Below are positions 1-64,000 of a stretch of DNA of 64,000 nucleotides, one piece after another (the first letter of the stretch is position 1; each line of letters starts with the position of its first letter). Location of the stretch: assembly GCA_053919585.1 (NCBI GenBank), contig CM132796.1; one strand, 5' to 3'. A program made the position numbers and the translations under genes. The DNA is from Euprymna scolopes. Lineage: Eukaryota. Under the pieces are notes generated by a model. That model was not told where the DNA came from, did no database searches, and worked only from the letters and a program-made list of their open reading frames with translations.

Positions 1-703
1 AATATTTATAAAACCTGTCAAAATATGAAAAGCCAGATCATAGACAAAGTTTACCGGAAGGTCTGGTCAGCTGATCGGATCTATATGTATGTTACGTGTA
101 AGTCACGTGATCAGGTTAGCTGGAAATGATCGAAGAGTTGGAACTTGGAATTTAAGCAAAGCGATTGGGCTTTAGGGTTGTCTTTCCTCCGCTCTTGGGA
201 GAGAAACCTGCCACTAAATGTTGACTGTTAAGACCACAAGCAAAGACACTCACTTGCCATTTTCATCTGCGCGACATCCTGGAAAGTGAAATAAAAACTA
301 ATATGGAAACCAATCACCGTCTTGGAGTCAATGTGTCTCATCCAAAAGGTTCCAGCCGTCTCCAAGAACAAAATGAAGTCAGAATGGACCAGGTTCAGGG
401 AGCAGAGAAGATAAAGGTATGTCGAAGACACATATATGACACCCACACGCACGCATATGAACATTAGGCGATCACGAAACATAGAATGGGTTCAGAAAGT
501 GAAGAACCACTAATAGACATTTAGTAACACATTTAGAACACGTCACAAACAAACATGAAACGTATACAGCCGTTTACCTGGGTACTGCCATGTTAGATAA
601 CGTAATATGACTCATTTTGGTGCCGTTTCCGGTACACCATTATATAACACCAACAGATATTTTAACTGAAGAAATTTATCACGTATTTGACGAATTATGA
701 CTG

Positions 704-706
704 TTA

Positions 707-762
<56 letters not shown>

Positions 763-785
763 GTAGTAGTAGTAGTAGTAGTAGT
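704..785. repeat. Compound microsatellite (ATT)n(AGT)n
   Basis: Direct reading. Confidence 0.95.
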
Positions 786-1707
786 TTGGCGTAAGACATT
801 TTTCTGTAAAAAAGTTTTTTTTTACTTTTAAGAAAGTTATAGGTTCACATAAAAATGTTAACGGTTACAAGAAATAAATATTACACATTTATTACATAAA
901 AGTAAGAATTGTTCACATTGTTCCATTTTTTTTCATATAAAATGTTAATAATAAATAATAAAAATAATATAATAATATAGCTTATTATATATTATAATAC
1001 ATTATGTGTTGGGAGATGTTTCGTCGGGGACGCCAGCTCATCTACCACCGTCTAGAACACAGGAAAGTAATGCAATAATGAAATGTCTCGAGAAATATGC
1101 CGGAATGCACAAGCAACTATTACCAATTGCGTCCCGCCGAGAATGACCGTTTTTTTTGTTTTTGTTTTTGTTTTTGTTTTTATTTTTTCAGGAATCTGAG
1201 TGAAAATATCGCTACTTACATAACTAAATTTTTATAGCCTCGTCAGTTGATGTGAAGACTGAATATCTCAAAGTTTCGATTTCAATTTCCTGTAATAACA
1301 ATGGCTTTATATGTTTATAATTTATTATTTACTATTTTCTAAAAGTTGGTAAGATTTATAATATTTCGAAATGAGACACATTCGTGTATTTATTATATTA
1401 TTATTTTAAAAAATAGTGTGACCGACAAACGAAAATAAACTCGCTATTTATCCTAGGATGGTACTTTACCAACATGCTTTTTTACTTTTGAAATCACGAC
1501 TATATAATAATATATATGAAATCTGGACAAATGAAAATATCATATTTAAGCGTACTTTATGCCTGGGAAAACCGGGCGCTCCATCACATCCCGTTAATGA
1601 TAGCTAAACAGTTGTATGTTTACCACGTATTTTTTTAAAGAACTGACCTGAATTTCAATAAGTTGCGATACAGCCCACCCATCACACACACGGATCTATT
1701 GGCCTTG

Positions 1708-1767
<60 letters not shown>

Positions 1768-1944
1768 AAACCGACATTTAAAATCAGGAATTCTACGCAA
1801 AAAAAAACCCTTCGTTTTAAGTTGAAAGCCATATACTAGATTCTGTGACGTATGAGGCATCTTTTTTTAAGTAGAGGAAACTTAACAATTTGGAAAATGT
1901 CGTTTATGTGTTTTGTATCATAACACTTAAATTTCAAATGTTAG

Positions 1945-2660
1945 TATATTTATTTATTTATTTGCGGATTATTATCCTCAGCGTCCAGTTGTTGTTTCGC
2001 ACCGTTTCGACCAACTATCCCTCTGGCCTTCGTCAGAGATGCTGAGTAGTTATTTATTTGCTTCCCCACTGAGCAAATTAGGCACAAGGCCGTTTTTTAA
2101 TGTGGAGAGTGAGGGGAGGGGGACCAGCTTCCCCGAGGGAAAACTGGATAGTGACAATTGATATGCAGGGTTTCCCCTACATTGACCAAAACTGGGCTTT
2201 AGGGTTGTCTCTCCTCCGCTCAGTTCAATGGTGTGATATGTGGGGTTGCCTCCACATATGGCCTTTAATGCAGCATCTGCCAGAACTGATAATACACCTT
2301 TGATCTTATCTTTGATCCCGGGCCAAGAAGGCCTGGGCGTTACCTGTGCCAGGAAAGTATGGATAGGGATGCTGAGTATCGTAACTGTATCTTCAGTAGT
2401 TACTGCCTTCCATAGTTGGTTGTCGTCTCACCACGTTTTGGCCAACTAAGCATGGTGAGGCGACAACCACTATGGAAGGCAATAATTACTTAAGATACAG
2501 TTAACAGACTCAGCATCCCTATCTTGTCACATTTTACCGCCTGACGAAGGGTAGAAGGATAGTTTGCCGAAACGTTGTAAAACACCAACTACAAGATGAG
2601 GTTAATAATCCGCAAATAAATAAAATACTCATCTCAAAAGTATTCCAATAAAACAATCAA
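1945..2660. mobile_element. Fold-back Penelope-like pseudo-LTR remnant with hammerhead-like cores, interrupted by a SINE-like repeat (~2050-2350)
   Basis: Inverted arms ~1945-2040 / ~2540-2650 and an inner palindrome 2362-2523; CTGACGA...GAAAC cores at 2036-2004 (-) and 2541-2573 (+). Confidence 0.6.
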
Positions 2661-3427
2661 ATATAAGTGTTTGACATTCATCATACCATAAGGAACAATG
2701 AGTATTTAAGTCTATATTAATGATAATTAGTAATAATAATAATTAATAACAATTAATTAATTAATTAATAATAAAACAGTAGATGTATGCGTGTGTGTGT
2801 GTGTTTGCTTTTGTGTCTATATGTAAATATTTAACCGATAATCTCTAAAACTACTGGTCACATAATAATGAGTAAAATCTTTGTTTGGATGGATGAATAA
2901 TGCGTACAGAAATGTGTTAGCAAATTGAATGAAAAATGTTCATTTCAACTTGCTGAAATATTTCTATTCCTTCATACGCATACCCAAATTCAATTCACTT
3001 CTACAGTTCTTTAAATATTAAATCATTCTTATCTATCCCTTGATAAATAAATCGATAGGGAATATGGCTGGAGCACTAAATGTTTTGGTTTCGATTCTAG
3101 CTGATGGCATCCGAGTTATTTTTTTTGTTAACTTTTGAAATCACTACTACATATTTGATACAATGTAACAGTTAATTTAAAATTTGCTCTGTAATAATAA
3201 ATACGAAATTTGCATGAATTAAAATATATTTAAGCGTATTTTACGATTACCACAGTTAAGCGGCCTTCTTCAAGTCAATAAGAAAACATATAATCAAATA
3301 CTGTACAAAAAATTTACAGCAAAGCCCCAAACACAGCCATTTGTTTGCCGAATTTTCATGACTATTTTTTTATTTGTATTACATGAATTTATATTAACAA
3401 ATAGTTAAGAGTTTCTTTTTCTTACAG

Positions 3428-3559
3428 GCAAATACATGATGGTTCTAGGGGCTTACGGCGTGTTTAATACGCATGCTCTTTTGGAAACGCAACCAATTGG
3501 TGCTACCGGACCTAACTGTCAAGTGGAATTTTATGTCTTCATGATGGGACCTGGAGTTG
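3428..3559 (+). CDS. Receptor exon, MAM domain: (G)[43 protein letters not shown](G)
   Basis: tttcttacag acceptor, gtacgt donor; typical MAM motifs G-x-Y-M and C-x-V-x-F-Y...M-x-G-x-x-V-G. Confidence 0.9.
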
Positions 3560-5028
3560 GTACGTACTTTCACATTTTGTTTTATTTTGATGCATATTCG
3601 CCCCAAATAACTCAAATTGCCACTGAAAACGAAAGTGACCGCTGTGAACTAGAGTCCATGTCTACAGGAACAATATTATGTAGTTATGCACGGAGATGTT
3701 TGTTTATATAACATTTAAATTTCTACATGCTAGTACAGTCAGGGAAACAAGTTACAGGAAAACAATCCGAAGTTTAACAGTTCGAGGGAAGAAACTTTCA
3801 GGTCAGAACACTCTCCAGCATCGAGGGGTCTAAACAATGAAGACGTGTGTTTTCGTGCGTGTTTTCTTTGTCGATGGTATTTATGTTCACAGGGTATCAG
3901 TACTTCGCGTTCGTATGAGCATATTCCATAAATAAAGTACTTGTAAAAAACATAAATACAACTTTAGCATCGATGAGACAGGGGTTGGTTCTTGGTTGAC
4001 AGTGCAGGATCTATTAGATCCAGAGATTCTTTGTGGAACCCTTTAAGTAGGAAGTTGAGTAGCGAGATGTCCGTTTACATTACATAAAATTTCTACATGT
4101 AAGTACAGTCATGGAAGCAGGAAACAGGGAGGGGATTCCAAAGTTATACAGTTCAAAAAAGTATCTGTCTGTAAAGAAATCTCTCTAGCATCAAATAATC
4201 TCTAAAATAAAAGCGTGGGATTTTACAATATCGCGACGATAGGAGAGAAGTTGGACCTTGTTTGACAGTGCGGGATCTGTTATAGTGGAGAATCTTTTTA
4301 TGAACCCTGTCCAATAGAGAGAGATCAGCGATTAATGTAGCGATCAATGCGTGGCAACAATATTCTATGCATGAGTGAAAGGTGGTTTTATATAGATATA
4401 AGATACAGTTAGGTGTGAATATTTTTTCTACAGTTGCAGATGGGGCTCACCTTTAAACAGCAGGGTTTTTTTTTTCAATTCATATTTATATATCCATAAA
4501 AGTGAAATTGTCTGTCTGTGTGCGTGTGTTTGTGCGTGTACATTTCCCTACCAAACTACTCTGCCAATTTTCAGTCTACAGACACGAGATTTGAGGTAAG
4601 GGGTATTGAGATTTGGGAAAATCTTTTTAATCAGTTTTTGGCTGTCAAGGCGTCCAAGTTCAACGATTTGACCTTTGAGAACTCTACCAAACTCCTCCAC
4701 CAATGTTGGGTCTAACCACTTGAAATTTTAGATGTAGGTTACTTGGACAGAGATCAAACTTTTTAATTTGATTTGAACCCAAAACAATAAATGTTAAGTG
4801 ATCAGAATTCGGATCAAAGTTTAAGAAAATGACTTATGCGGTCTCTACCAAATTACTCAGCTAATTTTTGGTCTAAGAATTTTAACTTTTACAAAAAGTG
4901 TATTCAGACATAGGGCAAGCTTTTAAATTTTGGCCGAGAATTTGGCTACCAAGGGGCCAAAATTGAAAGAGTTGACCTTTGCAGATTCTACTAAACTCCT
5001 CCGCCAATCTTGCGTCTAACTAACTTGC

Positions 5029-5091
<63 letters not shown>

Positions 5092-5825
5092 TGCGTATAA
5101 AGTTATTAACAGTACATAGGGCCCGGGCAAACTGTTAGTATAGATATGCATGTTAGGTCAAGGAGTTTGAATGATGTACTCTCATCTAGAGTGTTATTAT
5201 CTGAGAAAGTTTCTTTATAATTGTTGAAGAAGGAAGCTTAGTATTAGTAGCATTAAATTTTAACATCCATTTACGTCTCCATTCCACTACAAATTGAAAG
5301 TCATGCTCCAAAGTGTCAAGCATTCTATTGGATATTCAAAAGAATTTCCAACCTGATTATTTCCATTTTAATTACGGGAAACACATTTTATTAATGATAG
5401 AAACGTTAGAATATCCGATAATTTAATATGATATGCTCTAAATATATATTACATGATAATCATTTGTCTGTTTCTCTGTCGGTCTGTATGATTGTTTGTC
5501 TGTCTGCCTCTCTCTTTCTCTCTCTCTCTCTTTCTTTCTCTCTCTCTTTCTCTCTATTTCTCTCGCTCAAAGAGCTTGTGTGCCAGTTAAAAAAGTTTAG
5601 ACTGTGAGTTCAATAGTTGTGCGCCGAAGTATTTTGATAAGTCCCTGAGACGCTAACAAAGTTCACTGAGCTCTCAGGAAGCACGCACAGTTTTAATAAA
5701 CATCCTGTTTTATGTTGTAAATAATAGAATAGTACCTTTTTTAGTTTTTATATTTCAGTTGCATATTTTTACATGTAACATTTATTATGCTGAAATAAAG
5801 TTATATTGTTTCTTAAGCAAAGCCC

Positions 5826-5879
<54 letters not shown>

Positions 5880-7608
5880 CGGAAATATGGCTAAGATTGC
5901 ACAGAATGAACTATGGCGATAAATAAATTAAAGTCTCTTTGTGGGCTCTGAATTAAAATGTTTTTTTCTCCAGAAATCTACTAAAAAATTATATAAGAAA
6001 GATCTTTAACCTTAATGACTGTCATGTTTGCAAATAACGTATAAGACAATACAAATGAAGACTCAACAAACAAAGGTAAATCAATAAGAAGTGTATTATG
6101 AAAAGTATATTTACAGTATATTTACATAATGGTTGTCAGGTAAGAGCGTCTTGGCTGGAGAACATGTCTGCTCTCGGCTCGGCCTTCGGTGGCTTCTGGT
6201 TAACACACTCAGACTAACCGAGTCTTGCTATTTATGTGTAATATTATCCACATATGTAAATGAGAGGGTGCCACCACAACAATGACATTTAAGGATTTCT
6301 ATTTTCTTCGACTAATATTTATCAATTTTAATCTAAGAGAAAAATCTTCAAGTGTGTCCTTTTTCGAGAAACATAAATCTACCTTTAACGTGTTGTTTTG
6401 TGAATTTTCATCATTCAATGAAACATGTGTAAGGCGCACCGTACTAAAAATAAAATAATATAAGTGTGATATGAATAAATCTTTTACTTCGATTTTCACT
6501 TCGATTTGTTATGATCTGAAAGTGTAAATTCATTTTTGAGCTTAATCAATTTGAAAAAAATATTGAACATATACATTGAAAGTATATGTTTNNNNNNNNN
6601 NNNNNNNNNNNNNNNNNNNNNNNNNNNNNNNNNNNNNNNNNNNNNNNNNNNNNNNNNNNNNNNNNNNNNNNNNNNNNNNNNNNNNNNNNNNNNNNNNNNN
6701 NNNNNNNNNNNNNNNNNNNNNNNNNNNNNNNNNNNNNNNNNNNNNNNNNNNNNNNNNNNTCTAGAATTCAAGCCTATATTTTAAACTAAAACAGTTGACG
6801 CTACGAAGACGGGAGTGATATCATTAAAACTAACTACCTTTGTGCTTTTGTCAGCGATGAACGAGAACTATATATGGGGGTCCGGACCGATTATTTTATA
6901 TGAGGGCGTTCCACAAGTAGAGACTTCTATTTTTTAACTCAAAAAGTCTTGGGGCTACGAAGACGGAAGTTATATCATTAACACGATCGATATTTTGTGC
7001 GCCACACTTTATTTTTCTACGTAGTCAGAACCATTTCTAATGCACATTTGCAAAGAATCCAATGAGACATCTCTGCTTCTGACGCGCGTGTATGACAAAG
7101 ATCGGTCTCTTACAGTCTTGCACCAGCAATATCTGCAACAGAGAGATAAAACTATTATCATGATGACTGAACTCATGCATTCATGAGTTCAGTCATCATA
7201 GCAATGCAATTTGCAAGAGTTATTCTGATCCATTCAGGTGGAATGAAAATAGGAATAATTATATTTGCAACGCCAACTCGTGCATGATTAAAAGGGGACT
7301 TTATAACCATTTTGCTAGACTATAATCGGTTTTCAGCAACAAATTTGGTTGTTAAGGTATCAAAGTTCAAAGATTTGACCTTTGAGAACTCTACCAAACT
7401 CCTCCGCCAATTTGGGGCCTTAATACTTGAAATTTTAGATATAGGTTCCTGGGATATGGATCTAACAATAACTTGATTTGAGCCCAAAACAATAAATGAT
7501 ACGGGGTCATAATAGGGGTCAAATTTAAAAACATTGACCGTTTATTTTGTTTTTGTCTTGCTCAGCATACACCTCCAAAGATACAGGCAACGCCTGGCAC
7601 CCATGCTA

Positions 7609-7659
<51 letters not shown>

Positions 7660-8034
7660 AAAGTGAACGTGTCTGTGTGGCTGTCTGTGTGTCTGTGTGC
7701 ATTTCCCTACGAAATAACTCTGTCAATTTTTAGTCTACATACCCGAAATTTGATATACAGGGTACTGAGGTTTGGGAAAATCTACCTGGTCGGTTTTTAG
7801 GTGTCAAAGTTCAACGATTTGACCTTTGAGAACTCTACCAGACTCCTCCGACAATTTTGGACATAAACACTTGAAATTTTAGATATAGGTTCCTTGGACA
7901 TGGATGTAACAAAATAACTTGATTCAAGCCCCAAACAATAAATGTTAAGGGATCATAATAGAGGTCAAATTTAAATTTTGTTTTTTGCTCAACATGCACT
8001 CCAAACACACGGGCAACGCCGGGCTGAAACGTTA

Positions 8035-8092
<58 letters not shown>

Positions 8093-8695
8093 AGTTATAA
8101 AATATATATGGCGATTAAGCTACACTGAATATTCCAGCTTATGCGCGAATTTTGTGGTTGTCTGTTGTTTATATATACACACCTTCTATTGAGATTTTAG
8201 TTAGCCAATCAGCTAAAATCTCAATAGAAGGCGCATATATAAAAACGACAGAAAACTACAAAATTCGCGCATAAGCTGGAATATTCAGTGTAGCTTAATC
8301 GCCATATATATTTTATAACTTACTAACTAGCTCTACCTACGTATTGAGCACTTTTGAAATAAATACTTAAAAATTTCACATAAATTTATACTTTCGTATA
8401 TTAATTTTATGTGAGTAAATGAAGTAGTTATATATATAGAATGGTTGTATCGATTGGTTTCCTAGATGTAAATCCAATGGAACTCGCGTGATTATTAAAG
8501 AGTGTTCAATGAAGGACAGAACTTGTATATAGTTTGTTTATTATTCGCACCTTATTGGTTACATATGTGCAAACATATTTCAGTGGAATACGAATTCTAG
8601 GATAACACCTGGTTTGATGATATGTTATTCTTGAATTGGAATTCCACTGAAACGTGTATACATATATGTAACAATAATGTTTGTATAATGAAGGA

Positions 8696-8760
<65 letters not shown>

Positions 8761-11700
8761 TATTGTTTGTCATATTTTTAAGCAATAAAAGCTAAATTTT
8801 TCTGTTAATGTCGCAAATATGGCGCAATAATGATGTTATGTATTAGTATGTAATAAATAAATTTGCAAAAGAAGCCAACCATAATTGAACAGGATGCTAC
8901 CTTTTTAAAAGCATTTTTCATAGTTTACAAATGTTTCGCTTGTGTAGAGAAATGAAACACTTTAATTTACTTAAGTATGTATTATTAAAGTTATTTGAGG
9001 TAAAAAAAAATATATCAGTGAGATTTCAGATTAAACCTTTTCTATAAATTTCAATCTGCTCTAGTCTTCATTTTATGTCGGATGAATCGAAATCCGTTTG
9101 TGTATTTAAAGATTTTTTTTCTTTTCTGCAACCTCTTTCCCACAAAAGAGAAGTTTAAAGCCGGTGTCTTCCTTATCGTTATTTTCATGGCAAGTGCTCG
9201 TCTGAGCTCCAATCTATGCCCCCCATTCGCCAAACTCTCACGAAAAACACGCGTCTAGCTGAAACAACTATCAATAATTCCCCCCACTCTTTATCTGTGC
9301 ATAAACCTAAACGTAGATTCCATGAACAAAGCTTCTTTCTTAGAGCTGCATGCATGTGAAACTGCTTTTCAGCTGACTACAATTTGGTCGTCTTCAAGTT
9401 TTCCTGCTTTCCAACTGACTTCAATATGGTCGTCTTCAAGTCCAACGACAACAAATTCTTGATGAACCGTCCCCTTAAGTAATCCAATTTACCAAATTTC
9501 CATACTAACGATTACTATGATATTATCCCATTGACTACTGTCCACCCGTTAACCTTTATCCTCGAGTGGCCACCGGGCCTTGATAAGTGGTGACTCCTAT
9601 GTAAAAAGATAAAAACTCACTCGATTGTATGTACAATTGCAGTGTAGTCTACGCTACGTGCGTATATTGATAACTTTTAAAACAGTTACTTTAACAGATA
9701 TGGACACATTTTATTAAATGCACATCATATAGTGTAGGAATACATATTTACAAACTCATATATTTTTTCGTCTTTATTTCATTTTATTTGCTATTCAACT
9801 TCACTATAAATTCTTCTAACATTTCCAGGGGAGATCAGTTTGAATATCATTGATCCCATTACGAAGATAGTAAAGCAAACGTTGGCTAAGGTGACCGGGA
9901 ACCAAGGTGCAGAATGGAAGAGAATTGTGGGAACAATTGGTGCCAAGCCGGCAGGATTTGCTGTAAGTTGATTAAGATCTGTCTTTGTAATAATGACATT
10001 TTTATGCAAACAAATGGCTTCCATGTGTTTTGTATTTATTTGCTCAATGAGCGTGACATAAGGAAGAAGAATCAATTTATTAATTTTTATTCATTGCGCA
10101 CTATTATCCTCATCTTTTTCTTAGTTGGTTCACGACGTTTCGGCCAACTATTCCTTCTTTCCTTCGTCAGATGGTAACCGCAACGGATAGGAACTCTGAA
10201 TCTCCTGACTGCATTCACTGCAATTACTGTCTTCCATAGTTGTTGTCGTCTTACCACGTTTTCAGGAGATTTTCAGGAGTCAGGAGATTCAGAGTTCCTA
10301 TTCGTCGCGGTTACCACGTGACGAAGGCCAGAGGAATAGAAACGTCGTGAAACAACTAATAACATATGAGGATAATAGTCTGCAATAAATAAAATAAATA
10401 ATACTCATCTAAATGAATTTCAATTAAAAATAATATATACCATTCGGTATGGATCTGCCCATGGAAGAGCAAATAATAAACATGAATTTATGAGACCAAA
10501 AAAAAAAAAAATTCAACCTTGATCTTTCTTCCTGGTCGGTGGCGCAGTTGATAGAGATGTTGAATCTCTACGGTCCTAGGTGATAATTGTCTGAAGATAG
10601 CGGTTTCAATCCTATCCAAAGCCGGACAGAGGCTTACTTGGCCAAAACGCGATAAGACGACAACAACTATGGAACGCACTAATTGCAGTGATTGCAGTCA
10701 GAAGATTCAGAGTTCCTATCAGTCGCGGTTACCACCTGACGTAGACAAGAGGAATCGTTGGCCGAAACGTCGTGAAACAACTAATAAAAAGATGAGGATA
10801 ATGGTCCGCAATAAATAAAAATTAATGAATAATACTCATCTCAATGAATTCCAATTGAAAATGAAGATGAATAAGTTAAAATTCTATGGTATGAAAATTA
10901 TTATGAAGATGAATCTTATCATTGACAAGACGTTTTAATTATGTTGCTGTTACGCCAACCATGGAACGTGGCGTAGTTGATAGCAAGCACCATTGTATTT
11001 TTATCTAACGCAAAAGATTCACTAAGGTCGAATTTCAGTTTTGCTTTTCTGGGTGTTTTTTTGTGAAGTTTTTGTTTAAGGATCATGACAGGAATTCTTA
11101 ATGTTATTACATGCCGCATGTAAATAGTATGTTATGCCAATCTGTTGTCAATCGTTCCCATAATATTGTGTCAATCAATGCGCATAGATTTTCTGATTAG
11201 CACTTTAATTTTTAATTTTGTGACGAATATAACATATCCGGTATCGCAATGTATCAGTATCCGNNNNNNNNNNNNNNNNNNNNNNNNNNNNNNNNNNNNN
11301 NNNNNNNNNNNNNNNNNNNNNNNNNNNNNNNNNNNNNNNNNNNNNNNNNNNNNNNNNNNNNNNNNNNNNNNNNNNNNNNNNNNNNNNNNNNNNNNNNNNN
11401 NNNNNNNNNNNNNNNNNNNNNNNNNNNNNNNNNNNNNNNNNNNNNNNNNNNNNNNNNNNNNNNNNNNNNNNNNNNNNNNNNNNNNNNNNNNNNNNNNNNN
11501 NNNNNNNNNNNNNNNNNNNNNNNNNNNNNNNNNNNNNNNNNNNNNNNNNNNNNNNNNNNNNNNNNNNNNNNNNNNNNNNNNNNNNNNNNNNNNNNNNNNN
11601 NNNNNNNNNNNNNNNNNNNNNNNNNNNNNNNNNNNNNNNNNNNNNNNNNNNNNNNNNNNNNNNNNNNNNNNNNNNNNNNNNNNNNNNNNNNNNNNNNNNN

Positions 11701-14700
11701 NNNNNNNNNNNNNNNNNNNNNNNNNNNNNNNNNNNNNNNNNNNNNNNNNNNNNNNNNNNNNNNNNNNNNNNNNNNNNNNNNNNNNNNNNNNNNNNNNNNN
11801 NNNNNNNNNNNNNNNNNNNNNNNNNNNNNNNNNNNNNNNNNNNNNNNNNTGATAGGCTGATCACTCTTCCATCACTTTCCACAAGATTCTTTCAGTTCCC
11901 AACAAGACGGTCTTTTGAACTTCTCTAACATTGCAATGGATCCCATATTTCTCAATCCACTGGTCAAATCTTTTTGTTACACTCCTTAGTAAAACTTCTG
12001 CCTTCTTCAACTTCCGCAATATTTTTTATCTCCCTTTTCACATTTTCATACTTTTCAACCCTCACTCTTTTCTTTTCCCCCTCCATATTCACGTCAACTG
12101 GCACTGTTATATCAACGATTATTGTCTCGTGTTCCTTCTCTTTCCCAACAAGACTCAATCTGGTCACATCGCTTCAATCATATTATCACATTGGAGATTC
12201 ATATCCCGCAATAATTTCATATAACTCTCCACTACCCCTTCTGGGATATGCGTGTACCATTTTTCACCGCATTAAAACTCTTTTTTCTTGCAAATATCCC
12301 AATTGACCTTTTTCGCAAATATTGCCAAGCCGTCTCTTGTATTTCTTTTGAGTTAACTTATCCCAACTACTGACGAGGAATTTTACATTCTTACCTTTCT
12401 GTAAACACAATATTTTTATTATTAATGTACTTATCCGACGTCCGATGTCACAAAAAAAACGCATAATTATCGCAAATATTAATTAATTAGAAACGAATTA
12501 CCTCCCTTTATAGTTACTCTTAATCAGTTTAAAATTATTATAACCATTTCCCCTTCAAAAATTTCCAAAACAAATAAAATAATACACGGCTGCCTGTTTA
12601 CGTTTTCAAATTGGCTATTTTATTTAATAATTAAATAAGTCATGTAAAGAGGAGATTGTACGTTATGTTTATTATAGATTCTGTTTTAAATTAAAAGAAA
12701 TAATGTGCGAGTGAATTCACATATGTTTCTTTATAATTTATATTAAAAATTATTTAGGAAAAAGCCCCAATGTGCTGTGTGTTGAATATTCATTGAAATA
12801 AATGTAACTTTTTAAAATTAATTCTTTTAGCTTTAAAAGTTAAAAAATGTGTTAAATTCGTCGTTATTTGTTTTATTTTATTTGTTTATTCATTTTATTT
12901 ACAATGTTTTTTTTTAATTTGCAACCACCATGGAATNNNNNNNNNNNNNNNNNNNNNNNNNNNNNNNNNNNNNNNNNNNNNNNNNNNNNNNNNNNNNNNN
13001 NNNNNNNNNNNNNNNNNNNNNNNNNNNNNNNNNNNNNNNNNNNNNNNNNNNNNNNNNNNNNNNNNNNNNNNNATCATTTCAACAACTGTTCGCATCTTGA
13101 GTGCTATTCTTACGTTTCTGCCGATGTAACCACTAACCTCCTTTGAGAGTATATGGTCAAACTCCGGCTTTCTCTATCAAACTCGAGAATATGCACGGAA
13201 TTTCGAACGATACCCTGTGTAGCATGCTCTTGTTCCGTCATCTATGACTTGGAAGATTTCTTAAGTAGTTCATAATAAAAAAAAAATACTAGAGATACAA
13301 CGGCCGAAACGTTGTGAGGATAATACTCAGGATAAAACAGCAAAGCATATACTAGCAAAAGTTTTATTTCTCTATACTGAAATTTCTCACTCACGTATCC
13401 ATTCCACATACTGGCTTGTACAAAACGGCCATACTTTAAAGCAGGAAAATCAGATAAAATATTTTCGAAGGGAAAATTTATTAAAATGTATTACAATCTG
13501 TTGGAAAATTTATTAAAATGTATTGCAATCTGTTGGAAAGTTTATTAAAATGTATTACAATCTGTTGGAAAGTTTATTAAAATGTATTACAATCTGTTGG
13601 AAAATTTATTAAAATGTATTACAATTTGTTGGAAAATTTATTAAAATGTATTACAATCTGTTGGAAAATTTATTAAAATGTATTACAATCTGTTGGAAAA
13701 TTTATTAAAATGTATTACAATCTGTTGGAAAATTTATTAAAATTTATTACAATCTGTTGGAAAATTTATTAAAATGTATTACAATTTGTTGGAATATTTA
13801 TTAAAATGTATTACAATCTGTTGGAAAATTTATTAAAATGTATTACAATTTGTTGGAAAATTTATTAAAATGTATTACAATCTGTTGGAAAATTTATTAA
13901 AATGTATTACAATCTGTTGGAAAATTTATTAAAATGTATTACAATCTGTTGGAAAATTTATTAAAATTTATTACAATCTGTTGGAAAATTTATTAAAATG
14001 TATTACAATCTGTTGGAAAATTCATTAAATGAAACTTAAATATCAAATAAAATGGAATTTTACTTAATTACTGAAAACTCGCGAACTATTTACTCGAGAA
14101 ACTTTTTCTTTACGCCAATTATTTTTAGTGTGCAATCGTTTACATTATTTTCAAATCATGTCATTTTGTTTGTGAGAATTTGATACAAGAAAAACAGTGC
14201 AGTGATGTTGGCCCACGGCTATTAAATTGGAATAAGAGCGTATGACCGAAAAAAACTATAGTATTTTCCTATGTTTCAGGTGACATTCAGAAACCCACTT
14301 AATCTTAGTTTAAAGTTAGAGTGCGAGAAAAATTCTATTTTTGGATCTAAGGGGGGTGAATATTGTGATTGTACTTTTCGGCAACAGCAGGTCACTGATA
14401 AAACAACCTAAAAATGAAAAAGACTATGATAAAAAGTGAAAAAGGATATTGTAACAGAGCCCGGACACGCGTATGGCAGCTATATGCAAATGCCCGAGCC
14501 GTGTGTAAGATGACGTTACGGCAAGGAAAAAGGAAAAAAAGATTATAAAAAGAGTGTGATCTCAGAGGATGTTCGAAAAGACAGAGGTCAGAGAAAGGAA
14601 GGATGACGGTAGAGATGGACACAGGATCACGCTAAAAAGGAGGAAATTCTGTTTTTTAACTGAACTAAAAGGGGGTCGAGTTTTCCATTGTCGTTGTTTC

Positions 14701-17700
14701 TTGCGACAGTATCTACATGTGAACACGTTTGTAAACTGTATAAGGTTACAATATAAGAACATACTGGTTCAAGCCTTTCACTTTTTGTATCTCCTTTCCT
14801 TTTTAGTTGCAATTTGATGCTTTACCCAGTCCCGTAGAAATCGATACAAGAATTGACACGGACATGGCAATCGATGACGTAAAGTTATTTAACTGTGAAC
14901 CGAAGTCTGGATCAGGTAAGTCACTTGGGGTTCATTTTTGTTTCAAACTCGAAATTCGATTGGCTGGTTTTCTTTACCAAGCGTTTCCCTTTATCCAATA
15001 TCTTATCTGGTCATTTTGATACAAAGGCTTAACTTTCTTACTTATTGATTCACTAAAAAATATACCCGAGCTTTGTGTGAGAATTTGTTGTATGTTCGGG
15101 TACCCGGGCGTACAGCAAAGTCCAAACCTTAATATTTGACTTTGACCTTGAAAAATAGTGTGCACCATCCCTGGATCAGAGACCATCATCATGTCAGGTG
15201 TTGTCATTATCGGTTCAGTTGTGTGGGCTGTAGAAGAGTATATATACATATCCTATGACCTTGACCTTTGAATTTGACCTTGAAAAATTGTGTGCACTAT
15301 GCCTAGATGGGGGACTATCATCATGCCAGGTTTGGTCATGATTAGTCCAGTGGTTTGGGTTCTAGGATAGTTGCACACACACACACACACATACACACAC
15401 ACAGACAAACGCTACTACTTTATATGCACTAATGATGAAAATATCTGTTTGGATAAGGTGTTTGGTGGATTCCACTGCATATCAGCTTTTATTAGGTCAC
15501 CAGAAACCAAAATAAGCATACATTTGAATACAAGTGGGTTTTACATTAATTTGTATTGTGGGCGCATATTTTGTATAAAGTTTTTGAATTTGATCCTCAC
15601 GGCCGAATGTTTCTTTTTGCTTTTTTTGTTGTTGTTTGTTCATGGTAAATCGCTCTAAACAAGGCATGAACACATTTGATGTATGCAAACATGGAGAAGA
15701 AAATATACTACTTCGAAGTCAAAACGGTATCAGATAGATTCCGACGCAAATAAAAAAAAAACAACAGAGACAAAAATGTGCGTGCTGACCCTATGCTTGC
15801 CGGCTGAGAAAAAGAATGAGTTCTGGCGAATTGCACTTTTGTGACCTTCCCCCGTATCCTTGCGCGGTCGTCGCCTTCTCTCCTATCCCTCTCGGCTATG
15901 GGGACAGTGACAACGCAATGGCGCTTACGACATATAGCGACACAAGCAGCTCATCAGTGATTCTATAATCAGCTGTTATACATGAGTACTAAGAAATGTC
16001 AGTAGTTAATAGAATTAAAGTAACAAGCAAATGCTAATCTTCATGTTGTACTGCATTCGAAAATATTTCATATTTGATTACTAAACATTCGATTTTATAT
16101 TTCTGAAACGTTTAGATGAATATTGATATTGTGTATTATTTGGGTTAATCGAACTGCTGTTCTCATTTCAAGCGTGGTCTTAGATATGACCTTAAACTAT
16201 ATGCAGTGGTGAGGCCCCAGCTTGTTGGCTTTGGGGAGTGTGGAACCACCTTTTAATTGCCTTTGCTCCCAGGTCCACTCTGACCCGGACTAGTAGTACC
16301 TGTTAGGGTCCCAACTATGGGTTAAATAGAAACCGACTTGAAAACAACAAATATATTCTATTAAAAATATTTTTTCTTGAAAATCTTTTGATTCGGCATT
16401 AAATAACCTGAAAAGGGTTGATATGCCGCAAAACAAAAACAACCAACCAACCATTTCAAGTGTTATTCGCATAACGTTTCAGCCGCTGAAACCTCCAAAC
16501 TTCTGCAGGTGTGTCTTGCATGGCTCGAGAATATGCGTTGTTGTTAAACGCACAAGGACTTGTGACGTAAGAATTAGGTAAAATTCAATGGTAAATTACA
16601 TATTTCTAGTTGTTGAAGGTTCAATTCTCTTCGGTCGATAATCGGAATACAAATGCGAATTATTTAAGACTTGTACCCGTTTGTATTTGACGAAACGAGA
16701 ATATGCTAACCGGGTGGATTTAATAAAGAATTCCATTCGAAATACTGTACAGATTCCCGAGTTCGACAAAAAAAGATTTCGGAGTTCGGAAAGATACACA
16801 TGAATAAAGTTGGAGGTTACACTGGCCGAAACGTTGTACGAATATTACTCAAACTAAGAATAGAACGACTCAATTTGAAACATTTCCTTCTTTCTTTATG
16901 CATTCATTTTGCACTCTTTAGAGTCAAAGTGTATCAATTAATGAGTCTGGGTTTCACAAATCAATATTGGTTCTGTTTCTAATACGACACAAGTACAGGC
17001 ATGTAAGCACACAAATAGATCAATACATATACACCTTGTGTATCATTATTTTCTATTCATATTTGCTCTATTTCTTATGCAGTTACTTCAGCACGGTCCG
17101 TAATCAGCACAAGAGTTACAAAACCATTATCCAAAACGACTCCAGCGGTTGAAGTGACAACAAAGCGAAACATTCGTCATGTGTGTGGAAACGATAGTTT
17201 CTCCTGCCAGTCAGACAGCAATCTTTGTTTTCCGTTGGCTTTCCTGTGCGACGGTCATTCCGACTGCCCTAACAATTACGACGAAGTCGATTGCTGTAAG
17301 TATAATTGTTACAAATAGAATATCTCTCATTTACTTTTTCGCATATAAATTTATCATGCATATTGGGAAGCGCTTATCTTAATCAATAAGCCCGTTTCGT
17401 TAGAAACACAAGAATGGACATAAAATCAAATATGAAATGGCTACAGTATCAAGGAATATTAAAGATTTTACCAAACTTAAAGCACTTATTAAAAATAAAT
17501 TGAGATGAATCTAGAAAATATATAACGATGTGTTTCAATGTAGACCTATTTTAGAGACCTTAAAAACAATTTTAACCGGCTAAAGACCCATAAAAGCACG
17601 GTATGTAAAAAGGCCAATCATTTGAGGCTCCTAGCGCCGACCTGCGGCTTTTAGTGTCGGAGGAGATAGAGTTTGAAAATATGGAGACGGACAGACAAAC

Positions 17701-20700
17701 ATATAACCGTTTATATATGTTAGATAATTAATATTTTTAAAAATTGTTATTTTTCTATATTTATTTAATACTGTAGCAGAACAAAAAAATATTATCTTCC
17801 TTATTGCCATTATAAATTTCGTCAAGCTAATAAAACAAATGTTTGCCTTTTGAATTATTATCTATAATATAAATCTCACCTGTCTGTTTAAATGTATGTA
17901 TGTATGTATTTATGTATGTATGTATGTGTGTATGTATGTATGTATGTATGTATGTATGGATGTATGTATGTATGTCTTGCAAAAACTTTCGACAGAGGCG
18001 GCGGATTTTCACGAGATTCATATCAATTTGAAGCTCGACCCTTCGGACGACAAAATCGAAAACTTGGCCAAAAACATTAATTACTTCACCCTCAACTGGG
18101 CACTTTCTACTGTGAGGGGTGGCTTTTATCGCCGATATTCTCGAAAGTCATCGTCTCTTTTCGATTGTCTAGCCTTAATTTAAACCTATGTCATTCTGGG
18201 TTAGAGATGGGCGCAACAGCTAACACATCACATTTTTTTCACTTATTTTTCCTTCCTTGCGGTACAGGTTTGATCCTATCTGCCTACTACCCCTCAACAA
18301 ACACCCTTACACCCACTCCCACTTTCTTTTCCGTCTTCGCGTCACAGGTTCGAGCCTACCTGCCGACAACAATTTATTTATTTATTTATTTATTTATTTG
18401 CTCCAAACACACCAGCAACGCCGGGAACCCAGGCTAGTTATAACAAAGTTTACTGTTTTAGATGACGTTATGATATAATCTGATTTTGAAAAAGAAATCA
18501 TTTTAAAATATAGATAGATTTTTTCTTAAATGACATCCGATTAATCACCAAACAGCATCTCGGACACTTTTTAAATGTTTCTCAAACGTAATAACGTTAT
18601 GTACGGACACGAATTGATATAGATATTGTTAATGTTTAGTTCAGATTTGATTTGTTATATGCAAACGTTTTCTTTTGTTGTGATTGTTGTTTGGTCAAAA
18701 TTGTAGTTGTTTTTACGTTGTTGTTTATTTGTGTTTTGAGGGAGATTTGAAAATTTATTCGAAAGATTTTAAACATTTCATGTTCTATTGTATGGCGTAA
18801 ACATAAACACTGCTTTGAAACAGTTCTAAATTAAATAATGCCACTGTGTATACTCCTTCTTTGGAACATACTTTGAAAATTATGTATATCTTATCCATAT
18901 CAAGGCAATACGAATGAAAATGTACCCTAAACAGCAAGTGTAAACTTAAAACTAATATAAATATTAATATTTATATAATAATCCCACCCAAATAAAAAAA
19001 AGTTCAGCAAAACCACAATAGGTAGTAGAGATTGTCATAAAGAAATCAAGATTGTAAATTAAAATTTAGAAGGAAATTGTTTTGTTCGTTAGAATACTTC
19101 AAAAACAATTTTCAGGAAATCCTTATTCCGCGGAGTTTCAAAAAATATTTTTCTCTTCAGAGGAAAGAAAGATATAAGCAAATTATTATTATAGGCGAGC
19201 TCCGATTTTGCTGGTTAAGGTATTAAATAAAATGCAAAAAAAGGAAAATATTTATACTGAAATTTTGAAATATTTTCGGATTACAGCTTGTATAATACTG
19301 TAAAATAAAATTCTATATAAATATTAGTATCAGTGTTTATAAGACAATGGATTAAGGGTATCGAATAATAAATGCTGTGTAATATTTTAAATTAACTCTT
19401 AATTGCTCATGAATAAATTATAAATCACTGTATTTTGAGTAAAGTTAAAGATCCAACAGATATTGGTAAACTTTTTGTTTAAACACTTTTTTGAAGTATT
19501 AAAATACACTTTTGGTTTAAACAATTTTTGGATTATTAAAATACAGTATATTAAAATGAATTATAAATAGTGTATGCAAAAATATGATATAAGATAAAAA
19601 CATAACGCTTATCTTACAATAATTAATGTTAAAAAATACATAACTTGTCTTATTAGTAGGGCTATGACAAGATAATATACTTATCGTTATTTTGAATCTC
19701 GAGTATATATCCGACACGGTTAATCAATGAAGAACCACATCACTCTATCTAAAATATATAAGATATTATCTGATATATACTCGCAAATCAAAATAATGAA
19801 AAGAATATTCTCTTGTCATAGCCCTACTTATGACTATGGATCAAATTCATTATGATCCGGATATATTTGAATTTTCAAATGAGAGGCTATGCACATATCA
19901 TGTTCCTTAAAACAAAAAAAAACTTAAAATAATTCAAATAAACTTTGCCATTTTGGCGAATATTTATTAATATATTTATTAGTATAGTCACAATAATGAA
20001 AATAGTATTCTGCCATAGCCCTACTTATAAGTTTTTAATGTGCCGATTCGGCCGTTCATTGTGGATTTGATTTTCAGTATTTACTGACACATTGTTCGGT
20101 TATTATGACGTAATATTCGTTCCATATATTTATTAATTCTTTTATTTAAATAATAAAAAAAATATCATAGATATTATTCATAATTCCTACTAAAGTTTTA
20201 TTTTTATTGCTACTGTTTTTTTTTTTAATCAAATACATCGGTAAATTTGGATAGATCTATTAATATATACGCCATTTTTTGTTTCAGTAATTTGTCCTAT
20301 TGGTGAAATTTATTGCCCATCCGCTCTTGGTTGCATCGACGCTCGTCGTTGTGATGGCAATGCAGAGTGCCCAGATGGTTCGGACGAAACTGCCTGCGGT
20401 AGGATTATTTCTTCATTAATATATTATGATCTAAACTTAACTAATTTGTCGGTTCAGTTGATTTTAATGAATACCTTACAAGAATTGTATGACGTTACAC
20501 TATATTCAGTAAACAAATTATTGCTTCCGCCATAACTGTGTTTTTTATTCGGCTGGTAACTATCATTGATTGTTTGTTTAAGTGTGGAAAAACCTAGCTT
20601 TTTTCAATTACAACAAAACTTGGTCGAAATATCCGTTTAATTCTAACTTAGAATTAAAAAACTGCTTTGCAATTCTNNNNNNNNNNNNNNNNNNNNNNNN

Positions 20701-20942
20701 NNNNNNNNNNNNNNNNNNNNNNNNNNNNNNNNNNNNNNNNNNNNNNNNNNNNNNNNNNNNNNNNNNNNNNNNNNNNNNNNNNNNNNNNNNNNNNNNNNNN
20801 NNNNNNNNNNNNNNNNNNNNNNNNNNNNAGTCTAAAGAGTGTATTTTAATTTAATAGACAATTACTAGTTTAATTAAAATACAGGGAAAGAAAAAGTGAT
20901 CGTTGTAATTTATCAATCACATTACTAAACACACACACACAC

Positions 20943-21022
<80 letters not shown>

Positions 21023-21630
21023 GAAAAATTAAGTCACAAAAACGATATATTAGTGTATATAGAATGATTTATTTATTTAATGAGGATACACATATATTTA
21101 GTTGGGGGATAATGTTGGTATAAAAGTCCCCTTTATACCTAAACCAAATGTATGTATACCCTTATTAAATAAATGCATCATTCTATATAAACCAATATAC
21201 AGTTTTTGTGACTTCATTTTCCACTTTTATTATCTCCTGTATTAGCTCCAAAGAAATTTACCGAGCTTTGTATTACCCCGATAAATCTCCTCTTATAGAA
21301 TTGAATTGATTCGCNNNNNNNNNNNNNNNNNNNNNNNNNNNNNNNNNNNNNNNNNNNNNNNNNNNNNNNNNNNNNNNNNNNNNNNNNNNNNNNNNNNNNN
21401 NNNNNNNNNNNNNNNNNNNNNNNNNNNNNNNNNNNNNNNNNNNNNNNNNNNNNNNNNNNNNNNNNNNNNNNNNNNNNNNNNNNNNNNNNNNNNNNNNNNN
21501 NNNNNNNNNNNNNNNNNNNNNNNNNNNNNNNNNNNNNNNNNNNNNNNNNNNNNNNNNNNNNNNNNNNNNNNNNNNNNNNNNNNNNNAATTACAAAAGTTT
21601 GTGTAAACAAATCGAGTACTGTATGTGGAT

Positions 21631-21669
<39 letters not shown>

Positions 21670-24102
21670 TATATACATATATATATATATATTGAGTAAG
21701 ATGATTGATAAGTTAAAATTAAAATTAAAAATCTGTTTCATAAGGAAGAACAAAGAGAATCCATAAATTGTACGATCGTTTTAATATAGTATATTTGTTT
21801 TTTAAGTCGTATTCTATTTAACCAATAGTTGGGACCCTAACAGGTACTACCACTCCGGCTCAAAGTGGACCTGGGAGCAATGGCAATTAAAGGGTGGCTC
21901 CACACTCCCTAAGGCCTGCAAGCTGGGGCCTCACCATCGGATATAGTTTAAGGTCATATTTAGGACATGTACGATTCCGAGACAAGATACAGCAGCATGT
22001 ACAAAGATATACTGACTGAACTTAAAACAAATTTCCTATGGAACTTAATAAGATACATCTGCCTTACTTAAAAACAAATGTTAGGTTTATTTCTGGTGTC
22101 TTTAAAAAAAAACCCACTCAATATTTTTGCTGATGAAGAGACTTTGTTTCAAAAAACTATATCATAAAATTATTGTCCAAGACAAGTCTATCACAATAAA
22201 AACATCGTTTCCGAAACGATCGTACAATTTATTGATTATGTTTGTTCTTCCTTATGAAACCGATTTTTAATTTTTAATTTTAATTATAAACTATCAATCA
22301 TCTTACGTAATATTAAAATTGTTCTAGGACATATATGCGTATCGAGCTTATTATATATCTACATTACAACGAGCACTGTTTTCTTTTGTTTTAATCGTAT
22401 TAATGAATTTACTAATACATTAAAATATACTCTGCTCTTTAGACTCTTGTTCTAATCCCCTAGATATGTACAGTGATGATCATATTTATTGGCACGGTAA
22501 AATAAAAGTTACATTTTGTCTAATAAATTCTAAAAATGGGATTAAATTAAAGAAAATAACAAAGTATATTATGTATTTTTAACTGGCCTTTCCGATGCAA
22601 CAATCGGATTTTAGAAAAAATAAATAACAAAGGAACAACAAACATAATTGCAAAAACCCCTTGTTCAAAATTATTGGCACGATTTATTTAATAATCAATT
22701 GTATAGCCTTTGGCCTTGATTACCTTCCTCAGTCGCTTTTCATAGTTTACAACCAAGTTGTTGCACTATTCAGTAGTAATTTTAGCCCACTCTTCCTGAC
22801 AATAATCCTCCAATTGAATAAGATTCTTAGGCTTCCTTTGCATTACTCTCAATTTTAATGTTCTCCATAATTTTCAATTGGATTAAGGTCTGGGCTTTGT
22901 GATGGCCACTCCAAAACATTAATATGATTGTCCTCAAGCCATTTCTTAGTCAGTTTAGCCGAATGCTTTGGGTCATTATCTTGCATGAACCACCAACGAC
23001 GACCAAGTGAGAGCTCTTTAGCAGAGTCTTTCAGGTTTTCATCCAATATTTTAACATAATCTTCCTTTTTTATGTTACCTGTGACCTTAACAAGTCGCCC
23101 TGGTCCAGAGGCAGCAAAGGATCCCCAAAACATCAAACTGCCTCCACCGTGCTTCACTGTGGGTATGGTGTTCTTAGGCAGGAAAGCTTCGCCAGATTTT
23201 CTGTAAATATAAGACACTTTATTATGGCCAAATAACTCTATTTTCGTTTCGTCAGTCCATAGAACACGTTTCCAGAATGCAACATCTTTATCAATATGAC
23301 GTTTTGCAAAGGCTAGCCTTGCTTTCAGGTGCATAGGCTTCAATAAGGGAGTCTTTCTCGGACGACATGCTTTTAAACCAGCTCTCTTCAAAACTCTACC
23401 AACTGTATGTCGAGATACATTCACTCCAGAGGTGCTCTGTTCATCAACAATCTCCCCAACAGAGATCCTTGGGTTTGGTTTTACTTGTCGAACAATTTTC
23501 CGTTCATCTCTTGGGGAAAGAATCCTTTTTCTCCCTCTACCCTCTAAACTCATAACGTGGCCTTGCGATTTGAACTTGTTTATTATGGCTCTAACAGTGG
23601 ATTTGGGAAGGTTTAGCTTCTTTGAAATCTTATCATAGCCCTCCCCATTGGTATGGCATGCTACAACAAGCTTCCTGACGTCTTCGCTGTGTTCCTTAGT
23701 TTTAACCATGGCGATTGAAAATTATAATTTAGTCACTTATAATAGTTTAAATAAATCGCTATCTAAAAATTATCTGAAAAAAATTATTCACTGAATTAGC
23801 GTTAAACAAGCATAATATGGCTATAAAAAAGTTCAGAAAGCACGTAAACCGGAAATTGATTGATATTATACTGATACTAAAAGAAAAACAAAGCCGTGCC
23901 AATAATTTTGAACAAGGGTGTTTTGCAATTATGTTTGTTGTTCCTTTGTTATTTATTTTTTCTAAAATCCGATTGCTGCATCGGAAAGGCCAGTTAAAAA
24001 TACATAATATACTTTGTTATTTTCTTTAATTTAATCCCATTTTTAGAATTTATTAGACAAAATGTAACTTTTATTTTACCGTGCCAATAAATATGATCAT
24101 CA

Positions 24103-24184
<82 letters not shown>

Positions 24185-27100
24185 ACAAATTAGAAGCTTT
24201 CAACTTTTTCTTTTGTTATTTTAGAATGTCGGGATGACTTTTGCGCTAACAGTGAAACGTGCCAGATGAAAAACGGCATCCCAGAATGCCTGTGAGTAAT
24301 GTTTCTTTTTCTTTCCTTTATAAGTCATATTTAATCAAAAGAAATAATATGGATTTATTTGATATTAAAGTAACATTACAATACTTATAAATAATGAACC
24401 AGTTACTTACTGTAATATCCCTCTCGAGATTTTTACTCGGTTAAATGTAGTGCCAATTTTCATGTAATGCGTATCCCGAATTTTCATGTAATGCGTATAC
24501 ACAATTTCTGACAATAAAAAAATATCAAAATATTGTGTGGGCCAATCGATTCTCGCCGTTCAATCCATTTCGCGCGAATTCTTTATCCAAATATCCACAA
24601 ACCTCATTCATAAAACGTGATATGGTTACAATGCTGTTCAAATTACACATTTTGTAGGATGGGTTATGGAATGTCATCGAGTCGAGATAAAAATAGAATT
24701 ATAAATGATGCTGGTATGATTAAAATGTAAGAATATAAAAAAATTCTAAACTAGTCGCTAAACGAAAATGTACATTTGCACTATTTTGTTTATTTTTCAA
24801 ATGTTTTGTTTTCTGAGATTTCGTACAAACAACCGAATAAACTTTGCAGTTTCACCTGAAAGTTCTTCAATACAAAATTAATCGTAAAGTTTTATGAATT
24901 CATTATTTATTTATAACAATATCTGTTTTGTATTTTTATAGCAAAGTGAATTGTTGTAACAGCGTATGTCTATCTAAATACAAATTATTTTCTCACATTA
25001 TAATATTTATAGGCTTAAAAACAAATGATAAATTTGCCATAAAGAAAACAAGACTACGGCTTTATTTTAAAACGTTTACTGAAAAAATCAATTCGGGTAA
25101 CTTGATTATGACATCTATAAAATGTAGTCGTTTTCAACATCGATCATTGCCTCGATACGGGTCCGTGGCGATAACTCTTGGGATGGCGGCAATCACGCTG
25201 GCTTTGATGTTGTGGGAGGTCATGTTTATGATGTTCTCGACGTGTGACCAAACGGAATAGTTTAACGGATGCAGGTAGTGGTTGGAGGGAGGGCAATGAA
25301 AGAAGGGTATAAAGTCGTACCACTGTTTCTTAAGCCAAGCCTTTGTTTCTTGTGACTTGTGGACCGGTGCCGAATCCTGCTGCCACACCCAGCGTCTGCC
25401 AACGGTTACCTGATTGCACCAGGAAATCACCACATTCTTCAGCACATCCAGATACACTTCGATGTTTACTTTCAATCGGAGATGTGAGGTGGCATGATGT
25501 GGCACTCACTTAAAACCAGTAAAGATCATAACCGTAGCTGGACACTTCGTTGAGCTGTGCCCAAAAACGTTGATCCGTCCGGAACTGCATTTTTAGGGTG
25601 CTGGCAATGGACCTATTGTCATAAGTTGGATCGGCAGAGAACATGAGCTGGGCAGGGGCTCATCTCGGATCTCGCTCGTTGAACATTGTGTCACTTTAAG
25701 ACATGATAGAAGGCTCCTATCGCTATTGGGCTTTGTACACAAGTGCCAAACTAGTGGAGAGTCTGCAACAATGCCATCTTTTTCAGGGCGACAATTTTAT
25801 CTTTCCACCCTGTAGTTGCATATTCACTCCTAAAATATACGACATAATCACGTTTGGAACCCAGGTTCTCGTCAGATTACAGAAGTTAAGTAACAATGAG
25901 CCTGGCCAGTGCAAAATGGGTGACCGTTTAGGGCTTTCGGGTGCTATATGTGCTCTTAGCTTATCTCATTTTCTTCTTGCCACTGGACTCAGTATCGATT
26001 CAGGAGAAGTGTGATCAGAGATTGCGCAACCCTAGCCAAAAAATTCCTAAAATAATTAACCGATCATTATAAATTTTGGAAACAACTGCTACGCGTAAAG
26101 TGTGCAACGTATTCTATATTTATTTTACTTAGTCTTACGTAAACACAGTCAAGAGATGTTAACTCTCTTTGTTAAAATGTGTATATCTCTGATTATTTTA
26201 AACTTTAACTATGAGTACTAGATATCAACTGATACGATTGTTCAAATTTTAGACTTTTGTGAGTGAGTAAATAGTGGTATTGGAGAGACAAAATGTGAGG
26301 GCAGAATCGCATTTAAATATTTCAGATTTACATTGGACATTACCTTAAAATTAAAATTCCCTTAATTTTAATTTATTCTTAAATCTCCTAATACTTAAGC
26401 GGGAACGTTTAGATATTTTTAGAATCAAAGTCATGAAATGGGTATTTCTCGACATTTGAATTAGGGTTTTAGACATAAGGTTAAATATCATTATATCTTG
26501 ATTTTTTAACTTTTGCCATGGACCATAAATTTGTTACAAAGTTGATATGTCCATCGAATTAATCTTACTCGTTCTCTGACGAGTATTCCATTTTTATATG
26601 TGTAAATATCAATTTGTCTATCGCACATATTATCGTCCCCTGTTTTATAATGTTTTCTACTCGTTTCAGATGCAAGGAGGAGAACGTGAATTTCCGATGC
26701 GTCCGTATTATAAGCGAACAACAGTCATCGGGAGGAAGCAAAAGTGAGTAACGTATTTGCAAAACGTGTTTCGAGCCAATGAGTACACTTCAGTGCAAGA
26801 TCACGTTTAACATCTTCACCGTTTCTTAATAATATAAGAAAACGCGTAGGTAATACTGTAATAGACGTTAGGAGCCGTGCGGGCTTGAACAGAGAAAATA
26901 ATTTCCAACTCTAACAAAAGATTAGTAAAAAACAAACAATTAAATTATCATCCATGTGTAAAACAGACAACAAATAAATATATGTAGAATAATCAGAACA
27001 CATTATTTGACATTAAATTTATATAATAACTAGCAGGACCTGTTAACCGACTTTGCCCGGTGGAAGCCTGTATCTCCTCGTAAAAATAGTAAACTACAGT

Positions 27101-30100
27101 TGTTGTTGGTGGGCACTGCCGTCCCTGAACAATTACAGACACTGGCGGCCGTGACCGAAATGAAATAATGTGGCTTTTACTGGCGATTAACGATGGGTTG
27201 GCGTGATAACATGCAGGTACTGTTTTAATTAAAAAAAAAGAAGTAATTAAGAGAATGTATAAATCAGTATGAATTAATAAAATTACGCATTTCGGAATAA
27301 TAATGAAAAGTAAAAACAGAAGTTTTAGAGGTAAAGGATCCTCAATGTATATGAAATGTTTAGTGTGATCGAAATAAGCGGTAGCAGTCTTAGCTGTTTT
27401 CATTTGTTATTAAAGTCTTCCTCTTCTTTGAAACTCTTCCACCAATAATATAAAATTAAATTCCAGTTCATGTCGTCTTTTTAACGTGTAAAACAAAAAA
27501 TTACAACTTTTTCACTTCACTTCTTTGAGTATTGTCATGTTAAGAACGGCATTTGGAATAGACATCCCAAATTCCCCATGTTAAGAACGGCTTTCGGAAT
27601 AGACACCACCAACCTCCCCGTCTTAAGAACGGCGTTTGGAATAGACACAACCAACATCCCCCATGTAAAGAACGACTTTCGGAGTAGGCACTCCCCATTT
27701 GTAGGAGGATGTGGAAAAATATTTCCCTAAATCTAACTGATATAATCATTGTCTGCATAACCACTGGAAAATGCTATAAAAAGGAGAGAAATAGATTTGA
27801 TTATTGCGTGTGCGTACACACCTGGCAGCCAGTGAATTACAGTGCATAATACAGGTCTTTATATCTCTTTAAGCACTTGTCTCCTCAAAATTTGAATGAG
27901 ATATTCTTAAGCAGCATGGTCGAAAACCTAGTTAAGTACTCATTCTAAAGAAAATTGTGGAGGTGGACCTAATGAACAAATTTACCCCCTCCCACATAAA
28001 ATAAGTGTTTGTTGTTTTGTCTTCAAAGCGAAAGAGAATGAGAGAGAGAGAGTAAGAGAGAGAGAGAGAGAGTTGGGAAGAATATATACAACGAGAGAAT
28101 TCAGTAGACTGCGCAGGTTTAAATAAAGTGTATTTCAATGAATTACATAAAAACGTAACTATGTTTAAAAAATATAATTATTTATTGAAATAAGTGTACA
28201 AAGCGAGCGAGCAATTTACTCAGGATCAAAATAGATATCATTGCGACGCCATGTTTAGCAGGCTAATAACATCAAGCCGGAATATAGGAATGGCCAGAGC
28301 TCATCCCTCCTCTGCCTTAGAATCTGTCATTAGCCAACATCTAATTGAAAATCCAGCTTGTGCTAATACATATTAAATGGACTTTTTTTTAGAATATTGC
28401 ATCGGGATGACTTTCAATATCATTTAAAGATTTTGGAGACAGTCTCGATTTTTTCAGGCAAACCGTATCTCTGTCGATAAAAAGAATTTTTGAAATGATT
28501 TGGCTTTCTCTGAGATATATTTTAATCATTCCTATCCCCTCCATCTCCATTGTACATATATTTTATGATATTGTATATATACTAGCATTTCAGCACGGCG
28601 TTGCCCGAGTGTTTGGAGATGTATGTTGGGGGAGAAAAAGCGGTCAATTTTTTTTACCTGACCCCTTAAAATTTATCGTTTTAGGCTCAAATCGAGTTAT
28701 TAAGTTAGATCCGTGTCCACGGAACTTATATCTAAAATTTCAAATGTTTAGACCCAAAATTGTCGGAGGAGTTTGGTAGATTTCTCAAACTTTGACCCCT
28801 TAACAGCCAAATCTCTGGCCGAAAACTGATCACAAAGATTTTCCCAAATCTCAGTACCCTGTATATCAAATGTCGGGTCTATGAACTTAAAATTGACAGA
28901 GTTATTGCGTAGGGAAATGTATACACACAGACACGCAGACACGTTCACTTTTATAGATATATAGATTTTACAGGAATTTCCATTCGCTTTTTTTACTCGT
29001 ATAGTAGTTGCTCTTGCGTGACAATTTGATTGTTTTTTTAATATCTGTTGCTATCCAACGATTAACTCCTAGGATTTTTCTCTATATTATTTTTAAAACG
29101 ATATATAAATCTGTATACAAATATTTATAGTTACTTAATTAGTTTGTTGTCAATAGCAATTTTATTTAGTTTTAAACTGAACGATTCTTAGAGAACGTAT
29201 ATTTGTTTTATTTTTAACAGAAGTATGGAAGATACCTGTGGGAATCATCGTTTCTTTGATTTTGATCGCAGTCGTCGTCGGAGTTCTGTACTTTCTGTGG
29301 CTCAAAAGAAAACGGTAAGCAGAAACGGATATCGTATTACTTTCAAATACTAAAGTATTTTTTTTTTTAATTGTGTTTCTGTTGTTCACCATAAAATAAC
29401 CAAGTGAAACATGCATGGCCTCCGTATGTGCACAGTGAACGAGGCATGAAGAAAAATGGCTTAGTTCAGGACCCCCCCCCCTATTTAGCCACAAAAATTC
29501 ACAGGGGACGTCAAATCCTGGTGAAAATTAAAAAACGGTGCAGTTTAAGGCCTTAACACATGTAAATTTGAGTTATGCATCATGCCAAAAAAGAAAAGAA
29601 ATGACTAAGTTCCTCATTTGCACCCCCCCATTTAGCCCCAAAAGTCCCCAAAGCCTTAACATGTTTAAATTTGAGCTCGGCACAATGCAAAACTGCTAAA
29701 TAGACATACACAGAAAATGTTGAACAAATATGGTAAAATAGTCCCAAAAATGGAGTGTTTTTATCAGCCCTAAAGGAGCCCCCGGGGACATCCCCAAGAG
29801 TTATCGCGAAGTACAGAAAAAAACAAAATTATATAGAAATCAGTTAGTTACAACTTTTCAGAAAGTTTTATAAAAATCCAAGATATCAATTTTTTTAATA
29901 AGCACAAAAGTATAAATTTTTGCGATTGTAACCCGTATATTTTAATATACGTTACTGATGCAGGAAACACTCGAAACTAGATCTGATAATTCCCAGACTA
30001 CTCTATCACAACCAAGGGGGGGCAACCGGAGTTTTCCAGGAAAATCCATTCTGTTACTTTTTTACTCATACATTGTTTAATGTTTGTGCAAAATTAAAAA

Positions 30101-33100
30101 AAAAAAATCCAAGACGTAGTTATTGAGAAAAGTGAGGACAGACGAGCGGACGAACGGATGAAAGGACGAGGGTGAATTTACAGTTCCACCTTCCTTTTGT
30201 CGGGGGACCACAAAAAAAGAAAAGAAAGAATGATGGTTTATATGTAACATTTAGATTGTTCAGACTTTTGTTATGAGAATTGATAATATGTGTTATTTGA
30301 AACGATGGATATTTTCAATCCTTATCCCCAAAAGTCGGAAACATTCTATCAAATCGATCGGGACTCGACTTAATACAAAAATGAAAACAATTCGATGCAC
30401 TTTCCGTTTCATAAACAACTACATTCTTTTTCATCGTTCACCAATAATAGCTATTGTTACAATACAAATGAAGAAGGTCAGAGTTTAAATTACCTGAGCG
30501 GCTGTAAGACTAACAATCGAAATGAGAACACTTGCGCAAGCAATCCGAATAATAAACTCATATATGCACTTTTGATTGGTTTTGGCGTGGTTCTTATTGC
30601 TACACAATTACCGTTTCTGGGTGTTTAATTGTCTACAACGTAGCGTCAACATCGCTTGATCAGTCGTCACCAAACTTGGTCAAAAATATCAGTTATTTAA
30701 TTTACCTTCTTTCCAAGATCAAGAGCGGGTTTTCATAAAATCTTTTTTGTGGAACGGACAGGATTCGAACTTGGCACACGCAGGGTTTTTTTTTTTTTGT
30801 CCGTGTTTTAGTACTTGTTATTAATCGCTTAACAAGTTAAAATATTATACACGATCTAACTTTGAACCGATTTTACTTTCGGATATATAAATCAATAGTG
30901 CAAATCAAGGTCATGGAAAAGCTGAAAATCACATACTGGGTGATAACTTTAATTCGATTCATCACAAACGCTCTGAATTACTTAACTTTAATCCGATTCA
31001 TCATAAACGCTCTGACTTACTTAACTTTAATTCGATTCATCATAAACGCTCTGACTTAACTTTAATTCGATTCATCATAAACGTTCTGACTTACATAACT
31101 TTGGTTAGATCCATCATAAACACTCTGACTTACATAATTTTGGTTCGATCCGTCATAAATGCTCAGACTTACATAACTTTGATTCGATCCATTATAAACG
31201 CTCTGACTTATATAACTTTGAATCGATCCATCATAAAAGCTCTGACTTAGATAACTTTGATTCGATCCATTATAAACACTCTGACTTTCATAACTTTGAA
31301 TCGATCCATCATAAAAGCTGTGACTTACATATCTTTGATTCGATCCATTATAAACGCTTTGACTTCATATATGCATGTAGTTCAGAATTATACATTGCTA
31401 ACACGTGTAAATTTAAGTGGCTTTTTAGCATGTATAGAGTTGTCGTTGAAGACTGAAAATGTATTTATTCCAAACTATCGAATAGCGAATAGCGAACGTT
31501 CAGGTGAGATAAATTTGACCTCTAAGCAACCTTATGAAGAAAATACTCGGACAATAATAGACAGCAAAAATGGAACCCAACATGCGATCAGTTTCGAATA
31601 ATGTTGTAACAGGACGTGTATAAGTGCGTGGAAAATATCAGCAACAGCTGTAGGATAGCTGGCTTGTGAAGATATTAGAAGGAGAAAAAAAGGGGGGGAA
31701 AATACTCCACGTGGTTGGGCGGGAGAAACAAGGTCCGCGCCAAAGGAGATAAATGTGTAAAGTTAAAAGCGGCGTGATGTCTGAAGAGAGAAAGAAAAAC
31801 GCGAACCGGCTGAGATATATGTGTGCCCCCGCTGTGATGACGAGCAACTTTTAAGCTGGTGTCGAGACGGCAGGGTGTTGTTAATCTCATATCAGATGAA
31901 ATAATCTGTTAGAGAAAATAAGAAGCATGTATTGTTTGGAAATGAGTGTCTTTTGCTAAAGCAGAAAAAAAAGCCGAGTCGAATTTATTTATTTTTGTTT
32001 GTTCTTTATCGACGATCCCGGACGGCATGGAGGTAGGAGACAGGTTTGAACCGTAACGATCATAGTCGAATTTACCGGCCACGTTATAATATTAGACAAA
32101 AATATGTGTGGGAATGGTTTGTGCATATAATCGCCACAAGCATATAAAAGAAGAGAGAGAGAGAGAGGATGTGAGAGCGGGGTGAGAGGGGAAAAGTTGA
32201 GAGTGATACGTCACTGGTGCACGAAACTATCCAAACTGGTTCTAATAATTTCCATACTACTCTATCACAACGCAATGTTTCTGTGTGTTTTATATGATGT
32301 TTGTGTGGCCCATATAAAAAGAAAGGTTAGAAAATCTACTTAAGATCTAAGAATGTTTTCTATAAAATTAACCAGGAAGACAATGGAAGTGCTTCTGAAT
32401 TCATACGTGCATTTCTATGTGAGCTGTAAGGAATTATCACCTTGACACTTCTAAGATATCCTATTTTATGAAAATTAAATCCTACGTACAATCTCTAAGT
32501 TTCATCTCAACCTAAGGGAACTATGGAGATTGAACCTAATTTAAAACTTAAAAATACCATATTTTCATAAAATTTATATCATATGAATATCATTCTCTAG
32601 AAAAGATATTGCAAGTGGTTCCGAATCTTTATCGTATAAGAAATTATTTATTTAATGTTATTTAATTTTTCTTTTTTGTTAGTCAAAAGTCTATTAAAAT
32701 AACTGTACACAAGAAATACAACTTTCGTTAATAATAATAAAGAGCGGTATCTATTTATTTTTTTGACATAGGCATCACCACCTATCAAGGCCCAGAGACC
32801 ACTCGTGGATAAAGGTTAAGAGTGCACAGTAGTCAACTGAACAATATAGTAATTGTTAGTAATAGAAATTCGGTAAATGTGTTAACTTATATGGGACGGC
32901 TCATCAAGAACTTGTTTACGATGGACTTGGAGACAATCATATTGTAGTCAGCTTGAAAGCAGAAGAACGGAAGACAATTCCACAGGCATGCAGTTCTAAG
33001 AAAGAAGCTTTTCCATGGAATCTACATTTAGGTTTAGGCACAGATATAGAGTGGAGAGAATTATTGATAATGTTTTCAGCTAGACGAGTGTTTCTTGTAA

Positions 33101-35574
33101 CGTTTGGCGTGGAGGATCATAGATTGAAGCTCAGTCGAACACTTGCCATGTAAATAACGATAAAGCAGAGACAAAATCTTCTGTGAGATAGAGGTTGCTG
33201 AGAAAAGTAAAGGACATCTCCTACAAGGATACGAAGTCTATTTTGAACTCTATCAAGGCAGGACAAGCCCTTTCTAGCAGCTCCTGTCCAGATGTGGCAA
33301 AAGTACTCCATCCTTGGACGAACTTGGCTCTTATATAGATAGGGAATTGCATCAGCAGTGAGATATCTACTGGATCGATAGAAGGATCCCACCATTTTTC
33401 CAGCGGCCTTGGCAACATATTTGATGTACGTGTTCCATTTCAGATCAGGAGAAAAGGTCAAGCCCGGAAGTCAAAACGCCTCCTGAAGACGAGAGCCATT
33501 CATTTCAATTGATGCCAGATGTGGATCAGAACGTTGATGATGTAAAGATAGAAGCTTGGTTTTAGATGCATTAAAAGTAACCAGCCACTTCTTTCCCTAT
33601 TGTACCACGTGCTCAAGATCAGAGGAGAGAGAATCATAGAGACCTTGGCCGATTACGGTCTTAGAGGTGCTACCATAGATAGAAGTGTTATCAGCATAAA
33701 TGTCTGCGAATGATATAAGGATGTGATTTGGAAGATCATTAATGTAAATCAGAAAGAGAGTTGGGCCCAGGATGGAACCTTAGGGACTCCAGCATTAATA
33801 CTGTGAGCTCCTGACTTCTGCCCAGTAACTACTACTCTTATGAACCTATCAGAGAGAAATGATTTAATAATTGAGAAAACATTTCCAGCTATACCATAGC
33901 TAGACATCTTGTGAAGTAAACCTTTATGCCATACCCTATCAAAGACGTTTGATATGTCAAGAGCAATTGCCCTAGAAAGGTTGCCTCTGTCGAGCGATTC
34001 GCTAATCCTATGAGATATAACTGTAATTTCTATTTCTATAAATACGTATAATAAGTACTGTTTTCTTATTTTATTATAATTGGATCGAAATATGCGCTTA
34101 TTTAACTTCTGCGGCATGAGTAACTTATGCGGAATCCGCGTTAACACTAATATTGAGTTGAGTTAATCTAAATCTAAATAACTGAAATTTTCAGACTTAT
34201 GACCATTTTAAATATCAGAAAAATAATTTGTGATGTTTTAATGGACGATTTCAGAAATGTATACGCAAATAATTATTGGCATATTGCAGCTAAATATGCA
34301 CTTGTTTATAACAGAAATCGATTGTTTTTATAGGAAACCCTTTATCAGCGATTGTACAGAATAGTTAATAGGGGAACACGAGGTTAAAATAAAACAGATC
34401 TCATTCATAAGTTTCACTGCTGTTATACTGTCTCCGTTTTTTTTTTCAAATTCCATCTCCTCCGAAACGGTAAGGTCGCACAACGATGCAAAACGGCTAA
34501 AATGATTACATTTTTGTTTTTGTCTACCGTTCTTTTATGGTTCTTTAGCCTGTTAAAATAGTTTTAATGAGTCAACATTGGAAGAAATCGTAACTTGCCA
34601 AGCGTGAATCAACTGAAACTACTCTTACACGCATGCGCAAATCGTTATACATTTTATACATTTATACGTTTGTTTATGTTTAATAATTTCATATCCGATT
34701 GATGATGGTCCAGTGGTAACGTGATTAACTTTTAATCCTAGTGTGTTGCTATCGGTTTTGGTTTCAATTGTAGCTCATGGCACTCAAGTGATACTTGTTA
34801 AAACTTTTGTAATCACAAGTGGGTACAATATCATATCAGACAATCAATAGAAAATTGTCTGATATGAGATTATATACGAAATCTAACTAAATTAAGATAT
34901 ATTTAAGCGTATTTTATGACCTGGAAACGCTTAGAACCTCGCTAGTATTCAATAAATTATTATTATCAAATGCAATACACGTTTCTTTCCTACCTAACTG
35001 GATATTTTTATGTTTTAAAGTCTTTTAATTTTTTTTTTTATTATTTAAATTAAGTTTCTGTTAAAGTAAAATCTGGTTACTTCCAAATGTCAAAGTAGCT
35101 GAATCAAGTTTCTGGAAATCATCAAAGTTTTGATTAATGGGCTTTTCGTCTTTGGGGTTAAAAAACAAACAAACAAAAAACGTAATATAATTTATTCTTC
35201 TGCTCATTGAAAAAAGAAAAAAATGGTTGGTGATTTCCGGAAACTTTGAATCAGCCATGTTGACATGCTGCTGTAACCAGATTGTACCTATTTACTATGC
35301 CTCCCCACGGGACAAAGTTAGACACCAGGGTCGTTTTTTAACGTGGAGAAAAGGTACAAAAATAAAAATTGTCTCAGTCGTGAAGGATTTCTCCTCCACT
35401 GAAAGAGAACAAGAAATAGAAGTGCAGCATCTGAAGAACAGATACTACACTTTGATCTTGAACAAAAGGCCAAGGATTAAGTTGAACAAATAATTTCATT
35501 AAAATAAAAAAGCTTTCAGAGATATAAAAACATAAAAATTCGGAGATAAGTAGAAAAATAACTTAAGTGATAGT

Positions 35575-35609
<35 letters not shown>

Positions 35610-38600
35610 CCTCTCTCTATCTATCTGTCTAATTATCTGACTATCTATCGATTGGCAGGTCAATCTATCGATTGATCTAAACATATAAATGAAATGATAT
35701 CTATTTTTAAAATGTTTGAATGCTTTGTCGCCCTGATAAACATGAAAATAAGTGACTTTCCATTTTTTTTGCATTTAAAATTTTTGTTTTTAACAGACAA
35801 TATTCCTTTGATGGAAAAATCAAAGGAGAAGGAATCCCAAATCCTGCTTACGACTACGGCACTAATTTACCATCTGACGTAAGTCTCCATGCGCTTCTCT
35901 TGTCTATACACTTACGATATCGATACATTTGCACCTTAGAAATCTCAAATTAAAGCAACTAATCATTAGATTAAAATAATCGGCTTTTATTTAAGAAAAA
36001 TGGATCTCAAACTAAAATAATCACATCGAAAGAATATATTCAGTTTAAATTAAAATAACTGAATTTGAAATTAGAATAATACTCTTTAGTGCTGGTACTA
36101 CTTCAAGTGGCCGACAATACTTTTTGGACACTTTAGTATTCGACTTTTCGAGTACTGTAGAGTGGCGAAATTCCTTCAATAGAATGGCATAAACATATAA
36201 AGACAATACGTGTAATAAAAATGGAAGAAAATCGATTAGGTAAGGAAAAATATTTAATTTTCATAGTTTTTACAAAACACACGCGACATTATTTTTCGGA
36301 CATCATTAAAAAACTGTTATTAGTCTGTAATATCACTTTTCTTCTCAATAACCTTTATCAATCTCTCTTCAGAATGATCAAACATATGCACAATATCATA
36401 TCTACGTGTTTCTATTAGTTGTTTTTTGGCATCTAGTATTCGCTCCCATAGTTGAGTCTCTTTCGTTATGTCAGGTCCATCATAGACAAGTTGCGCAAGC
36501 ATTTTCCAAACATTTTCCATTACATTTAGATCTGGGCTTTTTGTAGTCCATTCCAAAGTAGTCATATTCACTTTAGCCATCCATTCTTTTATGAGTTTTG
36601 ACACATGGATGCTGCAATTGTCTTACTGTAGAACGAAATCATTTCCCATCTCTCTTCTTATCCTTGGTAAGGCTTTCTCGTCCAGTAACTGTTTGTAGCT
36701 TTCGCTGTTCTGTCGTCCTTTCAGCCACTCCAACCATATATTTCCATTAGCAAAAACCATACCCCAAACCATAACTCCTCCTCCTCCAATCTGTCATTTG
36801 TTCAGTACAACAGGCTCACCCCTTCTCGACCAAGTACACCATCCATCAGGCCCATCAAACTTGAAAGGTTTCTCATCAGTAAATATAACCTTCTTAAAGT
36901 CAACATTCTTTGTTAACCACCTTTTAGCATTCTCCAGTCTTGCTTCTTTGTGTTTCTTTGTTAGTGTAATTTTTTTCTTAGCCTTTGCATACTTCAAACA
37001 CATTCTATGCAGCGTCTTTTGTACTGTTCGGATGTTTACATCTAATTCACACTTCTCCTTCACTTTTATTGCTGTAACTTTTTCTCCAGATGTCAAAAGT
37101 AGTGTCACAGTCCTCTTCATTCTCCTTTCAGTCCTCTTGCCAATTGATCTTTTCCGTCCTCTCTTCTTTTTCCGCTCGGAGTTTGTCTTCTGCTTGTATT
37201 CAACCGTTGATTTCAACAGCTTCAAATCCATAACGTTCCTTCTGATGCTGAGACAATCTTCTCGCATCTTCAGTGTCAAACAAACGACTTCTTTTGAATG
37301 CATTTTACCTCATTAAACTTAATTCTTTTGTCAGTAAAATAGAACAGATAATTGATTCCAATGATGACAGCTAAGTGTACAGGCAGAAATTTTGCATACA
37401 ACAACATATACATGAACATAGCTCTTAATAAAATAGGATTTTTTGTCGTGTCCGAAAAATAGTGTCGCGCAAATTTTTGCAAAAATCACAAAAAAACTAA
37501 AATTATCAAAGCCAAACTAAAAAAATGATTACACTAGTAGTGGATTTTCACTCTTCAACTACGTACTTACAATCTCAAAACCACCTTGATATACGTTTTT
37601 CAAAGTGTCCGGAAAATATTGTCGAGCCCCTGTACTAGGTATCATAATTTCTATCTTTTCCGTACTTCTACTGTTTTATACGTAGTACAAAAGAAACGTA
37701 TTTGTGAAACAATTTTGAAAATACGCTATTTAGTATTTGCAAGGTAAAAGGAAGTATCTGTGTTGAATTAATGGCACTGCTTTTTTCATAAGCACCAACA
37801 TTAGAAATTATCTTTATACAGTAGACCCCCGGGATACGGCATAAAAATTAGTAGCAAAATACAGTACATTATATAATAAAAAAAGAAAATATTATAAATG
37901 ACACCGTAAAGCGGGGGAAACACCGAAACCAGGATCGGGAAAAACATCGTATACAACATCGTAACCTGAAAAATCTGTATCCTAGGGCCACCGTATTTCG
38001 GGGTTTTACTGTAATATGAAAATATTCGCTTTCGATTAGTGTTGACTTTGTGTGTACTTTTGGCGAATTATAAAAATACTAATTAGTTTTAAAAGTTCAT
38101 ATAAGTTATTTTTTGGATCATGTTTTATACGTAAAAATCCTGTATAAGTTGTCAAGGTGACGAATTATTTCTGTTTATTTTATAGTTAAATACGACGGAT
38201 GATTTGGAACCACCGATGTTTTCTGAACAAGTTTGGGTAAGTGTGGTTTGTCTTTGATGAGGAAAATATTAAAGAATTGTTCTTCTATTTTCCGTAATAT
38301 GTTCAATACGCTTGTGTCTAACAAGGCTGGTGTAAATATTCGATAGTTTAGTCGACGATGAATAATTTAATAATGCAAGAGAAAATGTAACATTTTAAAA
38401 GCATGTTACAAACTGTAAAGAGAAATATCTTAAATTTAAAGCGTATATATACCTCCGCCATTGTTTCTTCATTATTACATGTCTTTGAACAGTTTCCAAG
38501 ATTTTACGTAGATCTTTGAATTTTCAATGTATTCCCTAAGATCTTTAAAGCTCTACCGGCTGGGCAGTAGACGAAACATAATGCGGTGTCACATCGTGTG

Positions 38601-40316
38601 GTTCTGATCTCAATATTCGCAGATATTTGAATCTTATTTTAGTTTTATAATCCCATCTGATCGTAGCAGCGTTTGATCATTCCATTCCTGTTCTCGCGCG
38701 GTTGGGTGTGTTAAACTGAAGCAAGACGGCATTACCACATTGACACGCCGCTTCTAGTTAGATCCACGAAGTTAAGCAACACTGAACCTAGTCAGTACCA
38801 GATGAGTTAGCATTTTGGCATACCAGGTGAGAAAGACGTCAACACCTGCCTGCAAGAGCTTCAATAGCTGCAAAAACCAAGCATCATCATCTCCCCTGAC
38901 GAGGATATACATGGGACTGAGATACGTTTGTGAATTTCATACCCACATGAAACTTCCTCCCTTGAAGGAAGCCAGTTCAACCCGCCTAGGGCGATTATCG
39001 CTTCAGTACAGTACAGTCAGTATTGTATTGTAGCCAGAGACGTGAGGATCCCAGAAAGAGAATAGTTTGTGAGATATTCACTAGCCATCTGGTTCACAAC
39101 TCTAGGCTGTTCTCTTGTTAGGATGTTTTTGGGGAGTAGAAATGACCAAGGAAGATTCTTGTCTACTTCATTCGTAGGGCCGTTGTTTCACGTGCATGAA
39201 TAAAATGGCGTTCCTCACTGATAGCTTTTGTGATACTCGGCTGGCAACCTCCACCAGAAAGGCTACGATTTCTGTACAGTTATTTCTTTGTCCCTTTTGT
39301 CGTTTCTTTATCACCATATTTGTTTTTGTACAGCTTCACGTCCATATCAATTGACCAATCGTTACAAAACCTGGTCATAATATCGGTCATGTTCTAACTC
39401 AGAACTGGTTTAGGGTTTGTGGTGTCTATACCCCAGGTCAACGTTTAAATCACGAAAACTTAAAGTTATAATTTTGGTGATAACTTCGGTTCTGTACATC
39501 GTAGAGACTCCGAACATAGCAAATAAAATAATCAATGGTGTTCTGCATCTTATATGAACTTGAGGAATACAGAATTCAGACCATCATTTTTAAATGTTCG
39601 ATCAAGTTCGAAATTTGGACGAAATTCCAATCACTAATAAAAAAAATGATGTATGCTAATAACAATAACTAACATTAAAAATGTCAGTATGATCAAGTAA
39701 ATTATTTTTGTGACTCAATATTTCCATTACATAACTTCGAAAATACTTCCTACAGCATAAAGAACTAAGGTCGCCATAAGATATTTGCTCATCCATACGT
39801 TGTCAATCAAGTGATTTATATTTAATATAGTAATGGAAATTGAAACATTTACAAACGTATTTAGTCCATACAATTAACCAGTTCGTTGTAATAGTCTCCA
39901 GATTTAGTGAAAATTTGTCCTTAACATCTTTTTTTACATGAAATTGTATTAAAAATATATTTTTTCTATTATTCAAGCTACTATACTCATCATGGTTTAT
40001 ATATTTGCAACGTTTTGGCCGATATAAACTTCGACTTTCTTCAGATTTATCATTTTAGATTTGTAAACGTTCTAGTAGAATCTTTGTGTCGAAGTTGAGA
40101 ACCTGGCTACTTTAACTCATCTATGGAAGTAAATTCTGCTTATTCCGCCATCCCCGACTGGTTAGGATTATTTATTTAATGCCACATTTAGTTATTATCG
40201 TCGGTGGTAAAGACGTGAGTCTTACCCCCCCCCGCCCCGATGAACGATCACTTAGAACTGTTTGGTAACGCTTTTAACAGTTACGCTATGCGTCTACCTG
40301 TACAATTGTAGTACGG

Positions 40317-40393
<77 letters not shown>

Positions 40394-40737
40394 AAGAAGA
40401 AGAAGAAAGAAGACCTTCAAAATATTGTCGTGTTTGCATAGATAGACGTCAGCCTAGTAGTCGTGAGTGGTCAAGGAGGATGGAAAGACCGCAAAGAGAA
40501 AGTACTAACCAGACTTTCACTGGATTAGTGCGAAAAGAAGTGAGACTTGTTGCAACCACAATTCTAGTGAAAGGCAAGTGTTCTTGCCAGCGAGAAATCA
40601 ATGATAAATGGCTGTTGCGATAATGACGAAAGAGGTGAAGAGTACTATAAATTTGGGGATATTTATTGTCACTCAGACTCCAGGGAACGCGACAGAAGAG
40701 AAACGTTGATGATGGCCTGTCTGAAAACTCCTATTTT

Positions 40738-40820
<83 letters not shown>

Positions 40821-41446
40821 TAGCAATACAACCCACTAAAATTAATTAGTTATACTGGAATTGTCTACGTCGACTGAAACGTTGTGAATATAATCATCAA
40901 CATCATCGTCATCATCACCATCGTGGCCACTTGAATCACAGGCTTTATTCGTGGGTCTTTCTATGAGAAGACAGTCTAATCGAGATAGACACATCCTATT
41001 ACGATCGGGCAAATATTAGTTTGGTAATTATAAGCGTGGCTGCATTTTCGCGGCTGCTCTCAACTATTCAGCCGGATGATACTGTTTACTTTCAAACCAT
41101 TTCACATCAACTCTTATTCCATTTCCCCATGCCGCTCTCCCGAGTGAACTTGTCTCACATGCGATCAATTGTGTGATTAATTCCACACATCTTTATATCC
41201 TTATTCAAATTATCCTTATGTCATTTTTTTTTTGTTATCTTTCAACCATTCTATCTCGCACATATAAGAACCAAAGATGGTGTTAATAGTCCGAGTAATA
41301 CTAATAAACTAAAGTGTCAGTCTTCATCCCAAATATTCCAAAATATACGAAATTATCTTCTTTTTTTTTTCTTTTTGCAGAGTAATACCAACCCAAATAC
41401 TTTGGAGAATCCTTTATATTCAGTATCTTCGAATGGAGCCAGTTAA
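3428..41446 (+). CDS. MALRD1-like: 3' part (11 exons, 1133 nt, ~376 aa) of a MAM- and LDL-receptor class A domain-containing single-pass receptor: MAM - S/T/P linker - LDLa - LDLa - EGF - TM - tail with 2 NPxY; the 5' part lies left of the window
   Basis: Hand-spliced exons 3428-3559, 9829-9962, 14807-14915, 17083-17295, 20288-20398, 24225-24291, 26670-26743, 29221-29314, 35797-35878, 38186-38236, 41381-41446. All have AG/GT flanks and matching phases (1,0,1,1,1,2,1,2,0,0) and give one open frame. Domain order matches MALRD1/Diet1-type proteins; orthology not tested. Confidence 0.88.
3700..4440 (-). mobile_element. Degenerate 3' fragments of a CR1-group-like LINE (locally duplicated)
   Basis: 3718-3790 and 4088-4165 are similar to each other; the minus-strand translation contains LLDRVHKK, like the LDRVQNR region of the LINE at 33240. 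Confidence 0.5.
4485..5138 (+). mobile_element. Non-autonomous Helitron-like element
   Basis: Same body as 7655-8035 and 28582-28967; ends in gcccgggc hairpin + TTAG. Confidence 0.65.
6020..6281. mobile_element. Solo LTR (262 bp)
   Basis: TG...CA ends with an exact 5-bp TSD ATGAC at 6015-6019 and 6282-6286. Confidence 0.7.
7326..8035 (+). mobile_element. Two head-to-tail non-autonomous Helitron copies (7326-7609, ~7655-8035) separated by (TA)n
   Basis: Shared body; 3' hairpin (ggcaacgcc core) followed by CTAG (7606-7609) or TTAG (8032-8035) and T. Confidence 0.8.
8088..8325. repeat. Long near-perfect palindrome (~115-bp arms, ~10-nt loop) abutting a (TA)n run
   Basis: tagtaagttataaaatatatatggcgattaagctacactgaatattccagcttatgcgcgaattttgt is reverse-complemented at ~8258-8325. 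Confidence 0.95.
9150..9615 (+). mobile_element. 5'-truncated 3' end of the CR1-group LINE family
   Basis: Matches the reverse complement of 32761-33180, including the tail aacctttatcctcgagtgg...ggccttgataagtggtgactcctatgt + A-rich end. Confidence 0.8.
9829..9962 (+). CDS. Receptor exon, MAM domain: [44 protein letters not shown]
   Basis: atttccag acceptor, gtaagt donor; MAM signature GNQGxxW; phase 1 in, 0 out. Confidence 0.92.
10080..10860. mobile_element. Three Penelope-like pseudo-LTR modules (one -, two +) with hammerhead-like cores
   Basis: 10080-10260 is the inverse of 10277-10430 and 10625-10860; cores at 10170-10134 (-), ~10319-10346 (+, internally deleted) and 10736-10771 (+). Confidence 0.6.
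10533..10625 (+). mobile_element. tRNA-derived SINE head
   Basis: A-box-like TGGCGCAGTTGA and B-box-like GGTTTCAATCC; no intact cloverleaf. Confidence 0.5.
11860..12345 (-). mobile_element. Degenerate RLE-endonuclease (R2/R4/NeSL-type) non-LTR retrotransposon 3' region
   Basis: Translation [10 protein letters not shown]...[11 protein letters not shown] and terminal [13 protein letters not shown], typical of restriction-like-endonuclease LINE C-termini; frameshifted. Confidence 0.75.
13471..14028. repeat. Minisatellite: 17 full copies + one partial of a 32-bp unit GGAAAATTTATTAAAATGTATTACAATCTGTT
   Basis: Unit starts at 13471, 13503 ... 13983, 14015; no spacers. Confidence 0.97.
14450..14750. 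mobile_element. Solo LTR (301 bp)
   Basis: TGTAAC...GTTACA inverted ends with an exact 4-bp TSD ATAT (14446-14449, 14751-14754). Confidence 0.8.
14807..14915 (+). CDS. Receptor exon, MAM C-terminus: [36 protein letters not shown]
   Basis: Pyrimidine tract + ttttag, gtaagt donor; MAM end motif D-x-AIDD-V...C. Confidence 0.92.
15052..15435 (-). mobile_element. Helitron-like dispersed repeat with internal tgaccttga duplications and (CA)n
   Basis: Internal direct repeat ~15135-15235 / ~15270-15365; minus-strand end ...cgggtatattttTTAG|T. Confidence 0.4.
16178..16452 (+). mobile_element. SINE-like dispersed repeat with (AACC)n tail; inverted copy at ~21810-21966
   Basis: gctcccaggtccactctgacccgga...gtagtacctgttagggtcccaactat shared with 21826-21880 (reverse). 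Confidence 0.7.
17083..17295 (+). CDS. Receptor exon: S/T/P-rich linker + LDLa repeat ([37 protein letters not shown])
   Basis: ttcttatgcag acceptor, gtaagt donor; six Cys and CDG-x-x-DC...DE-x-x-C pattern. Confidence 0.93.
17861..18437 (+). mobile_element. Non-autonomous Helitron (second subfamily, with (TATG)n)
   Basis: A|TC 5' end; 3' gcaacgccggg + CTAG|T; sister copy at ~55915-56428. Confidence 0.8.
20288..20398 (+). CDS. Receptor exon: LDLa repeat ([36 protein letters not shown])
   Basis: ttttgtttcag acceptor, gtagga donor; CDG...C-x-DGSDE motif; symmetric phase 1-1. Confidence 0.93.
21020..21224. repeat. Imperfect fold-back next to (TA)n
   Basis: aagtcacaaaaac...tatatagaatga inverted as tcattctatata...gtttttgtgactt. 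Confidence 0.8.
21690..22313. repeat. Fold-back element (arms ~21690-21782 / ~22214-22313) next to (TA)n, with a nested SINE
   Basis: gtaagatgattgata...ataaattgtacgatcgttt inverted at 22214-22307; degenerate CTGATGA core near 22130. Confidence 0.75.
22471..24105 (-). mobile_element. Full-length Tc1-family (DD34E) IR/DR transposon, 1635 bp
   Basis: TA TSD; ~211-bp TIRs (22471-22681 / ~23895-24105) with only a few mismatches; inner and outer direct repeats (ttattggcacg). Confidence 0.97.
22688..23709 (-). pseudogene. Tc1 transposase (~340 codons) with one 1-bp deletion and one nonsense codon
   Basis: [23 protein letters not shown] (DD34E); frameshift just after NPIEN (~22870); the corrected frame continues LWRTLK...[13 protein letters not shown]...KAKGYTIDY*. 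Confidence 0.95.
24225..24291 (+). CDS. Receptor exon: first part of EGF-like domain ([22 protein letters not shown])
   Basis: ttattttag acceptor, gtgagt donor; 4 Cys with EGF spacing. Confidence 0.87.
25010..25812 (-). mobile_element. Internally deleted maT (DD37D) mariner-like element
   Basis: WQQDSAPVH...[16 protein letters not shown] gives 37 residues between the second D and the third catalytic position (here N); right end ...ccaccctg|TA; left end degenerate. Confidence 0.75.
25835..26045 (+). mobile_element. 5S rRNA-derived SINE (SINE3-like) or 5S pseudogene with a 3' body
   Basis: 25835-25950 follows 5S rRNA (ggttctcgtcagatt-acagaagttaag...atgggtgaccg...cgggtgct), then ~90 bp of body and an A-rich end. 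Confidence 0.75.
26670..26743 (+). CDS. Receptor exon: end of EGF-like domain + juxtamembrane linker ([25 protein letters not shown])
   Basis: tcgtttcag acceptor, gtgagt donor; completes C-x-C...RC; phase 2 in matches the previous exon. Confidence 0.85.
27536..27697. repeat. Four diverged 41-43 bp tandem units (catgttaagaacggc...gaatagac)
   Basis: Direct reading; single related units at ~45091 and ~59562 (reverse). Confidence 0.8.
28190..28490 (+). mobile_element. Penelope-like element remnant, GIY-YIG C-terminal region
   Basis: Translation [17 protein letters not shown]...ILHR...[10 protein letters not shown]...KPYLCR*KEF resembles the PLE SAIGQHL...LE...P-x-LC-x-QKEF tail. Confidence 0.7.
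28582..28967 (-). mobile_element. Complete non-autonomous Helitron
   Basis: Minus strand A|TCTATAT... to ...cgggcaacgccgtg hairpin + CTAG|T; no TSD. Confidence 0.85.
29221..29314 (+). CDS. Receptor exon: transmembrane helix + basic stop-transfer ([32 protein letters not shown])
   Basis: tttttaacag acceptor, gtaagc donor; ~23 hydrophobic residues followed by KRKR. Confidence 0.92.
29397..30215 (+). mobile_element. HINE/DINE-like (Helentron-associated) non-autonomous repeat
   Basis: Internal diverged tandem modules, (GACG/GGAC)n-like tract at ~30136-30170, short 3' hairpin and A-rich end. Confidence 0.4.
30943..31366. repeat. Minisatellite: ~11 copies of a 39-bp unit ATAACTTT(A/G)ATTCGAT(T/C)CATCATAAACGCTCTGACTTAC
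   Basis: Direct reading; no spacers. Confidence 0.95.
31605..32088. mobile_element. Probable solo LTR
   Basis: TGTAAC...GTTATA ends; flanks ATGT / ATAT (one mismatch); GC-richer island. Confidence 0.5.
32757..34028 (-). mobile_element. 5'-truncated LINE (CR1-group/Jockey-like RT), disrupted
   Basis: RT motifs [37 protein letters not shown], then [12 protein letters not shown]; A-rich tail at ~32757-32764; possible TSD tctattt. Confidence 0.92.
35270..35475 (+). mobile_element. Dispersed SINE-like repeat; near-identical inverted copy at ~43912-44093 and a fragment at 44641-44688
   Basis: attgtacctatttactatgcctccccacgggaca...gcagcatctgaagaacagatactacactttgatc shared between copies. Confidence 0.8.
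35797..35878 (+). CDS. Receptor exon: cytoplasmic tail with NPAY ([27 protein letters not shown])
   Basis: gtttttaacag acceptor, gtaagt donor; phase 2 in; NPxY motif. Confidence 0.88.
36104..37632 (-). mobile_element. Tc1/Tc3-like (DD34E) transposon with disrupted transposase (~37303-36320)
   Basis: [21 protein letters not shown]...SPDLNVMEN (34 spacing); degenerate ~30-bp TIRs (cgacaata...ggacacttt); right end ctg|TA. Confidence 0.9.
37819..38011. mobile_element. pogo/Tigger-like MITE
   Basis: TA|cagtagacccccgggatacgg ... ccgtatttcggggttttactg|TA. Confidence 0.8.
38186..38236 (+). CDS. Receptor exon: cytoplasmic tail ([17 protein letters not shown])
   Basis: tttattttatag acceptor, gtaagt donor; 51 bp, phase 0-0, open. 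Confidence 0.75.
38721..38835 (+). pseudogene. Degenerate 5S rRNA copy / SINE3 head
   Basis: acggcattaccacattga...gatccacgaagttaagcaac...gtcagtaccagatgagt...ataccaggtg follows 5S rRNA; box A agttaagc at 38770-38777. Confidence 0.75.
40318..40819. repeat. (AAT)n(AAG)n and (GTA)n(AAT)n microsatellites flanking a decayed LINE-tail-like segment
   Basis: Direct reading of the microsatellites; the LINE-tail assignment is tentative. Confidence 0.7.
41381..41446 (+). CDS. Receptor terminal coding exon with NPLY ([21 protein letters not shown])
   Basis: Long pyrimidine tract + gcag acceptor, phase 0, second NPxY, TAA at 41444-41446. Confidence 0.85.
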   Translation, partial: SNTNPNTLENPLYSVSSNGAS

Positions 41447-41844
41447 AGCATGAAACAAAAATGTTTAAAAACCTCATCAACATTTTCATTGTAAAACATT
41501 TTCTATGTTGTAATTTTCTTTTGTCTATAAAATAATCTTCAATATTAAAATCTCTGGTCCTATTTTTATTTAGAGCATTGTTACTTGGCTGACTAGACGG
41601 TACGGTGTTTTAACAATATCAATATAATACATGACGTTATTCTAAGAGAAACACATTGCCACTGGACTGCTTCCTTACTCATATCAACTAGACCATCTTC
41701 AAATCTAATGTCGGTAAATTCCTGTTATTTTATTCATATTTTCTTCAGCGAGTAAGACAAAATGGAAGGTTTGGGTTGGATTTTTTATTTTATTTTATTT
41801 TATTTTATTTATTTATTTTATTTATTTATCTTTTTTTTTTTGTG

Positions 41845-41850
41845 AATAAA
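41845..41850 (+). terminator. Candidate polyadenylation signal of the receptor gene
   Basis: AATAAA ~400 bp after the stop codon; weak evidence in AT-rich DNA. Confidence 0.35.
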
Positions 41851-42339
41851 TTGAATTTACACCTGAAGTACTTACGTGTACAACCGTTTTTGTTAAACAT
41901 ACAATTACCGGCATGATCAAATGCTGTTCATAATTTTCTTAACAAAAATTGGGCAAACATTTTGGAAAAAAAAAAGCAAAAAAAAAAACTCTCTTACAAA
42001 TGAAACCGATTCAGACAAGAATTCTGCTACAGAAATAATTAAAAAATAAAGAGTCACCAAACATACACCAAGCACTTCTATTGCCCAAGCTGGAACAATG
42101 GGCCAACCAACAGCGTGCCAACTATTTTCTGGGGGAATTAACCTAGGACTATATAGATAAGTAAGGCTATATAGACTGGCTGAAAAGAGGATCACTCCCC
42201 TATTATCAGGACAGGATTATAATAGCTATCCAAGGCTTAATGACCAATGGTTTTAAGAAGACAACGGTAGCAATGGTAAGCGTAGGTTCTGTCACACAGG
42301 AATAAAGGGGGCGAGCCATCTGACATCCAGCTGTAAGAT

Positions 42340-42850
42340 TTTGCTGGGGGGGGTACTATACAATGCAACCCAATTGAGTGTGTAAATATATCCAGAAAAC
42401 ATACTGGAAAGAACAGTTGGAAATAAATTATACACCATCCAGTATGATTATTAAATTCCTAAAGTTATGCACCTAGAAAACGAGGGGGTATTTTAATTAA
42501 AACAACGGGGCTATTAAACCTGACATAGTGATATAGGACAAAAAGAAAAAAAAATGCAGTATCAGTAGAACTGTGTGTTTCCAATGGTACTGGGTTAAAC
42601 AGAACTTGGAGGGAAAAGAAAACAAAATACCTAGTTATTATGTACGACATTAAGAAACTGGAATATTAGGAGGATCTCCATCATTCCGGCAAATGTAGAA
42701 GCAACTGGACTCATGAGAAGAATTCAAAAAACTTATACCAAGTGCAAGAGAGATTCGAACAATTTCATTTAAAAGGACGGTTTTAATTATCAAAAAAAAA
42801 AAAACAACAAAAAAAAGAAACTCTCAGTACTTGTACAGTTTAGTCAAGAC
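42340..42850 (+). mobile_element. Degenerate RLE-endonuclease non-LTR retrotransposon 3' region
   Basis: Frameshifted translation KPDIVI*DKKKK...VELCVSN...REKKTKY...ISIIPANVEATGL. Confidence 0.6.
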
Positions 42851-43440
42851 ATTAAAAAAATGAAAATATCGAATTTTTTAAAAATCGTATGTATCCGTTA
42901 TGGAACGAAGTCCTTCGAAAGAAAAAAAATTCACTTAATTTCATCTGGTAGTTTTTTTTTTTTGTTTTATTTTGTGCAGCGAAAAAACAATTTGTTATGA
43001 TACCAAGCAAAATATTCGATTTTTAGGAAGAAAAGCTGGTATTAAAGATGGGGAGGGGTGTTAGCGCTTTAACTGGAGTTATCTCCCTTTGGCATTTCTA
43101 AAATTCAAACAATATTTTTTTTTAAATCCAAGATGGCCGCCTTCAACGTGCTCTAATAAAAACGTGTTTTTCCGCTGTAAAAAAATAAACCTACTTGATA
43201 AAATTATGTGATTTTTTTTTTCGGAGAACTTCGTTCTATAACGAATACATAAAATTTAAACTTTTTTCGATATTTTCATTTTTTTAATGTCGTGACTAAA
43301 CTGTACAAGTACCAAACTCTCGGTTCGAAAAATATGAAATAGCAAATGAATATCTGGCATCGGGTAAGATGCCCCATTACTAACTTGAACCCGCGCTCGT
43401 GCGTGTGTGTGTCTGTGCGTGTGTGTGTAAGAGAGAGAGT

Positions 43441-43486
<46 letters not shown>

Positions 43487-44495
43487 TGAAAAAAAAACCA
43501 AAAAGAAAAACAAATTAAAAAATCATAAATAATTAAAAAGGAAAACTTTACCAGTTCTGATCTAGTTTGATTTTTTTTAATAAATACTCTCATCTAATTT
43601 TGAGACATTTTTTTTCAAACAGAAAAAGGGTAAAATACACAAATTGTTTCCGTTTTTAATCCTCGTTCCTAGTTTTATGTTATTTCCTGGTATGAACTTA
43701 TTTACGGTAGCAATGCTGACCTGTAATTTTATAGTTAAACCAAACTGCTCACTATAAAATGACACTGTGTGTAAGTTTGTGTATGTAAACAAAACTCACT
43801 TTCAGAATAGATGTAAAAAAAAAAAAATATATCTAAGGGCAGTAACTCTAAATATTTTTTATATGAATTACTGCCCTTTGTTTGAAAGCCATGATAAGCC
43901 GTAAAAATACACGGATCAAAGTGTAGTATCTGTTCTTCAGATGCTGCACTTCCATTTCTTGTTCTCTTTCGGTGGAGGAGAAATCCCTCACGACTGAGAC
44001 AATTTTTATTTTTGTACCTTTTCTCCACGTTAAAAAACGACCCTGGTGTCTAACTCTGTCCCGTGGGGAGGCATAGTAAATAGGTACAATCATGTAAAAA
44101 AATAATGATTTTGATCACATTAATTTTTTTTATTTAATAAAAAATAACAGAAAGCATCCTTTTATATATGTTATAAAATATTCAGTAAAATTCAATAATA
44201 AAGTAAAAAAAATAACGGCGCTGTTTTACACAAGGTCACTGTGCAGAGAGAGACAACTCCATTTTACTAAGACATACGTTCATTTTTTCATCTCAATTTA
44301 GGACGCTACTAATAATGATATTTTTTATAAAATAAAAAAATAAAAAAACGCTGCGACATGAAAAATAATTCCTCTACAATTATTGTTGCATTTTCACTTG
44401 TTTGTAATGTAGTCGAAAAAACAAAACAAAAAAAACCCTGTAACATGAAAACAAAGACGATTCTCTTAATAGTCGCGTAAAGACTACATTTTATA

Positions 44496-46303
44496 GGTAC
44501 TGGTCGCGATTAGAGTTCCCTGCCGAACACCCTAAAAAAACACTGACTTATCCCCACGCATGAGCGAAGGACATGTTTTAGTTGCCATAGTAACTAAACG
44601 ATCATGAATTTTTATCGACTTTGTTTTACTGTTTATGAATATTGTACCTATTTACTATGCCTCCCCACGGGACAGAGTTAGACACCAGGATTACTTTTAT
44701 CGACTTTTTTTTTCTTTTTTAAATAGCATTTTCTTTTTTAAATGACTACGTTTTACTGTTTATGTCTCACTTTTATCGACTTTTCTTTTCTTTTTTAATA
44801 GCATTTTCTTAAAATGAATATTAAAATAATTTCCCAACTTTTTTCATTTCTATGTGTTTTTAGTTTTGTGTGTTGAATAAAACTTATTTTTCATTACAAC
44901 AATAGTTATCGACCCCGGTTCTTTGGCTGACAAACGACATCTGTCGGCGGTTCTTGAAACTAAATTACATGCATTCGCTTCATGTTACTGACATGCAGAA
45001 GTGCCAATGGTGCCATAGGTGTTATTGTAAATTAACACTCTTAGCTAATTCCGTAAAATGAGATTCTACTTTTTTAGGCGAATTTGCACCCTCCCCATGT
45101 TAAGAATGGCTTTTTAAATAATAACGTTATTTCAACACGGATCAATAAGTGCACTAGTACCACAAAATGGTGATAGAATAATAAATTTACTTACCACAAA
45201 ATGGTGATAGAATAATAAATTTACTTACGTTTAATCAATGTTATTTTCGCGCCATTCATTCACTTTTATCGACTTTTTTCTTTTTTTTTTAAAATAGCAT
45301 TTTCTTTTTTAAATGACTACGTTTTACTGTTTATGTCTCACTTTTATCGACTTTTTCTTTTTTAATAGCATTTTCTTAAAAGGAATATTAAAATAATTTC
45401 CCACTTGTACAAACATTTTTACATTCGCATATAAACAACTATTTTTTTAAATTTTTAACTTTTTTCATTTAATGAATAAAATAAATCATTTATCATTACA
45501 ATGTGTTTTTAGTTTTGCGTGTTGAATGACACTTTTTTTTTTCATTACAACAATGATGAAACAAATATTCCGGCTTGCGGTAAGGAAGGGTTACGCATGC
45601 CTGGAAGGAATTGGTTCCTGTTCATTTACTTCGATTACAACACAAGACAACTTTATTTTCCAAAATGTTTACAGAGCTAACCTAATGGACCAAGGATTTT
45701 GAATCCGCATATCAGTTCCTTAAGGAAAGGAAGATAGCTGCTTCAAAAATGAACTGCATTGTATGTCAGCGAGAGATGACAGTCATTAACTACCGGGGAA
45801 CGAGAAGATTCCGTTGCAAAACGCACAAAACCCAAACAGCAAGCCTAACCAACGGGTCATATCTGAAACGGTCAAAATTGACTTTCTGAGATTTTATCAG
45901 AGTGGTATACTCATGGGCATAACTATTGTGGTAATGAAAAAAAAAAGTTTCATTCAACACACAAAACTAAAAACACATAGAAATGAAAAAAGTTGGGAAA
46001 TTATTTTAATATTCATTTTAAGAAAATGCTATTAAAAAAGAAAAGAAAAGTCGATAAAAGTGAGACATAAACAGTAAAACAGTAAAAATAAAAGTCGATA
46101 AAAGTGATTAAAAGAGAGATATTATTAATAAATGTGTAGTAATGTCTTTTATTTCAATATTCATAAACATTAAAACAAAGTCGATAAAAATTCATGATCG
46201 TTTAGTTACTATGGCAACTAAAACATGTCCTTTGCTCATGCGTGGGGATAAGTCAGTGTTTTTTTAGGGTGTTCGGCAGGGAACTCTAATCGCGACCAGT
46301 ACC
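44496..46303 (+). mobile_element. Non-autonomous Merlin (IS1016/ISXO2-like) DNA transposon
   Basis: ~135-bp near-perfect TIRs starting GGTAC; exact 9-bp TSD CATTTTATA (44487-44495, 46304-46312); internal remnant at 45665-45832 AYQFLKERKIAASKMNCIVCQREM...FRCKTHK (N-terminal Zn ribbon). Confidence 0.85.
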
Positions 46304-46332
46304 CATTTTATATTATTAATGTTATCAACTTT

Positions 46333-46406
46333 TCTTTTTTTTTCTTTTTTTTTGTACATAGGCGTCGTCACTTATCAAGGCCGATAGACCACTCAAGGAT
46401 AAGGGT
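46333..46406 (-). mobile_element. 53-bp LINE 3' tail + poly(A) forming the 3' end of the chimeric insertion
   Basis: acataggcgtcgtcacttatcaaggccgatagaccactcaaggataagggt matches the tail at 32766-32817; T tract at 46330-46353. Confidence 0.85.
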
Positions 46407-46594
46407 TGTATAATGTCGGGGGTTCCCGTCTCGCGGGTATCAAACAATACGAAAGAATAACAACGCAGGCATTAACATGTTAACAACAGCTCGGTCGCAG
46501 TCAGACTGACGGCCAAAACATAATTTATTGAAGAGCGCACATAACTAAGGGTAGATAAATCATAGAGTTATGTCCCTTGATTGGGGACATCACA
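46407..46594 (-). mobile_element. Gypsy 3' LTR (188 bp) preceded by a polypurine tract (46606-46595)
   Basis: Minus strand GATGGGGAGGGA|TGTGATGTC...AATAAA...GACATTATACA. Confidence 0.8.
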
Positions 46595-46762
46595 TCCCTC
46601 CCCATCTTGGTGGGACAACTTGTCTTATTTTAATTTTTTTTTTGTTTACTAATTTTTTATTTTTATTATTTCTTTTTATTTATTTATTTATCTTACATTA
46701 TGAAGTCTTTGAATCTGGCTGGGGGCAGTCTTTTCCAAGATGGATTTCGTCTCGGTAACTGG

Positions 46763-48163
46763 TCAGCTATTTGTGTTTCGGGTATTTCCAGGTCTTTTGG
46801 GGGTGTGTGGATTGTACTCACTTTCCCAGTCGGAATCAGAGTCAGGGTTTTCGTTCCTAGGTGTTATGCGTTTTAGCAAAGAAGAGTTTCTAGTCATTTT
46901 GTGATTTCCTCTCTGCACCGTTATCATACTTCCCTTCATTTTTGTAATGGTATATGTTTTAGAATTGTATGGTGTTGACAGTTTGTTTTGTCTCTTCTGT
47001 CTGATCAAAACCATATCACCCAGGCTGAGAGTTGTTGTTTTTGCCTTTCTATCAGCGTACCCCTTCATCTTCTCTTTTCCTTTGGAGTCATTTTCTTTTA
47101 TTCTTTTATGTATCGGCCCTGTTACTGGGCTTTCGATACCATTTGGTATGCCGATGTTCATTTTTTGGCCCGTACAAGCTTCAACTGGTGATATTTTAGT
47201 GGTGGTATGGGGGGGGGCTCTATATTGCCTTAGGAAATGTGGTAACTGGGTCTTCCAGTTGTGGCCTTCCACCGTGGCTGCAAGAATGTATTTTTTTAAG
47301 GTGCGCATAAAATGCTCTACTTCACCATTTGCCTCCGGCCATAGAGGTGTAATGCGTCTATGTTTGAAACCTGCTTGTGCCGCTAAGTCTTTAAAGTCTT
47401 GTCCTTGAAATGGTGGATAGTTATCAGATTTTAGAATGGTTGGATATCCTTGTCTAGCAAAGATCATATTCAAACGGGGAATAACTGTACACGCAGCTAT
47501 TGAGTGTATTACCTCCACCTCAGGGAATCGGCTGTAATCGTCGATTATGACTAACACATAGTCACCTGATGGGAACGGACCTGCAAAATCGACTGAGATT
47601 TCAGTCCATGGTGCAACTGGTAGTAGTGAGGAGTGTATGGGTTCGCGGCTCATGTGCCTTGGGTCTGAGGCTTGGCAGGGAATGCATCCGTGTATTGTTT
47701 CCTCCACCAGTCTATCGATTCCTGGGAACCATACTTTTTCCCTTATCAGTTGTTTGGTTTTGACCATGCCCTGGTGAGATTGATGGGCTAAATCGACGGA
47801 TCTCTTTCTCAATTTTGAGGGGATTACAAGCGGATGTCCTCGAAGGACGAGACCATTGTGTGTTGAAATTTCATCCTTGAATAGGGAAAAACTTGACAGC
47901 TGGGGTTCATTCCATCGTCCATCTTTAACAGCACCCTTGACCTTTTGTAACTGGGGGTCCTGTACTGTGGCTTGTTTGACTTCCTCAAGAGTTAAAGATT
48001 TTGGTATTATATTCTTAGCTATATACCTTATGTAGGCTTCTGCTACATTGTTTTTAGATGGTATGTGTTGTGGGTAACGACTCAGATAGTCCACAGGGTT
48101 TTGGCCATCTTTCCCGGGACGGTATACCAGGTTGTACTGGTAGGGCATGAGGCGAAGACGCCA
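46763..48163 (-). mobile_element. Ty3/Gypsy pol fragment: end of RNase H + complete integrase, open frame
   Basis: WRLRLMPYQYNLVYRPGK...DYLSR; HHCC zinc finger (AHQSHQG...CIPCQ); catalytic VDFAGP / SDN / NGEVE. Confidence 0.95.
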
Positions 48164-48164
48164 G

Positions 48165-49515
48165 GGTTAAATCTTTGTTGTTATCGGTTTGAGACTTTTC
48201 ACAATTACAATTTCTTCTGGATGTTCACTGCGAGCATATAAGAGCGAGAATCCAAGTTCTTGGTCTTCTCAATTACCTGCTGATAAGGAGAGATGGCCTT
48301 GGTTCCCATGACAACATGGCCAAGTTTGGAGTCAATCTTTGCATCCAGATGGGCATTACGGATCAAGTTGACAATCCAGTGTTCAGCTTCATCGGGAGTC
48401 ATGTTCAGCTTTTCGGCCAGCATGTTGATACTGATGCACTCGTGGATACGGCAGAAGGTCTAAAAATGAGCAGTCGTGCATTCTCAATGAAATCATCTAA
48501 ACAGACAGTCAAGAAGAAATCATTAATAAGCACAGTTTCACATTATCGGAGTTTCTGCTGCGCTCCATCAAAATCAAACTTTACATATAGACATTCCACA
48601 AATTCTGTGATTGAGTCTCTGAAAGTGTAGGATTCTTGTTGGATGACTTTGACCAAGTCTTTCAGTACCTGTCGTCGCTGGTTTTTATTGGTAATAACAG
48701 CTGTTGTTAAATATCTCAAAATATGAGGGCAGACCGTCTGGATAGCATTCAGCTAGTTGTCCTGGTAAAGAAACAAGTCGATGATGAGATCGCGGCCTTT
48801 CGGATGATTGAAATAAACAAATAATGACCAGTGGACGAACCAGGCCCTTTGCTGGAGCGATTGCAAAGCAGAGTTGAAAGCCGCATTGCTATCAATGAAC
48901 TCGCGAAGCCGGTTCAAGTCATCAAGTGCCGCATCCCAGTTTTGCATTAGGATTTCCGAGGCCAGTTTCCCCCAGAGTGTACTCATGTACAACTTGTCGT
49001 TAGAAGGCAAAAGAGTGCGCACAAAATACAGATACTGTGCCGTGCCCGAATAATTACCGCACTCATATTGAAACTTAGCGTAATTGTATAATGTCTGTAC
49101 CATGTTATCGCTAACTTGGTGCTCAGTATGTAGGTATTCCATGAGCTGGACTCCATCTCTGGCATTTTCGATTTGCTTTAAAATATCATCTTCCTCCATC
49201 AGATTCGTTATCTTCTCGGTCTGTTCTTGGAGTTTCTTCAGTTGACCAACGACGTCTATTCTTTTCTGGCGGAGAGTGTTAGGGACATCTTGGTTAGGGT
49301 ATAGGCTCCTATGTACATCCATAGCAAAGTCCACCATGTTTGTGTTGCTGAGCAAGTCTAATTTTCCTCGTAACATTTCTTTTTCATCGTAAACTTCTTT
49401 GATAAGAATTCTAATAGTGGAAAGACCAGATGCTGGTCTAAATATTGGCCCATTCGGGTCGTCAAGTCAAAGTTCGCCATATTGGTTACGAGTAATGGCG
49501 GCGAAAAGGGAAGAA
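48165..49515 (-). pseudogene. EIF3E: Processed (intronless) pseudogene of translation initiation factor 3 subunit E (Int6), including the 5' UTR
   Basis: ATG at 49480 [27 protein letters not shown] through [24 protein letters not shown] and [14 protein letters not shown] to NIQKKL; no introns; frameshifts near 49401 and 48461, stops at 48755-48753 and 48545-48543. Confidence 0.97.
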
Positions 49516-49557
49516 CCGCGCAGGATCAAAAATTCGTCGCAGCTTTTTTTTTTTTTC

Positions 49558-49601
<44 letters not shown>

Positions 49602-50760
49602 CAGCGCCAATAATACAAAATGCAATCTTTACGTGACTATTAAGAGGATCGTTTTTGTTTTCAGGTCACAGTTCTTTTTTCGACTATATTACAAAAAAAT
49701 GAAAATGCAACGATAATTGTAGAGTGATTATTTTTTTTTTTATGTCGCACTCTTAGTAAAATGGAGTTGTCTCTCTCTTCCCAGTAACCTTGTGTAAAAC
49801 AGCGGCGTTTTATTAATGTTATCAACTTTGCTAGATTAAAATAAAAATTCGTCGCGTTTTTTTTTAATGGCTTGATTTAATAAATAAAAAAAAAATATCG
49901 CTATTAGTAGGGTCCTAAATTATGAGATGAAAAAAATGAAAGTATCTCTTAGTAAAATTGAGTTGTCTCCCTCTGCACATTAACCTCGTGTAAAACAACG
50001 CCGCTTGACCTTTCTTTTTTTATCTTTCAAAGACAATACAAAATTAGACGTAAGTATGACAAAATAATTATGATCAACCGCTTTTAAAAAACTATAGTTC
50101 TGTTTATTGTGTACGTTTATTCTCATAGAATAGCCGAATACAAAAAAATAAATAAATAAAAATAATAATAAAAATGAAAACCTTTTTAAATCGTAAATTC
50201 GAAAGAGGTTATCTCCCTTACATCATAGTCATTAAATAATATAACCTTAAAAAAGAATGCTAGTGTATTTACTTAGACAAAATGGTATGGTATAGCTGAT
50301 GTATAAACTACAGAATATTGCATACTTGTGTGGTTTCAGAAAAAAGAAGGCAAAGGTAAAGAAATATTTTCTTTGGGGGTGGGGGCGTTAAACTGTGTCA
50401 TACACACAGGCTGGTCCCCTTATGCTAAATAACCGTCTACTTACTTTTAATAAAAAAGAAAATGTTAATACAAACTGGTGCAACTTCAGTTTATGTTGAT
50501 AAGGTGTGATTTCTATTGAGATGTTAAAAAAATATTTTGAACGCATTTAGACAACAACCTAATGTTCATGATATGACACAAAAAAAAAACAAGTATAGAA
50601 TTTAAATAATTAATTTATTGTTTTTAATTAAAAAAAATGCTTATTTTGATTAATGAATTGACCAAAATAGTATATATTATAAACAATAAAAGAATGCTTT
50701 AATATTTTCTTTTCAAAAAATATTTTTCTTTTATAAATATAAAACAAACATTATCGCCAT

Positions 50761-51635
50761 TCCTTTTTTATGCAAAGGAGTCACCACTTATCAAGGCCCA
50801 AAGATTACTCGAGGAATTGGGTTGATAAATGTAAGGTGTTAGTTTAGTAATTGTAAATAATGTAGATAGGGTAGGATTTGGATTATTTCAGGAGACGGCT
50901 TAAAAAGAATTTGTTTACATTGGACTTGAAGGCTACAATATTTTAATCGGCTAAGAAGCAAGCCAATGGACAGAGTTTCACATTATTTTTCTTTTGCAAA
51001 GGAGTCAAAACTTATCAAGGCATAGGGACCACTCGAGGATAAGGGTTAATAAGTGTACAATGGAACAATGTTGTAGTAATTGTTAGTTGTGGAAATTTGG
51101 TAAAACATAAACGATCTGTTATCTTGCTTATGTTTTCTGTTCTGACTATGGGTTGATGTTTATACAATTCGTGAAGAGTTGTATTTATTTACATAGGAAT
51201 CAGCAGTTATCAAGGCTCAGAGATCACTCGAGGATAAGGTTTAAGAGTGTACAGTAGTCAATTGGACAATGTAGTAATTGTTAGTAATGGAAGTTCAGTA
51301 AATTTGTTAACTTAAGTGGAACGGCCCATCAAGAACTTGTTTACGTTGGACTTGAAGATAATCAGATTGTAGTCTGCTATAAAGCATGAAACCGGAAGAA
51401 AGTTCCACAGGCGTGCACTTCTAAGACATGTAATCTATGTTTAGGTTTAGGTTTAGGCACAGATAAAGAGTGGGGGTAATTATTAATTGTGTTTTCAGCT
51501 GGACGAGTGTTTTTTGTGAAATTTTGGCGATGGGGGACCATAAATTAAAGTTCATGAAAATGACGATAAAGCAGAGACAAATTCGCAACATCTCTTCTGG
51601 GAGATAGAGGTTGCAGGGAAGAGAAAAGGACAACT
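50761..51635 (-). mobile_element. Three consecutive truncated 3' ends of the CR1-group LINE
   Basis: Tail motif (ttatcaaggc...actcgagga) at ~50788, ~51012 and ~51207. Confidence 0.85.
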
Positions 51636-51648
51636 TACCCAGGCATAA

Positions 51649-52240
51649 ATTATATGAGTTATTCTTTGAAGTCTTCTTTAATTTGCTGCATGTAATTCAT
51701 TTGATATGTGTTTTGTTGCTTTTTATGAATTACCCATGCATGAATTATAAACTCTTTCGAACTATATAACTAGACCGACAGATGCTGACTTTCAATGTGG
51801 CTTACGTTTTTCTGACGTACTCGGAAGTCAAGCTTCTTTGCAAAGAAACTAAAAAAGAAAACCAATTTTGCAGAAAATACTTAAGTCAGCTGCATAGCGA
51901 CTGGCAGTAAGATTAATTTTTATTGAAGTATTATATTCATCAGTAAAATTAAACAAGATTATTAAAAGTTGAAGAAATTCGTTCTAAAATAAAATTAAAA
52001 AAAATTAAATCTGACAACCTTATTTAAATTGAACTGAATGAATAATTTTAAACTTTGAAATTTATCAGCCAACATTTTTAATCAGGAAATATGAAAGTTT
52101 AAGAACCCAAAAGAAACCAAAACGTACCGTACAAAATCCCTTAAAAAATAAACTGTTTATAAAAAGCAACCAGACACATATTGAATGAATTGCATGCAGC
52201 AAATCAAGGAGAACGCCGAAAGGAATAACTCATATAATTT
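51649..52240. repeat. Fold-back / MITE-like element
   Basis: aattatatgagttattc...tttgctgcatgtaattcatt inverted at ~52176-52240. Confidence 0.65.
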
Positions 52241-53364
52241 TAAAATATAATGATAAACAAAAAGGGGCAAAAATGAAAAATTAACAGAAAATAAACACAT
52301 CACAAATTCACAGAAAAGGGTAGGTATGTTTAAACACTAACAAAAAAGTTGAAGCGTTTACACAAATAAAAAAGAAAAAAATAACAAGAAAAAGAAAACA
52401 AGCAGCAAGTAGAACTGACAAAAAAGGTTCGACTTTACCAACTTTTAATATTTCAGTTTCTTTGTGTAAACGTAGAAATACCGAATTAACTGAATATGCG
52501 CAACAGAATTTGGATGAAACTAACCGATGATATTACTAAAGAAACGCAGACATTAACACTTGAGCTACGATGGTATTTTTACACACGTTGCCTACGATGG
52601 GTGTGAAGTTTTTTTTTACATCACATAAAATCAAGTCTAGAGTCTTTGAAAAATAATTTTTTATCAAAAAACAATGCAAACATTCAAACATAAGTTTCAG
52701 TTATTGATTAGGGCAAAGAAGAATTCCATAATTCCATTGTTGTAGTTGTTTGTAATAGAAAACTAGGTGTTAGAAATTAACAGCCAGCGTAGCTTAAGTT
52801 GTAAACGATTGGCGATAACATCATACAAGGTTCAAAATGCTCATAAACGCCACTCTAATCACATGTACACGCTAGACATAGATCGACGCCATTTTCGATG
52901 TATTCGATCTCGGCCTACCCCAACCAATGCAGGAAGAGCAATAATCGGGCAGAAAGAGAAAATTCACCAACCAGTGACTATCGACACAAAGTGGAAAAGA
53001 TATGAACAGACGAAATGAACTCTTCCGAACTATATGAGTAGACTGAGAAGTACTGACTCTCGGTGGGGTCCGTGTACGACGAAAGTACACGAGAGTCGAG
53101 ATCCAGTCCAACAAAAACTGAACCATTTCGATGACCTTTTCTGCTTTTGGACTAATGCAAATGTACTAGGTAGCCCTTGGAAGTCCACCCTCCCAGGCCG
53201 ATCCTCTCAACTTTCAGAAGAAGCAAATTTATTGCTTGTAGTCTGAGGCGCCTTTACCAAAAAATACCAACGGGGCTTTTCAGACTTATTTTTGCAAGTC
53301 CAGAGTTCTCCCATTCTTTCTCACCTTCCGACTCTGTGTTACATCCTCTCGCACTGAAACAGAG

Positions 53365-53401
<37 letters not shown>

Positions 53402-53453
53402 AGGGGGAAGGGGGAAGGGGTAAATGCTGTGGCCTGTGTTACTTCCTAGTATA

Positions 53454-55017
53454 CACAGGCGGCAAACAGAAAATCCGCATTGAACTTTTTCAAAAACTGA
53501 AAATTAAAGCTAAATTTAATGCAACTGCTCAAACAAACTATAACTCATTTGATTCGCCTTTTATTCATCTATAATTTTACCTGTTCATATTTGACTTTGA
53601 TTGAAATATTCTAGTATTCACGTTAATTTAAAAAAATAACTTCATATTGAGAAGGCAAAAAGAAAGTCTGCACAATGGAAACTGTATGTAACTTTAGGAC
53701 AAATGCAACACAAATACAACAGGAACACAATGGACTAGTTAATATTTAGTAGCATAGCCGTTCTGCAATTTTACGGCCTGCAATCTTTGAGGAATTCCTT
53801 GAATTAGACTGCAGCAATACTCCAGGAATGGGCATCCAACTTTTCTTTCATTTTTTCCAAAGTTCTTCCAAATTTAAAATTTTATCATTGCGTAGCTGTT
53901 ACTTGATGTAATGCCATACGTTTTCGAGAGGATTGAGGTCTTCAGATTGTGCAGACTAATCCAAATACGGAATATCATGCCCTTCCAGGAACCTCTTGAC
54001 ATTGTCATTTGTGTGAATGGGAGCATTATCCTGCATGAAGATGAGATTATCATCCAATTCCGACCAAAGTGGGGTGGAAAATACTTAGTCAACATATTAA
54101 TGTACTTAATTATTCGACCTTGCAAGCGAACTATAGACCCTCGACCATTGGTAATAATAATGCCCAACACCAAAACTGAACCTCCACCACCTTGCAGCGG
54201 TGAAACTGAGCACCTAGGATAACATTCTTTGTCTTTCCTCCGACGGACGTACTGCCTACCATCACTGACTAGCCTATTGGAATTGCTTTCGTCTCTAAAA
54301 AACTCTTTTGGCCAATAGGAAGGGTCATGATCTTCATTGCATCTGACGAAGTCCAGACGGCGATTTCTGTTCTTTACAGAAATCATTGCGTCTTGCAACA
54401 TATCCTTGCAAATTAAGTTCCTTTAATCTGTTCTTGACAGTAGAAAGAGAGCACTTTTTAACAAGATTGCACTGTTGTTGGATTTGGGGAGCCGTTTCAA
54501 ATCTGTTTGTTAGACTTCAGATCTTGATAGAATTGTCTTCTCTGTTAGAAGTAACTCTAGTACGACCAGATTTAGGGGCATCACGAACACCGCCGGTGTT
54601 TTGGTGCTTTTGCACAGTTTTTCGTACCGTTTTCTCGTCACATTTCAATCTGCGGCCGATTTATCGATTGGATAAACCAGAAAAGTGAAGATTAATGAGC
54701 TTCTGACGATCACTGAGAGAAAGTCGTGGCATATGGACTAAACGATACGTTGTATAACCTGGAACAACAACAATTATTATTAGAGATGCTTTGTTGCCTG
54801 TTGGTGGATATTTTAAACTGATTTAGGGGCGATAAGTAAAGCTAGTTTTAAGCGAATTTATTGCTGTGAACTTTCTTTTTGCCTCCTCAACTTGAAGTTA
54901 TGTTGTTGTTTTTTAAATTGACGTGAATAATAGAATATTTCAATTAAAAGTCAAATATGTACAGGTAAAATTATAAAATTATAAATTCAAGTGCAGACTT
55001 TCTTTTTGCCGGCACTG
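53454..55017 (-). mobile_element. Decayed Tc1-family IR/DR transposon (transposase ~54732-53740)
   Basis: TA flanks; TIR cagtgccggcaaaaagaaagtctgcac with inner repeats at ~53654 and ~54865; translation MPRLSLSDRQKL...KSGRTRVT...GGGSVLVLG; many stops and frameshifts. Confidence 0.88.
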
Positions 55018-55914
55018 TATGTAAGTCAAGGTTCCGGTTTCGACAATCAGTTCAGTAGAAACTAGGCAATTTAAATGGAATTTTTGCTGTCGAACTAATG
55101 CAAATTTTCTGGGTAGCCCCAGGAGATCAAACCTCCTAGGTCTTGCCTACCAGACTTTCGGAAGAGAAATTATATTGCTTGAGGTCTAATGCGCCCTCGC
55201 TAGAGAATTCCGACGATACTACTCAGACTTATTTTGCAGGGCCAGAGTGGTCCTCCTCTTGGGGTCCTGGCTCGGTTTCCCACATTTCAACCTTGTGTCA
55301 AATCCCCTTGTGGCGAGAGAGATGTAGTACCCCATCTTGGTGTTTCGTGCTACGATTGTTGCTCTTTGTATTTTCGGTTAGGTTCATTGACCTATCTAAA
55401 CCATATCTGTATCCATATCTTCCTTAGTGACTCTTTTAGGCGACAGCAAAAACGTTGTAAAAGTAAATAGATTAAAAATATGAATGTTATTGTAGGAATA
55501 ATATAAGCGACTATCTGCCAATCTTACTGATTCTTCATTCCACTTAATGTTCGTTAAATTGATATCTGCTCATCTGTTATTCCAGCCATCGTTAATACAA
55601 AATAAGGAATTTATAGTAGCTAATCAGAAAGCTTTTGACATGAACAAAACATGTAGTTATAGGGAGCCATCCTTGCTTAGTTTGAAAATATTGAGCACCT
55701 CATGTACTATATCGAGACTGAAATACAAAATAGCTGTGGCACAAATGACGTGTTATATGGAAAATTCTTCCAACTGAAGTGAGTTGTGGCAGCAACGCCA
55801 GATTCAAGATTCTTTTGACTTCCTGTAATAATGATTATCTTAAAAGAAAATGTCCAGAAGAACCATTTTAAAAATCGAGGAAAATATTACGTACAATTTC
55901 GGAAAGCAGGTAGT

Positions 55915-56231
55915 GTTATAATATAAATCTCACCTGCCTCGTTAAATGTATGTGCGTATGTATGCATATACGCCTAAAACTTTCGACATAGGCGACAAAT
56001 GTTCACGATATTGGTATAATCTTTAAGCTTGGCCCCTCGGACGACAAATATCGAAAAAATTGGCTAAAAACATTATTGACTTCGCCCTAAACTGGCCACT
56101 TTTCTACATGGAGGGGTCGCTTTTTTCGTTGATATTTTCGGAAGTCATCTCCACTTTTCGATTGACTAACCTTAATTTAAACCATTCGTCACTTCCGGTT
56201 TGGCGATAAGCGATAAAAGCAAAGGCGTAAC

Positions 56232-56303
<72 letters not shown>

Positions 56304-56428
56304 GTTCTTTTAATCCTTCGCAGTACGGGCTCGAGCTTGCCTTCCTACTACCACTTTCTTTCATTTTTTTTTTTTTTTGCTCAACACACACCTCCAAACA
56401 CCTGGGCAACTCCGGACACCCAGGCTAG
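55915..56428 (+). mobile_element. Non-autonomous Helitron (sister of 17861-18437)
   Basis: Shared body; 3' gggcaactccgg + CTAG|T. Confidence 0.8.
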
Positions 56429-57114
56429 TTGGTATATAGAGCACTGCCAGGGGATGCTATGTTATCTGAACGATTATTATTATGATTATTATTATGATCG
56501 TTTTTAATGTTTAGAAATATGTATCAAGACGAAATATGTTTAAGGATGAAAATATGGTGGAAATGTATCAGAAATGTTAACGTAGAACAAACAAAAATGT
56601 TAGAACGTAAACAATGGAAATATGTTTTTATTGATAGCATCAGGTGATCTTAATATTACACGAGTTAATGGCGTAACAGGATAGATTGGTTATATACGTA
56701 ATCAGGTTATTTAGAGCTTCGAGTCATACTGGAAAAGTCGGACAAGTTAACGGGAAATTACCGTCCCGCGTTTTGGAAGCTGGGAAAAACACGACTTTAT
56801 CATAATGTAGACAATTAGAACATCTTACAGTTCCGATGGGAAGTCAAGAATAAACTTATCATTCAAACACTACCGTGTTCGGATATATGATTAAGTGTCA
56901 GTTTTAGTCATTTAATAATTGCTTGAAACCTTCACCGCTCAATCATTTTTCGACCAAATTGCAAACAATTATTACAGTTTATAGAGCACTTTCTCAACTA
57001 TCTTGTGAAAATGAATGTAAATTTTCGTTCAGGAAAACAAAAGTTATGATGAATTTACTGGTGTTCAAAATCGTAAAAATTCGTATGGAGAAGAGCGGCG
57101 TTTTTTTATGACTG

Positions 57115-57176
57115 GTTTCCATAGTAACCACGTCACGTCAGCGACTACTGTTGCTACCAATTCACTGCTCTCGCGA
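57115..57176. promoter_or_regulatory. Candidate promoter: RFX X-box with CRE-like and TCTCGCGA motifs
   Basis: GTTTCCATAGTAAC (57115-57128) fits GTHNYY-AT-RRNAAC, followed by CACGTCACGTCA, GTTGCTAC and TCTCGCGA in a CpG-rich patch not repeated in the window. Confidence 0.5.
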
Positions 57177-57718
57177 AAAGCGAAGTAGCAAGTGAAACAA
57201 AAAGAATGAAAGCATGAAAAGGAGGTAATTTAGAGGGATTTAATGAACGACGAGTTCCGTACATCGTTATAACATATTTGTTTGTTATGTTTAGAATTTT
57301 CCATTACACCAAATTGAGCCACAGCAANNNNNNNNNNNNNNNNNNNNNNNNNNNNNNNNNNNNNNNNNNNNNNNNNNNNNNNNNNNNNNNNNNNNNNNNN
57401 NNNNNNNNNNNNNNNNNNNNNNNNNNNNNNNNNNNNNNNNNNNNNNNNNNNNNNNNNNNNNNNNNNNNNNNNNNNNNNNNNNNNNNNNNNNNNNNNNNNN
57501 NNNNNNNNNNNNNNNNNNNNNNNNNNNNNNNNNNNNNNNNNNNNNNNNNNNNNNNNNNNNNNNNNNNNNNNNNNNNNNNNNNNNNNNNNNNNNNNNNNNN
57601 NNNNNNNNNNNNNNNNNNNNNNNNNNNNNNNNNNNNNNNNNNNNNNNNNNNNNNNNNNNNNNNNNNNNNNNNNNNNNNNNNNNNNNNNNNNNNNNNNNNN
57701 NNNNNNNNNNNNNNNNNN

Positions 57719-64000: not shown

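What the first reader, a model, noticed from the sequence alone, without database searches (positions are those of the whole stretch)
46333..49519. Tripartite retro-chimera: host eIF3e mRNA + Gypsy integrase/3' LTR + LINE tail and poly(A), inserted as one unit
Seen, all on the minus strand with no spacer: intronless eIF3e from 5' UTR to its last codons (49515-48165); an abrupt join to Gypsy pol at the RNase H WRLRL motif (~48164); integrase, PPT and a complete LTR (to 46407); 53 bp of the local LINE 3' tail; poly(A). There is no 5' LTR, PBS, gag or RT, and no eIF3e poly(A). An empty-site version of the target is at 49811-49855 (TATTAATGTTATCAACTTT|GCTAGATT...AAAAATTCGTCGC), and its two halves flank the insert. 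Inference: LINE target-primed reverse transcription started on a Gypsy read-through RNA ending in a LINE tail, then switched template to eIF3e mRNA and ran to its 5' end. Alternatively, eIF3e was first captured in a Gypsy particle and the product was later mobilised by the LINE. Either route uses both retroelement classes. It would let a tail-recognising LINE retrocopy host genes through a borrowed tail. It does not fit the standard poly(A)-primed or two-LTR retrocopy structures.
Basis: partly seen in the sequence, partly recalled or inferred. Interest (0 to 1): 0.9.

Follow-up and report, generated by a model that had tools for sequence, protein, structure and literature searches.

The report
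Three-part eIF3e–Gypsy–LINE retrocopy
A dead, spliced copy of the host gene eIF3e is fused head-to-tail to the last 1.8 kb of a Gypsy-type element and then to the last 53 bases plus A-tail of a LINE, all inserted at one point in the genome. It is a rare but known kind of by-product of reverse transcriptases changing template, unusual here because it joins both classes of retroelement.

Summary
The structure is real in the assembly, with corrected borders, all on the minus strand. After one extra G (49527) comes spliced eIF3e cDNA (49526-48208), which lacks the last 15 codons, the 3' UTR and the poly(A). A TA dinucleotide (48207-48206) follows. Next is the Gypsy RNase H end, integrase, PPT and a complete 186-bp LTR (48205-46409). 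One extra C (46408) follows, then the last 53 nt of an abundant APE+RT LINE (46407-46355) and an A-rich tail (46354-46330). It sits in an ~18-nt patch of similarity (p about 1e-4), not at CTGG. Both flanks belong to a single copy of a dispersed repeat; about 13 nt of target are missing and there is no TSD. I conclude this was one LINE-primed insertion of a composite cDNA with at least one homology-guided template switch (about 0.8). How the exact LTR end came to abut the LINE tail is unresolved. No source locus exists in this assembly. Read-through of a Gypsy nested in a LINE tail (about 0.45) competes with capture of a one-LTR Gypsy–eIF3e cDNA. The junctions could not be confirmed with reads. 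This is a new variant of the known LINE or LTR template-switch chimeras, a single-copy pseudogene of moderate interest.

The parts
49811..49855 (-). Uninterrupted paralogue of the target sequence (same dispersed repeat family). It serves as a pseudo 'empty site'.
   Evidence: One search found the exact gapped pattern once in the window, with 0 expected. One search found 23 such copies genome-wide. Alignment.
49528..49540 (-). Left half of the interrupted target repeat (GCGACGAATTTTT), directly 5' of the insert.
49527..49527 (-). Extra G between the target and the first eIF3e base. It is absent from the target family (A/T there) and from the parent gene (A there), so it looks like a cap-derived nucleotide.
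   Evidence: parent upstream sequence; target family. That it comes from the cap is inference.
48669..49526 (-). eIF3e retrocopy, exon-1-derived part: 46-nt 5' UTR, ATG at 49480-49478, and a 4-nt deletion near 49400.
   Evidence: Pfam eIF3_N. mRNA contigs end at 49492/49498, inside the copy's 5' end.
48208..48668 (-). eIF3e retrocopy, exon-2-derived part, joined to exon 1 without the 16-kb intron. It stops after ..KKL, 15 codons before the parent's stop codon.
   Evidence: The parent mRNA contigs diverge from the window at 48208.
48206..48207 (-). TA dinucleotide at the join. Both the parent and all 8 Gypsy copies checked have GG at this position.
46763..48205 (-). Gypsy pol 3' part: end of RNase H (..WRLRL..) and integrase. 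A 461-aa frame is open from 48148, and one in-frame stop lies just after the join.
   Evidence: (Integrase_H2C2, rve).
46595..46762 (-). Gypsy 3' non-coding stretch, with the polypurine tract at 46608-46595.
   Evidence: the position directly before the LTR start is read from the sequence.
46409..46594 (-). Complete 186-bp Gypsy 3' LTR (TGTGATG...ACATTATA), ending at the family's exact terminus.
   Evidence: A 5-bp TSD (GTCTG) in copy L011 fixes the LTR ends.
46408..46408 (-). One extra C between the LTR end and the LINE tail. The LINE consensus has T here.
46355..46407 (-). Last 53 nt of the 3' UTR of an abundant, 5'-truncating, poly(A)-ended APE+RT LINE.
   Evidence: This block is better conserved than the UTR just upstream in two diverged subfamilies.
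46330..46354 (-). A-rich tail (C A9 G A9 G A4). Its last 3 A may belong to the target (AAAG).
46314..46329 (-). Right half of the interrupted target repeat (GTTGATAACATTAATA). Homology to the family continues for about 45 nt.

Best explanation
This is one retro-insertion of a composite cDNA, started by the LINE machinery.

Shown. The insert sits at a single point of one dispersed-repeat copy. About 13 nt of target are lost and there is no duplication. It ends with a true LINE 3' end plus A-tail that abuts an AAAG in the target. Its 5' end is the start of spliced eIF3e mRNA, preceded by one untemplated G.

Inferred course. The LINE endonuclease nicked the target at the T-run opposite AAAG. Reverse transcription began on the A-tail and copied the last 53 nt of LINE 3' UTR. 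It continued through a complete Gypsy 3' LTR, the PPT and integrase to the end of RNase H. There the nascent cDNA re-annealed at an ~18-nt patch that eIF3e mRNA happens to share (TTGGG..GAAAAGTC), roughly 170 nt before the likely poly(A) site. It then ran to the cap.

Most likely the LTR/LINE join was already in the template RNA. A Gypsy copy had integrated, by its own integrase and hence at the exact LTR end, into the 3' UTR of a LINE copy. A read-through or LINE-driven transcript therefore ended in the LINE's own tail, which the LINE reverse transcriptase accepts. Under this route only one template switch is needed. The product is a dead single-copy pseudogene.

I put the general claim (a single LINE-primed composite insertion with at least one template switch) at about 0.8. 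The specific read-through route is about 0.45.
For: Single site. The flanks are the two halves of one repeat unit that are 7-23 nt apart in 23 uninterrupted copies.

LINE priming. The 53-nt tail matches at 96% and is followed by an A-tail. The LINE has an APE+RT ORF2, thousands of 5'-truncated copies 96-97% alike, and poly(A) ends.

No TSD is not unusual here. I saw no obvious TSD by eye at the 5 distinct 5'-truncated LINE copies inspected.

RNA origin. The 16-kb GT-AG intron is absent. The 5' end extends 28-34 nt beyond assembled mRNA contigs and carries an extra G.

Template switch. The similarity at the join scores 12, against 17 of 200,000 random position pairs reaching that score.

Pre-existing join. 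The LTR ends at exactly the terminus seen at 7 other integrated copies, which is the signature of integrase-made junctions. LINE-processed copies of LTR-element RNA otherwise end at R, without U5 (PMC5016936).

Tail recognition. The retained 53 nt is the better conserved block of the LINE 3' UTR: 83% and 75% identity, against 63% and 59% just upstream.
Against: No source locus was found. The LTR/LINE join is unique in the 5.9-Gb assembly. The reciprocal 5' join is absent, and no other copy of this LTR lies within about 70 nt of such a LINE end.

Homology-guided switching to an internal site is better documented for LTR-element reverse transcriptases (PMC5131818) than for LINEs.

The TA at the join matches neither template. 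The C at 46408 needs a T>C variant in the presumed source LINE.

There is no TSD.

None of the contigs listed in the truncated outputs bridged the chimeric junctions, so the assembly is the only witness. Junction-region words were found only in two low-depth runs.
Confidence: 0.45

Rival explanations
1. Gypsy-particle recombinant captured at a LINE site. Inside a Gypsy particle, minus-strand synthesis switched from Gypsy RNA to co-packaged eIF3e mRNA at the similarity patch and ran to the cap. This gave a dead-end cDNA with a single, complete LTR and no PBS or 5' LTR. That cDNA was then joined by its LTR end, in one of two ways: to a 53-nt nascent LINE cDNA at an abortive TPRT site, or by one-ended integration into a short LINE copy already present here. 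Its other end was joined to the target by end-joining, with loss of about 13 nt.
For: The mRNA 3' truncation plus microsimilarity at the join is exactly the 3' junction type of LTR-mediated retrocopies; 86% of such junctions show microsimilarity and some carry short filler (PMC5131818). The similarity at the join is significant. The complete LTR with an exact end follows directly from cDNA synthesis primed at the PBS, so no unobserved source locus is needed. The 1-nt and 2-nt odd bases at the joins fit end-joining or jumps. Target loss without a TSD fits repair.
Against: It needs two retroelement intermediates to meet, or a one-ended integration, both poorly documented in animals. Unprocessed cDNA should end ..ATTATATC, since TC lies between the LTR and the PBS, but the window has ..ATTATAC. 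No second example exists in the genome.
Confidence: 0.25
2. Double template switch during one TPRT on three separate RNAs. The order would be LINE RNA (53 nt copied), then Gypsy RNA, then eIF3e mRNA, as proposed for the known tripartite LINE chimeras.
For: There is precedent for double switches in a fungus, mouse and human (PMC2104539). An extra nucleotide at the LINE/Gypsy join is typical of jumps. The LINE part is short and ends where the conserved tail block ends.
Against: The acceptor would have to end exactly at the LTR terminus, but Gypsy genomic RNA should end at R. The AATAAA lies about 115 nt before the LTR end (read). A read-through RNA has no reason to end at the LTR terminus. Only 4 matches genome-wide to an exact 30-nt pattern requiring non-T at the three preceding bases, so this position is not evidently a preferred break point, though diverged copies would be missed.
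Confidence: 0.1
3. Separate events at this locus later fused. A 5'-truncated LINE inserted first, a whole Gypsy then integrated 53 nt before its A-tail, and an eIF3e cDNA arrived nearby. A deletion between the similarity patches, or break repair, then removed the eIF3e 3' end, the LINE 5' part and the Gypsy 5' 2.9 kb.
For: The exact LTR end next to LINE DNA is what an ordinary nested integration gives. The similarity patch could equally guide microhomology-mediated deletion. Nested TEs are common around the site.
Against: It needs three or four independent hits within a few bases of one another in the same orientation. It also needs a deletion that leaves eIF3e's exact 5' end next to the very repeat half that pairs with the right flank. 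No remnant of eIF3e poly(A), LINE 5' part, 5' LTR or Gypsy TSD is left.
Confidence: 0.1
4. Assembly artefact: a false join of reads from the eIF3e gene or mRNA, a Gypsy copy and a LINE copy.
For: No contig listed in the truncated outputs bridged the joins. The one deep DNA-like run (X1) shows only parent-type letters next to the join. X1 is not among the holders of junction-region words.
Against: False joins arise at long repeats, not at a 9-18-nt patch or at a 1-nt filler. The borders fall at biologically exact points: probable cap site, splice junction, LTR terminus, LINE end, and the two halves of one target. The eIF3e part has its own mutations, so it is not the parent. X1 has a contig crossing the exon-exon join (48546-48709), and its exon-1 contig lacks the 4 nt that the mRNA has. 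This suggests an intronless DNA copy there too. Logan contigs drop variants, so absence is not evidence. There are no N runs nearby.
Confidence: 0.04

Closest known systems
LINE-made chimeric retrocopies by template switching (U6/L1-type bipartite chimeras; tripartite WEIRD–Mg-SINE–MGL in Magnaporthe, B2–U6–L1 in mouse; PMC2104539)
   Same: The parts are fused directly in the same orientation. The 3' part is a 5'-truncated LINE end with an A-tail. The 5' part is a full-length cellular RNA copy. There are three parts in one insertion.
   Different: The middle part is an LTR-retrotransposon fragment that ends at the exact DNA terminus of its LTR, not at an RNA 3' end. The switch to the mRNA is internal and homology-guided. 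There is no TSD but a ~13-nt target loss. The host is an invertebrate (mollusc by run labels), and the LINE is not L1 or MGL.
LTR-mediated retroposition (mRNA captured inside LTR retrotransposons by microsimilarity-dependent switches; PMC5131818) and retroviral oncogene capture
   Same: The mRNA is 3'-truncated and joined at a patch of microsimilarity to the internal pol region. The element's 3' part and a complete 3' LTR follow. Short odd bases lie at the join.
   Different: There was no switch back to the element, so there is no 5' LTR or PBS. There is no 5-bp integration TSD. The 3' LTR is followed by a LINE tail and A-tail, and the mRNA is copied to its cap.
LINE-processed pseudogenes of LTR elements (HERV-W processed pseudogenes made by L1; PMC5016936, PMC5537654)
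   Same: Sequence of an LTR element was moved by LINE-type insertion and ends in an A-tail.
   Different: Those copies end at R of the 3' LTR (U3-R, no U5) with the element's own poly(A) and have TSDs. Here the LTR is complete, and the A-tail belongs to a LINE 3' end.
SINEs and composite elements that borrow a LINE 3' tail (tail-recognising 'stringent' LINE/SINE pairs; SVA-type composites)
   Same: A non-LINE sequence carries the LINE's terminal block, which may be what the LINE RT recognises. The retained 53 nt is the better conserved part of the UTR.
   Different: This is a single copy that has not amplified. Tail dependence of this LINE is only hinted at by two diverged subfamilies. The fold of the tail is not unusual (z = -1.2).

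Membership tests
LINE template-switch chimeric retrocopy (Buzdin/Gogvadze type) | The 3' part is the 3' end of a LINE (or other LINE-mobilised RNA) with a poly(A) tail | tested here: met
   53 nt at 96% to the LINE end plus an A-rich tail. The LINE has an APE+RT ORF2.
LINE template-switch chimeric retrocopy (Buzdin/Gogvadze type) | The parts are copies of different transcripts, fused directly in the same orientation | tested here: met
   eIF3e, Gypsy and LINE are all on the minus strand, with only 2-nt and 1-nt odd bases between them.
LINE template-switch chimeric retrocopy (Buzdin/Gogvadze type) | The whole chimera is flanked by 10-20-bp target-site duplications | tested here: not met
   No repeat at the borders; about 13 nt of target are missing relative to 23 family copies. 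I saw no obvious TSD by eye at the other copies of this LINE inspected.
LINE template-switch chimeric retrocopy (Buzdin/Gogvadze type) | The junction falls at the 3' end of the acceptor RNA | tested here: inconclusive
   The Gypsy part ends at the LTR's DNA terminus, not at an expected RNA end. The eIF3e acceptor site is internal.
LTR-mediated retrocopy (Tan et al. 2016) | Microsimilarity at the mRNA/LTR-element fusion point, with the mRNA only partly copied | tested here: met
   ~18-nt imperfect patch, p about 8.5e-5; the mRNA lacks its last ~170 nt.
LTR-mediated retrocopy (Tan et al. 2016) | The retrocopy is flanked on both sides by the LTR element, with 5' and 3' LTRs and an integration TSD | tested here: not met
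   There is no Gypsy sequence 5' of eIF3e; the target repeat follows directly.
Classical processed pseudogene | Intronless copy of a spliced mRNA | tested here: met
   The 16-kb GT-AG intron of the parent is absent.
Classical processed pseudogene | Own 3' UTR and poly(A) tail, plus a TSD | tested here: not met
   The copy ends 15 codons before the stop and has no eIF3e 3' UTR or poly(A). There is no TSD.
Ty3/Gypsy LTR retrotransposon (the middle part's source family) | LTRs with a short TSD, PBS and PPT; pol order PR-RT-RNase H-IN | tested here: met
   In full copy L011: 186-bp LTRs, 5-bp TSD, PBS TGGCGACGAG; PR and RVT_1, then RT_RNaseH, then Integrase_H2C2 and rve. No phylogenetic placement was done.
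APE-type non-LTR retrotransposon (the tail's source family) | ORF2 with an apurinic-like endonuclease and RT; 5'-truncated copies; defined 3' end | tested here: met
   1016-aa ORF with Exo_endo_phos and RVT_1. Copies are truncated at many points and end in poly(A). The clade was not determined.

The most novel reading that the evidence does not exclude
The join between an exact LTR terminus and a 53-nt LINE end records direct contact between the two retrotransposition pathways. A dead-end, one-LTR Gypsy–eIF3e cDNA made in a virus-like particle was picked up, either by a LINE reverse transcriptase jumping onto its end or by repair of a LINE-made break. If so, LINE target-primed sites can serve as entry points for LTR-element cDNAs that cannot integrate on their own.
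Probability: 0.25. Interest if true: 0.65.

Novelty: new variant of a known kind. Interest (0 to 1): 0.42.

Why it matters
Chimeric retrocopies show what reverse transcriptases do to cellular RNA in vivo. Those described so far come either from LINE machinery (mammals, a fungus) or from LTR-element particles (flies, vertebrates, plants, yeast). This one, in a large invertebrate genome, carries hallmarks of both. It has a homology-guided mRNA/pol junction and a complete LTR, as in LTR-mediated retroposition. It also has a LINE tail, an A-tail and a single-site insertion, as in TPRT. If the route could be fixed, it would show one of two things. Either a LINE that reads its own tail can move foreign sequence through a nested element, or LINE-made breaks take up LTR-element cDNA. 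As it stands it is a single, decayed, apparently unexpressed copy with no evident effect on the host.

Tried and rejected
(1) Source locus for the read-through route. The 148-nt and 33-nt junction queries, the predicted reciprocal 5' junction, and a gapped pattern for any LTR end within about 70 nt of a LINE end all found only the window.

(2) A near-identical Gypsy donor. The best other copies are 97% identical.

(3) A hot spot for LINE truncation or switching at the 53-nt point. Only 4 matches genome-wide to an exact 30-nt pattern that requires non-T at the three preceding bases. This suggests no hot spot, but diverged copies would be missed.

(4) A special RNA fold in the 53-nt tail. MFE -10.4 kcal/mol, z = -1.2, not distinctive.

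(5) Read support. Both read-laying runs used Logan contigs only. They show the parent mRNA and gene and many repeat fragments, but no listed contig across the chimeric joins. A word search with the 161-nt junction stretch found partial holders X8 (0.27) and X7 (0.20) but not X1. This is inconclusive, because contigs collapse near-identical copies.

Gypsy homology already starts at 48205.

(7) Priming of eIF3e mRNA directly on a nick in Gypsy DNA at the AAAAGTC run is rejected. The bases upstream of that run (ATTGTG) are Gypsy-type, not eIF3e-type.

(8) A-to-G editing as the source of differences from the parent shows no such bias. The changes are mixed, with G>A and C>T commonest.

(9) Earlier scan notes held nothing near the site.

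The 4 loci could therefore not be inspected.
Full report
**Setting.** The window is G000:C14:123876001-123940000 of a 5.9-Gb animal genome. Public runs that hold the sequence are labelled with one organism and with 'mollusc metagenome'. The feature lies on the minus strand, and there are no N runs between 46000 and 50000.

**eIF3e part.** Window 49526..48208 matches only one other place in the genome, on contig C10. There it forms two blocks: 865 nt at 98.5% and 479 nt at 96.7%. A Pfam eIF3_N search of the whole genome also finds only C10 and the window.
- In C10 the blocks are separated by about 16 kb with canonical GT..AG borders and encode an intact 441-aa protein.
- In the window they are joined precisely (48669|48668), so the copy was made from spliced RNA.
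- It has 20 substitutions, a 4-nt and a 1-nt deletion, and premature stops. It is a pseudogene.
- RNA contigs from two runs match the parent form, not the window's variants. I saw no sign that the copy is expressed.
- Homology to the parent begins at 49526. The base before it (G, 49527) is A in the parent and A/T in the target repeat family.
- Assembled mRNA contigs stop 28-34 nt inside this point.
- A full-length 5' end with one untemplated G is what reverse transcription up to a cap often leaves. That reading is inference.

**eIF3e/Gypsy join.** Parent homology ends at 48208 (..AAGAAATTG). The parent mRNA contigs run on from there with the parent's own 3' end (loose ends at 48208).
- Gypsy homology starts at 48205 (ATTGTGAAAAGTC..) in every copy compared.
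The eIF3e copy lacks 15 codons, the stop and the 3' UTR.
- Around the join the two templates resemble each other: parent TTGGGTTTGAAAAGTC, Gypsy TTGGGATTGTGAAAAGTC.
- A local-alignment score this high was reached by 17 of 200,000 random pairs of positions in the two sequences. The join is therefore homology-guided.
- The two bases between (TA) are GG in both templates. They are either junction errors or later changes.

**Gypsy part.** Window 48205..46409 is the last 1.8 kb of a ~4.7-kb element present in at least 40 copies; the nearest is 97% identical.
- A full copy (L011) has 186-bp LTRs, a 5-bp duplication, a PBS two bases after the LTR, and protease, RT, RNase H and then integrase domains.
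- The window's piece carries Integrase_H2C2 and rve.
- Seven other 3' LTR ends stop at ..ACATTATA and are followed by unrelated DNA. The window's LTR stops at the same base (46409).

**LINE part.** After one C (46408) come 53 nt that match the end of a LINE at 96%, followed by an A-rich tail.
- The LINE has a 1016-aa ORF with endonuclease and RT domains in one copy.
- It gives thousands of candidate matches. The copies compared are 5'-truncated at different points, 96-97% alike, and end in poly(A).
- In two older subfamilies the last 53 nt are better kept (83%, 75%) than the 41 nt before them (63%, 59%). This is a weak hint that the block is functional.

**Target.** The 13 nt before the insert and the 16 nt after the A-tail are the two halves of a motif that occurs uninterrupted 300 nt away (49811-49855) and at 22 other places in the genome. 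In those copies the halves are always 7-23 nt apart.
- An alignment shows that homology to this repeat family continues outward on both sides.
- The whole 3.2-kb block therefore sits at one point of one repeat copy. About 13 nt (..ATTTTAATCTAAC..) are missing and nothing is duplicated.
- I saw no obvious duplications by eye at the 5 distinct 5'-truncated copies of the same LINE inspected.

**Mechanism.** Three features make a single LINE-primed insertion of a composite cDNA the simplest account, at about 0.8:
- the A-tail against an AAAG of the target;
- the genuine LINE end;
- the single-site geometry.

At least one template switch, at the similarity patch, is needed.

The open point is why a complete LTR, ending at its exact DNA terminus, abuts an internal LINE position. 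LINE-processed copies of LTR-element RNA normally end at R and lack U5 (PMC5016936). An exact terminus is what integrase or the end of a finished cDNA gives. Four routes were weighed.

| Route | Content | Weight |
|---|---|---|
| A | A Gypsy had integrated into a LINE 3' UTR elsewhere. A transcript through it ended in the LINE tail and was reverse-transcribed by the LINE, with one switch to eIF3e mRNA. | 0.45 |
| B | The eIF3e/Gypsy recombinant arose in a Gypsy particle and was then captured at a LINE-made break or in a short LINE copy. | 0.25 |
| C | A double switch among three RNAs, as in PMC2104539. | 0.10 |
| D | Stepwise insertions plus a deletion. | 0.10 |

- Route A uses only ordinary steps, but its source locus is not in this assembly.
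- Route B matches the microsimilarity junctions of LTR-mediated retroposition (PMC5131818), which would give a one-LTR dead-end cDNA. It explains the homology and the exact LTR end without a source locus. It needs an unusual joining step, and the expected unprocessed end (..TATC) is not quite what is seen (..TAC).
- Route C does not explain the exact terminus.
- Route D needs several coincidences.

**Read evidence.** Only assembled contigs of public runs were available. They confirm the parent mRNA structure and the point where it departs from the window.
- None of the listed contigs crosses the chimeric joins.
- One DNA-like run (X1) has a contig across the exon-exon join, and its exon-1 contig lacks the 4 nt that the mRNA has. 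This suggests that an intronless DNA copy exists there too.
- Such contigs merge near-identical copies, so they cannot settle presence or absence.
- Words from the junction stretch were found in two runs of another study.
- Misassembly is unlikely (about 0.04) because every border falls at a biologically exact point, but it has not been excluded by reads.

**Comparison and novelty.** Bipartite and tripartite chimeras from LINE template switching, and mRNA/LTR-element chimeras from microsimilarity-dependent switching, are both described. I did not find a described case that combines an mRNA, an LTR-element fragment with a complete LTR, and a LINE tail in one insertion. The literature search was limited to the held library.

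By the strict criterion of flanking duplications it is not a textbook member of the LINE chimera class. By the criterion of two LTRs it is not an LTR-mediated retrocopy. I file it as a new variant of these known kinds. It is a one-off, decayed locus, interesting mainly as a natural record of cross-talk between the two retroelement classes.

Noticed in passing
G000:C10:136507808-136524977 (loci L017, L018): The only eIF3e gene of this genome has just two coding exons, split by one ~16-kb GT-AG intron. The ORF is intact at 441 aa. That is few introns for this gene and might mean the 'parent' is itself an old retrogene that replaced the original.
   Followed up: partly
window 49527-49900 and 46290-46332; e.g. 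G000:C1:130690154 and 130693227: The target is a dispersed repeat family (..GCTGCGACGAATTTTT..AAAGTTGATAACATTAATAATA..). Pieces also occur in inverted orientation next to each other, and one pair of copies lies inverted 3 kb apart. This may be the terminal repeats of a DNA transposon or a foldback element. Part of the family is strongly enriched on contig C46.
   Followed up: partly
window ~45950-46303: A different, very abundant repeat (more than 1600 candidate matches, 93-98% identical) begins about 30 nt beyond the insert's right border. It was not identified.
   Followed up: no
window 46763-48148 (-): The Gypsy integrase frame in the chimera is still open for 461 aa, while the equally long eIF3e part has two frameshifts and stops. 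At least one other family copy (L070) is also open. This is probably just a young family and chance (rough estimate p about 0.05).
   Followed up: partly
window 48208-49526 versus runs X1, X2, X4, X9: Several differences between the retrocopy and the assembled C10 parent (for example 49119, 48505, 48528, 48545) are shared with mRNA or gene contigs of other samples. The parent is therefore polymorphic, and the retrocopy is closer to another parental haplotype than 98.5% and 96.7% suggest.
   Followed up: partly
window 49559-49600: A (CA)n microsatellite has replaced part of the repeat unit just 5' of the insertion site.
   Followed up: no
window 9115-9603, 32766-34026, 51190-51644, 25182-25697: Four further fragments of related LINE subfamilies (76-88% identical to the young copy) lie in the window.
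   Followed up: no
LINE copies L012-L014, L037-L040: The last ~53 nt of the LINE 3' UTR are better conserved among diverged subfamilies than the UTR just upstream. This hints that the LINE recognises its own tail (only two diverged copies compared).
   Followed up: partly
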